The notes under the pieces are model-generated. The model did no database searches. It had not been told where the DNA came from and was given only the letters and a program-made list of their open reading frames with translations. A stretch of DNA of 64,000 nucleotides from Octopus sinensis (lineage: Eukaryota), in the NCBI RefSeq assembly GCF_006345805.1, contig NC_043021.1:7378001-7442000 (forward strand), written 5' to 3'. Below, in pieces: positions 1 to 64,000 of the stretch. A program made the translations under genes and the position numbers. Numbering within the stretch: position 1 is the stretch's first letter; each line of letters begins with the position of its first letter.

Positions 1-28
1 TATTATTATTATTATTATTATTATTATT

Positions 29-265
29 AAGACGGTGAGCTGGCAAAGTTTTTAATACGCCGAGCGAAATGCTTAGCGGCATTTCGGTCGTCTTTGCGTT
101 CAGAGTTCAAATTTCGCCGGGGTCGACTTTGCCTTTCATTCTTTCAGCATCGATAAACTAAGTACCAGCATCGATAAACTAAGTACCAGTTACACACTGG
201 GGTCGATGTCATCGACTTAATCCCTCCCCCAAAATTTCAGGCCTTGTGCCTAGAGTTGAAAGGAT
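29..265 (+). mobile_element. tRNA-derived SINE family B (~230 bp)
   Basis: A-box-like TGGCAAAGTTTTTA, B-box GAGTTCAAATT and core GCCTTTCATxCTTTC..TCGATAAA..AGTACCAG; many related copies in the window; follows (TAT)n. Confidence 0.9.
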
Positions 266-281
266 TATTATTCTTATTAAT

Positions 282-362
282 AAGGCGGCGAGGTGGCAGA
301 ATCGTTAACACGACAAAATGCTTAGCGGCTTTTAGTCTGTCTTTACGTTCTGAGTTCAAATT
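282..362 (+). mobile_element. SINE B, 5' head only
   Basis: AAGGCGGCGAGGTGGCAGAATCGTTA...GAGTTCAAA matches other B heads. Confidence 0.85.
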
Positions 363-364
363 GT

Positions 365-681
365 CAAGAAATGTAAAGAAGTGAAAAGAAGGAGGTTAAG
401 AAGAAAAAAGAAACAAACAAATAAACAAAAAAGAAAAATAAAGAAGGAAAGAAAGAAAGAAAAGAGGAGAGAAAGGAGGAAAGAAAAAAATAAAGGAACA
501 AGAAAAGAAAGAAAGAAGGAAGGAAAGAAAATAAGAAAGAAAGAAAGGATGGTGGGAGGGAGAAAGAAAAAACGAAAGCAATAAGAAAAAAGGAAAGAAA
601 AAGAAAGAAAAAAGGAAGAAAGAAGGAGAGAAAGAAAGGAAGGAAGAAAGGAAAGAAAGAAAGGAAGAAAGAAAGAGTGAT

Positions 682-745
<64 letters not shown>

Positions 746-810
746 ATAATAAAGAAAGTTAGATAGAAAGGAAGAAAGGAAGAAAGAATGGAAGAATGAA
801 TGAACGAAAA
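365..810. repeat. purine-rich (GAAA)n/(GA)n low-complexity tract
   Basis: Directly visible; explains the spurious F/L/S-rich and K/R-rich ORFs. Confidence 0.95.
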
Positions 811-1199
811 CGAAGAGTGGTGAATGCGCGGCAAAGATCCAGGAGACTGAACTGGGATTTTCGCGTCCAGATGCGTGCCATTTTGGATGCATTCTGTGGT
901 CGACAACAGAGATTAGTTAATTTGTCAAAGAACTTAGAGTGATTGAGTGGAAGGAAGAGGATGGAGTGGGGAATGGTGTGTGTGTGTGGCAATAGCGGGA
1001 GCTGGGGTTGTGGAATGGTGTACGAGTGAGGGAGGAGGAGGAGGCGGTGGCTTTCACCATTTTAGGTAATTATTTGTGGAAGTCAGTTGGATTGATGCGA
1101 AACGAAATTGCCCCATGGGCCAGCTAGCAGAATAGCTAAGTTGCTTAATTTGTAACGGTTAGCGGGTGGGGTGGGTAGTGAATGCAATAATCATTTGTA

Positions 1200-1410
1200 A
1201 TTTAGGACAAAGGCAACAATTTATATTCATTTTTTTTTAACTGGGGAAAATAGCTAATCGATTAAATCGAACCCTGTACTTCACTAGTGAATTATTTTAT
1301 CTGCTAATTTGACCCTGGTGGAGTTTGAACACAGAACGTAAAGAGGTGGAACAAACAGCTCAAAGCATTTCTTGTGGCTCTACTGATTCTCCCCCTTTGC
1401 CGCCTTGCAT
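1200..1410 (-). mobile_element. diverged SINE B
   Basis: GGAGTTTGAACACAGAACGTAAAGA...GCCGCCTT is the reverse complement of the B head. Confidence 0.65.
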
Positions 1411-1636
1411 AGGGGTGTAATAACAGTTTCAAGTTTTGACACAAGACCAGTAACCTAAGAGGGGCCGGTAAATCGACCCCAACGTTTCAGTGACCTTAAA
1501 ATCCTGCTAATAAAAGTATTAAGACAACCAACAGCAGTTGAATGGAATTAAAGACGTTATTCACAAGAAAATCCAAAGACACAGTAATCGGTGATATCCA
1601 ATGATAATTGCTAACAATTGCAAACCAAATTTTTTG

Positions 1637-2033
1637 TTAGGAGTGGCTGTGTGGTAAGTAGCTTGCTTACCAACCCACATGGTTCCGGGTTCAGTCCCAC
1701 TGCGTGGCACCTTGGGCAAGTGTCTTCTACTATAGCTTCGGGCTGACCAAAGCCTTGTGAGTGGATTTGGTAAACGGAAACTGAAAGAAGCCCGTCGTAA
1801 ATATGTATGTATATATGTGTGTGTGTATATGTGTTTGTGTGTCTGTCTGTCCCCCTAGCATCGCTTGACAACCGATGCTGGTGTGTTTACGTCCCTGTAA
1901 CTTAGCGGTTCGGCAAAAGAGACCGATAGAATAAGTACTAGGCTTAGAAACTATAAGTCCTAGGATCGATTTGCTCGACTAAAGGCGGTGCTCCAGCATG
2001 GCCACAGTCAAACGACTGAAACAAGTAAAAGAG
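1637..2033 (+). mobile_element. tRNA-derived SINE family A (~400 bp, CORE-like motif, internal TA/TG microsatellite)
   Basis: TGGCTGTGTGG A box, GGGTTCAGTCCC B box, ACCTTGGGCAAGT CORE-like motif, tail TGAAACAAGTAAAAGAG; at least 14 copies. Confidence 0.92.
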
Positions 2034-2249
2034 AGAGAGATAGAGATATCGATAACAGTAGAGGGCTAGTACTTAGAAAGACTACTCAGACGTCATCGCG
2101 AGATACAAATTCAAAACATAAATTAGTGAAAATAGATACCATATGTTTTTTTTTATCCACTTTTCTTTCGACTTTGTCAACCGAACTGGAACAACTAATT
2201 ACAATTATAAATCTTTTGCCTAAATTAGAAACAATAATTATTGCTACAC

Positions 2250-2900
2250 ATTGGTATATTCAAACTAGAGTTATTATTGTGGTTGTAATAGTCGCGACAT
2301 TCAAAACTTAGAATGCTTTCATCAACAAAAGCTTCGTTCAATCTTTGGTTTCAAATGGGGATATTATGAAACCAACAACAAAGTCCTGGAAAGAGCAAAC
2401 AGTCAAAGCATCGAATCGCTGAAAATGAAACACTGTCTTCGATGGTCAGAACATGCAGTAAGAATGGAAGAGTCAAGGTTTACACGCCAAGTCTTATTCA
2501 GTAAGTTCGCTTCAGGGAAAACACCATGGAGTTGTCCTCTTCGAAGATACAAGGACTAACTCAAAGCAACACTGAAAGCAACTGGAATTGAGCCTAAATC
2601 ATTTGAAATACAAGTCCGAGATCTACCAAGTGGCGATGTTCCATCACCATCGGAACCAAAAGCTTTGAAGCCATCAGAAGAGAAACGAAAGAAATCGAAT
2701 GACAGGAGAGAAAGGCTCAACAAAATCAACCTCGTCCTCCACCAACATTACCATAAAGTCAATGCCATTGATACTCCTATGTAAGGGCTTGTCTACAGAC
2801 TCATCAACGGCTTCACCAGAAAGGAAGCATTCAGTAAAAAAAGACACTAAATTCTCGGATACGCGATAAAGCCACCGCCGGAGACGACGACGATGAGGAT
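2250..2900 (+). pseudogene. RTE-clade LINE ORF2 3' fragment (decayed)
   Basis: Frameshifted translation ECFHQQKLRSI..TNNKVLERANSQSIES..LRWSEHAVRMEESRFTRQVLFS..RRYKD*LKATLK, typical of the RTE C-terminus. Confidence 0.8.
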
Positions 2901-3425
2901 TAACCACAACATTCGTTCTACTCGTAAGCGCCTATCGCATTCGGCCATGTTCGTAAAATTTTGAGCCGAATACTTTATTAAATCTTCAGAGGCAGATTGA
3001 TTTTATTTCGTCGTCCATACCAAGAATATTCTCCTAATTAGTTATTCTCCGTTTTGTAATGGTGCTTGTTCTTTCCTCTTGAACCACCGTACATATAAGT
3101 TGACACAAGGAAAGAGCATTAATCCTTCGACCATAAAGAAAAGTTAAGTCTAAGGATTCTAAATGCCATCACTTAATTGTTATCGGAACACTGGAATTGT
3201 GAATAGAAGCGTTAATTAAGTGTTAAATGTTATAGGTGGCCATGACTTCGACTCCTGGGTCCCCTGGGTTAGTTAATTTATATATACTCTTGTACCAGCA
3301 ACATATATCAACTCGTATGAACAACGGAACGAGAACAATTTACACCTGTTTATTAAAATAAAGGGTTCGCTTGAAACTTCTGAAAGCATTAAAGGATACA
3401 GTCACCTGACAGAAGAGACAAACAG

Positions 3426-3463
3426 TCACCTGACGGAGGAGACAAACAGTCAAAATGTTGTGA
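3426..3463 (+). ncRNA. decayed minimal hammerhead ribozyme (Penelope-type)
   Basis: TCAC-CTGACGG-aggaGAC aaaca GTC-AAAA-TG-TT-GTGA: stems I and II present; CGAAACG appears decayed to CAAAATG at both CpGs. Confidence 0.45.
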
Positions 3464-3850
3464 TCCAAATGAGGATACTAATATGAATGTATCAATGCGT
3501 GATTTTAGAAATTCTTAGAAATTCTCTCAGCGCTATTACTTTGGCAAATACGGCGTGAAGTCTATGTTTTGCTGATGAGATTAGATGATAGAGCAGAATA
3601 TATGTCTGAAATTGTCTCCCGTACTTACAGAAATGATTAAAATTATATTTTTTTAAATAAATAAAATCAGCAAAGGGAAATAACTCAAGAGGGCCAATGA
3701 CATCAATTTAAATACGTAAGTTAAGAGATGAAATATTCAAATATTTCCGCAAATATTTTCTCGATTAATAGTAATTCACTCCTTAGTTGAATATTCTTTC
3801 AAAAAACTTTTCTTTTAAATATTCCAATATTTAATTGTTTTCCATACTTA

Positions 3851-3886
3851 CAGTTGAAGAAGTCTCAATGACTGAAACCGGTACTG
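3851..3886 (+). ncRNA. minimal type I hammerhead ribozyme (C3U variant)
   Basis: CAG-TTGAAGA-AGTC tcaat GACT-GAAA-CCGG-TA-CTG; palindromic stem III ACCGGT. Confidence 0.65.
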
Positions 3887-4053
3887 AAATGTTTTTTATA
3901 AAATATTTTAGCATTTTCTACCTTGACTTTTTTGCATATATATATCAACTCCTGTGTTCCTTATCTACACACACACACACACGCACTAACCACTTGGTGT
4001 TAAATTGATGGTACTATTAAATTAGTATCCAATTTTCTCACCCTTATTAGTTG

Positions 4054-4104
<51 letters not shown>

Positions 4105-4359
4105 TATATACTGGGTTCAGAAAGAGCCTTCAAAAATTATACCCTAATTTATGAAAGTTACTGCTTCGATATTATTGAATGTTTTGTAGCGGAATATCCA
4201 CAAGCTCTTACTGCCAGGCTTCGGCCCCAAAAGTTATAATATAGTCTAATATACTCATCGACTTTCTCGTAAAATTTATATGTGAGAACACATACTTTGT
4301 CTTTATGTATCTTCTATTCCCTTTCGTCCTATAGATGTCCTATAGACACACAGCTTTTT

Positions 4360-4801
4360 GAATCTTTTCGGTTTGAACGGCAGTTTTTTCTAGCGGTGTC
4401 ATATCAAATTGTCACCCATGATTATGACCCTAGTATCGATCTATTGCATTTCAATCAGTTTTAGGGTTAGGGTTAGTTAGGGTTAGGTTTAGGGTTAGGG
4501 GTGGGGAAATGGGTATCTTTTTTTTCTTCAGAAATGTAAATAAACCCAATCTGTTTCTTAAACGAGGGACATATTCATACGGCACAGAATGTTCTTTTTA
4601 CCTCAATGGACGTCAGTGATTGGTTGAAATTGCAGAAATTGAAGACAAAAAACAACAAATATCTTACAAACTAAAGAATTTTCTCAATAAAGCCAAGAGA
4701 AAAAGATGTTTTATAAACACATTCTACCAGAATACGAAGTTTAAAATTTTTTAGTTACCTAAAAATTATGTTAAGAACTGCCGTTCAAACCGAAAAGATC
4801 C
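4360..4801. mobile_element. MITE with 29-bp TIRs, 8-bp TSD and internal (TTAGGG)n
   Basis: GAATCTTTTCGGTTTGAACGGCAGTTTTT vs AAGAACTGCCGTTCAAACCGAAAAGATCC; flanks AGCTTTTT/AGCTCTTT; TTAGGG run at 4461-4500. Confidence 0.85.
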
Positions 4802-5341
4802 AGCTCTTTCGCTAGCATGTAGGTGAAACATGACAAAATAAAGTCAAACATGGATGAAAAAAACAGCTTTTTTTAATAAAATTATATATTCTTTAGACGC
4901 ACAGCTACTCACTGTAAATCGTTGTATTGCTCTACGCTCAAATGATGAGGCAGGTATTCAGACTGACGGTCATATGATAAACTAAGTATGTTTTGCTTAT
5001 TAAAATTTTCCTTTTCTAATGTATAAAATTACGTTGCAAAGTCTATAATGAGATATGCATTGTTGAAGCTCTGCAATAATACACTAAGAACACGTACTTA
5101 AATTTTATGTACCTTCCGTCTTTATTTAGTACCTAGTAGTTGTTATTTTCATTGAAATCGGAAGCATTTCAAATCTCACAGGGGGTGTTTGCCCCGCTTT
5201 AAGTCTCCTAATCGGAATGGAAAGCAAATTTTAGGTTGCTCATCGTCTTTCTTGTAAAATTTTGCACGAGAACACATACGTAGTTTTTACGTATCTTCTA
5301 TTCTATAGTTGTACAGACACACGGACACACAGACGTTGAGC

Positions 5342-6965
<1,624 letters not shown>

Positions 6966-7435
6966 CATTTCTATAGTGGATCATTACCAATCTTTGATTG
7001 TTATTTGTTTGTTCTTGACTAAGTCTATTATTCCAATTATTCTGAAATGTTCCACCTCGCCAATTACCCCCTCCCCCCACTTTTTCTTTCTCCCCCCCCT
7101 TCTCTCTCTCCCACTGTTTCTCTTTTGTCACTCTCTCTCTCTCTCTATCATTGATATCGACCTCTTTTTTTGAACCCCCCCTACTTCTCTGGCATTAGCT
7201 GTCTCTTTATATTCCTCTTACAATACTAAATATACTATTACATGCATTCAACACTAGGTATCATACTAATCACTAATACTCTGACTCCTACTCCATTAAA
7301 CACTACTGTCGTGACCACCACTACTATAAACTCCACTTCCCCAACCACGACATTAGCCCCAACGGCATTAACCACTCCCACTATGTACTAATAATTGGAT
7401 AATACTAAAATGAGATTGGACGGTCACTATTAACT

Positions 7436-7759
7436 GGCACTCCGTCTGTTACGACGACGAGGGTTTCACTCGATTCGATTAACCGAACAGACTGCACTTG
7501 GAATTAACGTGCAAGTGGATGAGCCCTCCACAGATACTTGTACTCTTAACGCAGTTCTCAAGGAGGTTCAGCGTGACACAGAATATAACAATGGTGGTTC
7601 TATGAACTACAGGACCTACATATTTCTGCCAGCTGAGTGGACTTGAGCAACGTGAAATAGAGTGTCTTGCTCAAGAACACAATATGTCACCGGGAATAGA
7701 ACTCACGACTTTGCGAACATTAGCCGAATGCCCTAACCACTAAACCAAGTGCCTTCACA
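7436..7759 (-). mobile_element. SINE of C superfamily (tRNA head, CORE-like middle, C tail)
   Basis: Reverse complement of the C tail (CCCTCGTCGTCGTAAC..GACGGAGTGC) and a GTGAAGGCAC..TAGTGGTTAGGGCA head. Confidence 0.8.
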
Positions 7760-8244
7760 ATTAGAACGCCTTTAATCATAAGTCTCCTTGATCAGTACTC
7801 ACATAACACTAATCGGTAAGCCATTACTCTACCCCAGTAGATCAGAATGTGAGACAGAGGAAGGCTTTGATCAGAGTTCTGCAGGATCAGGACTAATTTG
7901 GAACTAAATAACAACAAAATAGCAACTGAGCCTGGGTGACATTGTTGATCAGACAAGAAAAGCAGCCAACTCATGCTCTACCCTACACTGTACTCCTTGA
8001 TATTCAAAGTGCGCAATGGTCGTGGATAGAACACTCTGATCATTGCGTTGTTCTTCACGATCAAGGATGACCTGAAAGTAAGCAAAGACATTATCATCAC
8101 ACCAAACTAAATGTTAGACTAGATGCTCACGGCTAGAACATTTTTGATCATAGTTCTGGTGGATTAGAGTTGACCCGGGGCTAAGCAATAACAGTAACAA
8201 CGCCACCAACAACGCCACCAACATGAGCCAAGAATGACGTCTCT

Positions 8245-8433
8245 TTTATTCTCTTATTCTTTTATTCTCTTATTCTTTTATTCTCTTACTTGTTCCAATC
8301 ATTTTACTGCGGCCTGCTGCAACACCGTCTTAAAATGTTTTTAGTTGAAGAAATCGACCGTAGGACTTATTCTTTGTAAGCCTAGTACTTATTCTATCAG
8401 TCTATTTTGCCGGACGTAAACACACCAACATCG
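8245..8433 (-). mobile_element. SINE A 3' fragment
   Basis: GGACTTATTCTTTGTAAGCCTAGTACTTATTCTATC is the reverse complement of the A body. Confidence 0.8.
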
Positions 8434-8643
8434 GATATTTGTCCTCATCTTGTTTGTTGTTAACACAACGTTTCAGCCTTCATCTCCAGCCTTCTTCAGG
8501 TGTCTCAGGGAAATTTCAAACATGGGTTCTCATTCCTAAGGTATGGCATATGGCGTAGTGGTTATGAGCGCGGGCTACTAACCCCAAGATTCCGAGTTCG
8601 ATTCCAAGCAGTGACCTGAATAATAATAATAATAATAATAATG

Positions 8644-8697
<54 letters not shown>

Positions 8698-8880
8698 TCG
8701 AAAAATACCTTAGGAATGAGAACCCAGGTTCGAAATTTCTCCCAGACACCTGAAGAGGGCTGGAGGGTATATCAGCCGAAACGTTGTGTTAACAACAAAC
8801 AAGGTGAGGACAAGTATCCGTCGAATGTAAATAATGTAAATAATGTACATAATTCCTCATCTCTTAAATATAGAACTGTA
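8433..8880 (+). mobile_element. tRNA-headed element with Penelope-like terminal repeat and inverted partial copy
   Basis: 8433-8544 is the reverse complement of 8705-8820; between them a tRNA-like head (A box 8551-8561, B box 8596-8605) and (TAA)n. Confidence 0.75.
8746..8789 (+). ncRNA. minimal type I hammerhead ribozyme
   Basis: ACAC-CTGAAGA-g-GGCTG gagggtatat CAGCC-GAAA-CG-TT-GTGT; palindromic AACGTT stem III. Confidence 0.75.
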
Positions 8881-8964
8881 AGAGCAGCCACATTTCTTCA
8901 AATTGTAGCTAGTTTATTAAGAGTCCCCCGCCAAAAAAAACGAAGGACATTGTCTAATGTAATC

Positions 8965-9009
<45 letters not shown>

Positions 9010-9541
9010 TGTGTGTGTGTGTGCGTGTGTGCGTGTGCGTGTGTGTGTGTATGTAGACATTATGAGTTGTTCATAACTGAAATACCTTTGATCATAGGCC
9101 AGCTCAACCAGAGCGTACCTGGGGTTAAACGACAAAATTACTGCAAGACCATCATAATCATCACAATCACCATCATCATCATCATCATCACAACTATGAC
9201 TACAATCATCATCACCATCACCACTACCGCCACCACCACCACCACCACCACCACAACTGGAGCCAATACGACGACAGCGTCAACACGACCGCGACCAACA
9301 CCAATATCTTCATCATCAAACAATGTCTTTGATCCTTGACAGCTGTACAGTCAGTGTAGAATTTCTATGGAAGTCTTTTGAGAACAAATCCACTAATTGG
9401 ATTGGTGGTTCAAGCAAATTGTCCGAATGTATACTTTGAGTGTGTCAGTTTACAGTATATATGCAATTATGCGTAAATACACACACACACACACGCACAC
9501 ATATGTATTTGCAAACATATATGTATATATATATTCTTATA

Positions 9542-9594
<53 letters not shown>

Positions 9595-9707
9595 GTATGT
9601 ATATATATATATGTATATATACGTGACTAGGCAAAGGACAAGACACTTCCCCGTTACTCACCGTTTAATTTCCTTCATCTAAACTTTTCCTTCTTCTGTC
9701 CATATAA

Positions 9708-9743
9708 CTTTCTGAAGAAGAACTGAAATTCGAAGCGTCAAAG
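9708..9743 (+). ncRNA. minimal hammerhead motif, A15.1 mutated (family D repeat ~9625-9845)
   Basis: CTTT-CTGAAGA-a-GAA ctgaaa TTC-GAAG-CG-TC-AAAG. Confidence 0.55.
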
Positions 9744-9842
9744 ACACTTCCACTTTCTTAATTTCTCATCGAGCGTCAAACATATTATTACGTCTCGCTT
9801 GCACTTTTTAATCGTGACTCGCATACTTAATTTTGAATAGGC

Positions 9843-9888
<46 letters not shown>

Positions 9889-10086
9889 TGCGTGTGTGTG
9901 TGTGTGTCTGTCTGTCTGTCTGTCTGTCTGTGTGTACATATACACGAACATATTAATGCAAATATTCTGAGTCTTCTGTGCATAGCTTGTCTAGTAATTG
10001 ATTTCAGGGATTTTAAGACAAAAAAAAAACAGGCTACAAATGTATTGACACTTTTTCTTTTATACTTTTAATTTAAATGTTATCAT

Positions 10087-10124
<38 letters not shown>

Positions 10125-10166
10125 CACACAAAGGCATATGTGTGTATGTATATGTATATGTATATA

Positions 10167-10583
10167 GGCGCAGGAGTGGCTGTGTGGTAAGTAGCTTGCA
10201 ACCAAACCACATGGTTCCGGGTTCAGTCCCACTGCGTGGCATCTTGGGCAAGTGTCTTCTGCAATAGCCCGGGCCGACCAATGCCTTGTGAGTGGATTTG
10301 GTAGACGGAAACTGAAAAGAAGCCCGTCGTATATATGTATATGTATATATATATGTATGTGTGTGTTTGTGTGTCTGTGTTTGCCCCCAGCATTGCTTGA
10401 CAACCGATGCTGGTGTGTTTACATCCCCGTCACTTAGCGGTTCGACAAAAGAGACCGATAGAATAAGTACTGGGCTTACAAAGAATAAGTCCCGGGGTCG
10501 ATTTGCTCGACTAAAAGGTGGTGCTCCAGCATGGCCGCAGTCAAATGACTGAAACAAGTAAAAGAGTAAAAGAGTAAAAGAGT
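10167..10583 (+). mobile_element. SINE A, full length
   Basis: Near-identical to other A copies; (AGTAAAAG)n tail. Confidence 0.93.
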
Positions 10584-10608
10584 ATATATATATATATATA
10601 TATATATA

Positions 10609-11346
10609 TGGGTCTTGAACTTTTCGTCTAAAACACTTCGGTCTAATGCTCTATAGTCTAAAGACATTTTTGTCTAAACTCACTATAGACTAACTATTTT
10701 GTCTATAGAATCTCAAAAAAATGTGAAAAGAACTCTAACTATACTCTAATAATCCTTCTTGTACAAACTGCATAAATTTCAGTTTTCTAACAATCATATT
10801 TGTACAAAGAACTATCGCCTAATGATAATTTCGGTATGATTTCTTTGTTTTACGACACTAACTACATAAATTTCAGTTTCTTCGTTAAGTCGTTTAGATA
10901 TATCTCGATGTTTTTGAGTTATAAAGCTTATTATTCATTCTTCGTATTTTAGTTACAGATTAAACCCCAACATGGATAGTACTATACATTTTGTGAAAAC
11001 TTTGCTATGATGGCTACCATTATACGAAGAATAACTCAGCTAAAAGCGCTACTTATTGGCAATGGGAAAATCTCAGCCGTCTTATCTTAAGCTGAAATCA
11101 TAAAGTTATAAAACCTTCAGAACACAGCCATGCAGGCGGTAGTGAAAAAGTGCATGTGTGTGTTCCAAGCATTAATCAAAATTAAAGAAAAAGCTCTTGC
11201 AACATCAGAAACGCATGCAGCCAATAATTTCTGACGCAATTAGTGAGGTCCCGGAAGTGTCTTTAGACGAAAATGCTTTTAGACCAAAGTGTCTTAGCCT
11301 AAAGTGGTTTAGACCAAAGTGTTTCAGACCAAAGTGCCGTATCCCA
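10609..11346 (+). mobile_element. non-autonomous MULE/FLYWCH-type DNA transposon with repetitive subterminal inverted repeats
   Basis: GGG...CCC ends; tandem (GTCTAAA) repeats at left mirror (TTAGACCAAAGTG) at right; internal YDGYHYTKNNSAKSATYWQ...KPSEHSHA resembles a FLYWCH zinc finger. Confidence 0.6.
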
Positions 11347-11352
11347 TGTGCA

Positions 11353-11449
<97 letters not shown>

Positions 11450-11551
11450 TCCAAACAAGAAAACACAGAAAAAAAGAGAAAAAAAACACAGCAACGCGAG
11501 GACGTGGAACAATTAAAGTATTATTGACGCTCAGGAAAGAAGGGAAGGAGG

Positions 11552-11586
11552 GTTTAACGTTTCGAGCGGAGCTCTTCGTCGGAAAC
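11552..11586 (-). ncRNA. minimal hammerhead motif, U4C variant (family D repeat ~11445-11665)
   Basis: Minus strand GTTT-CCGACGA-a-GAGC tcc GCTC-GAAA-CG-TT-AAAC. Confidence 0.6.
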
Positions 11587-11679
11587 AAGGAGAAGGAAAG
11601 ATCCCAAGAAGGGAAGACAGAGGAAAACATATTTTTGCTGGTGGTGCTCAAGAGATCACATATTGAAATATATATATAT

Positions 11680-12065
11680 TCTCTTTTACTCTTTTACTTG
11701 TTTCAGTCATTTGACTGCGGCCATGCTGGAGCACCGCCTTTAGACTTATTCTTTGTAAGCCCAGTACTTATTCTATCGGTCTCTTTGCCGAACGACTAAG
11801 TGACGGGGACGCCGTAAAAACACCAGCATCGATTGTCAAGCAATGCTAGGGGGACAAACACAGACACACAAACATACATATATATATATATATACATATA
11901 TACGACAGGCTTCTTTCAGTTTCTGTCTACCAAATCCACTCACAAGGCATTGGTCGGCCCGGGGCTATAGCAGAAGACACTTGCCCAAGATGCCACGCAG
12001 TGGGACTGAACCCGGAACCATGTGGTTGGTTAGCAAGCTACTTACCACACAGCCACTCCTGCGCC
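11680..12065 (-). mobile_element. SINE A
   Basis: Reverse complement of the A consensus with a small deletion. Confidence 0.92.
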
Positions 12066-12075
12066 TATATATATA

Positions 12076-12232
12076 ACATGGTTTCATTGTTACTATTTAC
12101 ATTACGTAAATGTCCACAAATCCTCTCGGGAGGACGTCTCGTGTATAGTTCTGCAAATTATATTTTCCATGACGGTCACACTGAGGATTTGCGGACATTT
12201 ACGTAACGTAAATGGTAACAATGAAACCATGG
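12076..12232. mobile_element. small MITE, ~50-bp TIRs, TA flanks
   Basis: CATGGTTTCATTGTTACTATTTACATTACGTAAATGTCCACAAATCCTC vs GAGGATTTGCGGACATTTACGTAACGTAAATGGTAACAATGAAACCATG. Confidence 0.8.
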
Positions 12233-12579
12233 TATGTAACTAATCACTATATTTCGTATCTTTTCATTTGTCTTTCTCGCTCTACGGTCTGGCGTTTGTC
12301 GAATTTTCTTGTCGTCTGCCTTTAGCATATTAGAAATCCACCAAGTGGTCGTTCCTCTTATATGTATGTAATATAATTTTCTGAATCTTCAGATTTTTTT
12401 CAATATGCTAGGCCACTGATTTAAATTGATATTCATCTAATTAATAGCAATTTTTACCCTCATTATTTAAATTCATATATATATATATATATATATTCTT
12501 TTATTCCCTTATGTTTCGGCACTAAGGCTGTAGCCATGCTTGGGCACGACCAATGAAAATTGAAGGGAACATCCGGGTA

Positions 12580-12607
12580 TACACACACGCACACCACACA
12601 CACACAC

Positions 12608-12652
<45 letters not shown>

Positions 12653-12694
12653 ATAGACAGACAGGCAGACAGATAGATAGACAGACAGACAGAC

Positions 12695-12728
<34 letters not shown>

Positions 12729-12735
12729 ATAGATT

Positions 12736-12797
<62 letters not shown>

Positions 12798-13295
12798 GTG
12801 CAGCTACAGTAATAACTAACTTAAAGTAAAACGAAAGAGGATGGCCAGAAAGGTCAATAACAGCCAACTGGAATGCATGCACACAGAATGCATGCACACT
12901 CCCTACGTATCGGCATGACGACGTTGACAACGACGACGACGACTACCACCACCACCACCACCACCACCACCACCACCACCACCACCGCAACCACTGTCCC
13001 TTGTGGCAAAGCAAATTTGTCAGAAAATGACAGACACCATTTTGAAAAACGCGTAGAAATCAAACAAAACTGATTTTCCTCGGCTGTCAGTTTTATTTGT
13101 AAAACATTTTATTGAAAATCGTCAACGTGGATTATTTCATTGAATTCAAACGGCATAATGTTTTGATATAATTCTTTTCTTTTTTCAATATATACAAAAA
13201 CGGTGGAATTCAAACAAAGACTAATTCGGATTCGTTAACACACACAGCGGGAGAGATAAAGAAAAGACGTTATTTTCTGTCAGTAGGAATCTAGT

Positions 13296-13345
<50 letters not shown>

Positions 13346-13581
13346 GTGTGTGTGCGTGTGTGTGTGTGTTTTGCTTTATTTTTAATGCAATCCACCCACT
13401 GTTTTTTTGCCTGTTCCCTAATATTTCTTGTGTACGTTCGTTGTTCTCCTCTTGGGCATAAATGCGATGTCGTGACCTGACTATAAATTGGTAGGCGTCA
13501 AGTTATTCATTGCCCTTTATTATTACATCGACGATGTCTAGATGCGTGTGTAGTGTATATATATATATGTATATATATATG

Positions 13582-13613
<32 letters not shown>

Positions 13614-13662
13614 AACACATATATATTGATCGATAGATAGAAAGGCAGACATATATACAGAT

Positions 13663-13720
<58 letters not shown>

Positions 13721-13996
13721 ATGTATATATATATATGCATGTATGTATGTATATATATATGTATTACGTATGCATATGTATGTATAAATGTATTTGTATG
13801 TATATATTTGTATTTCTCTCTGCATATTTACATACACACACACATAAATACATGTGTATGTACATCTATCTATATCTATATATATGTGTGTGTGTATGCC
13901 TGTTTATATGTATGTGTATCTATCTATTTGTCTATCCATCTATCTATCTATCTATCTATATATATATATATATATATACACTCATACATATATATA

Positions 13997-14049
<53 letters not shown>

Positions 14050-14157
14050 CATACATATATATGTATATATGTATACATGTATGTATGCACGTATGTATGT
14101 ATGCATGTATGTATGTTTGTATACAGTCAAGCAGACACAGACTGGTGTATACATATG

Positions 14158-14189
<32 letters not shown>

Positions 14190-14400
14190 TGTATGTATGT
14201 ATGCAGCATGAATGTATTAAAATGCCCCGAGTATATATGGTATGAAATAATGTATACAAGACGAATAAAACTTCACTTACATAAGCATGTTTGTATGCCT
14301 ATACTTACAAACGTTTATATGCATACGCATATGCATATATGTGTGTGCGTGCATATGTGTGTATGTGTACGTGTATGCTTGTGTGCAGGTGGACGTATTG
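12580..14400. repeat. compound (CA)n/(GATA)n/(ACC)n/(TATG)n microsatellites
   Basis: Directly visible. Confidence 0.9.
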
Positions 14401-15094
14401 CTCTGTATGTGTATTTGTCAGGCACTTGCCGTGAGTAGGCCCGGCCCAATGAAGTATTTTTTCAACAAAAGACCCAATGTCTATGAAATAATATTAAAAG
14501 ATATTTTCCACTACAAAATGTATTTACACATACAACACACACACACACGCGCGCGCGTGCGTATAGTTCCACACACACACGTAATATTAAAATTCAGAAT
14601 CTGTTTACCTGCTTGTGTGTACCTTAAATTTTGCGAAAATAGTCCATTGTTGCACAAAAATGTTTTGACAAACGTAAATTTTACAAAACCTCCAGTGTAT
14701 TTCTACACCATTGAACCCTGAAAATATTAAAAAAAACTGCAATTGTTTGTATTATAAACACGGAACAGTGAATTTCTAGTCGTTCATGAAAGGCAGAAAA
14801 TTCACGACGGAATGTAAATGAAAGTTTGAATGAGGAGCAGAGGAAAGGAACAGTGAGAAGTATATAGAAAAAGGAGAGAGAAAATGAAAGAAAACAAAAG
14901 AGAAAGTAGTAGAAAATAAAATTAACGGAAAAGAAAGTTTGTGATACTGAGAGAGGAATGCACGGCTTGGGGAGTAAAAGATGAGAAAAGTAATTGCGTT
15001 AATCGGAGCTAAGTCCATTGCTGTACCCATATATATTTGCTTACGTTTTGTGTTTATGTATGTGTATTAAATACTAGCGCTCGTAACCTCGAAG

Positions 15095-15478
15095 GTGCAG
15101 TTGTGGCTGTAAGCATGGTTCTGGGTTCATTCCCATTGCGTGGCACCTTGTACAAATGTCTCTTACTATGGCCTCGAGCCGACCAAGGCCTTGTGAGTGG
15201 ATTTGGTAGACGGAAACCGAAAGAAGCCTGTCGTATATATGGATATATATATATAAGTGTGTGTGTATATGTTAGTGTGTCTGTTTGTCCCCCTAGCATT
15301 GCTTGACAACCGATGCTGGTGTGTTTAAGTCCCCGTCACTTAGCGGTTCGGCAAAAGAGACCGATAGAATAAGTACTGGGCTTACAAAAAATAAGTCCCG
15401 GGGTCGAGTTGCTCGACTAAAGGCGGTGCTCCAGCATGGCCGCAGTCAAATGACTGAAACATGGAAAAGAGAAAAGAG
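15095..15478 (+). mobile_element. SINE A
   Basis: Matches the A consensus; head diverged. Confidence 0.9.
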
Positions 15479-15585
15479 TATATATGTATGTATATATATG
15501 TATGTATGTATGTATCAGTATTTTTATGTGTATATTTGTATACATATAATAAGCATACAGATAGATAGATAGATAAATAAATAGA

Positions 15586-15681
<96 letters not shown>

Positions 15682-15689
15682 TAGATAGA

Positions 15690-15808
15690 TAAGGTAAAGG
15701 TAAAGGTAAAGTTAGATTCTCGATAGATACTGACCCATAAGAGCCCGTTTCTCGATTTCCATGGCGTACAAAATTCCGCACCCGAACGGGTCGCCAGTCC
15801 ATCGCAGG
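15690..15808 (-). mobile_element. SINE 3' fragment with V-domain-like motif and (TTTACC)n tail
   Basis: Minus strand CCTGCGATGGACTGGCGACCCGTTCGGG, related to 27340-27440. Confidence 0.6.
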
Positions 15809-16153
15809 ATCAAGACCGGATTTGGTGGCCCCTTATACACAAGAAGCAAAATCTTAGAAAATTACCAGATTTCAATCTCAAAACCCATCTGTTTCATGTA
15901 ACTGAATCTGATGAATTTGCAGAGAAAGTTTAAATAATGATTGAAAATGTCGTTTTTAGGTACATTTTTCAAATTTCAAATTTCGTTTTTCCCACATTGT
16001 GGAAAGTACAAAGAAGTGGGGAAGAATGGCAAGACTTTTTTTTTTTTTTTGATGATGCGAGTTACAAATGTTTCAGAATATGGAATAAGATAACATGACA
16101 GAAAATTACGAAAAAGAAAGAAATCATGTTTGTGGTTGTTGCTGTTCCAAACG

Positions 16154-16190
<37 letters not shown>

Positions 16191-16440
16191 GGGTGGGTAG
16201 AGACACCAACATTTGAAAGACATGGATTCTTCTTTTAAAACGGGTCTTCTTCATTGTTTTGCAATGCGTGAAATAAAAAGTGGGGTGAAATCCTAATAAA
16301 AACAGAAAAATACAAACAGTTATTTACGAAAGTCTGTTTTTTTTCCAGTTTCCATTAGGGGTAGGTGGGGCACAGTGAGTAATGTTTACGGTATTTTTGA
16401 CTTTGAAACAAAACATATTTTTCACAAATGTTCACTACCT

Positions 16441-17850
16441 TGTAAAAACTATATCAGCATATAGTTTGTTAGACAAGTAAGACCACGACTATTTATGACC
16501 GTCTACTTCGTACTCTATCTCTATACTGACCGACATCACCTTATTTATAATGACTAGCACATACTTCTTGTCACGTAGAAGGGTGTACTATTATTACTAT
16601 TATCCCCACAACATCTTCCCTATTAAGTTTTTCTTTTCTTTTAGAGAGTGTCATCTTATTTCTTTTAATAGCAATACTTTTTATATCACCCTATCTCCCT
16701 TTTTTGAGCTTTTTTTCTTAGTTACACTTTTAATATTATTTTCCATTTAGCATTTACTTTCAGGAACCTCTTCATTTTCTTATGCTTGTGCGTCTGGGTT
16801 CAATCACCTGTAGTGGTATTTTACTTGAACAATATCATATAAATATTCCATTGGTTCTTCCATTCTGTTGGGTTCGATCTCAACGAATCTTATTTTCAGT
16901 TGGTTCATGTGTCTCTTGTATACGCCTTTTCTGCTTTTTACTAAGTATAGCATATTTCTTATGCGTTTGGTAATCACGCCATCTTCCCATGTTTTCCATT
17001 CTTATGTGCCCTCACAAATACATATTCACCAAATTTGAAAAATCTGGCTGTATTTTCTATTGCAATTTTTTTCTTTTCTTGTCCGATAGCAATTTGTTGA
17101 AGAGTGATTTTATTTTCTTCGCAAACATCAGTTCCGCTTGTGACATATCTACTGGTGTATTTGAATTTGATGTCACACGGTATACTCTTAAGAATTGTTG
17201 TAGAGCTACCGCATCCATGACTTCCTTATTTGACTTTCTTAGGGCTCTCTTGAATAGACGCAGGAGTGGCTATGTGGTAAGTAGCTTGCTAACCAACCAC
17301 ATGGTTCCGGGTTCAGTCCCACTGCGTGGCATCTTCGGCAAGTGTCTTCTACTATAGCCTCGGGCCGACCAATGCCTTGTGAGTGGATTTGGTAGACGGA
17401 AACTGAAAGAAGCCCGTCGTATGTATGTATATATATGTGTGTATTTGTGTGTATGTTTGTGTGTCTGTGTTTGTCCCCCTAGCATTGCTTGACAACCGAT
17501 GCTGGTGTGTTTATGTCCCCGTCACTTAGCGGTTCGGCAAAAGAGACCGATAGAATAAGTACTGGGCTTACAAAGAATAAGTCCCGGGGTCGATTTGTTC
17601 GACTAAAGGCGGTGCTCCAGCATGGCTGCAGTCAAATGACTGAAACAAGTAAAAGAGTAAAAGAGTAAAGAGTAATATTGATAAAGCGTTCTACGTGTCC
17701 GTTAGATCTGGGATGGTTTGGCGCCGTAGTTACATATTCTACAGCAAACGTTTTACAGAATTTTTTAAATTCATGACACAAATTTGCATTCCATTGCCAG
17801 ACACTGTCCATCTCTGTCAACTACCTACTGTCTATCTTTATTCCCTTTTT
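16441..17850 (-). mobile_element. Gypsy/Ty3 LTR retrotransposon 3' remnant (integrase core, PPT, short LTR)
   Basis: TTAPNHPRSNGHVERFIN / FKRALRK..LQQFLRVYRVT..SQAELMF integrase motifs split by SINE A; purine tract TAGGGAAGA followed by TGTTG at 16613, candidate LTR ending CA at 16441. Confidence 0.75.
17257..17673 (+). mobile_element. SINE A inserted in Gypsy integrase
   Basis: Full-length copy; the integrase frame resumes on both sides. Confidence 0.93.
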
Positions 17851-18034
17851 TCTTTGCACTTCCTTTTTCTTCGTACTTGCTCTTCCTCAACCCTCTCGAC
17901 TTCACTCTATCTCTCTTTCTTCGCTTTTTGGTACCAAAAGACCATCCAATTTTTTTATAACTCATCTTTTTTCTACTTGACCAGTGCATAGGTAAGACAT
18001 ATTTCATCTTAAAATGTCAGTAAATATAATACAT

Positions 18035-18077
<43 letters not shown>

Positions 18078-18226
18078 TATATATATAGGTTAAGTAATTG
18101 AGATTCTAGTGAATTCTAAAGAATTCACATGAATTAACTAGGATGCACGGATATCTATATGGTGTTAACCATACGACAAGTGGGGTGATTATAAATAGGA
18201 AAACAAGCAACAAGAATGGATTAAAA

Positions 18227-18313
18227 TCTCGGTACGATCGTTTCGTACGAGGCATCTTTAATAAGCTACAAAAAATGCAGTGAATACAGATGGCTCGTAC
18301 TCGTCAGCCGAAA
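18227..18313 (-). ncRNA. type I hammerhead ribozyme (inverted copy)
   Basis: Reverse complement of the 18813-18900 motif; core intact. Confidence 0.85.
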
Positions 18314-18812
18314 AAATATCAGAGAATTCCCAAACATCAAAAGGGGTAGATACAAAAGAGGTTGTAAGATTAACTGCATTGAAGAAAGTTCGATTCATGG
18401 AGATCCGATGAAAGGTTTTAAACCTATAGAATTTATGCATGTCTACATATAGCTCATTACAAGAATCGCAGATAAGTTCGAACTTATCTGCGATTCTTGT
18501 AAATTTCAATAACAATCTGTTCCTCTACACGATATGACAGTCACTATGTTTTTACTCAGACTTTCCTCTACATGATGTGGCAGTCACTTTGCCTCTTACT
18601 CGGATTTTCAGAAATTTTGCATGACTGTATCTGAAAATTTCTTCATACAACTTGATCAAATATTCAATATGACCTATATGTAGACATGCATGAATTCTAT
18701 AGGTTTAAAACCTTTCATCGGATCTCCATGAATCGAACTTTCTTCAATGCAGTTAATCTTACAACCTCTTTTGTATCTACCCCTTTTGATGTTTGGGAAT
18801 TCTCTGATATTT

Positions 18813-18900
18813 TTTCGGCTGACGAGTACGAGCCATCTGTATTCACTGCATTTTTTGTAGCTTATTAAAGATGTCCTCGTACGAAACGATCGTACCGAGA
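18813..18900 (+). ncRNA. type I hammerhead ribozyme with extended stem II
   Basis: TTTCGG-CTGACGA-GTACGAG..CATCT...AGATG..CTCGTAC-GAAA-CGATCG-TA-CCGAGA; GUA cleavage triplet. Confidence 0.85.
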
Positions 18901-18945
18901 TTTTAATCCATTCTTGTTGCTTTTTTCCTATATATATATATATAT

Positions 18946-19808
18946 ATTATATAATTAGGGCTTAGTAAAATAAATTACTTTGCCACATACTGAACTTAGT
19001 AGAAATAGCAGCCAAAAAAAATTTTCTTAGCATTTCTACTACTTAAAGAAAATTTCTCTCAGATAATGTTTACTCCAGACAGCTGGAGTTCTACTAAGTT
19101 CAGTATGTGGCAAAGTAATTTATTTTACTAAGCCCTAATTATATAATGTAATATTTTGAATTCGCCTTAAATGGTCCTTTTACATACTGAACACTTGGTG
19201 AAATTGATTAATTAATTAATTTTACCCTCAATTGTTGTTATTATAATTCATTTCTCTCGGTCATACTACCTCGGTTCTCGCGGTTAAAATATAATGTTTG
19301 CTAGATAGATCACGTGGGTGGAATGGGGAGTGCAGAATTTTACGCCTGCGCATTTTGAATTTGTTGACACTGTTTAGTTGGAGTGGTTCATCTGAAGCGA
19401 CAAGTTCGCTGATAGGTAAAGTTCCTTCTTTTTTTAGTGTTTCCAAATCCAAATTAAGAAATTTTGAGCTGACGAAAGAAATGCTGATTTTATTTGGCTA
19501 ATCTTGAAACGTTGACGTACTCAAATGATCTATGTACTTGTGATATTTTTCTGTATTTACCCCCAAACCTTCGTGAGCTGTCTGGAGTAAACATTATCTG
19601 AGAGAAATTTTCTTTAAGTAGTAGAAATGCTAAGAAAATTTTTTTGGGCTGCTATTTCTACTAAGTTCAGTATGTGGCAAAGTAATTTATTTTACTAAGC
19701 CCTAATTATATAATGTAATATTTTGAATTCGCCTTAAATGGTCCTTTTACATACTGAACACTTGGTGAAATTGATTAATTAATTAATTTTACCCTCAATT
19801 GTTGTTAT
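18946..19808 (+). mobile_element. retrozyme-like / non-autonomous Penelope element (567-bp period plus inverted 5' fragment)
   Basis: 19089-19240 is directly repeated at 19656-19808; 18946-19084 is the reverse complement of ~19577-19714; (TA)n flanks. Confidence 0.85.
19463..19525 (+). ncRNA. type I hammerhead ribozyme, canonical core
   Basis: TTTGAG-CTGACGA-AAGA...TCTT-GAAA-CGTTGACG-TA-CTCAAA. Confidence 0.85.
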
Positions 19809-19829
19809 ATATATATATATAATATATAT

Positions 19830-20220
19830 TTAAGGTATGTAGAAAAAATACAACATGGACAAGAACGTATAACTCTTAGAAGACGACACAATAAACATGG
19901 ACAGGACATTCGACCCCTCAGTCTTCGTCAAGAACGGATCATCGTAGTAATTTCGGCTGATTAATCTTGAGATTACTAGATCACGGCCAGCCCTCCAAGA
20001 AAAACTAAGCAACGAGCATTAGAAAAACTAAGCTGGAAGCGTAGATTTCCTGGAAGAAGGATCGAATGCATACGAACACCAGGACAGCAAAAGGGACAGA
20101 TATAAAAAACAAAAAACAATAATGGAATACAGAAACATGAATACAGAAGCATTAACGTTGAAAACAACAAGTGTCTTACGACTGATACAAGCAAACAAAT
20201 TTTTTCTCTGGCGCATTTAT
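19830..20220 (-). mobile_element. family E repeat carrying a permuted hammerhead (core 19918-19977)
   Basis: Homologous to 36790-37260 and 28415-28590; (TA)n flanks. Confidence 0.8.
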
Positions 20221-20295
20221 ATATATATATATAGCAATAATAATTCTCTAAACGAGATATAGACAGTAACTGCTCCATGGCTAATGTCCCTTTTG

Positions 20296-20364
<69 letters not shown>

Positions 20365-20370
<6 letters not shown>

Positions 20371-21086
20371 GCCTATATGTATGTATGTATGTATGTATGT
20401 AACTGTATCGAAAAATATTTATTTTTTAAAAAATATTTTGTTTTTACTTCTAACAATTTCGATGGCAGTAAAAGGAGAAAACATTATCATGCAAACAACC
20501 AAGTGCGCACTTGTATATTATGCACGTATATACACAGACCGACAAATTTAATATACATCGTATTAGCCTACCCGTGTCGTCAAAAATGCATACAGTTCAA
20601 TTAATGATGGAAAACGGTGCATTAAAACAATTGGAGAAAGTACCGATAAATGTCAGTATATATATATATATATATATATATAATACACACACATATTTTA
20701 TATTATATGAATAATATTTTCTGCCAAGACAATTCTCTGAAAGTATATATATTTACTGACATTTATCGGTACTTTCTCCAATTGTTTTAATGCACCGTTT
20801 TCCATCATTAATTGAACTGTATGCATTTTTGACGACACGGGTAGGCTAATACGATGTATATTAAATTTGTCGGTCTGTGTATATACGTGCATAATATACA
20901 AGTGCGCACTTGGTTGTTTGCATGATAATGTTTTCTCCTTTTTACTGTCGGTTATTGAATTGCCATCCAAATTGTTAGAAGTAAAAAAAAAAAGAAGTTT
21001 TTTTAAATAAATATTTTTCGAAATTTCTTGTGCTCTTGTTGATTTTCAACTCCACTTTTACAGTTACATACATATATATAGGCATA

Positions 21087-21090
<4 letters not shown>
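20365..21090. mobile_element. foldback element with ~290-bp inverted repeats
   Basis: 20365-20665 is the reverse complement of ~20745-21090; flanked by (TA)n. Confidence 0.8.
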
Positions 21091-21145
<55 letters not shown>

Positions 21146-21599
21146 AAAGAGATTTGTTGTTTAAGACGAGAACAAAACATGGATATTAAAAAAAGAACAA
21201 CGAGATATTGAAAAGTCGTTGTTCAGATGTTTTAAATCCCCTGAAATATAGAAATACAAGGTAAAACTGCAACTTTGTTTTGTGTTGCTTTGTTTGTTTT
21301 TTATTTTTGTTGTTTTTCCTTTTTCCTTTTGTAGTTTATTTTGTACCTTGTCGCATTGTTCCGACTTTACAAATCTCTTTGAAATAACATCACACAATGC
21401 TTCACAAAAACTTCCCCATTGTAATATATATATATATATTACACACATACATACATATATATATGTGTGTGTTTACGTATGTATGTGTGTATGTATGTGT
21501 GTATGTATGCATATATATATATATATTCTTTTATTCTTTTAATGGTTTCAGTCGCCAGACTGCGACCCTGCTGGAGCACCGCCTTATTTTCTTTTTAGT

Positions 21600-22930
21600 T
21601 TTTTCTTTCTTATTTTTATTGTCGCTTTATGATTTTAAAAGTTGGTCGATGATCGAGTTTGTAGTTGCTGATCTTCCCTGAGTGTATCCTTGAATGGTTG
21701 GTTGGTTGGTCTGGTATCGTCGTTAGGAGTTCATTCAATGCTTTTTGAAAGTTACAGTAGAGGTCTCTTTCATATTTCTAATCTCGTTGAGTAAGCAGTT
21801 GAATACTTGAGAACCTCTAACTATTAGACTGGTACAGTAGAGTGTTTTTGCTCGTGATGGTATATTTGGAAGCTGCCAATTCGAGCATTAAATAAAGTTT
21901 ACTTTAATGCCAATGTTTGGAACATGCCTCTCCAGCATTTTCCATACGAATATAATAGTATATCTCTCTCTTCCGGACTAAGAGAGTAGAGACGCAGAGC
22001 TTTTAGGCGTTCCCCGTAATTAAAGCCATTCACCGAAGTTATTTTGCTGGCGAATGTTCTTTGTAACCCTTCAATTTCTTCTATGAGACAGGGTGAATTT
22101 TGAGAGCAAAGCTGTGAGCAGTAAGCTAATCTGTTCAGAACTAAGGTTTTCCATAAAGTTAGCACAACTACCGGTTCTCTTGTCGTGAAGGTTTGTAGGA
22201 TCCATTGTATGGGATGTCTGCATTTAGAGGTCAGTTTGTTGATGTGACTGATGAAAGATGCATCATTTGACATGATTATTCATAAATCCCGTATGTCATC
22301 CGTGCTCTGAATCATTGTATTATCTGGTGCCAAATATTGGGATTTGTGTCTATTCCCTTCATAATAAAGGGCCTGAAATTTTGATGTATTAAATTTCATA
22401 TTATTTTTATCTGCCCATTGATAAATGATGTTTAGATCATTTTGGAGTGTGATGGTATCTTCTGGAGATTGGATAGCCATTGCTATTTTTGTGTCGAGGG
22501 CGTAACTCATTAGGTTGGCCGATTGCATTTGTGAGCTTATGCTTGATAGGGTTATGGTAAATAATAAAGGTCCTAGCACCGTACCCTGAGGTATACCACT
22601 TATTACGGGCGACTTTGCTGAGAGATAACCGTTTACCGCAACAGATTGATTCCTATCCCGTAGGAAGTCAAAGAGTCATTCTCCGAGTTTTCCTATGATT
22701 CCAAAATTCCTTATCCTATGACAGATGATTCCATGATCAATCTTGTCAAACGCTTTAGCAAAATCAAGGAATATACAGTCAATGTCCTTTCCATTCGGGA
22801 GATTATTGAGGATAGTGTTATGACGTTGTAATAGTTGGGTCGGGCAACCTCGTCCAGTCCGAAAACCATGCTATGTATTATCTAAGAGGTTGTTTGTTTT
22901 CCTCAAGATATGCAGTTATTCTTTTTCGGA
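21600..22930 (-). pseudogene. CR1/L2-group LINE reverse transcriptase and 3' end (decayed)
   Basis: HGFRTGRGCPTQLL, DFAKAFDKIDH, SGIPQGTVLGPLLF, YA(L)DTK, NMKFNTSK, YGERLKALRLYSL; stops and frameshifts. Confidence 0.9.
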
Positions 22931-23094
22931 CAATGCATTGCCAACTTAAAATCAGAATTTTAGGCTAAATTTCAGTAGAAAAAATACAAAAAAAAATGCT
23001 AAAAAATGCTAAATATGACCAAAAAATGCTAAAGACTAATTATATCAAAAAGTTTAATTTTTATTTACATTTTTATTCACTTTTTTAATAATAT

Positions 23095-25550
23095 TCAGTA
23101 TTGAGAAATTATTTCTTGAAATTCACTGATTTGATCACTTTCAGCTGTAGTGCCTAGGTCTTGACTTCTGTATACATTCAAGGCCCCAATCTTGTTAATT
23201 ATGAGTTTTGGAATATCGAAGTTTTTGCAACATTTGCCATATCTTTTCAGGCCATATTTTATTGACAGCATTGATCTAAGCATAGGAAGATGCATTTTGT
23301 TTTTCAATTTTGATTTGATTACACCCATACTACTGAACAACCATTCAACTTCTGCATTTGAGTTTGGCAATGTCAAAAGATTAATGGCAAAATTTGCAAC
23401 ATCTCTAAAAAGATTTCCTCCAGTAGCATCTTTATATTCCAAGATTTCCAACCAGAATGCATCAGTATTAGACGTATTTGTCCATTTAACTAAATGAATG
23501 CTATTAAACTGAATTTCAATTGAAGCAATTTTTTCTTCATTTAAATGCATTACTTCTAAGACAGGTAAAATTGGCCCTTTGAAATGCTGCAAAATATTCT
23601 CTACTGAAAAACATTTGATATTCCTCACAATATTAATATTTCCTGGCAAACGGTGCTTGAGCTCTTTATAAAAGTCAGAATTAAAATTGTTGTGCTCTTT
23701 TGCGAATATTATTTTCTGCGGTGGCTGTTACAGTCTTCTTGATAATCATTTCTGCTATCTTCCTCTTGAATTTGTAGCCTAAATTTGGTTTAGGATCCAG
23801 AAATGTTTCAATAGAAGCATCCGGATCAAGAGGATCAATTCTACATGTTGGCAACACTATCATATTAGCAACAGATTTGATCAAATTTAAAAGATATTCA
23901 AGTAATTTTCTTTAGTCGACTGAGTTTGATTCAAACAGTTTATTCACTTCCTGAACATGTTTTAAAATTGGATGCCAAAATAAATGGTAAAGTTCCTTCC
24001 TAGAATCACAAAACATTTCATGTAATGTTTATGCTGGAAAGCATTTTTCTTTTATAGTTGTAGTTTGGAAGTGAGTTTGCAATTCAAACCATTGGTTTAA
24101 AATCCTATTTACCGCTGGTTCTATTGACAGCCACCTAGTTGTACAAGAACTCACGAGCTTTGTCATTGATAGCAAGGTAAAGTTGTTTGTAGGCACTTTG
24201 TCTTGTTGAAGAATGAGAGGACCATTTATAGGTTTCCGATACTAAAAATTCTAAATTTATGGGCAAGCATTCAGCACAAGTGTGGGATACTGCCAACTGT
24301 AAAGAATGACATGCACATCTAAATAGAAGTAATGACGGAACTTCTTTTAATTTCTGGAAAACACAATTGTCGACTCCTATCTTTACTCTAGCATTGTCGG
24401 TTCCTACAGCCAGTAAATTTTTATATCTAATTTCTTTTTCGCTAATTCAATTTTTAAGGCTTCTACAATGCCATCTGCATCACATGTTTCTAAAGATACC
24501 ATACTGAGATATGTATGTACCACTTTTTTTTGTGAGTGTCACTGTAATGTATGATAACAACTTGTTTATCGATATATCATTGGATTCATCTAATAACAGG
24601 CTAAATTTTCTATCTCCTATATCACAAAATCAAATCTCCATCAAAATATGGAGCTACAACATTTCTCACAATATTTGCACATTTTGTACGATGCAACTTC
24701 ACTTTGGACATAATATCACTATCAGACATATAATTCTTACATAACTCTATTAAGTGATCACGGCTATTAAATGACGAGGGGCAACAAATAGGCATTGCTA
24801 AATTTGATTCAAGCATAGATGTCTTATCATTTTTGGTTTTAATAAGATTGGTAAGAGGAATCGTTTGCTGTGGAGTCGATGCCTTATGTTTCTTTGCTTC
24901 ACAGTGGTTTACTAAAAGAGAATATTTTGCCAACATATCTTTATATATAAAAGTAAGGTTGTGTGTCTGTCTACTCCGATTTAGATTCCTAACTACTCCC
25001 ACATTTTGCGGTGCAGTTTAACCAAAACCGGGTATCTTATAGTCGTGATTCATATCGAGCCCTTCTGGGTATTAGCGCGCGTCTACGATGAGTCTACGAT
25101 TTAAAAAATAATTTACCATCATTTTTTCCATTTTAATGCATATTTTTTAAATATAAGGGAAGTAACTCTCTAAAAATATCTACGATGAGTCAACGATTTT
25201 AAAAAAAAATTACCATCATATTTTTTCTATTTTTAATGCATTTTTTTGCTATTTTTTGGCTATAACTCTCTAAAAATGCTTTATAGTTATTTCCCTTACA
25301 AACCCGAGCAACGCCGGGCGATACTGCTAGTTACATCTACAATATCTGCAATGTGCTTTAAATTGGTCACTAGGTACTTCAAACAACCACTTAGTAAACG
25401 CTGTTGTAGCGTCGGAAGTGGGAGAGAAAATAGTCTGCGCATCTTTACGGGGAGGGAGTTCGGAGTGTGCTACTAACACAGGATGTCACTAGTTTCTTTT
25501 GATCAACTGTTTTACTCTGATACTTACGTATCTTTCGAGACGGCCATCTT
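23095..25550 (-). pseudogene. hAT-family transposase pseudogene
   Basis: BED-like CRYC..H..H, FSLLLDES, GTDNA, CACHSLQLAV, TRWLS, and C-terminal dimerisation motif FW..LLTLPNSNAEVEWLFSSMGVIKSKLKN; fragmented. Confidence 0.88.
24938..25330 (+). mobile_element. non-autonomous Helitron inserted in the hAT transposase
   Basis: A|TC start, subterminal hairpin CCCGAGCAACGCCGGG (25303-25318), CTAG|T end, no TSD. Confidence 0.88.
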
Positions 25551-25709
25551 TCAACGTTAATACGCTTTTATTGTATTGGCGGACATGTTGATTGATAAGG
25601 ATGCTGTTGATGTTGTTGTTTGAGCATGGGTGAGCCCTGAATGAGCAGGCCTATGATCAAAGGCATTCTAACCGTGACTGTCTCTTCTTTATTTTAGACA
25701 TTCTATATA

Positions 25710-26325
25710 TCCTTTCTACTATAGGCACAAGGCCTGAAATTTGAGGGGAGGGGATAAGTCTATTTACAAGGATTCCCAGTATTCGACTGGTACTTAATTT
25801 ATCGACCCCGAAAGGGTGAAAGGCAGAGTCAACCTCGGCGGAATTTGAACTCAGAACGTAAGGATGGACGAAATGCCGCTAACCAATTTGCCCGGCGCGC
25901 TAGCGATTCTTATTTCTTTATTGCCCACAAGGGGCTAAACATAGAGGGGACAAAGAAGGACATTGGGATTAAGTCGATTTACATCGACCCCAGTGCGTAA
26001 CTGGTACTTAATTTATTGACTCCGAAAGGATGAAAGGCAAAGTCGGCCTTTGCGGAATTTGAACTCAGAACGTAACGGCAGATGAAATACCTATTTCTTT
26101 ACTACCCACAAGGGGCTAAACACAGAGAGGACAAACAAGGACAGACAAACGGATTAAGTCGATTATATCGACCTCAATGCGTAACTGGTACTTGTTTAAT
26201 CGACCCCGAAAGGATGAAAGGCAAAGTCGACCTCGGCGGAATTTGAACTCAGAACGTAACGGCTGACAAAATACTGCTCAGCATTTCGCCCAGTGTGCTA
26301 ACGTTTCTGCCAGCTCGCCGCCTTA
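25710..26325 (-). mobile_element. SINE B head-to-tail trimer
   Basis: Three B units joined near 25910 and 26092. Confidence 0.9.
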
Positions 26326-27136
26326 TTTTAAGCATCCTATATCAAGAACTATTTCATTCAATAGGTTCAACTTTCTTTCTAGGCAGCAGAGTACAATTTG
26401 AAGGATATTTGGTTGCTATTTCTAGCGTGTCGAGTGGATTATATTTTAGCGCTGTCTAAGATTAGACTGTTCAATGTATCCGATGTATATTTTACCATTT
26501 TACCATTGTTTGGTCTGATTTGATGAAGATTCTGCTGCTGTTTCTAGCAGGCTTAGTGGCGCTGATGTTGTTACCATCGTTTCTGCTAATGGCTAGTTCC
26601 GTTCATTTCCATTTTCATCCCTCCCCAACTCCTCACATCCTTGTGTAACGTCCACGTTCATTTAATTTTTTTCTTTCCTTTCAATCCATCCATAATTTTT
26701 TTGTTTTAGTCTTCGTTAATTGTTTCTGTATATTACATTTTGTTGTCTTTTGCGTGTGTATGTGTGTGTTCTTTTTCTTTTTTTTTTTACAATATTATTA
26801 TTTTGATCTTTTCTGTCCAACAGAACAAAGAGAATGTTTAATTCGGGAAACCTTTTCGTTTCGGAAACGACGGGTGGTGGAGTTGGTTTGGGAGGGGGAG
26901 ATGTTCAGGTGTCGGGATGCTGGATATGAAAAAATTGGTGTGACGGATACAGTTGAGTGTCGTTGAGAAAATGGTTTCCATGGTGTTTCAGTTACAATAA
27001 ATTTATATACGTTTAGACACACAAACACCCATGCACACAGCAGCGATACTAGGGAAATAGGCGAGTAGTGGGTTGTCTGCCACAGGCAACGCTTTTGGAG
27101 TGGGGTGACACATTTACGTCGGCTATATGAGCCTAA

Positions 27137-27440
27137 GTGGAGGCACATGGCCTAGTGGTTAGAGCAGCGGACTCGCGGTCGAGGGATCGCGCGTTCGAAT
27201 CTCAGACCGGGCGATGTGTGTGTGTTTATGAACGAAACACCTAAGCTCCATGCGGCTCCGGCAGAAGGTAATGGCGAATTTCTGCTGATTCTTTCGCCAC
27301 AACTTTCTCTCACTCTTTCCTCCTGCATCTTGCAGCTCACCTGCGACGGACCGGCGTCCCGTCCAGGTGGGGAACCTATACGCCAAGAAACCGGGAAACC
27401 GGCCCTTATGATCCAGGCATGGCTCGAGAAGGAACAGACA
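27137..27440 (+). mobile_element. SINE C head with V-domain-like tail, 12-bp TSD
   Basis: tRNA head TGGCCTAGTGG / GTTCGAATC; CCTGCGACGGACCGGCGTCCCGTCCAGG; flanks ATATGAGCCTAA / ATATGAGCTTAA. Confidence 0.85.
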
Positions 27441-27452
27441 ATATGAGCTTAA

Positions 27453-28005
27453 GTGAAGGCGCGTGGCTGAGTGGTTAGGTCATAAGTTCGATTTCCGGCA
27501 GCGCGTTGTGTCCTTGGGCAAGATACGCCATGACAATTTTTCCACATTGCTCCACTGCACTCAGCTGGTAAAACTTAGATGCACCTGCATTTCAGAGGCC
27601 CAATTTGCTCGACTAAAAGGCGGTGCTCCAGCATGGCCGCGGTCAAAATGACTGAAACAAATAAGAGGCGGCGAACTGGCAGAAACGTTAGCACGCCGGG
27701 CGAAATGCGTAGCCGTATTTCGTCTGCCGTTACGTTCTGGGTTCAAATTCCGCCGAGGTTGACTTTGCCTTTCATCCTTTCAGGGTCGATAAATTAAGTA
27801 CCAGTTACGCACTGGGGTCGATGTAATCGACTTAATCCCTTTGTCTCTCCTTGTTTGTCCCCTCTGTGTTTAGCCCCTTGTGGGTAGTAAAGAAATACAT
27901 TTCAGAGGCCCAGCCATGTTACATTCTGTGTCATGCTGAATCTCCCCGAGATTCTCCCTCACGTGCACGTTCCGTTGATCGGGTCAACTGGAACACTAGT
28001 TGATG
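27453..28005 (+). mobile_element. older C-superfamily SINE interrupted by an A-tail+B chimera
   Basis: CORE-like CCTTGGGCAAG; sequence resumes after 27897. Confidence 0.75.
27603..27897 (+). mobile_element. chimeric retroposon: SINE A 3' tail fused to full SINE B, 15-bp TSD
   Basis: CATTTCAGAGGCCCA at 27588-27602 and 27898-27912. Confidence 0.9.
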
Positions 28006-28249
28006 TAGCCCTAGGTGCACTGTGTCTGAATAAAAGTCAGAGTAAAATTAGAGAATGCAATCCTACATACACTATGTCTGGTTAAAGACAGGACATTTTA
28101 AACAGTGTTGTCCGAGATATACCATGTCTGAATAAATAACAGGGCACATTAGATAACGTAGTCCTAGATGCACTATGACTGAAGAAAGACAGAACACATG
28201 AATGATTGTATGCCTAAAGACACTATATCTGAATTTTTTTTAATAATTA

Positions 28250-28415
28250 GGCGTAGGAGTGGCTGTGTGGCGAGTAGCTTGCTTACCAATCACATGATTC
28301 CGGGTTCAGTCCCACTGTATAGCACCTTGGACAAGTGTCTTCTACTATAGCCTCGGGCCGACCAAAGCCTTGTGAGTGGATTTGGTTGGCGGAAACGGAA
28401 AGAAGCCCGTCGTAT
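28250..28415 (+). mobile_element. SINE A 5' half
   Basis: Matches the A head; ends at the internal TA tract. Confidence 0.88.
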
Positions 28416-28590
28416 ATAGAAATCTAATGCTCGTAGCTTAGTTTTTCCCTGGGGTCATAAGCTTAGTTTTTCCTTGGGGTCATAAGTTTCTTCTATTTGC
28501 CAGATTGGAGCAATGTCAAGATTAATCAGCCGAAATTGCGAGGATGATCCGGTTCTTGACTGAAGATTAGAGGCTTCGAATGACCCTCAA
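28415..28590 (+). mobile_element. family E fragment with permuted hammerhead (core 28509-28570, cleavage site mutated)
   Basis: AGCAA-TG-TCAAGA-TTAA-TCAG-CC-GAAA-TTGC...TCTTGA-CTGAAGA. Confidence 0.75.
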
Positions 28591-29453
28591 ATTTGTATCC
28601 ACTTGGTCAGCTAGAAATGAACTGAACTGCTAGGCTTACAATCCCTGTGTTTATACCGCCGTCTATGTTGCCAGAACGTTTTTAAAATTCTTGAAATTTT
28701 TAGAAACTTCTACAAAGTTCTAGAAAATTCTGCTTCAACAACTCAGCGCTGAATCTATCTGAAATGCAATAGAAAATAGATCGGTTTCATAACAGGTGAC
28801 AAAAGCAAAGTTTGAAAGGAATAGTTAGACATTCCCTTTGATTTCTGGATAGAAGCAAATAGGAAATAACACTCACTGACCAAAGACGAAAAGAAATAGC
28901 ATTCTCTTACCAAAGACAAAAGGCATAAATAAATAAATAAATAAATAAAAATTATTACCCAGTGTAATGTAGTCTTCGATACGCTATGACTGAAACAAAT
29001 AAATGTTCGACAATAGTCTTGGCTGAAACATTTTTGATCATAGGTCTGTATAATCGGGATTGATCTGGGACAAAGCAACAACAACAACAGAAGCGATAAC
29101 AGCAACAACAACAACATAAATGCTCAGATTGTACAGAATATGTTGTAATGAAGAAGAGACACGAACAGTAAAAGAAATTCTCCGAATGTTATAGGTTTTA
29201 GCAAAACTTCAAGAACAGAATGTGCCAAGAATAATCTCGTTTACGTCTCAGCAAATTCCAGTTAAATCTTCTTCATGTTATTGTTGCAGAAAAAAGTCCT
29301 GGCATGTTTACTGCCATAAAATTCGTGTTATATTGCACGCTTTTTATAGTCTGCATTGCATGCACACTGCATAAAATTATGGTAATTTGCTTCATAAGGA
29401 TTCCATGTAATAAAGCGGGAAAATTATTATTGCTGCTGCTGCTGCTGTTGTTG

Positions 29454-29485
<32 letters not shown>

Positions 29486-29635
29486 GGTGATTTTTTAAAT
29501 TCCCACACAGGTAACAGATGGGAGAGAGAGAGAGAGAGAGGAGGGGGGACGTTACGACGACGATTTACCAGTCTTTTTATATTTACACATGGAATATGCA
29601 GAACACTGCAATAAAATGAAATAGTCACAAAGGAT

Positions 29636-29668
<33 letters not shown>

Positions 29669-29670
29669 TA

Positions 29671-29858
29671 TGTGGTAAGTAGCTTGCTTATGAACTACAT
29701 GGTTCCGGGTTCAGTCCCACAGCGTGGCATCTTCTACTATAGCCTCGGGCCGACCAAAGCTTTGTGAGTGGATTTGGTAGACGGAAACTGAAAGAAGCCT
29801 GTCGTATGTATGTATGTATGTATATATATATATATATCTATATATATATATATATATA

Positions 29859-29905
<47 letters not shown>

Positions 29906-30112
29906 TTGTGTGTCTGTGTTTGTCCCCCTAGCATTGCTTGACAACCGATGCTGGTGTGTTTACGTCCCCGTCACTTAGCGGTTCGGCAAAAAGAGACCGA
30001 TAGAATAAATACTGGGCTTACAAAGAATAAGTCCCGGGGTCGATTTGCTCGACTAAAGGCGGTGCTCCAGCATGGCCGCAGTCAAATGACTGAAACAAGT
30101 AAAAGTAAGTAA
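29671..30112 (+). mobile_element. SINE A
   Basis: Matches the consensus; slightly 5' truncated. Confidence 0.92.
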
Positions 30113-30124
30113 ACAACAACAACA

Positions 30125-30342
30125 ATGATTTCAAATTTTGGCAAAAGGTCAGCAATTTCGGGGCAGGCGGTAAGGCGATTACATTGAGCCCAGTGTTTAA
30201 CTGGTACTTATTTTATCGACTCCGAAAGGTTGCAAGGTAAAGTCGACCTCGACGGAATTTGAACTCAAAATGTAAAGACAGACGAAATACCATCAAGCAT
30301 TTTGTCCCAGCGTTGCTAAAGACGCTGCCGGCTCGCCGCCCT
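30125..30342 (-). mobile_element. SINE B
   Basis: Reverse complement of the B consensus. Confidence 0.85.
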
Positions 30343-30499
30343 TGTCCTGGTAAATGATGCTAACCAGACTAAGAAGCTTCATTGCAAATTTATTGCTAAC
30401 GCAGACAACAACTATTTCACTTGGTCGCGGCTTTTCTTGTAAACAATATGTCTAGGACTTCATTATCTAAAGAGACATTGTGTATCTAGGATTATATTA

Positions 30500-30640
30500 T
30501 TAGGTTGTCACAAAAGTTCGTAAACACTTGCGAAAATTGAATTTTTACTCGCCAAGTACTAACAAAAACAACAAAAATTACTCCTCAAAATAAAGACCAT
30601 TATTTTCCAAGACTTTCTACGAACTTTTGGGACAACCTTA
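30500..30640. mobile_element. mariner-type MITE
   Basis: TA|TTAGGTTGTCACAAAAGTTCGTA ... TACGAACTTTTGGGACAACCTTA|TA. Confidence 0.85.
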
Positions 30641-31059
30641 TATTACCCAAGGTGTATATTTCCTTTTTAAAGATACTAAGGCGTGATTTAAGTAGGATTT
30701 TACTGCTTAGACTTGCAGATCGAGCTACCATGCAAAAAAAAAAAAATCAAAAAAAAAATCGATGGATAGTGTTCGCTATAAACAAAGAACTGAGAATAAT
30801 TATTGAACAATCGAAGGTTTGACCTTTGCAAGGAACGTTACAGACTTTCATTGGTAGATAAAAGAAAAATAGCAATAATGATTTATTATGTAATAATGAG
30901 TGGCGATAATCACAAACCATCAAATTATAGAGAATGTGAAGGAATTGGCGTTCGATTAACCTAGTAATTGATTTGAACTAAATATTTTATGTATAAATGG
31001 TAAAGTCAACCACGACAGATTTGAGATTTGATAGTTATATATTAATAATAATAATGATG

Positions 31060-31442
31060 GTGGAGGCGCAATGGCCCAGTGGTTAGGGCAGCTGACTCGC
31101 GGTCGTAGGATCGCGGTTTCGATTCCCAGACCGGGCATTGTGAGTGTTTATTGAGCGAAAACACCTAAAGCTCAATGAGGCTCCGGCAGGGGGTGGTGGT
31201 GATCCCTGCTGTACTCTTTCACCGCAACTTTCTCTCACTCTTACTTCCTGTTCTGTTGTACCTGTATTTCAAAGGGCCGGCCTTGTCACTCTCTGTGTCA
31301 CGCTGAATATCCCAGAGAAGTACGTTAAGGGTACACGTGTCTGTGGAGTGCTCAGCCACTTACACGTTAATTTCACGAGCAGGCTGTTCCGTTGATTCGG
31401 ATCAACCGGAACCCTCGTCGTCGTAACCGACGGAGTGCTTCC
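31060..31442 (+). mobile_element. tRNA-derived SINE family C, full length
   Basis: TGGCCCAGTGG A box, GGTTTCGATTCC B box; near-identical to 48919-49302. Confidence 0.92.
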
Positions 31443-32280
31443 ATCCAATAATAATAATAATGATGATGATAATAATAATAATAATATTGATAATACTTTC
31501 ACTTGAAGTGTGCGTAAAGCTTGAAAGAGCAGAAGGAAATTTTTTTTATATATAAACTACATACTACTGGATGTTAACACGACAAACATCTAAAGAAGAA
31601 CTGCCCCCACCACCACATCTGTATGCGTTTGTGTGTATATATGCATGTATGCATATACTTCTCGCTCTCTCTCTCTCTCTCTTTATATATATAGCTTCAT
31701 ATGGACACACAGACACACACACACACACACATATAGACGCACATATTTTGTATTGAAAAATAAAAATACACATACAATATATATATATATGCCTATATGT
31801 AAGTAGACAAGTATGCATATATTTGCATCGTGTACGTATTATGAAAAAACACGATTTTCCTCCGGGTATATTTTTGTGTGTGCAGAATTTTTAATTTTTC
31901 CAAACAAACCATACAGAGTTCAACATAAGTCAAGACTATTTCAAATATATATTTTATATATGTGTGCATATATATATATATATATATAGTATCAGTCGTC
32001 CGTAGACGAACTATAACATCCCCATGTCATAATTTTTTCTGAACAGAATAGTATTAGCTGGTTACAAGTCCTCACTGAACGATTTTTATTTCAAAGACTT
32101 CCTTCTTCTAGATGGATTGTCTTTATTGTGACTTGTGAGCACCGTCTATCTTTCACTGTACTGGATGGCCGTCGACCCTCTCGAGTCCCTCTGCCCTTTA
32201 ACGAGTCTTTTTTTTTTCATTCCGCAAAGTGCCCCAAAAGTCACCCTATATATTTATATACACATGATATACACATACAC

Positions 32281-32329
<49 letters not shown>

Positions 32330-32464
32330 TATATAATACAGATGAGTTACAGTTCACTACAGCTGTTTCAGAAGTGTTCAATACACATTGTCGGTGTACA
32401 GGTGCGCTATCCCGACCTGTCTTGGTGCTTTTACTATACAAATTTGTGATTCCTTCGAATCCTG

Positions 32465-32692
32465 TCGAGCTGGCAGAAACGTTAGCGCGCCAGGCGAAAT
32501 GCTTAGCGGTATTTCGTCTGCCGTTAGGCTCTGAGTTCAAATTCCGCCTAGGTCAACTTTGCCTTTCATCCTTTCGGGGTCGATTAAATAAGTACCAGTT
32601 TCGCACTGGGGTCGATGTAATCGACATAATCCATTTATCTGTCCTTGTTTGTCCCCTCTGTGTTTAGCCCCTTGTGGGCAATAAAGAAATAT
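32465..32692 (+). mobile_element. SINE B
   Basis: Matches the consensus. Confidence 0.9.
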
Positions 32693-32808
32693 ATATATAT
32701 ATATATATATAATATATATATAATATATATAATGAGAGAGAAAGGCAGTTATACAGATAAACAAATTAAGTACATTCATTTTATTAAATATATTAAATAT
32801 AATAGTTT

Positions 32809-32839
<31 letters not shown>

Positions 32840-32977
32840 CACTCACATATCATTTAAGCGTGATCAAAATTATCGAACTTTAAATTCAACATCCTTTTCA
32901 TTATGAAAGCGAGTCATTCATTAGCTCAATATCTTAATTTGTCTCCTTTACTTTTACCAGTCTATTGTTATGTGTGC

Positions 32978-33045
<68 letters not shown>

Positions 33046-33141
33046 GTCTGTCTGTCTGCTGTCTATCTGTCTATCTATCTATCTATCTATCTGTCTATCT
33101 ATCTATCTATCTATCTATCTGTCTATCTATCTATCTGTCTG

Positions 33142-33190
<49 letters not shown>

Positions 33191-33314
33191 TTCTCTGTAT
33201 AGCCATCCATCTATCTACTTGTCTCTCTATCTTTCTATCTATCTCACCCTCTTTCTCTCTCTTTTTCTTTCTCTCTCTCTCTCTCTCTCGCTCTGGACAT
33301 ATTTATGTTATATA

Positions 33315-33345
<31 letters not shown>

Positions 33346-33382
33346 TATATACATACATATACAAACATACATATATACATAC

Positions 33383-33420
<38 letters not shown>
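32978..33420. repeat. (TCTA)n/(CT)n/(TG)n microsatellites
   Basis: Directly visible. Confidence 0.95.
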
Positions 33421-33423
<3 letters not shown>

Positions 33424-33723
33424 ACATATGTGTGTATTTGTGTAATTTCAACAACCCTTCTATGCCTTCAAAGCGCGATTGTTATATTCATAACATCAAT
33501 GGTTTAACTTATTTCCCCTCTAGTCATACAGTTGTGCCTCTCCACATTCACAGGTACGCACATGCTAGAAGAACAAACCAGCGTCTGAATGGTTTACTTA
33601 GCACTTACATATTCACACATCCCGCCTTTCCTTCTCTGCTACCTTCCAGCTTACCATTATCAAATACACAAATGCACACATGCTTAGCAGTTGGAATGCG
33701 ACACCGTTATCTAAACTGTACAA

Positions 33724-34365
33724 AAGACGACGAGCTGGCAGAAACGTTAACACGCTGGGTAAAATGCTTAGCGGCATTCCGTCCGTTAAGTTAAGTTAAT
33801 TTTTTGGCTCAAAAAGCGAAAAGCAAGGCCATGTAGGGGGACAGGGAGTTATGTACAGGGAGGGTGTTCATGCAAAGAGTTCAGGCCATTTCTGGTCAAG
33901 AGAGGACTTTGAAACCGAGGTCGTCGGCATCTTCACTATCTCGTCCGGCAGCTTATTCCACGGATCCGCAACCGGACGGAGAAAGCCCCTCTCCTTCGAT
34001 TGAGATGAAATCGTCGCAGATAGAGCTTTTCGGAGTGACCCCGCAGCCGACGCTCTGGAGCAGGAGTGAAGAACAGCTCTTTCGAGAGGTTACACTTTCC
34101 GCTTATGATGTTGTGAGCGAGAATGAGATCACCACGGCGTCGTCGTTTTTCTAGAGAATAAAGGTCGAGCGTCTTCAGCCTTTCTTCATAAGACAAATGC
34201 TTGAGGCCAAGAACCATGCGGGTAGCCAACTATCAGTGTTTAAATTCCGCCGAGGTTGACTTTCATTTCATCCCTTTCGGGGTCAATAAATTGAGTACCG
34301 GTTGAGAACTGGGGTCAATGTAATCGACTTAACTCCTCCCCCTGAATTCGAGGTCTTGTGCCTAC
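33724..34365 (+). mobile_element. SINE B split by a LINE insertion
   Basis: B head 33724-33788; B body resumes near 34236. Confidence 0.8.
33787..34230 (-). mobile_element. CR1/L2-group LINE 3' end, 5' truncated
   Basis: ATRMVLGLKHLSYEERLKTLDLYSLEKRRRRGDLI..RLRGHSEKL..FSVR..PWNKLP; (AACTT)n tail. Confidence 0.88.
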
Positions 34366-34619
34366 GTTCTTCAACAGAAAGGAACACTAGAAAACAAACA
34401 GAGAATTTAAAAAGGGGCTAGCAGTCGAATATGGCCGGACATAGGTGGTCAGACAGGAGAGCTAGGAAGAAGGGGATATATACGACACATACACGACTGG
34501 TTTCAGGTTATACGAAATCCTGATCGCCATTTGAATTTTTTTTTTTTTTGTCTGTTGATTGTTTCGGAACCCATTCTGTCGCATGAGACCCGAACTTATA
34601 AATGGTTAGACCACATTAC

Positions 34620-34848
34620 TCCTTTACGGAGCATAGGGCCGGTTTTACCTAGTTTCTCTAGTATATATATATTCCTCCCTGAACGGGACGCTGGCGGTCG
34701 GTGACAGGATTACTCATTTTTTACCAGCTGAGCAAGCTGGAGTGACGTGAAATGAAGTGCTTTGCTCAAAAACACAACACATCGCCCGGTTCAAGAATCT
34801 TACGATCATGGATCCAGCAGCCTAACTACTAAGCCATGCGCTTTCACA
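34620..34848 (-). mobile_element. C-superfamily SINE (tRNA head, CORE-like middle, V-like tail)
   Basis: Minus strand GTGAAAGCGCATGGCTTAGTAGTTAGG..TTTGAGCAAAGCAC..CAGCGTCCCGTTCAGGG. Confidence 0.7.
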
Positions 34849-35049
34849 CGGAATTGTTACGTTCTATTGGATTACTCATTTTGCCCCAGCTAAATTTGTC
34901 TTAAGCGTAAGAACGGAGATAATTTTCTGAAATAGTCCTCTGAATATGTTAGTGTTTTTAGTGCATTTAGAGAAGGTCATTTGATTAACTGATATAGTTT
35001 TTGTGACGGATTGAACAATTGAAAAACATTTTTTTTCTCAAAGTCAAAA

Positions 35050-35213
35050 GGCGTAGGAGTTGCTGTGTGGTAAGTAGCTTGCTTACCAACCACATGGTTC
35101 CGGATTCAGTCCCACTGCGTGGCACCTTGGGCAAGTGTCTTCTACTATAGCCTCAGACCGACCAAAGCCTTGTGAGTGAATTTGGAAGACGGAAAACAGA
35201 AAGAAGCTCGTCG

Positions 35214-35268
<55 letters not shown>

Positions 35269-35620
35269 TTCAGCAAAATTTAGATTCAAATGAATATGGT
35301 ACTTAATTTAGATGCACCAGAATTCTGTATGGTGTTATCTATAAAAATCCGTGGGCTGATTGTTGCTTATTTTGATTATATATATATATGCATGTGTGTG
35401 TGTATATGTTTGTGTGTCTGTGTTTGTCCCCCACCTCAACATCGCTTGACAACCGATGCTGGTGTATTTACGTCCCCGTAACTTAGCGGTTCGGCAAAAG
35501 TGACCGATAGAATAACTACTACGCTTACAAAGAATAAGTCCTGGGGGTCGGTTTGGTGGACTAAAAGGCGGTGCTCCAGCATGACCACAGCCAAATGACT
35601 GAAACAAGTAAAAGAGTAGA
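35050..35620 (+). mobile_element. SINE A with ~110-bp foreign insert in its internal (TA)n
   Basis: A halves separated by unrelated 35266-35378. Confidence 0.88.
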
Positions 35621-35733
35621 AGAGTATGAGAAAACGTGCACAGTAAACGTATTGAGTTGATGAACAGTCTAAGCTGTTAAAAAAGAATGGGTACGACAGA
35701 CTTCCAGGCAGTTTCCGTCTACCAAATTCATTC

Positions 35734-36120
35734 ACTCTTTTCTCTTTTACTTGTTTCAGTCATTTGACTGCGGCCATGCTGGAGGACCGACTTTAGTCGA
35801 GCAAATCGACCCCGGGACTTATTCTTTGTAAGCCCAGTACTTATTCTATCGGTCTCTTTTGCCGAACCGCTAGTGACGGGGACGTAAACACACCAGCATC
35901 GGTTGTCAAGCAATGCTAGGGGGACAAACACAGACACACATACACATATACATATATACAACAGGCTTCTTTCAGTTTCCGTCTACCAAATCCACTCACA
36001 AGGCTTTGGTCGGCCCGAGGCTATAGCAGAAGACACTTGCCCAAGGTGCCACGCAGTGGGACTGAACCCAGAACCATGTGGCTGGTAAGCAAACTACTTA
36101 CCACACAGCCACTCCTGCGC
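35734..36120 (-). mobile_element. SINE A
   Basis: Full reverse-complement copy. Confidence 0.92.
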
Positions 36121-36721
36121 ATTGGTCAGAACTAAAATGGAAGACACTTTTCCAAGGTGCCGCGCAGGGGGACTAAGCCTGAAAGTGTCTGGTTGTAAAA
36201 GGAGCTTCTTAACCACGGAGCCATGGCTGCACCTACAGACATATGCATTGTATGTATATCTGTGTGTGCATGTATATAAGCGCGCGCACACGCACACACA
36301 CACACACACACATATACATGTATAAAACAAACACATACATAAATATATATATAGCTCAGAAAATAGAGATACAGTACGGTTTAGTGTGTGTGTGAGAGCG
36401 TGTATGTGTGTGTGTGAGAGAGAGAGTATGTGTGTGTGTGAGTGTGTGTGTATAATTCTCGTATTTGTTTATATGTGTAGGTGTATCCACGCAACAATAC
36501 AATATACATCTGAATAAGCCATACGTACATATACATACATACAAACATATATATATATATATTAATTAATCTTATGTATTGGCTTAAGGTTTTCATTGTA
36601 TGATTTGCCTAATAGTGGTTTATCTCTAATTTAATATATATATATATTATATATATATATATAATATATATATATATTATATAATATCTATCTATCTATC
36701 TATCTATCTCTCTATCTCTCT

Positions 36722-36789
<68 letters not shown>

Positions 36790-36790
<1 letters not shown>

Positions 36791-37260
36791 TAAACAGTAA
36801 AAATAATTACAGACATGGACAAGAACATGAAACACCCCACAGAGACACACAAGAACCACAGGACGGGACATTCGAAGCCCTCAGTCATCAGTCAAGAACC
36901 AGATCATCTTAGCAATTTCGCTGATTAATCTTGAGATTGCTCCGATATGGCACCCGCCAAGGAAATCTACCAAGCGCATTAGATCCCCTGGAAGAAAGCT
37001 TCGAATGTATACAACACGAACGAAGTACACGACAAAAATACAGAATACTTGACACCAATAAGAATACAAAAACGTAAAACAATAACGGTAAAAATAAAAA
37101 ACAAACGAAACCAGGACGTAAGGACAAGGTCTTTCGACAGGACGAGTTGAGTATGTGGCTGGCTTGTGAAGTTGTGCCTAATGGCCGCAGTGAGACGAAC
37201 AAATACTGTTGCTTCGGCGCTGCTGGAACGAAAAGAGCGCTCAACACGGCTAGCGGTCAC
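36790..37260 (-). mobile_element. family E repeat, best-preserved copy
   Basis: Homologous to 19830-20220; adjacent to (TA)n. Confidence 0.8.
36881..36941 (-). ncRNA. candidate non-circularly permuted (pseudoknotted) hammerhead ribozyme
   Basis: Minus strand AGCAA-TC-TCAAGA-ttaa-TCAG-c-GAAA-TTGCT-13nt-TCTTGA-CTGATGA-CTGA. Confidence 0.7.
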
Positions 37261-37515
37261 GTGAGAACAAAAGACAGGAGAAAGGGACAGATGAAAAGAG
37301 AGAGAAGGTGACGAGGGAGGAGAAGAAAGAGACAGATCGAGGGGGCTGGAGGTGAGAGGAATAGAGAAACGGAGAAGGGGGGGAAGACTGATGGGGGGGG
37401 AAAGATAGAGAGAGAGAGGAGAGATGGAGAGAGATAGATCGATAGATAGATAGATAGATAGATAGATGATAGATAGATGATATGTATGTATGTATGCATG
37501 TATGTGTGTGTATGT

Positions 37516-37582
<67 letters not shown>

Positions 37583-38214
37583 TATTATGCAAGGAAGTGT
37601 TTGTGTCCATCTTGTGAAAATAAATGTCGTATTACCGTACTCTACTACGTTTACTGAAAAGTATTGAGTGGTGCTTCAATTTAAATGTTCAACTGATTTT
37701 AAGTATCAGTTTACATCAAAGCAAACATACCAACCAAAACTACCACCGTTGCCGCCATTAATATCGACCTGTATAAATAGACCTTGAACGAGACAAGAAC
37801 ACCCCAGAGGGTAATAAACTGACTGGTGGACTGAGAGGAGATAGGGGACATTAAAAGAGCATCGTTTTCTGAGATGAATAACTGTTTATGTGGAGAGATT
37901 TCTTCCACCTCTACTTAGAATCGTTGTCGTCTTTTGAATAACACTCGAGTGGACAGAGAATATAACACACTTACATAAATGAATGTGTGTGTCTGTGTAT
38001 GTGTCTGTGTGTGTGTCTGTCCATTTGTATTCTTAGACAAACGCTTTCAAAAATACACACACACACGCACACCCACGCGCACATATATCATACTTGGTGC
38101 AATTATTTGACTGTGACCCTGCTGGAGCACCGCCTCGGAAGTTTTAGTCGAACAAACCAGCACCGATTCTGTTTACTCTCTGTTTATTCTCCCTCTGTTT
38201 ATTTTCTTTTATTA

Positions 38215-38250
38215 CTTTCTGTTGAAGAGCATAGGCTCGAAACATAAAAG
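38215..38250 (+). ncRNA. decayed minimal hammerhead motif (family D)
   Basis: CTTT-CTGTTGA-a-GAGC atag GCTC-GAAA-CA-TA-AAAG; downstream GAGTGTCAAA shared with the 9.7 and 11.5 kb copies. Confidence 0.5.
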
Positions 38251-38392
38251 ACTTTTTCACTTTCCTGAGTGTCAAACTAATACACCTGCTTTCTGTTCAT
38301 ATACCTGTCTTTGTCTTTGTCTTTTCTTTTTCTATAAATTTCAGCTATATATACATACACACACACACACACACCACAACCACACACACACA

Positions 38393-38427
<35 letters not shown>

Positions 38428-38510
38428 CACATATATATATATATATATATATATAAATAATATATATATATATAAATATATATATATATATGTTATATAT
38501 ATTGTATATA

Positions 38511-38562
<52 letters not shown>

Positions 38563-38574
38563 ATAATATATATA

Positions 38575-39480
38575 TGAACAGTAAAGCCAGTTGTTACATC
38601 AAAGTGGCTGTTGAATGTTACAGCTAGTTTAACCCCACGCAGATTCTCCGCCAGCTGGTTATCGGTGCAACACTTTGCACCCTTTATATACAATATATTG
38701 TTAGCAGGGAGAGCGAACTCCCACTAACCTCTAGTAGCTAACAGGATCGCCTCAAACGAAGAGCTACATCGGGCTATATGAGGGCGACTTCAAAAATCGC
38801 TATGCTAAACACACATCTTCCTTCTGGCACAGGGACCAAAGTAAAGTTACTAAGTTGGCTTGCCATGTATAGCGTTTGAAGTCTAACGCCACACCACATT
38901 CAATCAAGAGGAGACCACACCATCTGTCAACAGATCAAAAAAATGTAAGCTATGTTTAGCTGAAAGATAACAAATCCTTTTCAAATTTAAGAACTCCACT
39001 GCACTGGCGAATTCCAGATCTGGAACTTTCAACAGATGTAAACATATGGAAAAGTTCCTGTTGACGAATTGGAAAATAACATCCGCTCCGGATTGAGCAC
39101 CCGTGCTGCAGACTCTAGGACTCTATCCACGCAGCCTTATGACTTTACGCTCAAAAAGGACATAATTCTAATTTTCCCCTTCTTTTTCCTTTTTCCAGTG
39201 TTTTCAACCTTTTACCATTTAATCTACTTTCTTCTCGCCTTCTCTGGTATTTTCTCTTATTCTATCGTCCTGTTATAGCTTGATATACTCTGTGGGCTGA
39301 GCCAGAAGATTACGTGAAGGCATCAGACGTGTTATAAAATGCTGTCTGAGTTGTTTTTATCGCATGAAATTATTAGAAGCTCATAAAAAATATACACTGT
39401 AACTATTAAATGATAGTTATCTCTCATTAAATGGAGTGCTTTTATTTTTGTTTGATCTTACCATCACGGGACAGTATACA
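38575..39480 (+). mobile_element. Penelope-like element 3' remnant (GIY-YIG endonuclease pseudogene plus 3' repeat)
   Basis: ~38760-39075 translates with frameshifts to SYIGLYEGDFKNRYAKHTSS..TKLACHV*RLK..SKKCKLCLAE..NSRSGTFNRCKHMEKFLL; (TA)n on both sides. Confidence 0.8.
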
Positions 39481-39481
39481 C

Positions 39482-39535
<54 letters not shown>

Positions 39536-40834
39536 AAATATACAACTCAAATGTGTGTCTGTGTGTGTATCTGTGTGTGTGTCTGTGTGCTTAACTTCCC
39601 GGCACATCTCCTCCTAGCCAACAAATCGTAGAACCACCAAAAATGGGTCACTTAAAGTTTAGGAGAATGAAAATTGAACTGCGCTATTTCTGTTCCGAAA
39701 TTCATCTCGCAAGTGCAAAAATCGAGAATGTGTTTGTTTAGGCCTTATCCCATGCATTGAACAGTGAACTTTACTCAGTCAGCTGTTTGACGTGAACTGT
39801 GTTCACCACGCGTGCAAGCATGCGTAAATTGCATGAAAAATTTTTAAAAAAACAAGAAATAAAAGCGAATCGGCGTAAACATTGTAGAAATTCGGCAAAG
39901 AAATGAATTTTCGGGATGTAGCCTGGAGGGTTTTTTGGTATTAATCGTTTGGACTTTGTGAACACATACCAACTATTTTCATAACATTTTTAATGCTTTG
40001 AATTAAATACTGAAACAAGTAAAAGAGAGTGAGAATAGAGCAAATATGGAAATATCTTGTTTCATTTTTTATTTAAACAGCTTGCGCAAAACAAGCCAAT
40101 AATTGTAATACAATTACTTTTGCAAGAATAGCTTAAGTAGAGTTTCCTTTAATGTCTTTATTCCATCATTGAACACTTCTGTTTGGAGGGTTTGAATCTG
40201 ATCCTTGACTTAGAGACTTGAAGAAAACTTTTCTGCACTTCTTTTCAGTCTAATTCACCCACCATAATCAAGCTGTGTCCTGACGTGGCTAAAGAAAATT
40301 TCCCTGCCTTAGATAAAGGTTAAAACTCAAGAGAAATAATAGTAAGTTCACGAAGGTACTTAAATGGATACCTAAAAGGCCAACTTGAGGAGAATCAATC
40401 AGATGAAATATCTAAATATCAAAAGCTATCAAACTATTCTGCGCTGTCAAGTTTGTCAACATCTGCAGCTGAAGCAAGCCAACCAAGCGCCAGGGAAGCC
40501 CGTGGTAGCGCACAAACTGTAACAACTATTTCTATTAATTTACATCTCATGATTGACACTTTTAAGACAGATGATGATCATAATGGTCAACAAGAAAAAG
40601 ACAGAGCAGAATGATGAACGAACAAATAACTTTAGGGATTTCAGAAAATATAGAGGCATTGCAGACAGACTCGAAATAGTTATATGATACAGAATTCTTT
40701 AATGCAAGACATCGCTCCTTTTTAAAACATAAAAAGAAACAGGTGTTGCAATTAGCAAATCTAGTAAGGTTTGCAAGGAGCAAAACAGATGTTTCTCCAA
40801 TAAGGCTTTGAAAAATGATTGAAAACGTCTCTTA

Positions 40835-41253
40835 TTTATTTATTTATTGCCCACAAGGGGCTAAACATAGAGGGAACAAACAAGGACAGACAAACGGATT
40901 AAGTCGATTATATCGACCCCAGTGCATAACTGGTACTTAACTTATCGACCCCAAAAGGATGAAAGGCAAAGTCGACCTCGGCGAAATTTGAACTCAGAAC
41001 TTAACAGCAGACGAAATACCTATTTCTTTACTAACCACAAGGGACTAAACACAGAGTGGACAAACAAGGACAGACAAACGGATTAAGTCGATTATATCGA
41101 CCCCAGTGCGTCACTGGTACTTATTTAATCGACCCCGAAAGGATGAAAGGCAAAGTCTACCTCGACGGAATTTGAACTCAGAACGTAACAGTAGACGAAA
41201 TACCGCTAAGCATTTCGTCCGGCGTGCTAACGGTTCTGCCAGCTCGCCGCCTT
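40835..41253 (-). mobile_element. SINE B dimer
   Basis: Two units joined near 41020. Confidence 0.9.
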
Positions 41254-41499
41254 TTAAATGGTTGAAAACGTTTCTGCAAAGTATTTTGCCTGTCCTTACA
41301 TCCTGAGTTCAAATTTCGCCGAGCTCCACTTTGCCCTTCATCCTTTAAGGAGTGAGATAGATAGGCAAAAAAACTCTAGAAGGGCAAAAATTTATTCATT
41401 GACCTTACATTGATCACACATAAATTTGCTCTTTGTTATTAACTACATTAAGCATTTCTAAATACAATTTTCATTTAGTGGAGGTGGTCTAAAATTTGT

Positions 41500-42105
41500 A
41501 CCACCGAACAATAGATACATCTTTATTTGTGATAATCTTGGAAACATTGCTTCTCTTTACGAAGACAGAAGAACTTTCCAAAATAGACCATTTCCACTCT
41601 GTTCTGACTTGCCAAGCTTTTGAACTGCACAAAGCACACCTTCTAGCTCCTCTTATTGGCTGAAAAGCCGACTATCTCTCTTTCTAATCTCTAATGAAAC
41701 ATGAGGTTTCCGCCTTTTAATTTCTGTTGAAGGCCTTTTAGTTTTTCTCTTTAGCACAATACATTCTGCTGCTAAGCCATTAATAACTTCCAATCTGTAT
41801 TTTTTTCAGTGTCATATTGCTGTCCTGTACTTTCTTATGAAGTATGAAAGCATTTACAATTGTTGCATCAAGAAGGTAAAAAAATATTCTGTTCCACCAT
41901 TTGTGACTCTTATGTTTTCTTTAGCTGGTCAAACTTATCTACACAATTCATATTTAGGTTGTGGACAGTTTATTTGGAGCTTGGTTCCATCCTTTCCTCG
42001 CCTTGAAACTTGGCATATTTCGGTAGGATCGCGATAATTAGAAGCAGCATATACCACTCTCTTATCTTTCCATTTCACAGCTGAGATTCCATCATCAGAA
42101 ATAAA
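41500..42105 (-). pseudogene. piggyBac transposase C-terminal remnant
   Basis: ISAVKWKDKRVVYAASNY..INCPQP..VDKFDQL..KWWNRIFFYLLDATIVNAFILH followed by Cys-rich CALC motif. Confidence 0.82.
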
Positions 42106-42106
42106 C

Positions 42107-42374
42107 CGGTCGTAGGATCGCGGTTTCGATTCCCAGACCGGGCGTTGTGAGTGTTTATTGAGCGAAAACACCTAAAGCTCCACGAAGCTCCTGCAGGGGG
42201 TGGTGGCGATTGCTGCTGTACTCTTTCGCCACAACTTTCTCTCACTCTTTCTTCTGTTGGCCTGCTCGCTTAGCCAGCGGGGTGGCGTCATTTGAAGGCT
42301 AAAACAATGCGAAGCACATTGTGACCAGCGATGTGTAACAACATCTGATAGCCTGGTCGGTCACGGGGATCACG

Positions 42375-42380
<6 letters not shown>
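42107..42380 (+). mobile_element. SINE C head (5' truncated) with a third tail type
   Basis: Closely matches C up to CTCTCACTCTT, then GGCCTGCTCGCTTAGCC...TCACGGTGATA. Confidence 0.85.
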
Positions 42381-42429
<49 letters not shown>

Positions 42430-43114
42430 TATATGTATATATGTAGGTATGTACATATGGTATGTATATATGCATATATCTATATATTATTTATATGCGT
42501 GTGTGTGTTTGTCTGTAACTTGGTGGTTCGGCAAAATAAATGACAATAAGTACCAGGCTTATGAGAAAAGAAAGTATTGGGATAATGTCGTTCGTCTTAA
42601 AGAAGGTTCTTCATGGCGGTGCCCCACTATGGCCAAAGGCTGAAACGGGTAAAACAAAAAAAAAAAACAATAATAATTGACATTTACTTATTTTATTGAT
42701 CCCAGAATGATAAAGATGCAAACTTGACCTCAGTAAGATTTGAACTTTGTCATAACATAAGAGGAGGTATAACTGAAATAACACGTGGCATTTCCTTCTC
42801 CCCCCTCTACGGTTTCTGCATTCGCTTTCACTCTTTACATTACGATATTAATGAATCATGACAAGCCAATTTGGATTTTAAAAAGGTACAGAAAAAAAAA
42901 ATAAAACAAAATTAATAAAGCAATAAACAAATTAAAAAATTTGACATTTAAATTCCTGTTAATAGCAATGAAAAAAAATATATAAATTAGATATTATATT
43001 TTGTTAATTGTCCTAAATTTTCAGCCCCCAGAAGTTCTTCAATATTTTAAAGTATTATAGCATTTTAAAATGACGCTGGATTCGTAGAAATGAGGTTTGT
43101 GTGTGTGTATGTGT

Positions 43115-43170
<56 letters not shown>

Positions 43171-43482
43171 ATTAGGTTATTAGTTATTCAATCAGGGAAA
43201 GGAGTGAAAGCAGAACAATATTCATGATGCAGAAGTTGCATGCTATGGCACAATATTACGTTAGTGGGAATACTCTCGAAGGGGTCGATCGCATTGACAG
43301 TGGACTTGGGCGCTTTTCATACCACCTCTCGTAATCAGTTTTGACTCTCGTGAGTGCATCCACCCTTTGACAGATTTTTGTTTGTATTCATTCCATATGG
43401 TGTCCAAAAATCTCCACCTCGCCAAGCAAGGTTTGTGGATTCGACTGTTAAGTTGCCGACCACCCGACATTTAAACTGGTTT

Positions 43483-43718
43483 GTTATAATCGTAGCTACA
43501 CACGCATACATACATACATACATACATACATACATACATACATGATGGTTGCCCCCTAGTTATCGAGTATGGCCATTGCACGAAGCTTAACTGTTATTGG
43601 TGCTATGATCACATTCGCTTATAGCACCAATAACAGTTAAGCTTCGTGCAATGGCCATACTCGATAACTAGGGGGCAACCATCATGTATGTATGTATGTA
43701 TGTATGTATGTATGTGCT

Positions 43719-43781
<63 letters not shown>

Positions 43782-43842
43782 ATGTATGTATGTATGTATG
43801 TATGTATGTATGTATGTATGCGTGTGTGGCTACGATTATAAC
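43483..43842. repeat. long hairpin palindrome
   Basis: Perfect arms 43541-43606 / 43621-43686, 14-nt loop, extended by (CATA)n/(TATG)n and outer GTTATAATCGTAGC / GCTACGATTATAAC. Confidence 0.92.
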
Positions 43843-43889
43843 ATGAAGCCCAGTTACAACTACAGCCGGCTACTTTGTAGATCTTTAGC

Positions 43890-44120
43890 TGGTGTGTGTA
43901 TGTATATGTTTGTGTGTCTGTGTTTGTCCCCCAACATCGCTTGACAACCGATGCTGGTGTGCTTACGTCCCCGTCACCTAGCGGTTCGGCAAGAGAGGCC
44001 GATAGAATAAGTACTAGGCTTACAAAGAATAAGTCCTGTGATCGATTTGCTCGACTGAAGCATAGCTGCAGTCAAATGACTGAAACAAATAAAAAGAATA
44101 AAAGAAAAAGAATAAAAGAA
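43890..44120 (+). mobile_element. SINE A 3' half
   Basis: Matches the consensus. Confidence 0.88.
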
Positions 44121-44240
44121 GAATATATATGTACGTATGTATGTATGTACGTATGTATGTATGTATGTATGTATGTATGTATGTATGTTATGTATGTATG
44201 TATGTATGTTTGTGGATGGATGGATGGACGGATGGATATA

Positions 44241-44656
44241 GATTCAGTAAGGTATGTAATACCACTTGCTAAAATCAGAGCCAAGTCTGCAAAACCACCA
44301 TAAAACTCACAATAAAGATACATAAGAGTAATGAGCATACGAAAAATAGGCTTACTTTTGCGTTGAATACATCAGTAAGTAATATTTCAGTACCAATTGA
44401 TTTCATCCTCTGTACGACCAACATACTTTGGGATTTTCAGTTGAAAATAACATTTTAACATCTATTTCTGAAATATTCACTACATGTAGAGCATATTTTA
44501 GAAATATATATTACTTACTGATGTATTCAACGCAAAGGTAAGCTTATTTCTCATATTTTCATTGCATTGCTCGTATGTATCTTTATTGTGAGTTTCTGGT
44601 GGTTTTGGAGCCTTGGCTCTGATTTTAGCAAGTGGCATTATATACCCTACTGAATC
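44241..44656. mobile_element. MITE with ~150-bp imperfect TIRs, TA flanks
   Basis: TA|GATTCAGTA...TACTGAATC|TA; CCACTTGCTAAAATCAGAGCCAAG inverted at the right end. Confidence 0.85.
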
Positions 44657-44732
44657 TAAATTTATCATATAATTTGCCTGTAACGGTGTGAACTTGCTAG
44701 CCACCTTATTGTTACTTTATTAATATCATTAA

Positions 44733-45110
44733 CGGTTCAGGGTTCAGTCCCACTGCGTGGCACCTTGGCCAAGTGTCTTCTACTATAGCCTCGGGCCGAC
44801 CAAAGTCTTGTGAGTGGATTTGGTAGACGGAAACTGAAAGAAACTCGTCGTATATATGTGTTTGTGTGTGTGTGAGTGTGTATTGTGTGTGTGTGTGTGT
44901 TTATGTGTCTCTATTTGTCCCCCTAACATTGCTTGATAACCGATGCTGGTGTGTTTACGTCCCTGTAACTTAGCGGTTCAGCAAAAGGACCGATAGAATA
45001 AGTACCAGGCTTACAAAGAATAAGTCCTGGGGGTCGATTTGCTCGACTAAAGACGATGCTCCAGCATGGCCTCAGTCAAATGACTGAAACAAGTAAAAGA
45101 ATAAAAGAAT
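44733..45110 (+). mobile_element. SINE A
   Basis: Matches the consensus; A box lost. Confidence 0.9.
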
Positions 45111-45127
45111 ATATTATATATATATAC

Positions 45128-45310
45128 TATTGTATAGAGGGCATTATTACACATAAATGCCTCACACTAAGAGGGACAAAGTCATTACTACCAAAATTAT
45201 ACTAATCATACCTAAATGCAGTTTAGGTATGATTAGTATAATTTTGGTAGTAATGACTTTGTCCCTCTTAGTGTGAGGCATTTATGTGTAATAATGCCCT
45301 CTATACAATA
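45128..45310. repeat. perfect hairpin, 89-bp arms, 5-nt loop
   Basis: 45128-45216 is the reverse complement of 45222-45310; lies within a TA-flanked segment to ~45445. Confidence 0.92.
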
Positions 45311-45442
45311 TAGATATAATTAATTTGTTCAAAAGAAAAAAATTATTTTCGAATTCTTTTCTTTTATGAGGTTTTCATGCTAACTACCTGATAATTTCTT
45401 GTTAAAATCCCTTATTAAGAGATTATCCTTAATTGTTAAACT

Positions 45443-45478
<36 letters not shown>

Positions 45479-46702
45479 TATGTATATATAGTGGTGGGTG
45501 GATTGATTGGACATGGGACAAAATTTTCCTCAGACTGGTCACCTGGGAAGTAGTGCAACAATGGTCCTCAGTACCCAGAACGACTGCCACCCCCACTCCA
45601 CCTCATCCCACACAAACTTTCCCATTTCCCACACTTCTGAACCCGATGCAACTTAACCAAAAACTCGGAGGTGGTTTATTAAAATGAGTCACGGATTATA
45701 TCTGCTACCCAAGAACTGTAAGAGTGGTCCCTCGGATGGCATTCCACCCATTTCCATCCCATCCCCCACTCTACTTAATTTTTGCCTCAAAACCTTTCGA
45801 TCGACCTCAGGCAATGGTTAAATTTTCTTTTTAAATTATACCATAGTGGGATCAAACTTGAAACCAGGTAGTCGGCAGTCAAACCAGTTTATCCGACAGT
45901 TTGTGATAGTCTGCCGTCCTATCCTAGTGAGTGTGGAATGAAGTGAGTAACATGGTTGGATATGTTATATATACGTTTCCAGTAGATCAAACACTGCTAG
46001 TATCAGGCAGGATTTGAGTAAATTGCGGACGCTGCGAACCATTGACTATGCCTTGGTCTACCATTGCGGTAAGCAAGGGCGAGAGAGATTTTAGCATCGA
46101 GAAGGGGCGTGTCAAACCTACTTAAGACAGCCCTCTTTTTACGCCATTTGATCTCTCTTTCTTTCTCCTCTCTCTCTCTCTCTCCCTCTTTCTTTCTTTC
46201 TTTCTCTCCCTCTTTCCACGCTCTTCTCTCACCATCTCCTATCTCTCTTTTTCTTTCTCTCCCTCCTCTCTCTCTCTCTCTCTCGCTATTGCCCTCTCTC
46301 TACATCCAACAGAAATCTCTATGGATACAGCTAACTCAAATATTTGATCCGGTTAAAAAGATGTATACATGCGTGTGTTTGTGTGCGTATATATATATAT
46401 GCATGTATATATATATATATTGTGTGTGTGTGCATACATACATACATGCATACATACATACATACATACATACATACATACATACATACATACATACATA
46501 CGAACAGATATGCATACATTTATAGGAAGCGCTGACCAGAAAGGAGTGTAATGTGATAATTGCTGGAAGTAACACTTAAATAGAATGAGCACGTGACAGA
46601 GGGAAGGTGTATGAGAGATCGAAGGGTGGAGTGGAAGTATGTGGATGAAGAGATAATGGGAGATGGAGGAGGTGAAGGAGGTGGAGTATGAGAAGAATGG
46701 TG

Positions 46703-46740
<38 letters not shown>

Positions 46741-46977
46741 ATGGGAGGGAGGGAGGAAAGAGAGGGAGGCGACAAATGAACGGCCACGCAGACTGAGGGA
46801 AATTTGGAAAATTGGCAAGGCAAATTATTCCTGTTTGAAATGCAAACTGTTTAATAAACAAGAATGATAACAACAACAACAACGTCAACAACAGTATCAA
46901 CAACGAACAACGGCAACAGTAAGAACAACGTCAACAAAAGCTCTAAGAAAAATATTGTTATTGATAAAACAATATTT

Positions 46978-48522
46978 AAGGCGGCGAGCTTGGCAGAATC
47001 GTTAGCACGCCGGGCGAAATGCGTAGCCGTATTTCGTCTGCCGTTACGTTCTGAGTTCAAATTCCGCCGAGGTCGACTTTGCCTTTCATCCTTTCGGGAT
47101 CGATAAATTAAGTACCAGTTACGCACTGGGGTCGATGTAATCGACTCAATCCCTTTGTCTGTCCTTGTTTGTCCCCTCTCTGTGTTTAGCCCCTTGAGGG
47201 CAATAAAGAAATAAGAATCGTTAAAACACCAGACAAAAGCTTAGCGGCGTTGCGTCTGTCTTTACGTTCTGAACGGAGTTCAAATTCCACTGAGGTTGCC
47301 TCTGCTGTTCATTCCCTTTCGGGGGTCGATAAAGCAAGCACCACTTGAACACTTGGGTCGATGTAATCGACTTACCGTCTCCCTACGAACGTGCTGGCCT
47401 TGTGCCGAAATTTTAAACTAAAATTGTTTTTATTAATAAAAATAATTTTAGGCGACGAGCTGACAGGTCGTTACTGCGCCGGACAATATGCTAAACGACA
47501 TTTTGTCCGTCATTACATTTTAAGTTCAAATCCCTTCGAGGTCTATTTAGCCTTTCATCCTTTCGGGGTCGATAAAATAAGTACCAGTTAAACACTCGGG
47601 TCGATTACATCGAGTTACCTCCTCTCCCGAACCTTGTGCCAAAATTTTATTGAAGTAGTTGTGTGGTAAGAAGCTTGCTTACCAACCACATGGTTCCGGG
47701 TTCAGTCCCACTGCGTGGCATCTTGGGCAAGTGTCTTCTACTATAGCCTCGGGCCGACCAAAGGCTTGTGAGTGGATTTGGTAGACGGAAACTGAAAGAA
47801 GCCCTCATCATGTGTGTATGTGTGTGTCTGTGTGTCTGTGTTTGTCTCGCCCACCATCACTTGACAACCGATGCTGGTGTGTTTACGTCTCCGTAACTCA
47901 ACGGTTCGGCAAAAGAGAACGATAGAATAAGAACTAGGCTTGCAAAGAATAAGTCCTGGCGTCGATTTGACCGAATAAAGGCGGTGCTCCAGCGTGGCCT
48001 CAGTCAAATAAGAGAAGCAAATAAAAGAAAAGGCGACCAGTTGGCAGAATCGTTAGAGTTCCGGGCAAAATGCTTAACAGCATTTCGTCGGTCTTTACAT
48101 CCTGAGTTCAAATTCCGCCGAGGTCGACTTAGCCTTTCATCCTTTCCGAGTCGATAAATTAAGTACCAGTTTAGTACTGGAGTCAATGTAATCGATTATC
48201 CCCCCTTACCCTCCCCTCCACTCCACCCCAAAAAGAATTTCAGGTCTTGTTCCTATTGTAGAAAGGATTAATAAAAATTATTTAAGGCATAGGAGTGGCT
48301 GTGTGGTAAGTAGCTTGCTTACGAACCACATAGTTCCGGGTTCAGTCCCACTGCGTGGCACCTTGGGCAAATGTCTTCTACTATAGCCTCGGGCCGACCG
48401 AAGCCTTGTGAGTGGATTTGGTAGACGGAAACTGAAAGAAGCCCGTCGTATATATGCATGTGTGTGTGTGTGTGTGTGTATGTGTGTGTGTGTTATGTTT
48501 TTGTGTCTGTGTTTGTCCCCCA
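46978..48522 (+). mobile_element. SINE cluster B-B-B-A-B-A(5'), all on the same strand
   Basis: B 46978-47213, 47213-47410, 47448-47645; A 47655-48028; B 48029-48268; A 48286-48522. Confidence 0.88.
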
Positions 48523-48918
48523 AATGATATCGCTTCCCAGCGATAGCAACAGACCTGGGTTACCAATATGTACTCTATTTCTGACTCTTCCTTCTGTGTA
48601 GGAAGAATTGGAAGACTTGAGAACTAGTAAAATTCTCAAGATCGCCAGTTACATTTGAAAAGAATAAATTTTAAAACAAGCACACAAATATAACAACTTT
48701 AGTTTTAATCAACTTCAGTTCGTCTCCTTACGGCAACAAATTCATATCATTAAATTTTAAACATAAATCTGAAAAAAAAAGACTTCACTTTTGAACTTCT
48801 TCTAATTATCTCATATAAAAACATATTTGCTTTCAATATGACTCAAGCAGGTGTCTTTCGACGGCCAGTGAGCTTCAGTGTGAAATACCAAGAGATATAA
48901 TGGTGCCAGTGCTGTTAT

Positions 48919-49302
48919 GTGGAGGCGCAATGGCCCAGTGGTTAGGGCAGCGGACTCGCGGTCATAAGATCGCGGTTTCGATTCCCAGACCGGGCGTTGT
49001 GAGTGTTTATTGAGCGAAAACACCTAAAAGCTCCACGAGGCTCCGGCAGGGGATGGTGGTGATCCCTGCTGTACTCTTGCACCACAACTTTCTCTCACTC
49101 TTACTTCCTGTTTCTGTTGTACCTGTATTTCAAAGGGCCGGCCTTGTCACTCTCTGTGTCACGCTGAATATCCCCGAGAACGACGTTAAGGGTACACGTG
49201 TCTGTGGAGTGCTCAGCCACTTACACGTTAATTTCACGAGCAGGCTGTTCCGTTGATTCGGATCAACCGGAACCCTCGTCGTCGTAACCGACGGAGTGCT
49301 TC
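48919..49302 (+). mobile_element. SINE C, full length
   Basis: Near-identical to the 31060 copy; AGTGCTGTT on both flanks. Confidence 0.92.
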
Positions 49303-49319
49303 CATTAGTGCTGTTCTAT

Positions 49320-51360
49320 GATTGTATAACGGATGGGTCGATGTGTAACACTGGAGGTACAGTGAATTAGGAACGTATGGCTGTGTGACTGTGTGACTGC
49401 ATGACGGAGTGATAGTGTCATATCGGTACGTTGAGACAATGCGTCGTTGAAAAAGTGGGACAATATGACTGTTTATCAGTGCGCTTGTGTGACGGAGTGA
49501 CACTGACAGTGCGACGATGTGACGGCGTGAACGTGTAATAGTGTGACGGTATGACGATGTGACGTTACGATGGTGTAACTGTACAGAAGAGTAAGGATGT
49601 GCCACTGTGACGGTGGCAGGGTATGGACAGTGTGACATTGTAACGGTGGGTCATTGTGACAGTGGGTTGGTGTGACTGATGATGTAACGATATAACTGTG
49701 ACAGTTTGACGATGTAAACCTGTAATGTCGTGACAGTCTAACAGTTTAAATCTCCAACTGTCTGATTCTGTGACGCTGTGACGGTGTAACAGCGTGACAG
49801 TGTGACAGTATGACGGTGTAGAGTGGTAACTGTGTGACGGTGTGAAGCTGCAACTGCCTGGTTCTGTAACGGCGTGACGGGGTAATGTTGTAACAGTGTG
49901 ACAGTGTAAAACTCCAGCAATCTGACGCTATAACGGTGTGACGACGTGACAGTGTGCCAGTGTAATGCTGCAAGAGCCTGACGCGGTAACACTGTAACAT
50001 TGTTACACTGTGACAGTTAAAGCTACAGCAGCCTTACTCTGTAACGGCATGACAGCATATCGGTGTGACTGTGCAACGGAGTAAAACGCCAACAGTCTGA
50101 CGCTGTGAGAGCGTGAAGATGTAACGCAGTAACAGCTTGATGCTGTAACGCTGTGACGGCGTGACGGAGTGACGGTATAACTGTGTGATTGTGCAACAGT
50201 GTGACTGTACGACGGTGTAACTTTATAACAGTTCGACGGGCGGACGGTATGATAGCCCGATGATGTCACAACATGACTGCGTGACAGTGTAACATTGGAA
50301 CGATCTGATGATATGATGATGTTAGTGTGAATATATGATCATGTAAGCTGTAACAGTGTGACGGCAGAGCATTGCAACAGCTTGATGGTATGACTGCGCG
50401 GCGGTATAACTTTCCAACAGTCTGATGGCGGCACGATGTGATAGCGTGATGGTGTCATAGTGTCACAATGTTGCAGTGTAACACTGGAACGGTCTGGCGG
50501 TGTGATGATGTGACAGAGCGAAGATATGATGGTGTAAGCTGCACGAGTGTGACGATGTAACGCTGTAACATCTTGATACTGTAACGCTGTGACGGCGTGA
50601 CGGCATGACGGTGTTACTGTCCAACGGTGTGACCGTGCAACGGTGTGACCGTGCAACGGTGTGGCCGTGCAACGGTGTGACCGTGCAACGGTGTGACCGT
50701 GCAACGGTGTGGCTGTCCAACGGTGTGACCGTGCAACGGTGTGGCCGTACAACGGTGTGACCGTGCAACGGTGTTACTGTACAACGGTGTGACCGTGCAA
50801 CGGTGTGACTGTCCAACGGTGTGACCGTGCAACGGCGTGGCTGTGCAACGATGTGACCGTGCAACGGTGTGGCCGTACAACGGTGTGACCGTGCAACGGT
50901 GTTACTGTACAACGGTGTGACCGTGCAACGGTGTGACCGTGCAACGGTGTGACCGTGCAACGGTGTGACTGTCCAACGGTGTGACCGTGCAACGGCGTGG
51001 CTGTGCAACGGTGTGACCGTGCAACGGTGTGACCGTGCGATGGTGTGACCGTGCAACGGTGTGGCTGTGCAACGGTGTGATCGTGCAACGGTGTGGCCGT
51101 GCAACGGTGTGATCGTGCAACGGTGTGGCCGCGCAACGGTGTGGCCGCGCAACGGTGTGACCGTGCAACGGTGTGACCGTGCAACGGTGTGACCGTGCGA
51201 CGGTGTAACTGTACAACAGTCTTGATGGCGGGCAGGACGGTGTAGTAGCGTGATGGCGTCACGGTGTCACAATGTGAGAGTGTAACGCTGAAACGGTCTG
51301 AGATGTGATGGTGTGACGATAGAGTGCGGGAGTTATGCCGGTGTAACGGTGTGATCACTT
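49320..51360. repeat. minisatellite: 16-bp core (GTGTGACCGTGCAACG)n at ~50610-51215 within a degenerate 8-bp-period array
   Basis: Directly visible. Confidence 0.93.
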
Positions 51361-51639
51361 GCACAAGAAATCCATTCAAGTTGAAGTAATAAGCTTGTCA
51401 GATTTGATTTCGGATTTCCTCTACTGATGTGATGTTTTGGTAAGACATCGTTTAACGTAGGATTACACGCTTCACAGTCCTACACAACCTTGCCATCTTC
51501 CTCCATCCCACCCTAACACATCATCACAACCGCCATCTTACTTATCATCACCACCACCACTGCCACCAACACCATCATCATCATTAGTATTATCATCATA
51601 TTAGATATTTATATGGGAGCGCGCGCATCCTTGTATTTA

Positions 51640-52290
51640 CAAGTATACACACAAACAATTACACACAAACACATACACACACACACCAATACATACACGC
51701 ATACAAATGTATATATAACTATATACATACATGCATGCATACAAACATAAAGTAACGTACGCATTTACACACTTGCATTATTGCACATGTACATACACAG
51801 ACACATACATACGTCTTCTTGTACACATATACACACGTATAATAAGGCGTTAATTTCTTTTGTATATATACACACACACACATATATATATATACATACA
51901 TACATATAGAAACAAATATATATTTAAAGAGTTATACACAGACATGTATTTATGTATGTACATGTTTTGTTTAGAAAAGTCCTTTCTAGTGTGTACATGT
52001 GTGTGTGTGTGTGCGCGTGCATTTGTGTGAGTGCGTGTCTGTGTGTGCATGCATATATGTACACACACACATATCTATATTTATAAATATGTGTTGTGTG
52101 TGTATGCGCGTGTATGCGTGTGTGCGCGTGTATGTGTTGTGTGTGTATACATATATGTCTATATGGTTTTGTGTACAGTTATCCAGACGCACATGCATAC
52201 GCAATTAAGAGCTAATAATATTATCTACATATATGTCTAAATGATATATTAAACACACAACACAGACACGAACGCGTATATGTATGTATA

Positions 52291-52336
<46 letters not shown>

Positions 52337-52489
52337 ATATATATATATATGTATATATAATTTATATATATATGTATGTATATATATATATATACATACA
52401 TATAGAAACAAATATATATTTAAAGAGTTATACACAGAACATGTATTTATGTATGTACATGTACATAGATGTCAATCTATGTTCATTTA

Positions 52490-52524
<35 letters not shown>

Positions 52525-52647
52525 TATATACATACAAAGTGAAGTTGTGTTGATACACACACACATATATATAAACATATATATGCATATACATATTATA
52601 CTACATACACACATATATATGTATACACATATACATACATATATATG

Positions 52648-52681
<34 letters not shown>

Positions 52682-52762
52682 TAACACACACACATATATA
52701 TACATATATGCACACATATATATGTATATTATATTATATGTATATTTACATATGTGTGTGTG

Positions 52763-52815
<53 letters not shown>

Positions 52816-53100
52816 ATACGTGTCCGTGCGTGAGTGTGAGTGAATAACGCATCTTTGTGCTTGTGCGTGCGTGCGTGTGTGTGTGTGTCTGTGTGCGCGC
52901 GCAAACACAGACATGTTTGGCCAAAGTAATGAAGTAGAAATACAAGGGGGGAGAAGCGTGGATTTTGAAATATTTGTATAAACGCAAGCACACATACACA
53001 CTCACACACGCGCACACACACACACGCGCACAGGTACACGCATGAAGGCACGCACACACACACACACACACACACATAAACACGTATATAAATACGTGGA
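51640..53100. repeat. compound (CA)n/(TA)n microsatellite field
   Basis: Directly visible; includes a ~75-bp local duplication (51890-51965 / 52390-52462). Confidence 0.9.
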
Positions 53101-53204
53101 AAAACAAAAAAAAACACCTATTGACTTTGGATTAAATCAAATACAAGGAAAGATTAGTTTGAATTATTTAATTATTATCTGATTAATAGAATAATATTTC
53201 CGTT

Positions 53205-53304
53205 NNNNNNNNNNNNNNNNNNNNNNNNNNNNNNNNNNNNNNNNNNNNNNNNNNNNNNNNNNNNNNNNNNNNNNNNNNNNNNNNNNNNNNNNNNNNNNNN
53301 NNNN
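53205..53304. other. assembly gap (100 N)
   Basis: N run. Confidence 1.
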
Positions 53305-53850
53305 TATATGTATATATATGTATATATATGTATATATATAATATACATATATATATATATATGTACACACATATGTGTGTGTCTCTCCTTGTCTTGGACA
53401 GCACATGATAGCTGTAAGTGCCACTGTCATACAAGAAGTGTCATTTGTTTCTAGTCTTCCCTTATTGGGAAACAGGTGAGGGTTGGCAACAGGAAAGGCA
53501 ACCAGCCAGAGGAAATCTGCCTCCAGCAAAATTTTGTCTGACCCACACAAGCATGGAAAAGTGAATATTAATATGATGATGAGAATGAATAGGTGTAGTG
53601 CACTGTGTAACTTCACTTTTGTCCTTTGGTATCAACTGTTATTTCCTCTTTGCTTACCCCTGGAAACTATGAAAGATGGCTCATATTTCCTTCAAACATT
53701 CCTTTTCATACATTTATCCAAACCCCACAGAGTCCTTCTCAACATATGGCTATGATGCTCCTCCACTAGTACTGATCATGATCAGTGATGCACATATCGT
53801 CAGCCACTAACAAACATGCTCAAGGGGTTACGGTCAAGCAACTGATAAGC

Positions 53851-54270
53851 AAATCTGAGGTATTGAGCAAAATATTTGCTATAATGATATTTCTACTTCA
53901 GCAACTCAGTATGAAATCTGTCTGAAATCTAATGGAAAATAGGTCAGTTTCAAAACACTGGTATCCAGGACAGAAAAGCAAAGTTTGAAGGGAATAGTAA
54001 TTTCCTTTGATTTCTAGATAGAAGCAAATAGGAAATAACACTTACTGACCAAACACAATCAAATCTGTGGTATTGAGCAGAATATTTGCTATAATGATAT
54101 TTCTGCTTCAGCAACTCAGAATTGTATCTGTCTGAAATGTAATGGAAAATAGGAGAGTTTCGAAACATTGACGTCCAGGTGAGAAAAGCAAAGTTTGAAG
54201 GGAATAGTAGTCATTTCTTTTGATTTCTAGATAAAAGCAAATAGGAAATTACATTTATTGACCAAAGACA
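53851..54270. repeat. ~210-bp tandem dimer of an interspersed repeat also present at ~28728-28925
   Basis: AAAAGCAAAGTTTGAAGGGAATAGT..TTTGATTTCTAGATAGAAGCAAATAGGAAATAACAC occurs twice here and once at 28.8 kb. Confidence 0.75.
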
Positions 54271-56386
54271 AAAAACAAAAAAAAATTTGTTAAGCTGTTT
54301 TTAGAATTTTTGGCAATCTCAAATTTAGGAAGGAAAACACACAAAAAATTTTTGAAAGAAACTTCATTTGCCTTTATTAATTTAAATTATGCGTACAGCA
54401 ACAACAAGAACAACAAGAATTGTTTAAACATTTAACATGTTTCAGAGACCAGCTTTGTCACAATCTAGCAGAGATCACATTATGGCTACAAACAAACAAA
54501 CAAAAAAAAATAATAAAGTAACAAATAAATTAAACAAAAAACAAAAAAAAATCAAAACAAACAAGAAAAAGGTCCTAAAAGAGTGAAAGGAGGAGGGAAA
54601 TAGAATACAGAAAGAGGAGGGTGGTTTGGGATTAATGAGACATCTGCAGAATTTTTTAAGGGTTTTTTGGTTTTTTTTTGTTTTTGCTGTCACAACAGCA
54701 GGGAAGGAGGGAGGGAGGGAATACGTCAACTTCCAATAATTTATTTTGTATTTATTTATTGTTAAGTTTTTCTTTTTTTTTTTGTTAGTTTTGAAGTTTT
54801 TCACACTATTTGAAGTAGAGGTAGGTGTGGGAGTTATATTCCAGGAATGTTAGATAAATAGATTAGAGATTAACTCCCACTCCCCACTATGACACTTCCA
54901 ACAAAAAAAAAAAGTTTTATTTATAAGTTTCAACACATGTTTATTGGCACATGCACTTCACCAGTTATAGAACACACATCATCAGGGGTTTTATTTATTT
55001 ATTTATTTTTACACAGATCAATCATTTGAAAACATCGCATGCAGAAAATAGTTGATTAAAAGCAAAAAAAAAATTTTTTTAAATAAATAAAAATAAAGGA
55101 GAGAGAAAGAGAGAAAAAGAGAAGAAACAAAATACGGGAGAGAAAAAACTCTTTTTTTTTTTGTTATGCATAAAAAGCCTGACATTGGTTTTAAAGACAA
55201 ACATCATTTCTAAGCATCTTGTTTTGAGAAGGGACTACTTTTCAGTCTCTATAATGGCACAAGAAAAATTGGTAGAATGGTAGCTGTTATTCTATTGATT
55301 TCAGCCGAAGGCTGTGGCCATGCTGAGGCACTGCCATTGTTAGCAAGGGGGGGGGGAATAGCTTTTTAATATATAGACATAAAATCTAAATGCAAGAATC
55401 ATAAAGATTAGCAGCTAAATTATCATTTTTTTTAATTGTTTTTCTTTCTTTTAACTTTTGGGAAACTGAGTGCACACACACACGTGTATATTTATATACA
55501 CCTTTGATTTTGTTTTATCTTTACACACATTGCTACACATAAAGTAGAGAGAACAAGTGCATCTTCCAATCAAAATGCAATGCTTTATAATTCCTCATTC
55601 ATTAATTATTTTTCTTACTATGTTTTAATTAACAGGTGGGGGGGAAACTTATGAAGCAGTAATTGTCCTTTCATTCCCACTCACTCTTGCACAAACACAT
55701 GTTCAAATCAAAAGTAAAACTGATTGTTAGGGGTGGTGGTCACTGACTTTGACTTCAGAGTTTTCTTAAAGGTCTGTATTTAAAAATTTTTTCTAGTTTA
55801 TTCCACCCCCAAATTTATCATTATTATTATTATTATCATTATTATTATTCATGACATTATTTCATTGCTTTTGATTAAAGCAGAAGGCCAAATGTTTGTT
55901 TCTGTCATATGAAAAGTATGGATTACAAAAAAAAATGTCTATAGATATTCCATTTGAATTCACTGTTCCAGTATGTAACTGGTATCTATTTTCTCAACTG
56001 ATTCTTCGATTTGGAGGACAAAAGAGATGGCAATGACAAAGCTACCTCGGAGTCCATAGTCATCTATGATTCACATGGGATTTGAACTTAAGCCATTGAG
56101 CAGTCAAATCAGGTGCCTTTACAAACCAAAGGTCCATACCAGCATTCTACAGGTTTAGCTATCTCCATTGGTAGTTTTTAAAATTCATGTTTCGTTAAAG
56201 TATGCTAGTATGCAGTACAGACCTATGGGTACATATATAGTCAAGCACTTTATGTATATATATATACATAATGTATGTAAACTCACACACTCATATATAT
56301 AAATATATGTATGTGTACACACACACATACATAAATATATGTATGTGTACACACACACATACATAAATATATGTATGTATGTATGT

Positions 56387-56438
<52 letters not shown>

Positions 56439-58159
56439 CATATACCCATACATACACACACATTCTAAGCAGCGAGGTTAAAGGTTGCTTCTATTTTTTT
56501 TTTTTGTGTGTGCATGAAACACTAAAATACTCCATATGTATTTGTAGAGAATCTCATAAGATCGTAGAATAAATATTTAGTACCTGGAGTTACTTTAAAC
56601 CTTTTTGCTTCAATGACTACAACAAAAGTCTACTGAAAATCATGCTATGTTCCATATTGCTGGACTCCATAGCATGAAGCAATGGTATAGAAGCAACTAC
56701 AGGTGCTATATATTTCTTTTATCATTAGGTATATGAATATAGATGGTGATAGACTTTTAAAGAATTATTTTCATTGTTAGATGTTTTCCAGTACTTAATT
56801 TTTTTGTTCTTTCTATTCTTACAAATCTGTTTTCAAATTTTCACTATGATAGCACTTACCTAACACTAACCCTAACAAATTAAGGCATAACGCAGCTAAA
56901 CAGCTTTGAAAATTAAAAACTGTAAAAAGAAATGAACATAAAATAATGAAGTTGTATATTTAAATGTGTATGTGTGTGTATATATTTATTTGTATACTGG
57001 TATATGTCAATGTGTATGCTTGTGTATATATACCTAGACTTGTGAATGACCATGTACAGCTAAGGAGAGGAATGTATGAAAGAGTCTGCATGTTAAACTG
57101 TCAACATGTATGTTATGTTTACACATTAGATATACATAACACTCTTTCTCTCTCTCACACACACACACACACACATGTATATATATACACATACTACACA
57201 TACAAAGCCTAGAAAGGGATGTGATATGTTAAAACAGGCTGATTTGCAGTTGACACACTTTGTCAAGAATTAAGTCTTGTCAAAACAGTGGAATGATTTC
57301 AGAATATTTTCACTCTTCATGTTTACATAACATCATGAGGCTGTATTTGCAAATAGTTTTACATGCACAATCACTTTATGGTCAAAGCAAAAAGAACTCA
57401 ATACCAGTGGTAGAGTAAAGTTATTGTGTATATTATACATTTCATTCAGGGTGTTTTACATCATCTAACTACTCAAGAGTGGCTGTTATACTATGATCAC
57501 ATGGCACTACACACATCATACACAGGAAAGTGGCCTTGTACTTTTAGGGAGTACAAATGAGGTCATATTGTGTGGTGGAGATATCTTTTTTTTCCTTTTT
57601 GTTTTGTCTCAAACTGATTAGGCAGAATTAAGTGAATAGAAGGAGACATGCAATGGTTAAAATCAGGAATCAGAAAATTTTTTTGAAGAAACAAAAAAAA
57701 AAAAAATACACAGACTTCAGTAAGATGAAGGAAGAAAACCGAACAAAAATAATAATAATAATAATAAAAATAAAGATACTGAAAAAAAAAATCACGCAAA
57801 AAGATTCAAAACTGGTAAACGAAGCAATAAGTTTACTCTTTAATTAATGTACAACTCATTGAAGGAGATCACAGAAGCATAGTATTATAGATTAATTATC
57901 ATTTGTCGTCATTATAATTTCAAGTAATTAACACTACTGACACTACTCTTGTCATTTAACAGTTGAGATCAACCACAGTCCTAGGTTCAGAAAAGTAATT
58001 TTGATGTTTCTTGGTAGCATTAAATTCATACATACATACCTACCTACACATGAACACACATTAATACACACACACACACACACGCACTAGTTCTAACATG
58101 GTCATTCAAAAGCCTTAATTGAAACAACGGCTAAATAATTAATTAAATAATAATAATAA

Positions 58160-59110
58160 TTCTTTCTACTACAGGCACAAGGCCCCCCCGAAGTTTTGAG
58201 TGGGAGAGTGGGTGGGTGGGTGGGTGGGGCAGTTGCTGTTTACATTAACCCCAGTGATCTATCGACCCCCAAGGGGATGAAAGGCAAAGTTGACCTCAGT
58301 GACAGTTGATTTCAGAAAGCCAAAAGACTGGGAGAAAAGCCACTAAGCATTTACTCCAGTACTAACAATTCAGCCGGCTTGCTACCTTAATAATAATAAT
58401 AATCCTTTCTACTATAGGCACAAGGCCTGAAATTTGGCTGGAGGGGAAAAGTTGATTATATCAACCCCGGTGTATTACTGGTACTTAATTTATCGACCTC
58501 AGCGGAATTTGAACTCAGAATGTAGTGGTCGGTGAAATACTGTTAAGCATTTCGTCCAACACGCTAATGATTCTGCCAGCTCACCACCTTAATAATAATA
58601 ATAATAATAAAATAATAATAATAATAATCCTTTCTGCTATAGGCACAAGGCCTGAAATTTTGAGAGCAAGGCAGCAAGGCCTGGAATTTTTGGAAGAGGG
58701 GTAACTAGTTGATTACACTGACCCTCAGAACTCAGCTGGTACTTAATTCATCAATCTCGAAAGGATGAAAGGCAATGTCAACCTTGGCGGAAATGTGAAC
58801 TGAGAAGAGAAAGATGGACAAAATGCTGCTAAGCATTTTTGCCTGAAGTGAATAATTATTTCTCACACTGGGACAAAGCCACACAACTGTAAGAGGAGAA
58901 AAGTGGCGGTGGTGGTGGGGGGGTTTAGCAGAAATTGATAGATTTGACCTCAGCAAATGTCTGGAGCACATTTTACAGACTTCATAGGAATGAAAAAAAG
59001 GCAAAGTTGATCCAGGCAAACTATAAATGCAGAACAGAGAGAGAGAGAGAGAGAATTAAATATTATATTGCACTTCATCTGACATTCTACGGTTCTGGCG
59101 GTCTACACCA
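58160..59110 (-). mobile_element. four CpG-decayed SINE B copies separated by (AAT)n
   Basis: GGATGAAAGGCAAAGT / GGCACAAGGCCTGAAAT motifs. Confidence 0.8.
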
Positions 59111-62100
59111 TTCTCTAACATAATTACAATTGACATTGTTTACAATTATTATTGATTGTTATTATAATTATAATTATTATTATTATTATTAGTGTTGAAA
59201 ATCTGGGGGAGAGGGGATAAAAAAAAATACTGAAAAAATAATTATAAAACAAAATTGAAGAAATAATTTACAAGAGAAGCATAAAGCGAATCAATCATAC
59301 ACACGTTTGTTCTTGGTTCCAGTCATTCTTCATATTTTTACATCGGATAGTCTCTTTGTCATGACGACATCATCATCATCATTGCATTTCGCATGCACAA
59401 TCTGGAATATTCTCTCTTCCAACACACACACACACACACATCTGCATTCACACTTGATTGGCTCTGTAGTGATTTCTCACCTAGGTCAAAGTTTAATAAC
59501 ATTATTATTATTATTATTGTTATTATTATTATTATTATCAATATAAGTTGGTGGTGGCCATCATTTTTGGTTTTTTTTGAAGGGTTATATTTTTTTTTAT
59601 TTTCTTGATGCAGTTCTTTGTTCTTTTTTTCCTCCTACCTCCCTCCTCTTCCTCCTTCCATTCCTCTTCTTCCTCCTCCTTTTATTTAAATAGTTTCTTT
59701 CATTTTGTCAGGGTATTTTTTTTGTTTTTGTCAACAATTCATTTGTTCTTTTATCATTCATATTTTATTTCATGGTTTTGTTTAGTTCTTGATTTATCTT
59801 TTTTTTTTCTTATTTTATATTGGTAGATTTATGTTTTTTTTTTCTTCCTCCAATTTTAAATTGGAGTGGGTTTTGATTTGGTTTCGTACAATCTGGTTAC
59901 AGTTTGGTTTCAGTTTGGTAAATTTTCATATAGTTTGGTACAGTTTACTTAAAACAATTTCAGAACTGGTATTTTCTCTTTGTGTTGTGATTCTAAATTC
60001 ACTTACTTCTGTGTGTGTGTGTGTGTGTGTGTATTTTCCTTTTTCTTTTTTTTTTTTTTTTTTGAGCATGACATTATTGAGTAAGAGTATTCTGCACATG
60101 TAGTTGAACTAAATGATTTCATTTTATTGTAGTCTCCATGAGAGACAAAGTGGGACAGATTGAAAGATGTATGTGTGTATATAAATAATCAGAGAGAGAG
60201 AGAGAGAGAGAGAAATTGGACAGAAAGACTGAAGAGAAAAATCATGTACATATATAAATACTATACAATCATATACAGCAAGTTTGTGTATCATACAACT
60301 GTGAATCTCTTCTGGCAATGATTTTTAAACTCTTGTGTGTCTTATTAAAGAAAAATTGTCTCTTTAACATTTTTTGTGGGTTTTTTTTTTTTTATGTCAC
60401 TGTTTAGCTTGGTCTCTTCTTTTAAATTGTGTTGTCTTTATGTAAGGAATGAATAAAATTATTTATTTATTTATTTATCTAGTGTCTCTAAGGATCTCCA
60501 GTAGGGAATTTCAAAGACAGGTTGGTGCTCAGCACCAAGTTAAAATAAGCATAAGCTGTTGTTGCCAAAAAAAAAAAAAAAAAAAAGGAAAAAAAAAATT
60601 TTGAAAGAAAAAAAATCATTTCTCGCAGCCATTTTTTTTTTTTTTGTTTTTCTCTTTACAAAGCCTGACCATGAAATGTCAGTCTTAAAAAGTGAACATT
60701 TCCATGTCTGATTCCTCTATAGCCTGTGACAGACAAGACAAATAGGGTGGACTGAGGTAATGTAGAATTAAGTGTTCTGGCCTGAAAAAAAAAACCCAAA
60801 CATTTTACACACTGAAACGGACATTTTCGGCATCTACTTCTAATTAATTATATTTATTCATTTTTTTTCTTTTCTGCTTCCTCTTCCTTGCCATTTCAAA
60901 TGGAAACATTTGGTAATTCATTATTCAGTCAATATTTATTCATCATTCATTTGGTCTGTTGCTATTGTTGTTGTTCATTTTTCTCTTTTTCTTTTTCTTC
61001 ATTTTTACTATTTCAAACTTCTATAATGTTTGTTATTTTAATTTTTTGTTTTATCATTACATTTTTTTTTTGGTTATATTATTTTAATTTTGTCGTATTT
61101 TCTTCCTTTTTGATTTTCTTTTTCATCTTCTTAACATTTTTTTTTTAATCAGTCTACACGTGATCACACACATACACAAATTAGTGTACGGTGTTTTTGT
61201 TTCTTTTTTTTTAATATATATATTTGTCTTTTTGTTGAATTTTTGCTTTGTTTCTTTCCCTTCACTTCCGTGTATTGAATGTCACAAATGCACAAATTCC
61301 GAATCAAGTGTTTTTTTTGTGTCGGTAATTCTGTCGTTTATGTAATGCAACTCCCAGTAGTCAACTGATGAGAAAAAAAGTCACTTTGCAAGCCAACCAT
61401 CCAACTAGCCAGCCAGCCTGCCAGTCCGTCAGTCACTTGTACAGCCTCCCCAAACCACACACACAAACAAACATACCAGTAAATATATATTCCTCTCCAC
61501 CAAAAAAACAAAACAGGAATGATGGTTGAAATGGTGGTAAAGATAAAGATGATGTTGTTGTTAACGATAATGGTGGTGGTGATGATGGCTGTAGTGGCGG
61601 TGATGGCAGCGGTGGTCATAGTGGTGGCTTTACAAGTGATTGATAGAAGCCGTGTGACAATGTGATCTGTTCAATACAATCTCTGAGGATATTAATACCA
61701 AGAACAAAAAAAATATATATGTATATATACTTATAAATAATTAGAATAAATGTTGGTACTAATTAGCATTCGCAGCAGCAGCAGCACCAGCCAGTATGTT
61801 GTAGTGTTGTCTTTCTGAGTTGTGATGTGGTCTTCATAATGTTTTCAATTGTTGTTGTTGTGGACTTTGGTTTGTGTTACGTGTTGGCATGCAGTTGTGA
61901 AAGAAAAGCTATCTGTATTTGTAAGGATAATCAACACTAAGATTAAGTAATGTAAGATTAAGTAAAGATAGATGAATTAATTTCTTAATTTGATACAAAG
62001 ACAAGTTAATGAGATTGGCATTTAGTGTAATAAGTAAAAAAAAAAAAAAAACCTTCAAAACACAAATTGAAAGAAGGGATTTTTTGACACCAGGCAGTGG

Positions 62101-63126
62101 AACTCCTTTAGTTTATCACAAGCATGAATCTTATTCCACAGTTCTTGCCCATATGAACAATACATAAGTAGGTTTTATGTACCAAAGTTTAAATCACTAA
62201 GGAAAGGCAGAAGGGTGGTGACTGAAGCTGTTTGACAATTCATACCTTTCTCAAATATATTAGCAAGGAAAGGAAAGTAACTTGATGTCCAATAAGATAT
62301 GAAAACCATCTCAAAGACCTGGCAAGCTATAAAAAGTTTACCACTTTCTCCTTAACAAGCAATCACCGCAAGAAGAGGATATAGGAATGGTATAAAATAT
62401 CAAGACTGTCAGTCAATCATTAATACCCTTTCTTTTGATTAATTAATTAATTAATTAATTTATTTATTTATATATTTTTGATAAATACACTATTACAAAC
62501 TAACATTGGTTTACATAGGAAAGAAAAAGTAGGTAGGTTGAGAAGGTGGAGGTAATGAACAACAGAAGAAGAGAGTGGGTCTAACCAGCTCAGAAATATA
62601 AGGTTAAAAAACCACCTTTATAATACAGAAGATTTCGAAAAATAAAATACAAATATAGATATTTTTCTTAATCATCCTTAATTTAAATTTAACATCTTGT
62701 ACAAATACAGAATTAGCCAGAAACAAAATTTCTCAAATGATCTCTTTTTTCATATTGTGAAACCGTTTTTGGTGTGCGTTTGTGTGTGTGTTATTGTTTA
62801 CATTTATTTATATCCATGCTTATTATTATTATTATGCCTCCCCACCCCCTAGATATTTGCTGTTCCTATTACAGGCTACCCTTCAATTAAGTAAGAGTGC
62901 CACCCTGTTTTTCCATCTGGCAAGAAGAGTTATGGACATTTACCTTAAGAATTCAATTAGGTTTGAAGTCAACAGATCATAGACCTGAACTTATTAAAAA
63001 TACAAACAACAACAATAATAATAATAATAATAATAATACAAGCAAATAATTTGTTTCTTTTGTTTTTTAGCTACTCCCCAAAGAATGAGTTTTTCTGCGA
63101 AATCGAAAAAAATAAAGCCTACTCAC

Positions 63127-63219
63127 TTCTTAGCGGAAATCGTCATATTTTCCCGCTGCTTGTCATGAAGTCAGTAAAGTGAGGAGAGCCATGAACAAGG
63201 TCATGATACTGAGTCATAA
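63127..63219 (-). CDS. candidate stop-containing exon of an unknown host gene
   Basis: Pyrimidine tract then ACACAG| acceptor, frame (x)MTQYHDLVHGSPHFTDFMTSSGKI*, strong donor GAA|GTGAGT; no homology recognised. Confidence 0.3.
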
Positions 63220-64000
63220 CTGTGTTTTTATCAGACAAAGATTGGAGAGAAAGAGAGAGAGAGAGTGTGTGTGTGGATGTGCAGAAAACTGGCTTTAAAT
63301 TTTGTACCTAACTCTTTATTCAGTAAGGACACTGGAAAGTTTTCCAAGTATATCTTTTGCACAATAAAGAACATACAATTAAGTGCATGCTAACATAATG
63401 AGCCAAAAAGAATTTTTAATCAATTGAAATTAAACCCATATTGAAAAGAATTCAAAGAAGGCAAGAGAATGAACTCCATCATTCAAATTGATTCAAAATT
63501 AAATGGCATCATCATAAATTCTAGTCAGATCTGAATGTAGACTTAACCTGACAACTAGGAATACAATAGCACTCTTATATTATTGCTTTGATCCCCTCTC
63601 CTACCCCTTATTAGGGATAACGAATATCATATGGCTCACGAAATAGAGGAAGAAAAACACAGAAAAATGAAAAACAGATGTTTTTTTGAGAAAACATCCT
63701 AGAACACGAGTTAGCAAGACCTCATCAGACAATTTTTACATTCAAAGGATATGCTATCCTTACTGGTTGCTATCATACCGATATACCATCTATAGTGGTC
63801 GATATAACCAAATAATGAAGACAATGCAGAGTCAAACAACCAACTAAATATAGCAGCCAACTCTCCCTCAAGCGTATCTAAATTTTCTTTGAAATGGGGA
63901 CTACATGTTAGAAGTTGCAAAATTTTCAAGATGGATTGTCCTATAAGGAAGATTGAATGATCACAAGAATGTTTATCAAACACTTAGCTCTGACTCAAAT

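What the first reader, a model, noticed from the sequence alone, without database searches (positions are those of the whole stretch)
36868..37008. Repeat family carrying a rearranged (non-circularly permuted, pseudoknotted) hammerhead ribozyme
Seen: on the minus strand all three hammerhead segments are present in scrambled order: [stem III' AGCAA-UC^-stem I UCAAGA]-uuaa-[stem II' UCAG-c-GAAA-stem III UUGCU]-13 nt-[stem I' UCUUGA-CUGAUGA-stem II CUGA]. An 11-bp outer helix (36868-36878 / 36998-37008) encloses it. Established: types I, II and III all keep the cyclic order NUH > CUGANGA > GAAA; here it is NUH > GAAA > CUGANGA, so standard descriptors would miss it. Stems I and II lie side by side in the folded ribozyme, so a 4-nt linker between them is plausible. 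From memory, natural non-circular hammerhead permutations have been reported (Weinberg lab), so the topology may not be new; whether this mobile family is described I cannot check. Inference: a TA-associated Penelope/retrozyme-type element processed by this RNA. Caveat: the usual G10.1-C11.1 pair is absent, with a C/CC bulge before GAAA.
Basis: partly seen in the sequence, partly recalled or inferred. Interest (0 to 1): 0.92.

Follow-up and report, generated by a model that had tools for sequence, protein, structure and literature searches.

The report
Four-strand rearranged hammerhead in Naiad retrotransposons
This repeat, present in thousands of copies in what is inferred to be an octopus genome, encodes a likely self-cutting RNA whose parts are wired in an order not found in my literature searches; the same predicted fold ends many Naiad jumping genes, which were reported to lack such an RNA.

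Summary
Across 67 copies from five subfamilies, the strand before GAAA pairs with a strand lying upstream of the cut site: G10.1-C11.1 in 63 of 67, with compensatory changes. The backbone is therefore open between A9 and G10.1, and the outer helix closes that gap. This is a four-strand, circularly re-opened form of the SGC/CSG/GCS permutations of Eckert 2023, whose model keeps A9-G10.1 contiguous.

The host is a ~775-nt non-coding, tandem, 5'-truncated, (TA)n-targeting Penelope-like retrozyme (4,795 exact 22-mer hits, control 0). The same fold follows Naiad reverse-transcriptase genes in this genome, in 10 of 80 metagenome loci (0 in shuffles) and, by eye, in 8 of 53 published Naiad ends.

TA-joined 5' ends of genomic copies pile up from the predicted cut site onward (~45-50 per base versus ~3 upstream), indirect evidence of cleavage in vivo.

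Cleavage was not assayed. The window's own copy lacks three stem II bases. The enzyme that mobilises the young subfamilies was not identified.

The parts
36789..37440 (-). 5'-truncated copy of the ~775-nt non-coding retrozyme unit, subfamily A; fixed 3' end at 36789 running into (TA)n; 5' limit approximate (merges into TC/TCTA repeats)
36994..37008 (-). P0 5' arm (closing helix inserted between A9 and G10.1)
36957..36991 (-). P0b hairpin between P0 and the stem II 5' strand (2 bases missing in this copy)
   Evidence: (helix 4, 86.7% paired)
36951..36955 (-). Remnant of the upstream stem II 5' strand carrying G10.1 (GGCUGG in family copies; 2 bases missing here)
36944..36950 (-). P4 5' strand (stem I-stem II linking helix)
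   Evidence: helix 6, 3 pairs counted, 88.4% paired, A-U to G-C change
36935..36941 (-). Stem III strand plus U16.1-C17; predicted cleavage 3' of 36935
   Evidence: truncation pile-up
36929..36934 (-). Stem I, strand 3' of the cut
   Evidence: 97.3% paired
36920..36924 (-). Stem II 3' strand ending in C11.1 (one C missing in this copy)
36911..36919 (-). GAAA (G12-A15.1) and stem III strand
   Evidence: 94.0% paired, 4 of 5 pairs with double changes
36899..36905 (-). P4 3' strand
36885..36897 (-). Stem I partner strand and CUGAUGA (C3-A9)
36868..36882 (-). P0 3' arm, two bases after A9
36746..36788 (.). (TA)n microsatellite target at the element's 3' end
   Evidence: family pattern
19834..20218 (-). 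5'-truncated subfamily B copy; compensatory stem III and P0 changes; one base lost from CUGANGA
28419..28586 (+). Degenerate subfamily C fragment (H17 reads G)

Best explanation
The feature is a repeat copy of a likely self-cleaving hammerhead ribozyme whose core is predicted to be built from four strands in reversed order, open between A9 and G10.1, at the 3' end of a non-coding, (TA)n-targeting Penelope-like retrozyme whose ribozyme was likely inherited from Naiad retrotransposons. Order 5' to 3': P0 - hairpin - stem II(10.x) - P4 - stem III/UH^/stem I - short linker - stem II(11.x)/GAAA/stem III - P4 - stem I/CUGANGA - P0. This is the SGC/CSG/GCS circle re-opened in a new helix (P0) placed between A9 and G10.1. 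Shown: sequence, copy number, covariation, element anatomy, presence of the fold behind Naiad RT genes, pile-up of 5' ends from the predicted cut. Inferred: tandem transcripts are cut to unit length; because the 5' product stays held by four helices (P0, II, P4, III) the unit can re-form the core and ligate to a circle; a Penelope-like RT-endonuclease nicks (TA)n and starts reverse transcription inside the RNA about 146 nt downstream of the cut. Copying a cut RNA runs off its end and gives the short copies that start at +1 to +14; copying an uncut multimer or a circle gives the 1-4-unit partial tandems.
For: Covariation: 92.6% of 2,378 cells paired, 194 double-change cells against 62 in shuffles, slid controls 23-46% paired; per-subfamily stem II pairs CG>GC, UA>CG, GC>AU. 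N7 takes all four bases; U16.1 and C17 each in 65 of 67, G10.1 in 63 of 67, none of these required by the selection. Naiad link: RT remnants lie 1.3-1.8 kb upstream, same strand, of the same fold in L185, L186, L190, L256; 332 motif hits, control 0. Of 80 metagenome loci found by Naiad RT profile, 10 have the split S>G>C fold and 3 have CSG, all on the sense strand behind the ORF, none in canonical order at the score cut-off, 0 in 3x80 shuffled loci; each has different helix sequences; 6 of the 10 show an N-terminal GIY-YIG motif in the same ORF. By eye, 8 of 53 published Naiad 3' ends (ctenophore, hydrozoan, coral x3, box jelly, octopus x2) read as the split fold and 6 nematode ones as CSG. 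Truncation footprint: 27 of the first 38 loci start at +1..+4 in a -26..+4 window and 41 of 54 at +6..+14 in a +6..+35 window (hand tally), about 51 and 43 per base against 3.2 and 2.4 upstream and 5.8 downstream; 40 of 40 fetched such loci have no upstream element sequence within ~1.6 kb. Anatomy: fixed 3' end into (TA)n, variable 5' ends, tandems, mixed A/B arrays.
Against: No cleavage assay exists. The window copy itself fails the full descriptor. CUGANGA and CGAAA are invariant in alignment A1 by construction (filter). Pair counts come from related copies, so cells are not independent events; 'pairs with a double change' did not beat the shuffle (267 of 500). All Naiad RT hits in G000 are decayed Naiad_Ovul-type copies whose 3' ends have no BLAST match to subfamilies A-E, whereas the young intact autonomous elements found have a C-terminal endonuclease and a canonical-order hammerhead. 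Only 13 of the 59 metagenome loci with 300 or more bases after the stop carry a detected hammerhead. L315 may be an ordinary contiguous SGC. The pile-up region is A+T rich, which favours microhomology joins to (TA)n, and the three pattern anchors differ in stringency. In a Poseidon PLE, hammerhead cleavage was dispensable for insertion in vitro (PMC11167929).
Confidence: 0.82

Rival explanations
1. One reading: a standard type-SGC hammerhead with stem II made by CUGA after A9 and a CC bulge before GAAA; the upstream pairing is secondary.
For: The 4-bp helix can form in all 12 A, all 12 B and most C copies; a similar alternative pairing exists in family F. It could act after cleavage or as an off-state.
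Against: Fails in D and E, has no G10.1-C11.1 pair, is much weaker, overlaps P0, and is absent in 8 of the 10 metagenome loci (contiguous pairing 0; 1 in L335, 3 in L315).
Confidence: 0.07
2. Same ribozyme, but the young A/B/C retrozymes are mobilised in trans by the intact C-terminal-endonuclease (Neptune/Poseidon-type) elements of this genome, not by a Naiad protein. This concerns the enzyme only and is compatible with the best explanation.
For: Those elements have 960-1000-aa open frames, also end at (TA)n, and sit beside family copies; no intact Naiad among 93 scored candidates. A and B copies are 96-98% alike.
Against: Their 3' ends carry a canonical-order hammerhead and show no match to the ribozyme-bearing parts of A-E; only the best candidates are scored, so a young divergent Naiad could be missed.
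Confidence: 0.45
3. The structure is a conserved but non-cleaving (or very slow) RNA element, for example a binding or pausing site for the RT, and the 5'-end pile-up reflects RT stalling plus TA microhomology.
For: Cleavage is untested; an open backbone at A9/G10.1 has no experimental precedent that I found; most copies longer than 150 nt read through the site; the peak is broad (+1 to +14).
Against: All catalytic positions and helix registers are kept across unrelated helix sequences. A stall would be expected at the 3' edge of a helix (P0, or stem II at +17), yet few ends fall at +15..+35, and A+T-rich stretches on both sides show low rates. The sharp upstream edge coincides with the predicted cut.
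Confidence: 0.1
4. Chance arrangement of short motifs amplified by a repeat.
For: Stems I and III alone arise in 4 of 60 shuffled windows.
Against: Five subfamilies, further unrelated families in G000 (1,716 hits against 472 control), and distant Naiads keep the fold with compensatory changes; shuffles give 0.
Confidence: 0.01

Closest known systems
Type-SGC, -CSG and -GCS non-circularly permuted hammerheads (Eckert et al. 2023, PMC10085705)
   Same: Reversed cyclic block order; short linker from stem I to stem II; extra helix joining the other ends of stems I and II (P4); all core nucleotides.
   Different: Their block C (CUGANGA plus both adjacent stem strands) is assumed uninterruptible and the CSG descriptor I saw requires CUGAUGAG; here the stem II strand with G10.1 comes first, from upstream, and a helix P0 follows A9. 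Their SGC RNAs came only from metatranscriptomes and CSG from metagenomes, none from known genomes except one bacterial GCS; here thousands of copies sit in an animal genome.
Naiad Penelope-like elements (Craig et al. 2021, PMC8557442)
   Same: (TA)n targets, 5' truncation, partial tandems, presence in octopuses; the paper flagged 'HHR_core' and 'HHR_half_core' 3' ends including Naiad_Ovul.
   Different: The paper reports no canonical hammerhead in Naiads; the half cores resolve here into split-SGC and CSG folds. The window element encodes no protein and has no detectable sequence match to Naiad_Ovul.
Metazoan non-LTR retrozymes (Cervera and de la Pena 2020, PMC7229834; Li et al. bioRxiv 10.64898/2026.07.22.740005)
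   Same: Non-coding head-to-tail repeats with one hammerhead per unit, proposed non-autonomous PLE derivatives, processed to monomers and circles.
   Different: Described retrozymes carry type I hammerheads and 150-450-bp units; here a reversed four-strand ribozyme and 775-885-nt units.
Hammerheads with an extra base at the 5' end of stem II (De la Pena and Flores 2001; PLE minimal hammerheads, PMC4209133)
   Same: [quoted passage not shown]
   Different: One or two inserted bases, not a full helix with open ends.

Membership tests
Hammerhead ribozyme | Core C3 U4 G5 A6 N7 G8 A9, G12 A13 A14 A15.1, U16.1, H17 | tested here: met
   Window copy has all; U16.1 and C17 in 65 of 67, N7 free; CUGANGA/GAAA were selection criteria.
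Hammerhead ribozyme | Stems I, II, III abutting the core, with A15.1-U16.1 and G10.1-C11.1 | tested here: met
   Family level: 97.3, 93.2 and 94.0% paired, G10.1-C11.1 in 63 of 67. Stem II is damaged in the window copy.
Hammerhead ribozyme | Site-specific self-cleavage 3' of H17 | not testable with these tools
   Indirect only: 5'-end pile-up from +1.
Types I, II, III (circular permutations) | Cyclic order CUGANGA > GAAA > UH | tested here: not met
   Order is UH > GAAA > CUGANGA.
Type SGC (Eckert 2023) | Block order S, G, C | tested here: met
Type SGC (Eckert 2023) | Stem II strand directly after CUGANGA (block C intact) | tested here: not met
   First pair of a contiguous no-bulge stem II forms in 1 of 67 copies; rival helix 74.6%.
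Type SGC (Eckert 2023) | Helix joining the other ends of stems I and II | tested here: met
   P4: (6-11 bp in the 10 metagenome loci).
Non-LTR retrozyme / non-autonomous PLE | Non-coding head-to-tail repeats, one ribozyme per unit, fixed 3' end, 5' truncation | tested here: met
Non-LTR retrozyme / non-autonomous PLE | Type I hammerhead | tested here: not met
   Reversed four-strand form.
Non-LTR retrozyme / non-autonomous PLE | Expressed as linear and circular monomers | tested here: inconclusive
   Only assembled contigs, none on record as RNA.
Naiad (autonomous) | N-terminal GIY-YIG plus RT ORF | tested here: not met
   No such ORF in the window element or its units; met for 6 of 10 metagenome carriers of the same fold.
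Naiad-derived non-autonomous element | Sequence homology to a Naiad 3' end | tested here: inconclusive
   Shared fold, 13-nt G-to-C spacer and TA target with Naiad_Ovul-type ends, but no BLAST match; no autonomous partner found.

The most novel reading that the evidence does not exclude
Naiad retrotransposons and their non-coding derivatives carry an active hammerhead class outside the six-permutation scheme, built from four strands with the backbone opened inside the catalytic junction (A9|G10.1). It is spread across ctenophores, cnidarians and molluscs, is the sister form of CSG hammerheads in nematode Naiads, and its in vivo cleavage is recorded in hundreds of genomic 5' ends.
Probability: 0.72. 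Interest if true: 0.93.

Novelty: new variant of a known kind. Interest (0 to 1): 0.87.

Why it matters
It would overturn the published statement that Naiad elements lack hammerheads and explain the 'half cores' their discoverers could not fit. It gives non-circularly permuted hammerheads, so far known from environmental contigs of unknown origin, a genomic home and a job in animals. It breaks the assumption that CUGANGA and stem II must be contiguous, so current descriptors and Rfam models miss it (0 Rfam hits in 39 Naiad-type loci). The open question of whether Penelope-like elements use ribozyme-cut RNA becomes directly testable, because the 5'-end pile-up is a genome-recorded footprint at base resolution.

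Tried and rejected
Canonical type I reading of CUGAUGA with the downstream GAAU-GUC: rejected, A15.1 and the stem I partner are missing. Coding role of the unit: longest stop-free frames are low-complexity. Rfam: no hammerhead listed for the window and no family at gathering score in 39 distinct metagenome loci, 13 of them with the fold. Energy folding does not recover the pseudoknotted fold. Neptune-type neighbours in L057, L085, L136 are separate TA insertions; those in L057 and L085 end in their own canonical-order motif, the one in L136 is cut short. Search for an autonomous partner of A-E: none among 30 loci from a Naiad protein search or 12 long-ORF loci; a profile search of G000 was not available. 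Expression: no RNA holder listed; 20 contig runs from 4 organisms and 9 studies hold the stretch, and laying four of them showed subfamily variants but no ends; no evidence either way. Whether the window copy's deletions are assembly errors could not be told. RT tree is a quick tree only: carriers of the split fold fall in several groups and the three CSG loci group together; no order of events is claimed. Literature: 9 searches found no description of this topology or of permuted hammerheads in Naiads; subscription papers are not covered, and Eckert's supplementary alignments were only keyword-searched, so split-form members there are not excluded. Contigs encoding the public Naiad proteins were not seen.

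Full report
Observation. The minus strand of 37008-36868 holds the stem III strand with UC (C17 = 36935), stem I, GAAA with stem III, the stem I partner with CUGAUGA, and an enclosing inverted repeat. The window lies in a 2.72-Gb genome; I infer an octopus because motifs of the published Naiad_Ovul consensus match it. A 22-mer spanning stem I to GAAA has 4,795 exact matches, control 0. On its own the window copy is weak evidence: stems I and III in this order arise 4 times in 60 shuffled windows.

The element. The ribozyme sits 146 nt from the 3' end of a non-coding unit of about 775 nt (subfamily A; about 830 in B, 820-885 in D and E). In 27 subfamily A loci the 3' boundary is at unit position 772-775 in 23; two arrays end in a B unit and two are cut by the locus edge; 5' boundaries vary, and 1-4 units lie head to tail. 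Most copies of all five subfamilies run into (TA)n. This is the pattern of Penelope-like elements and non-LTR retrozymes.

The fold. I aligned 67 copies (12 A, 12 B, 13 C, 16 D, 14 E): 65 of the 100 distinct copies kept by a filter requiring CGAAA, CUGANGA and two family motifs, plus L200 and L209 added by hand; 21 further A copies, truncated copies and 4 unclassified ones were left out. The six bases before GAAA pair with a strand about 20 nt upstream of the cut site: GGCUG/CAGCC in A-C, GGCCG/CGGCC in E, GGGCA/UGCCC in D. With it the structure has 92.6% of cells paired and 194 double-change cells against 62 in shuffles; slid controls give 23-46%. The count of pairs with any double change did not beat the shuffle (267 of 500), and related copies are not independent.

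Relation to known permutations. Eckert et al. [quoted passage not shown] The fold here is the same reversed circle opened at a fourth place, within block C. Their statement that only 1-2 bases are ever inserted next to CUGANGA, and the CUGAUGAG requirement in the descriptor I saw, would exclude it. That a single extra base at this junction is tolerated is recalled from De la Pena and Flores 2001 (only its title seen); passages of Perreault 2011 list other core insertions but no helix here.

Naiads. Craig et al. (PMC8557442; passages, supplement metadata, part 24 and the last ~330 bases of 53 of 54 consensi) state that Naiads target (TA)n, lack canonical hammerheads, and flag unexplained half cores. 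By eye, 8 of the 53 ends (five independent lineages) read as the split fold with P0, hairpin, upstream stem II and P4, and 6 nematode ends as CSG, one with an extra base after A9; many others show neither. To test this by computation I fetched the family from G000: RT remnants lie upstream, on the same strand, of the split fold. An RT profile gave 80 metagenome loci. A descriptor allowing all six orders plus the split form found 10 split and 3 CSG, all sense and behind the ORF, none canonical at the cut-off, and none in 3x80 shuffled loci. Each of the ten has a 5-6-bp upstream stem II starting G-C, and P4 of 6-11 bp, with unrelated sequences; L315 may be contiguous SGC. Six have an N-terminal GIY-YIG motif in the RT frame. 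Only 13 of 59 loci with enough 3' sequence carry a detected hammerhead. Further families in G000 use the same design.

Footprint of cleavage. If cut RNA is reverse-transcribed, copies should begin at the cut. Patterns for a TA run joined to the element gave 285 reverse-strand loci for starts at -26..+4, 508 for +6..+35 and 73 for about -54..-24. Hand tallies of the listed loci put 27 of 38 at +1..+4 (10 at exactly +1) and 41 of 54 at +6..+14, that is about 51 and 43 per base against 3.2, 2.4 and 5.8. For 40 of these loci, chosen from the peak, a script confirmed the start positions and found no upstream part of the element within about 1.6 kb. The spread to +14 fits trimming to TA microhomology. 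Caveats: A+T-rich peak, different anchors, listing limited to the first places on C1-C2. Frangieh et al. (PMC11167929, part 1 of 4 and passages) showed internal initiation of reverse transcription, which fits the fixed 3' end inside the unit, but found cleavage dispensable in vitro.

Mobiliser. All Naiad RT hits in G000 are decayed, while A and B are young. Intact C-terminal-endonuclease elements that also end at (TA)n exist and carry a canonical-order hammerhead. Which protein moves A-C is open.

Other papers: bioRxiv 10.64898/2026.07.22.740005 (part 1 of 5 and passages) and PMC7229834 (passages) treat type I retrozymes only; PMC13725137 and PMC10162972 (passages) mention variants without describing this one. 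Nine searches found no report of the topology.

Verdict. A well-supported new hammerhead topology at family level, tied to Naiad elements, with indirect in vivo evidence of cleavage; activity untested and the window copy itself probably damaged or mis-assembled.

Noticed in passing
window 38222-38243 (+); L343-L352: 3' end of a young C-terminal-endonuclease Penelope-like family (960-1000-aa open frames, ends at (TA)n) with a canonical-order minimal hammerhead whose C3 position reads U, and C in L352.
   Followed up: partly
window 8486-8499 (-), 8750-8763 (+), 19469-19484 (+): Further canonical-order hammerhead-like motifs; 8499/8750 form an inverted pair, and 19469 lies among long 99% inverted repeats (18253-18873, 18943-19717, 20470-20942), as in inverted PLE insertions.
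   Followed up: no
L132:2590-2640, L165, L163, L156, L206, L221: A second ~800-nt TA-associated non-coding family (F) with the split fold, unrelated in sequence to A-E, also able to form a contiguous stem II with a one-base bulge.
   Followed up: partly
L143, L145, L147, L151, L166, L169, L178; L157/L159; L128/L170: Other repeated families with GAAA 21-27 nt before CUGANGA, old and decayed; folds not worked out.
   Followed up: no
PMC8557442 File S5: By eye, Naiad-1_Movir and mussel/clam Naiad ends look twister-like, and oyster/hemichordate Naiad ends share another conserved motif (HDV-like by recall); Naiads may swap ribozyme classes. Untested.
   Followed up: no
PMC8557442 File S5, Naiad_Ptep: S>G>C order with 7-bp stem I, 6-bp stem III and P4, but a hairpin in place of a normal stem II.
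   Followed up: no
L318, L322, L330: Type-CSG hammerheads behind Naiad-like RT genes; they form one group in the quick tree. CSG was described from two sequences only.
   Followed up: partly
L019, L053: Arrays mixing A and B units, suggesting template switching during reverse transcription.
   Followed up: no
window 49400-51300: Minisatellite with 8/16-nt period, G+C-rich relative to the window.
   Followed up: no
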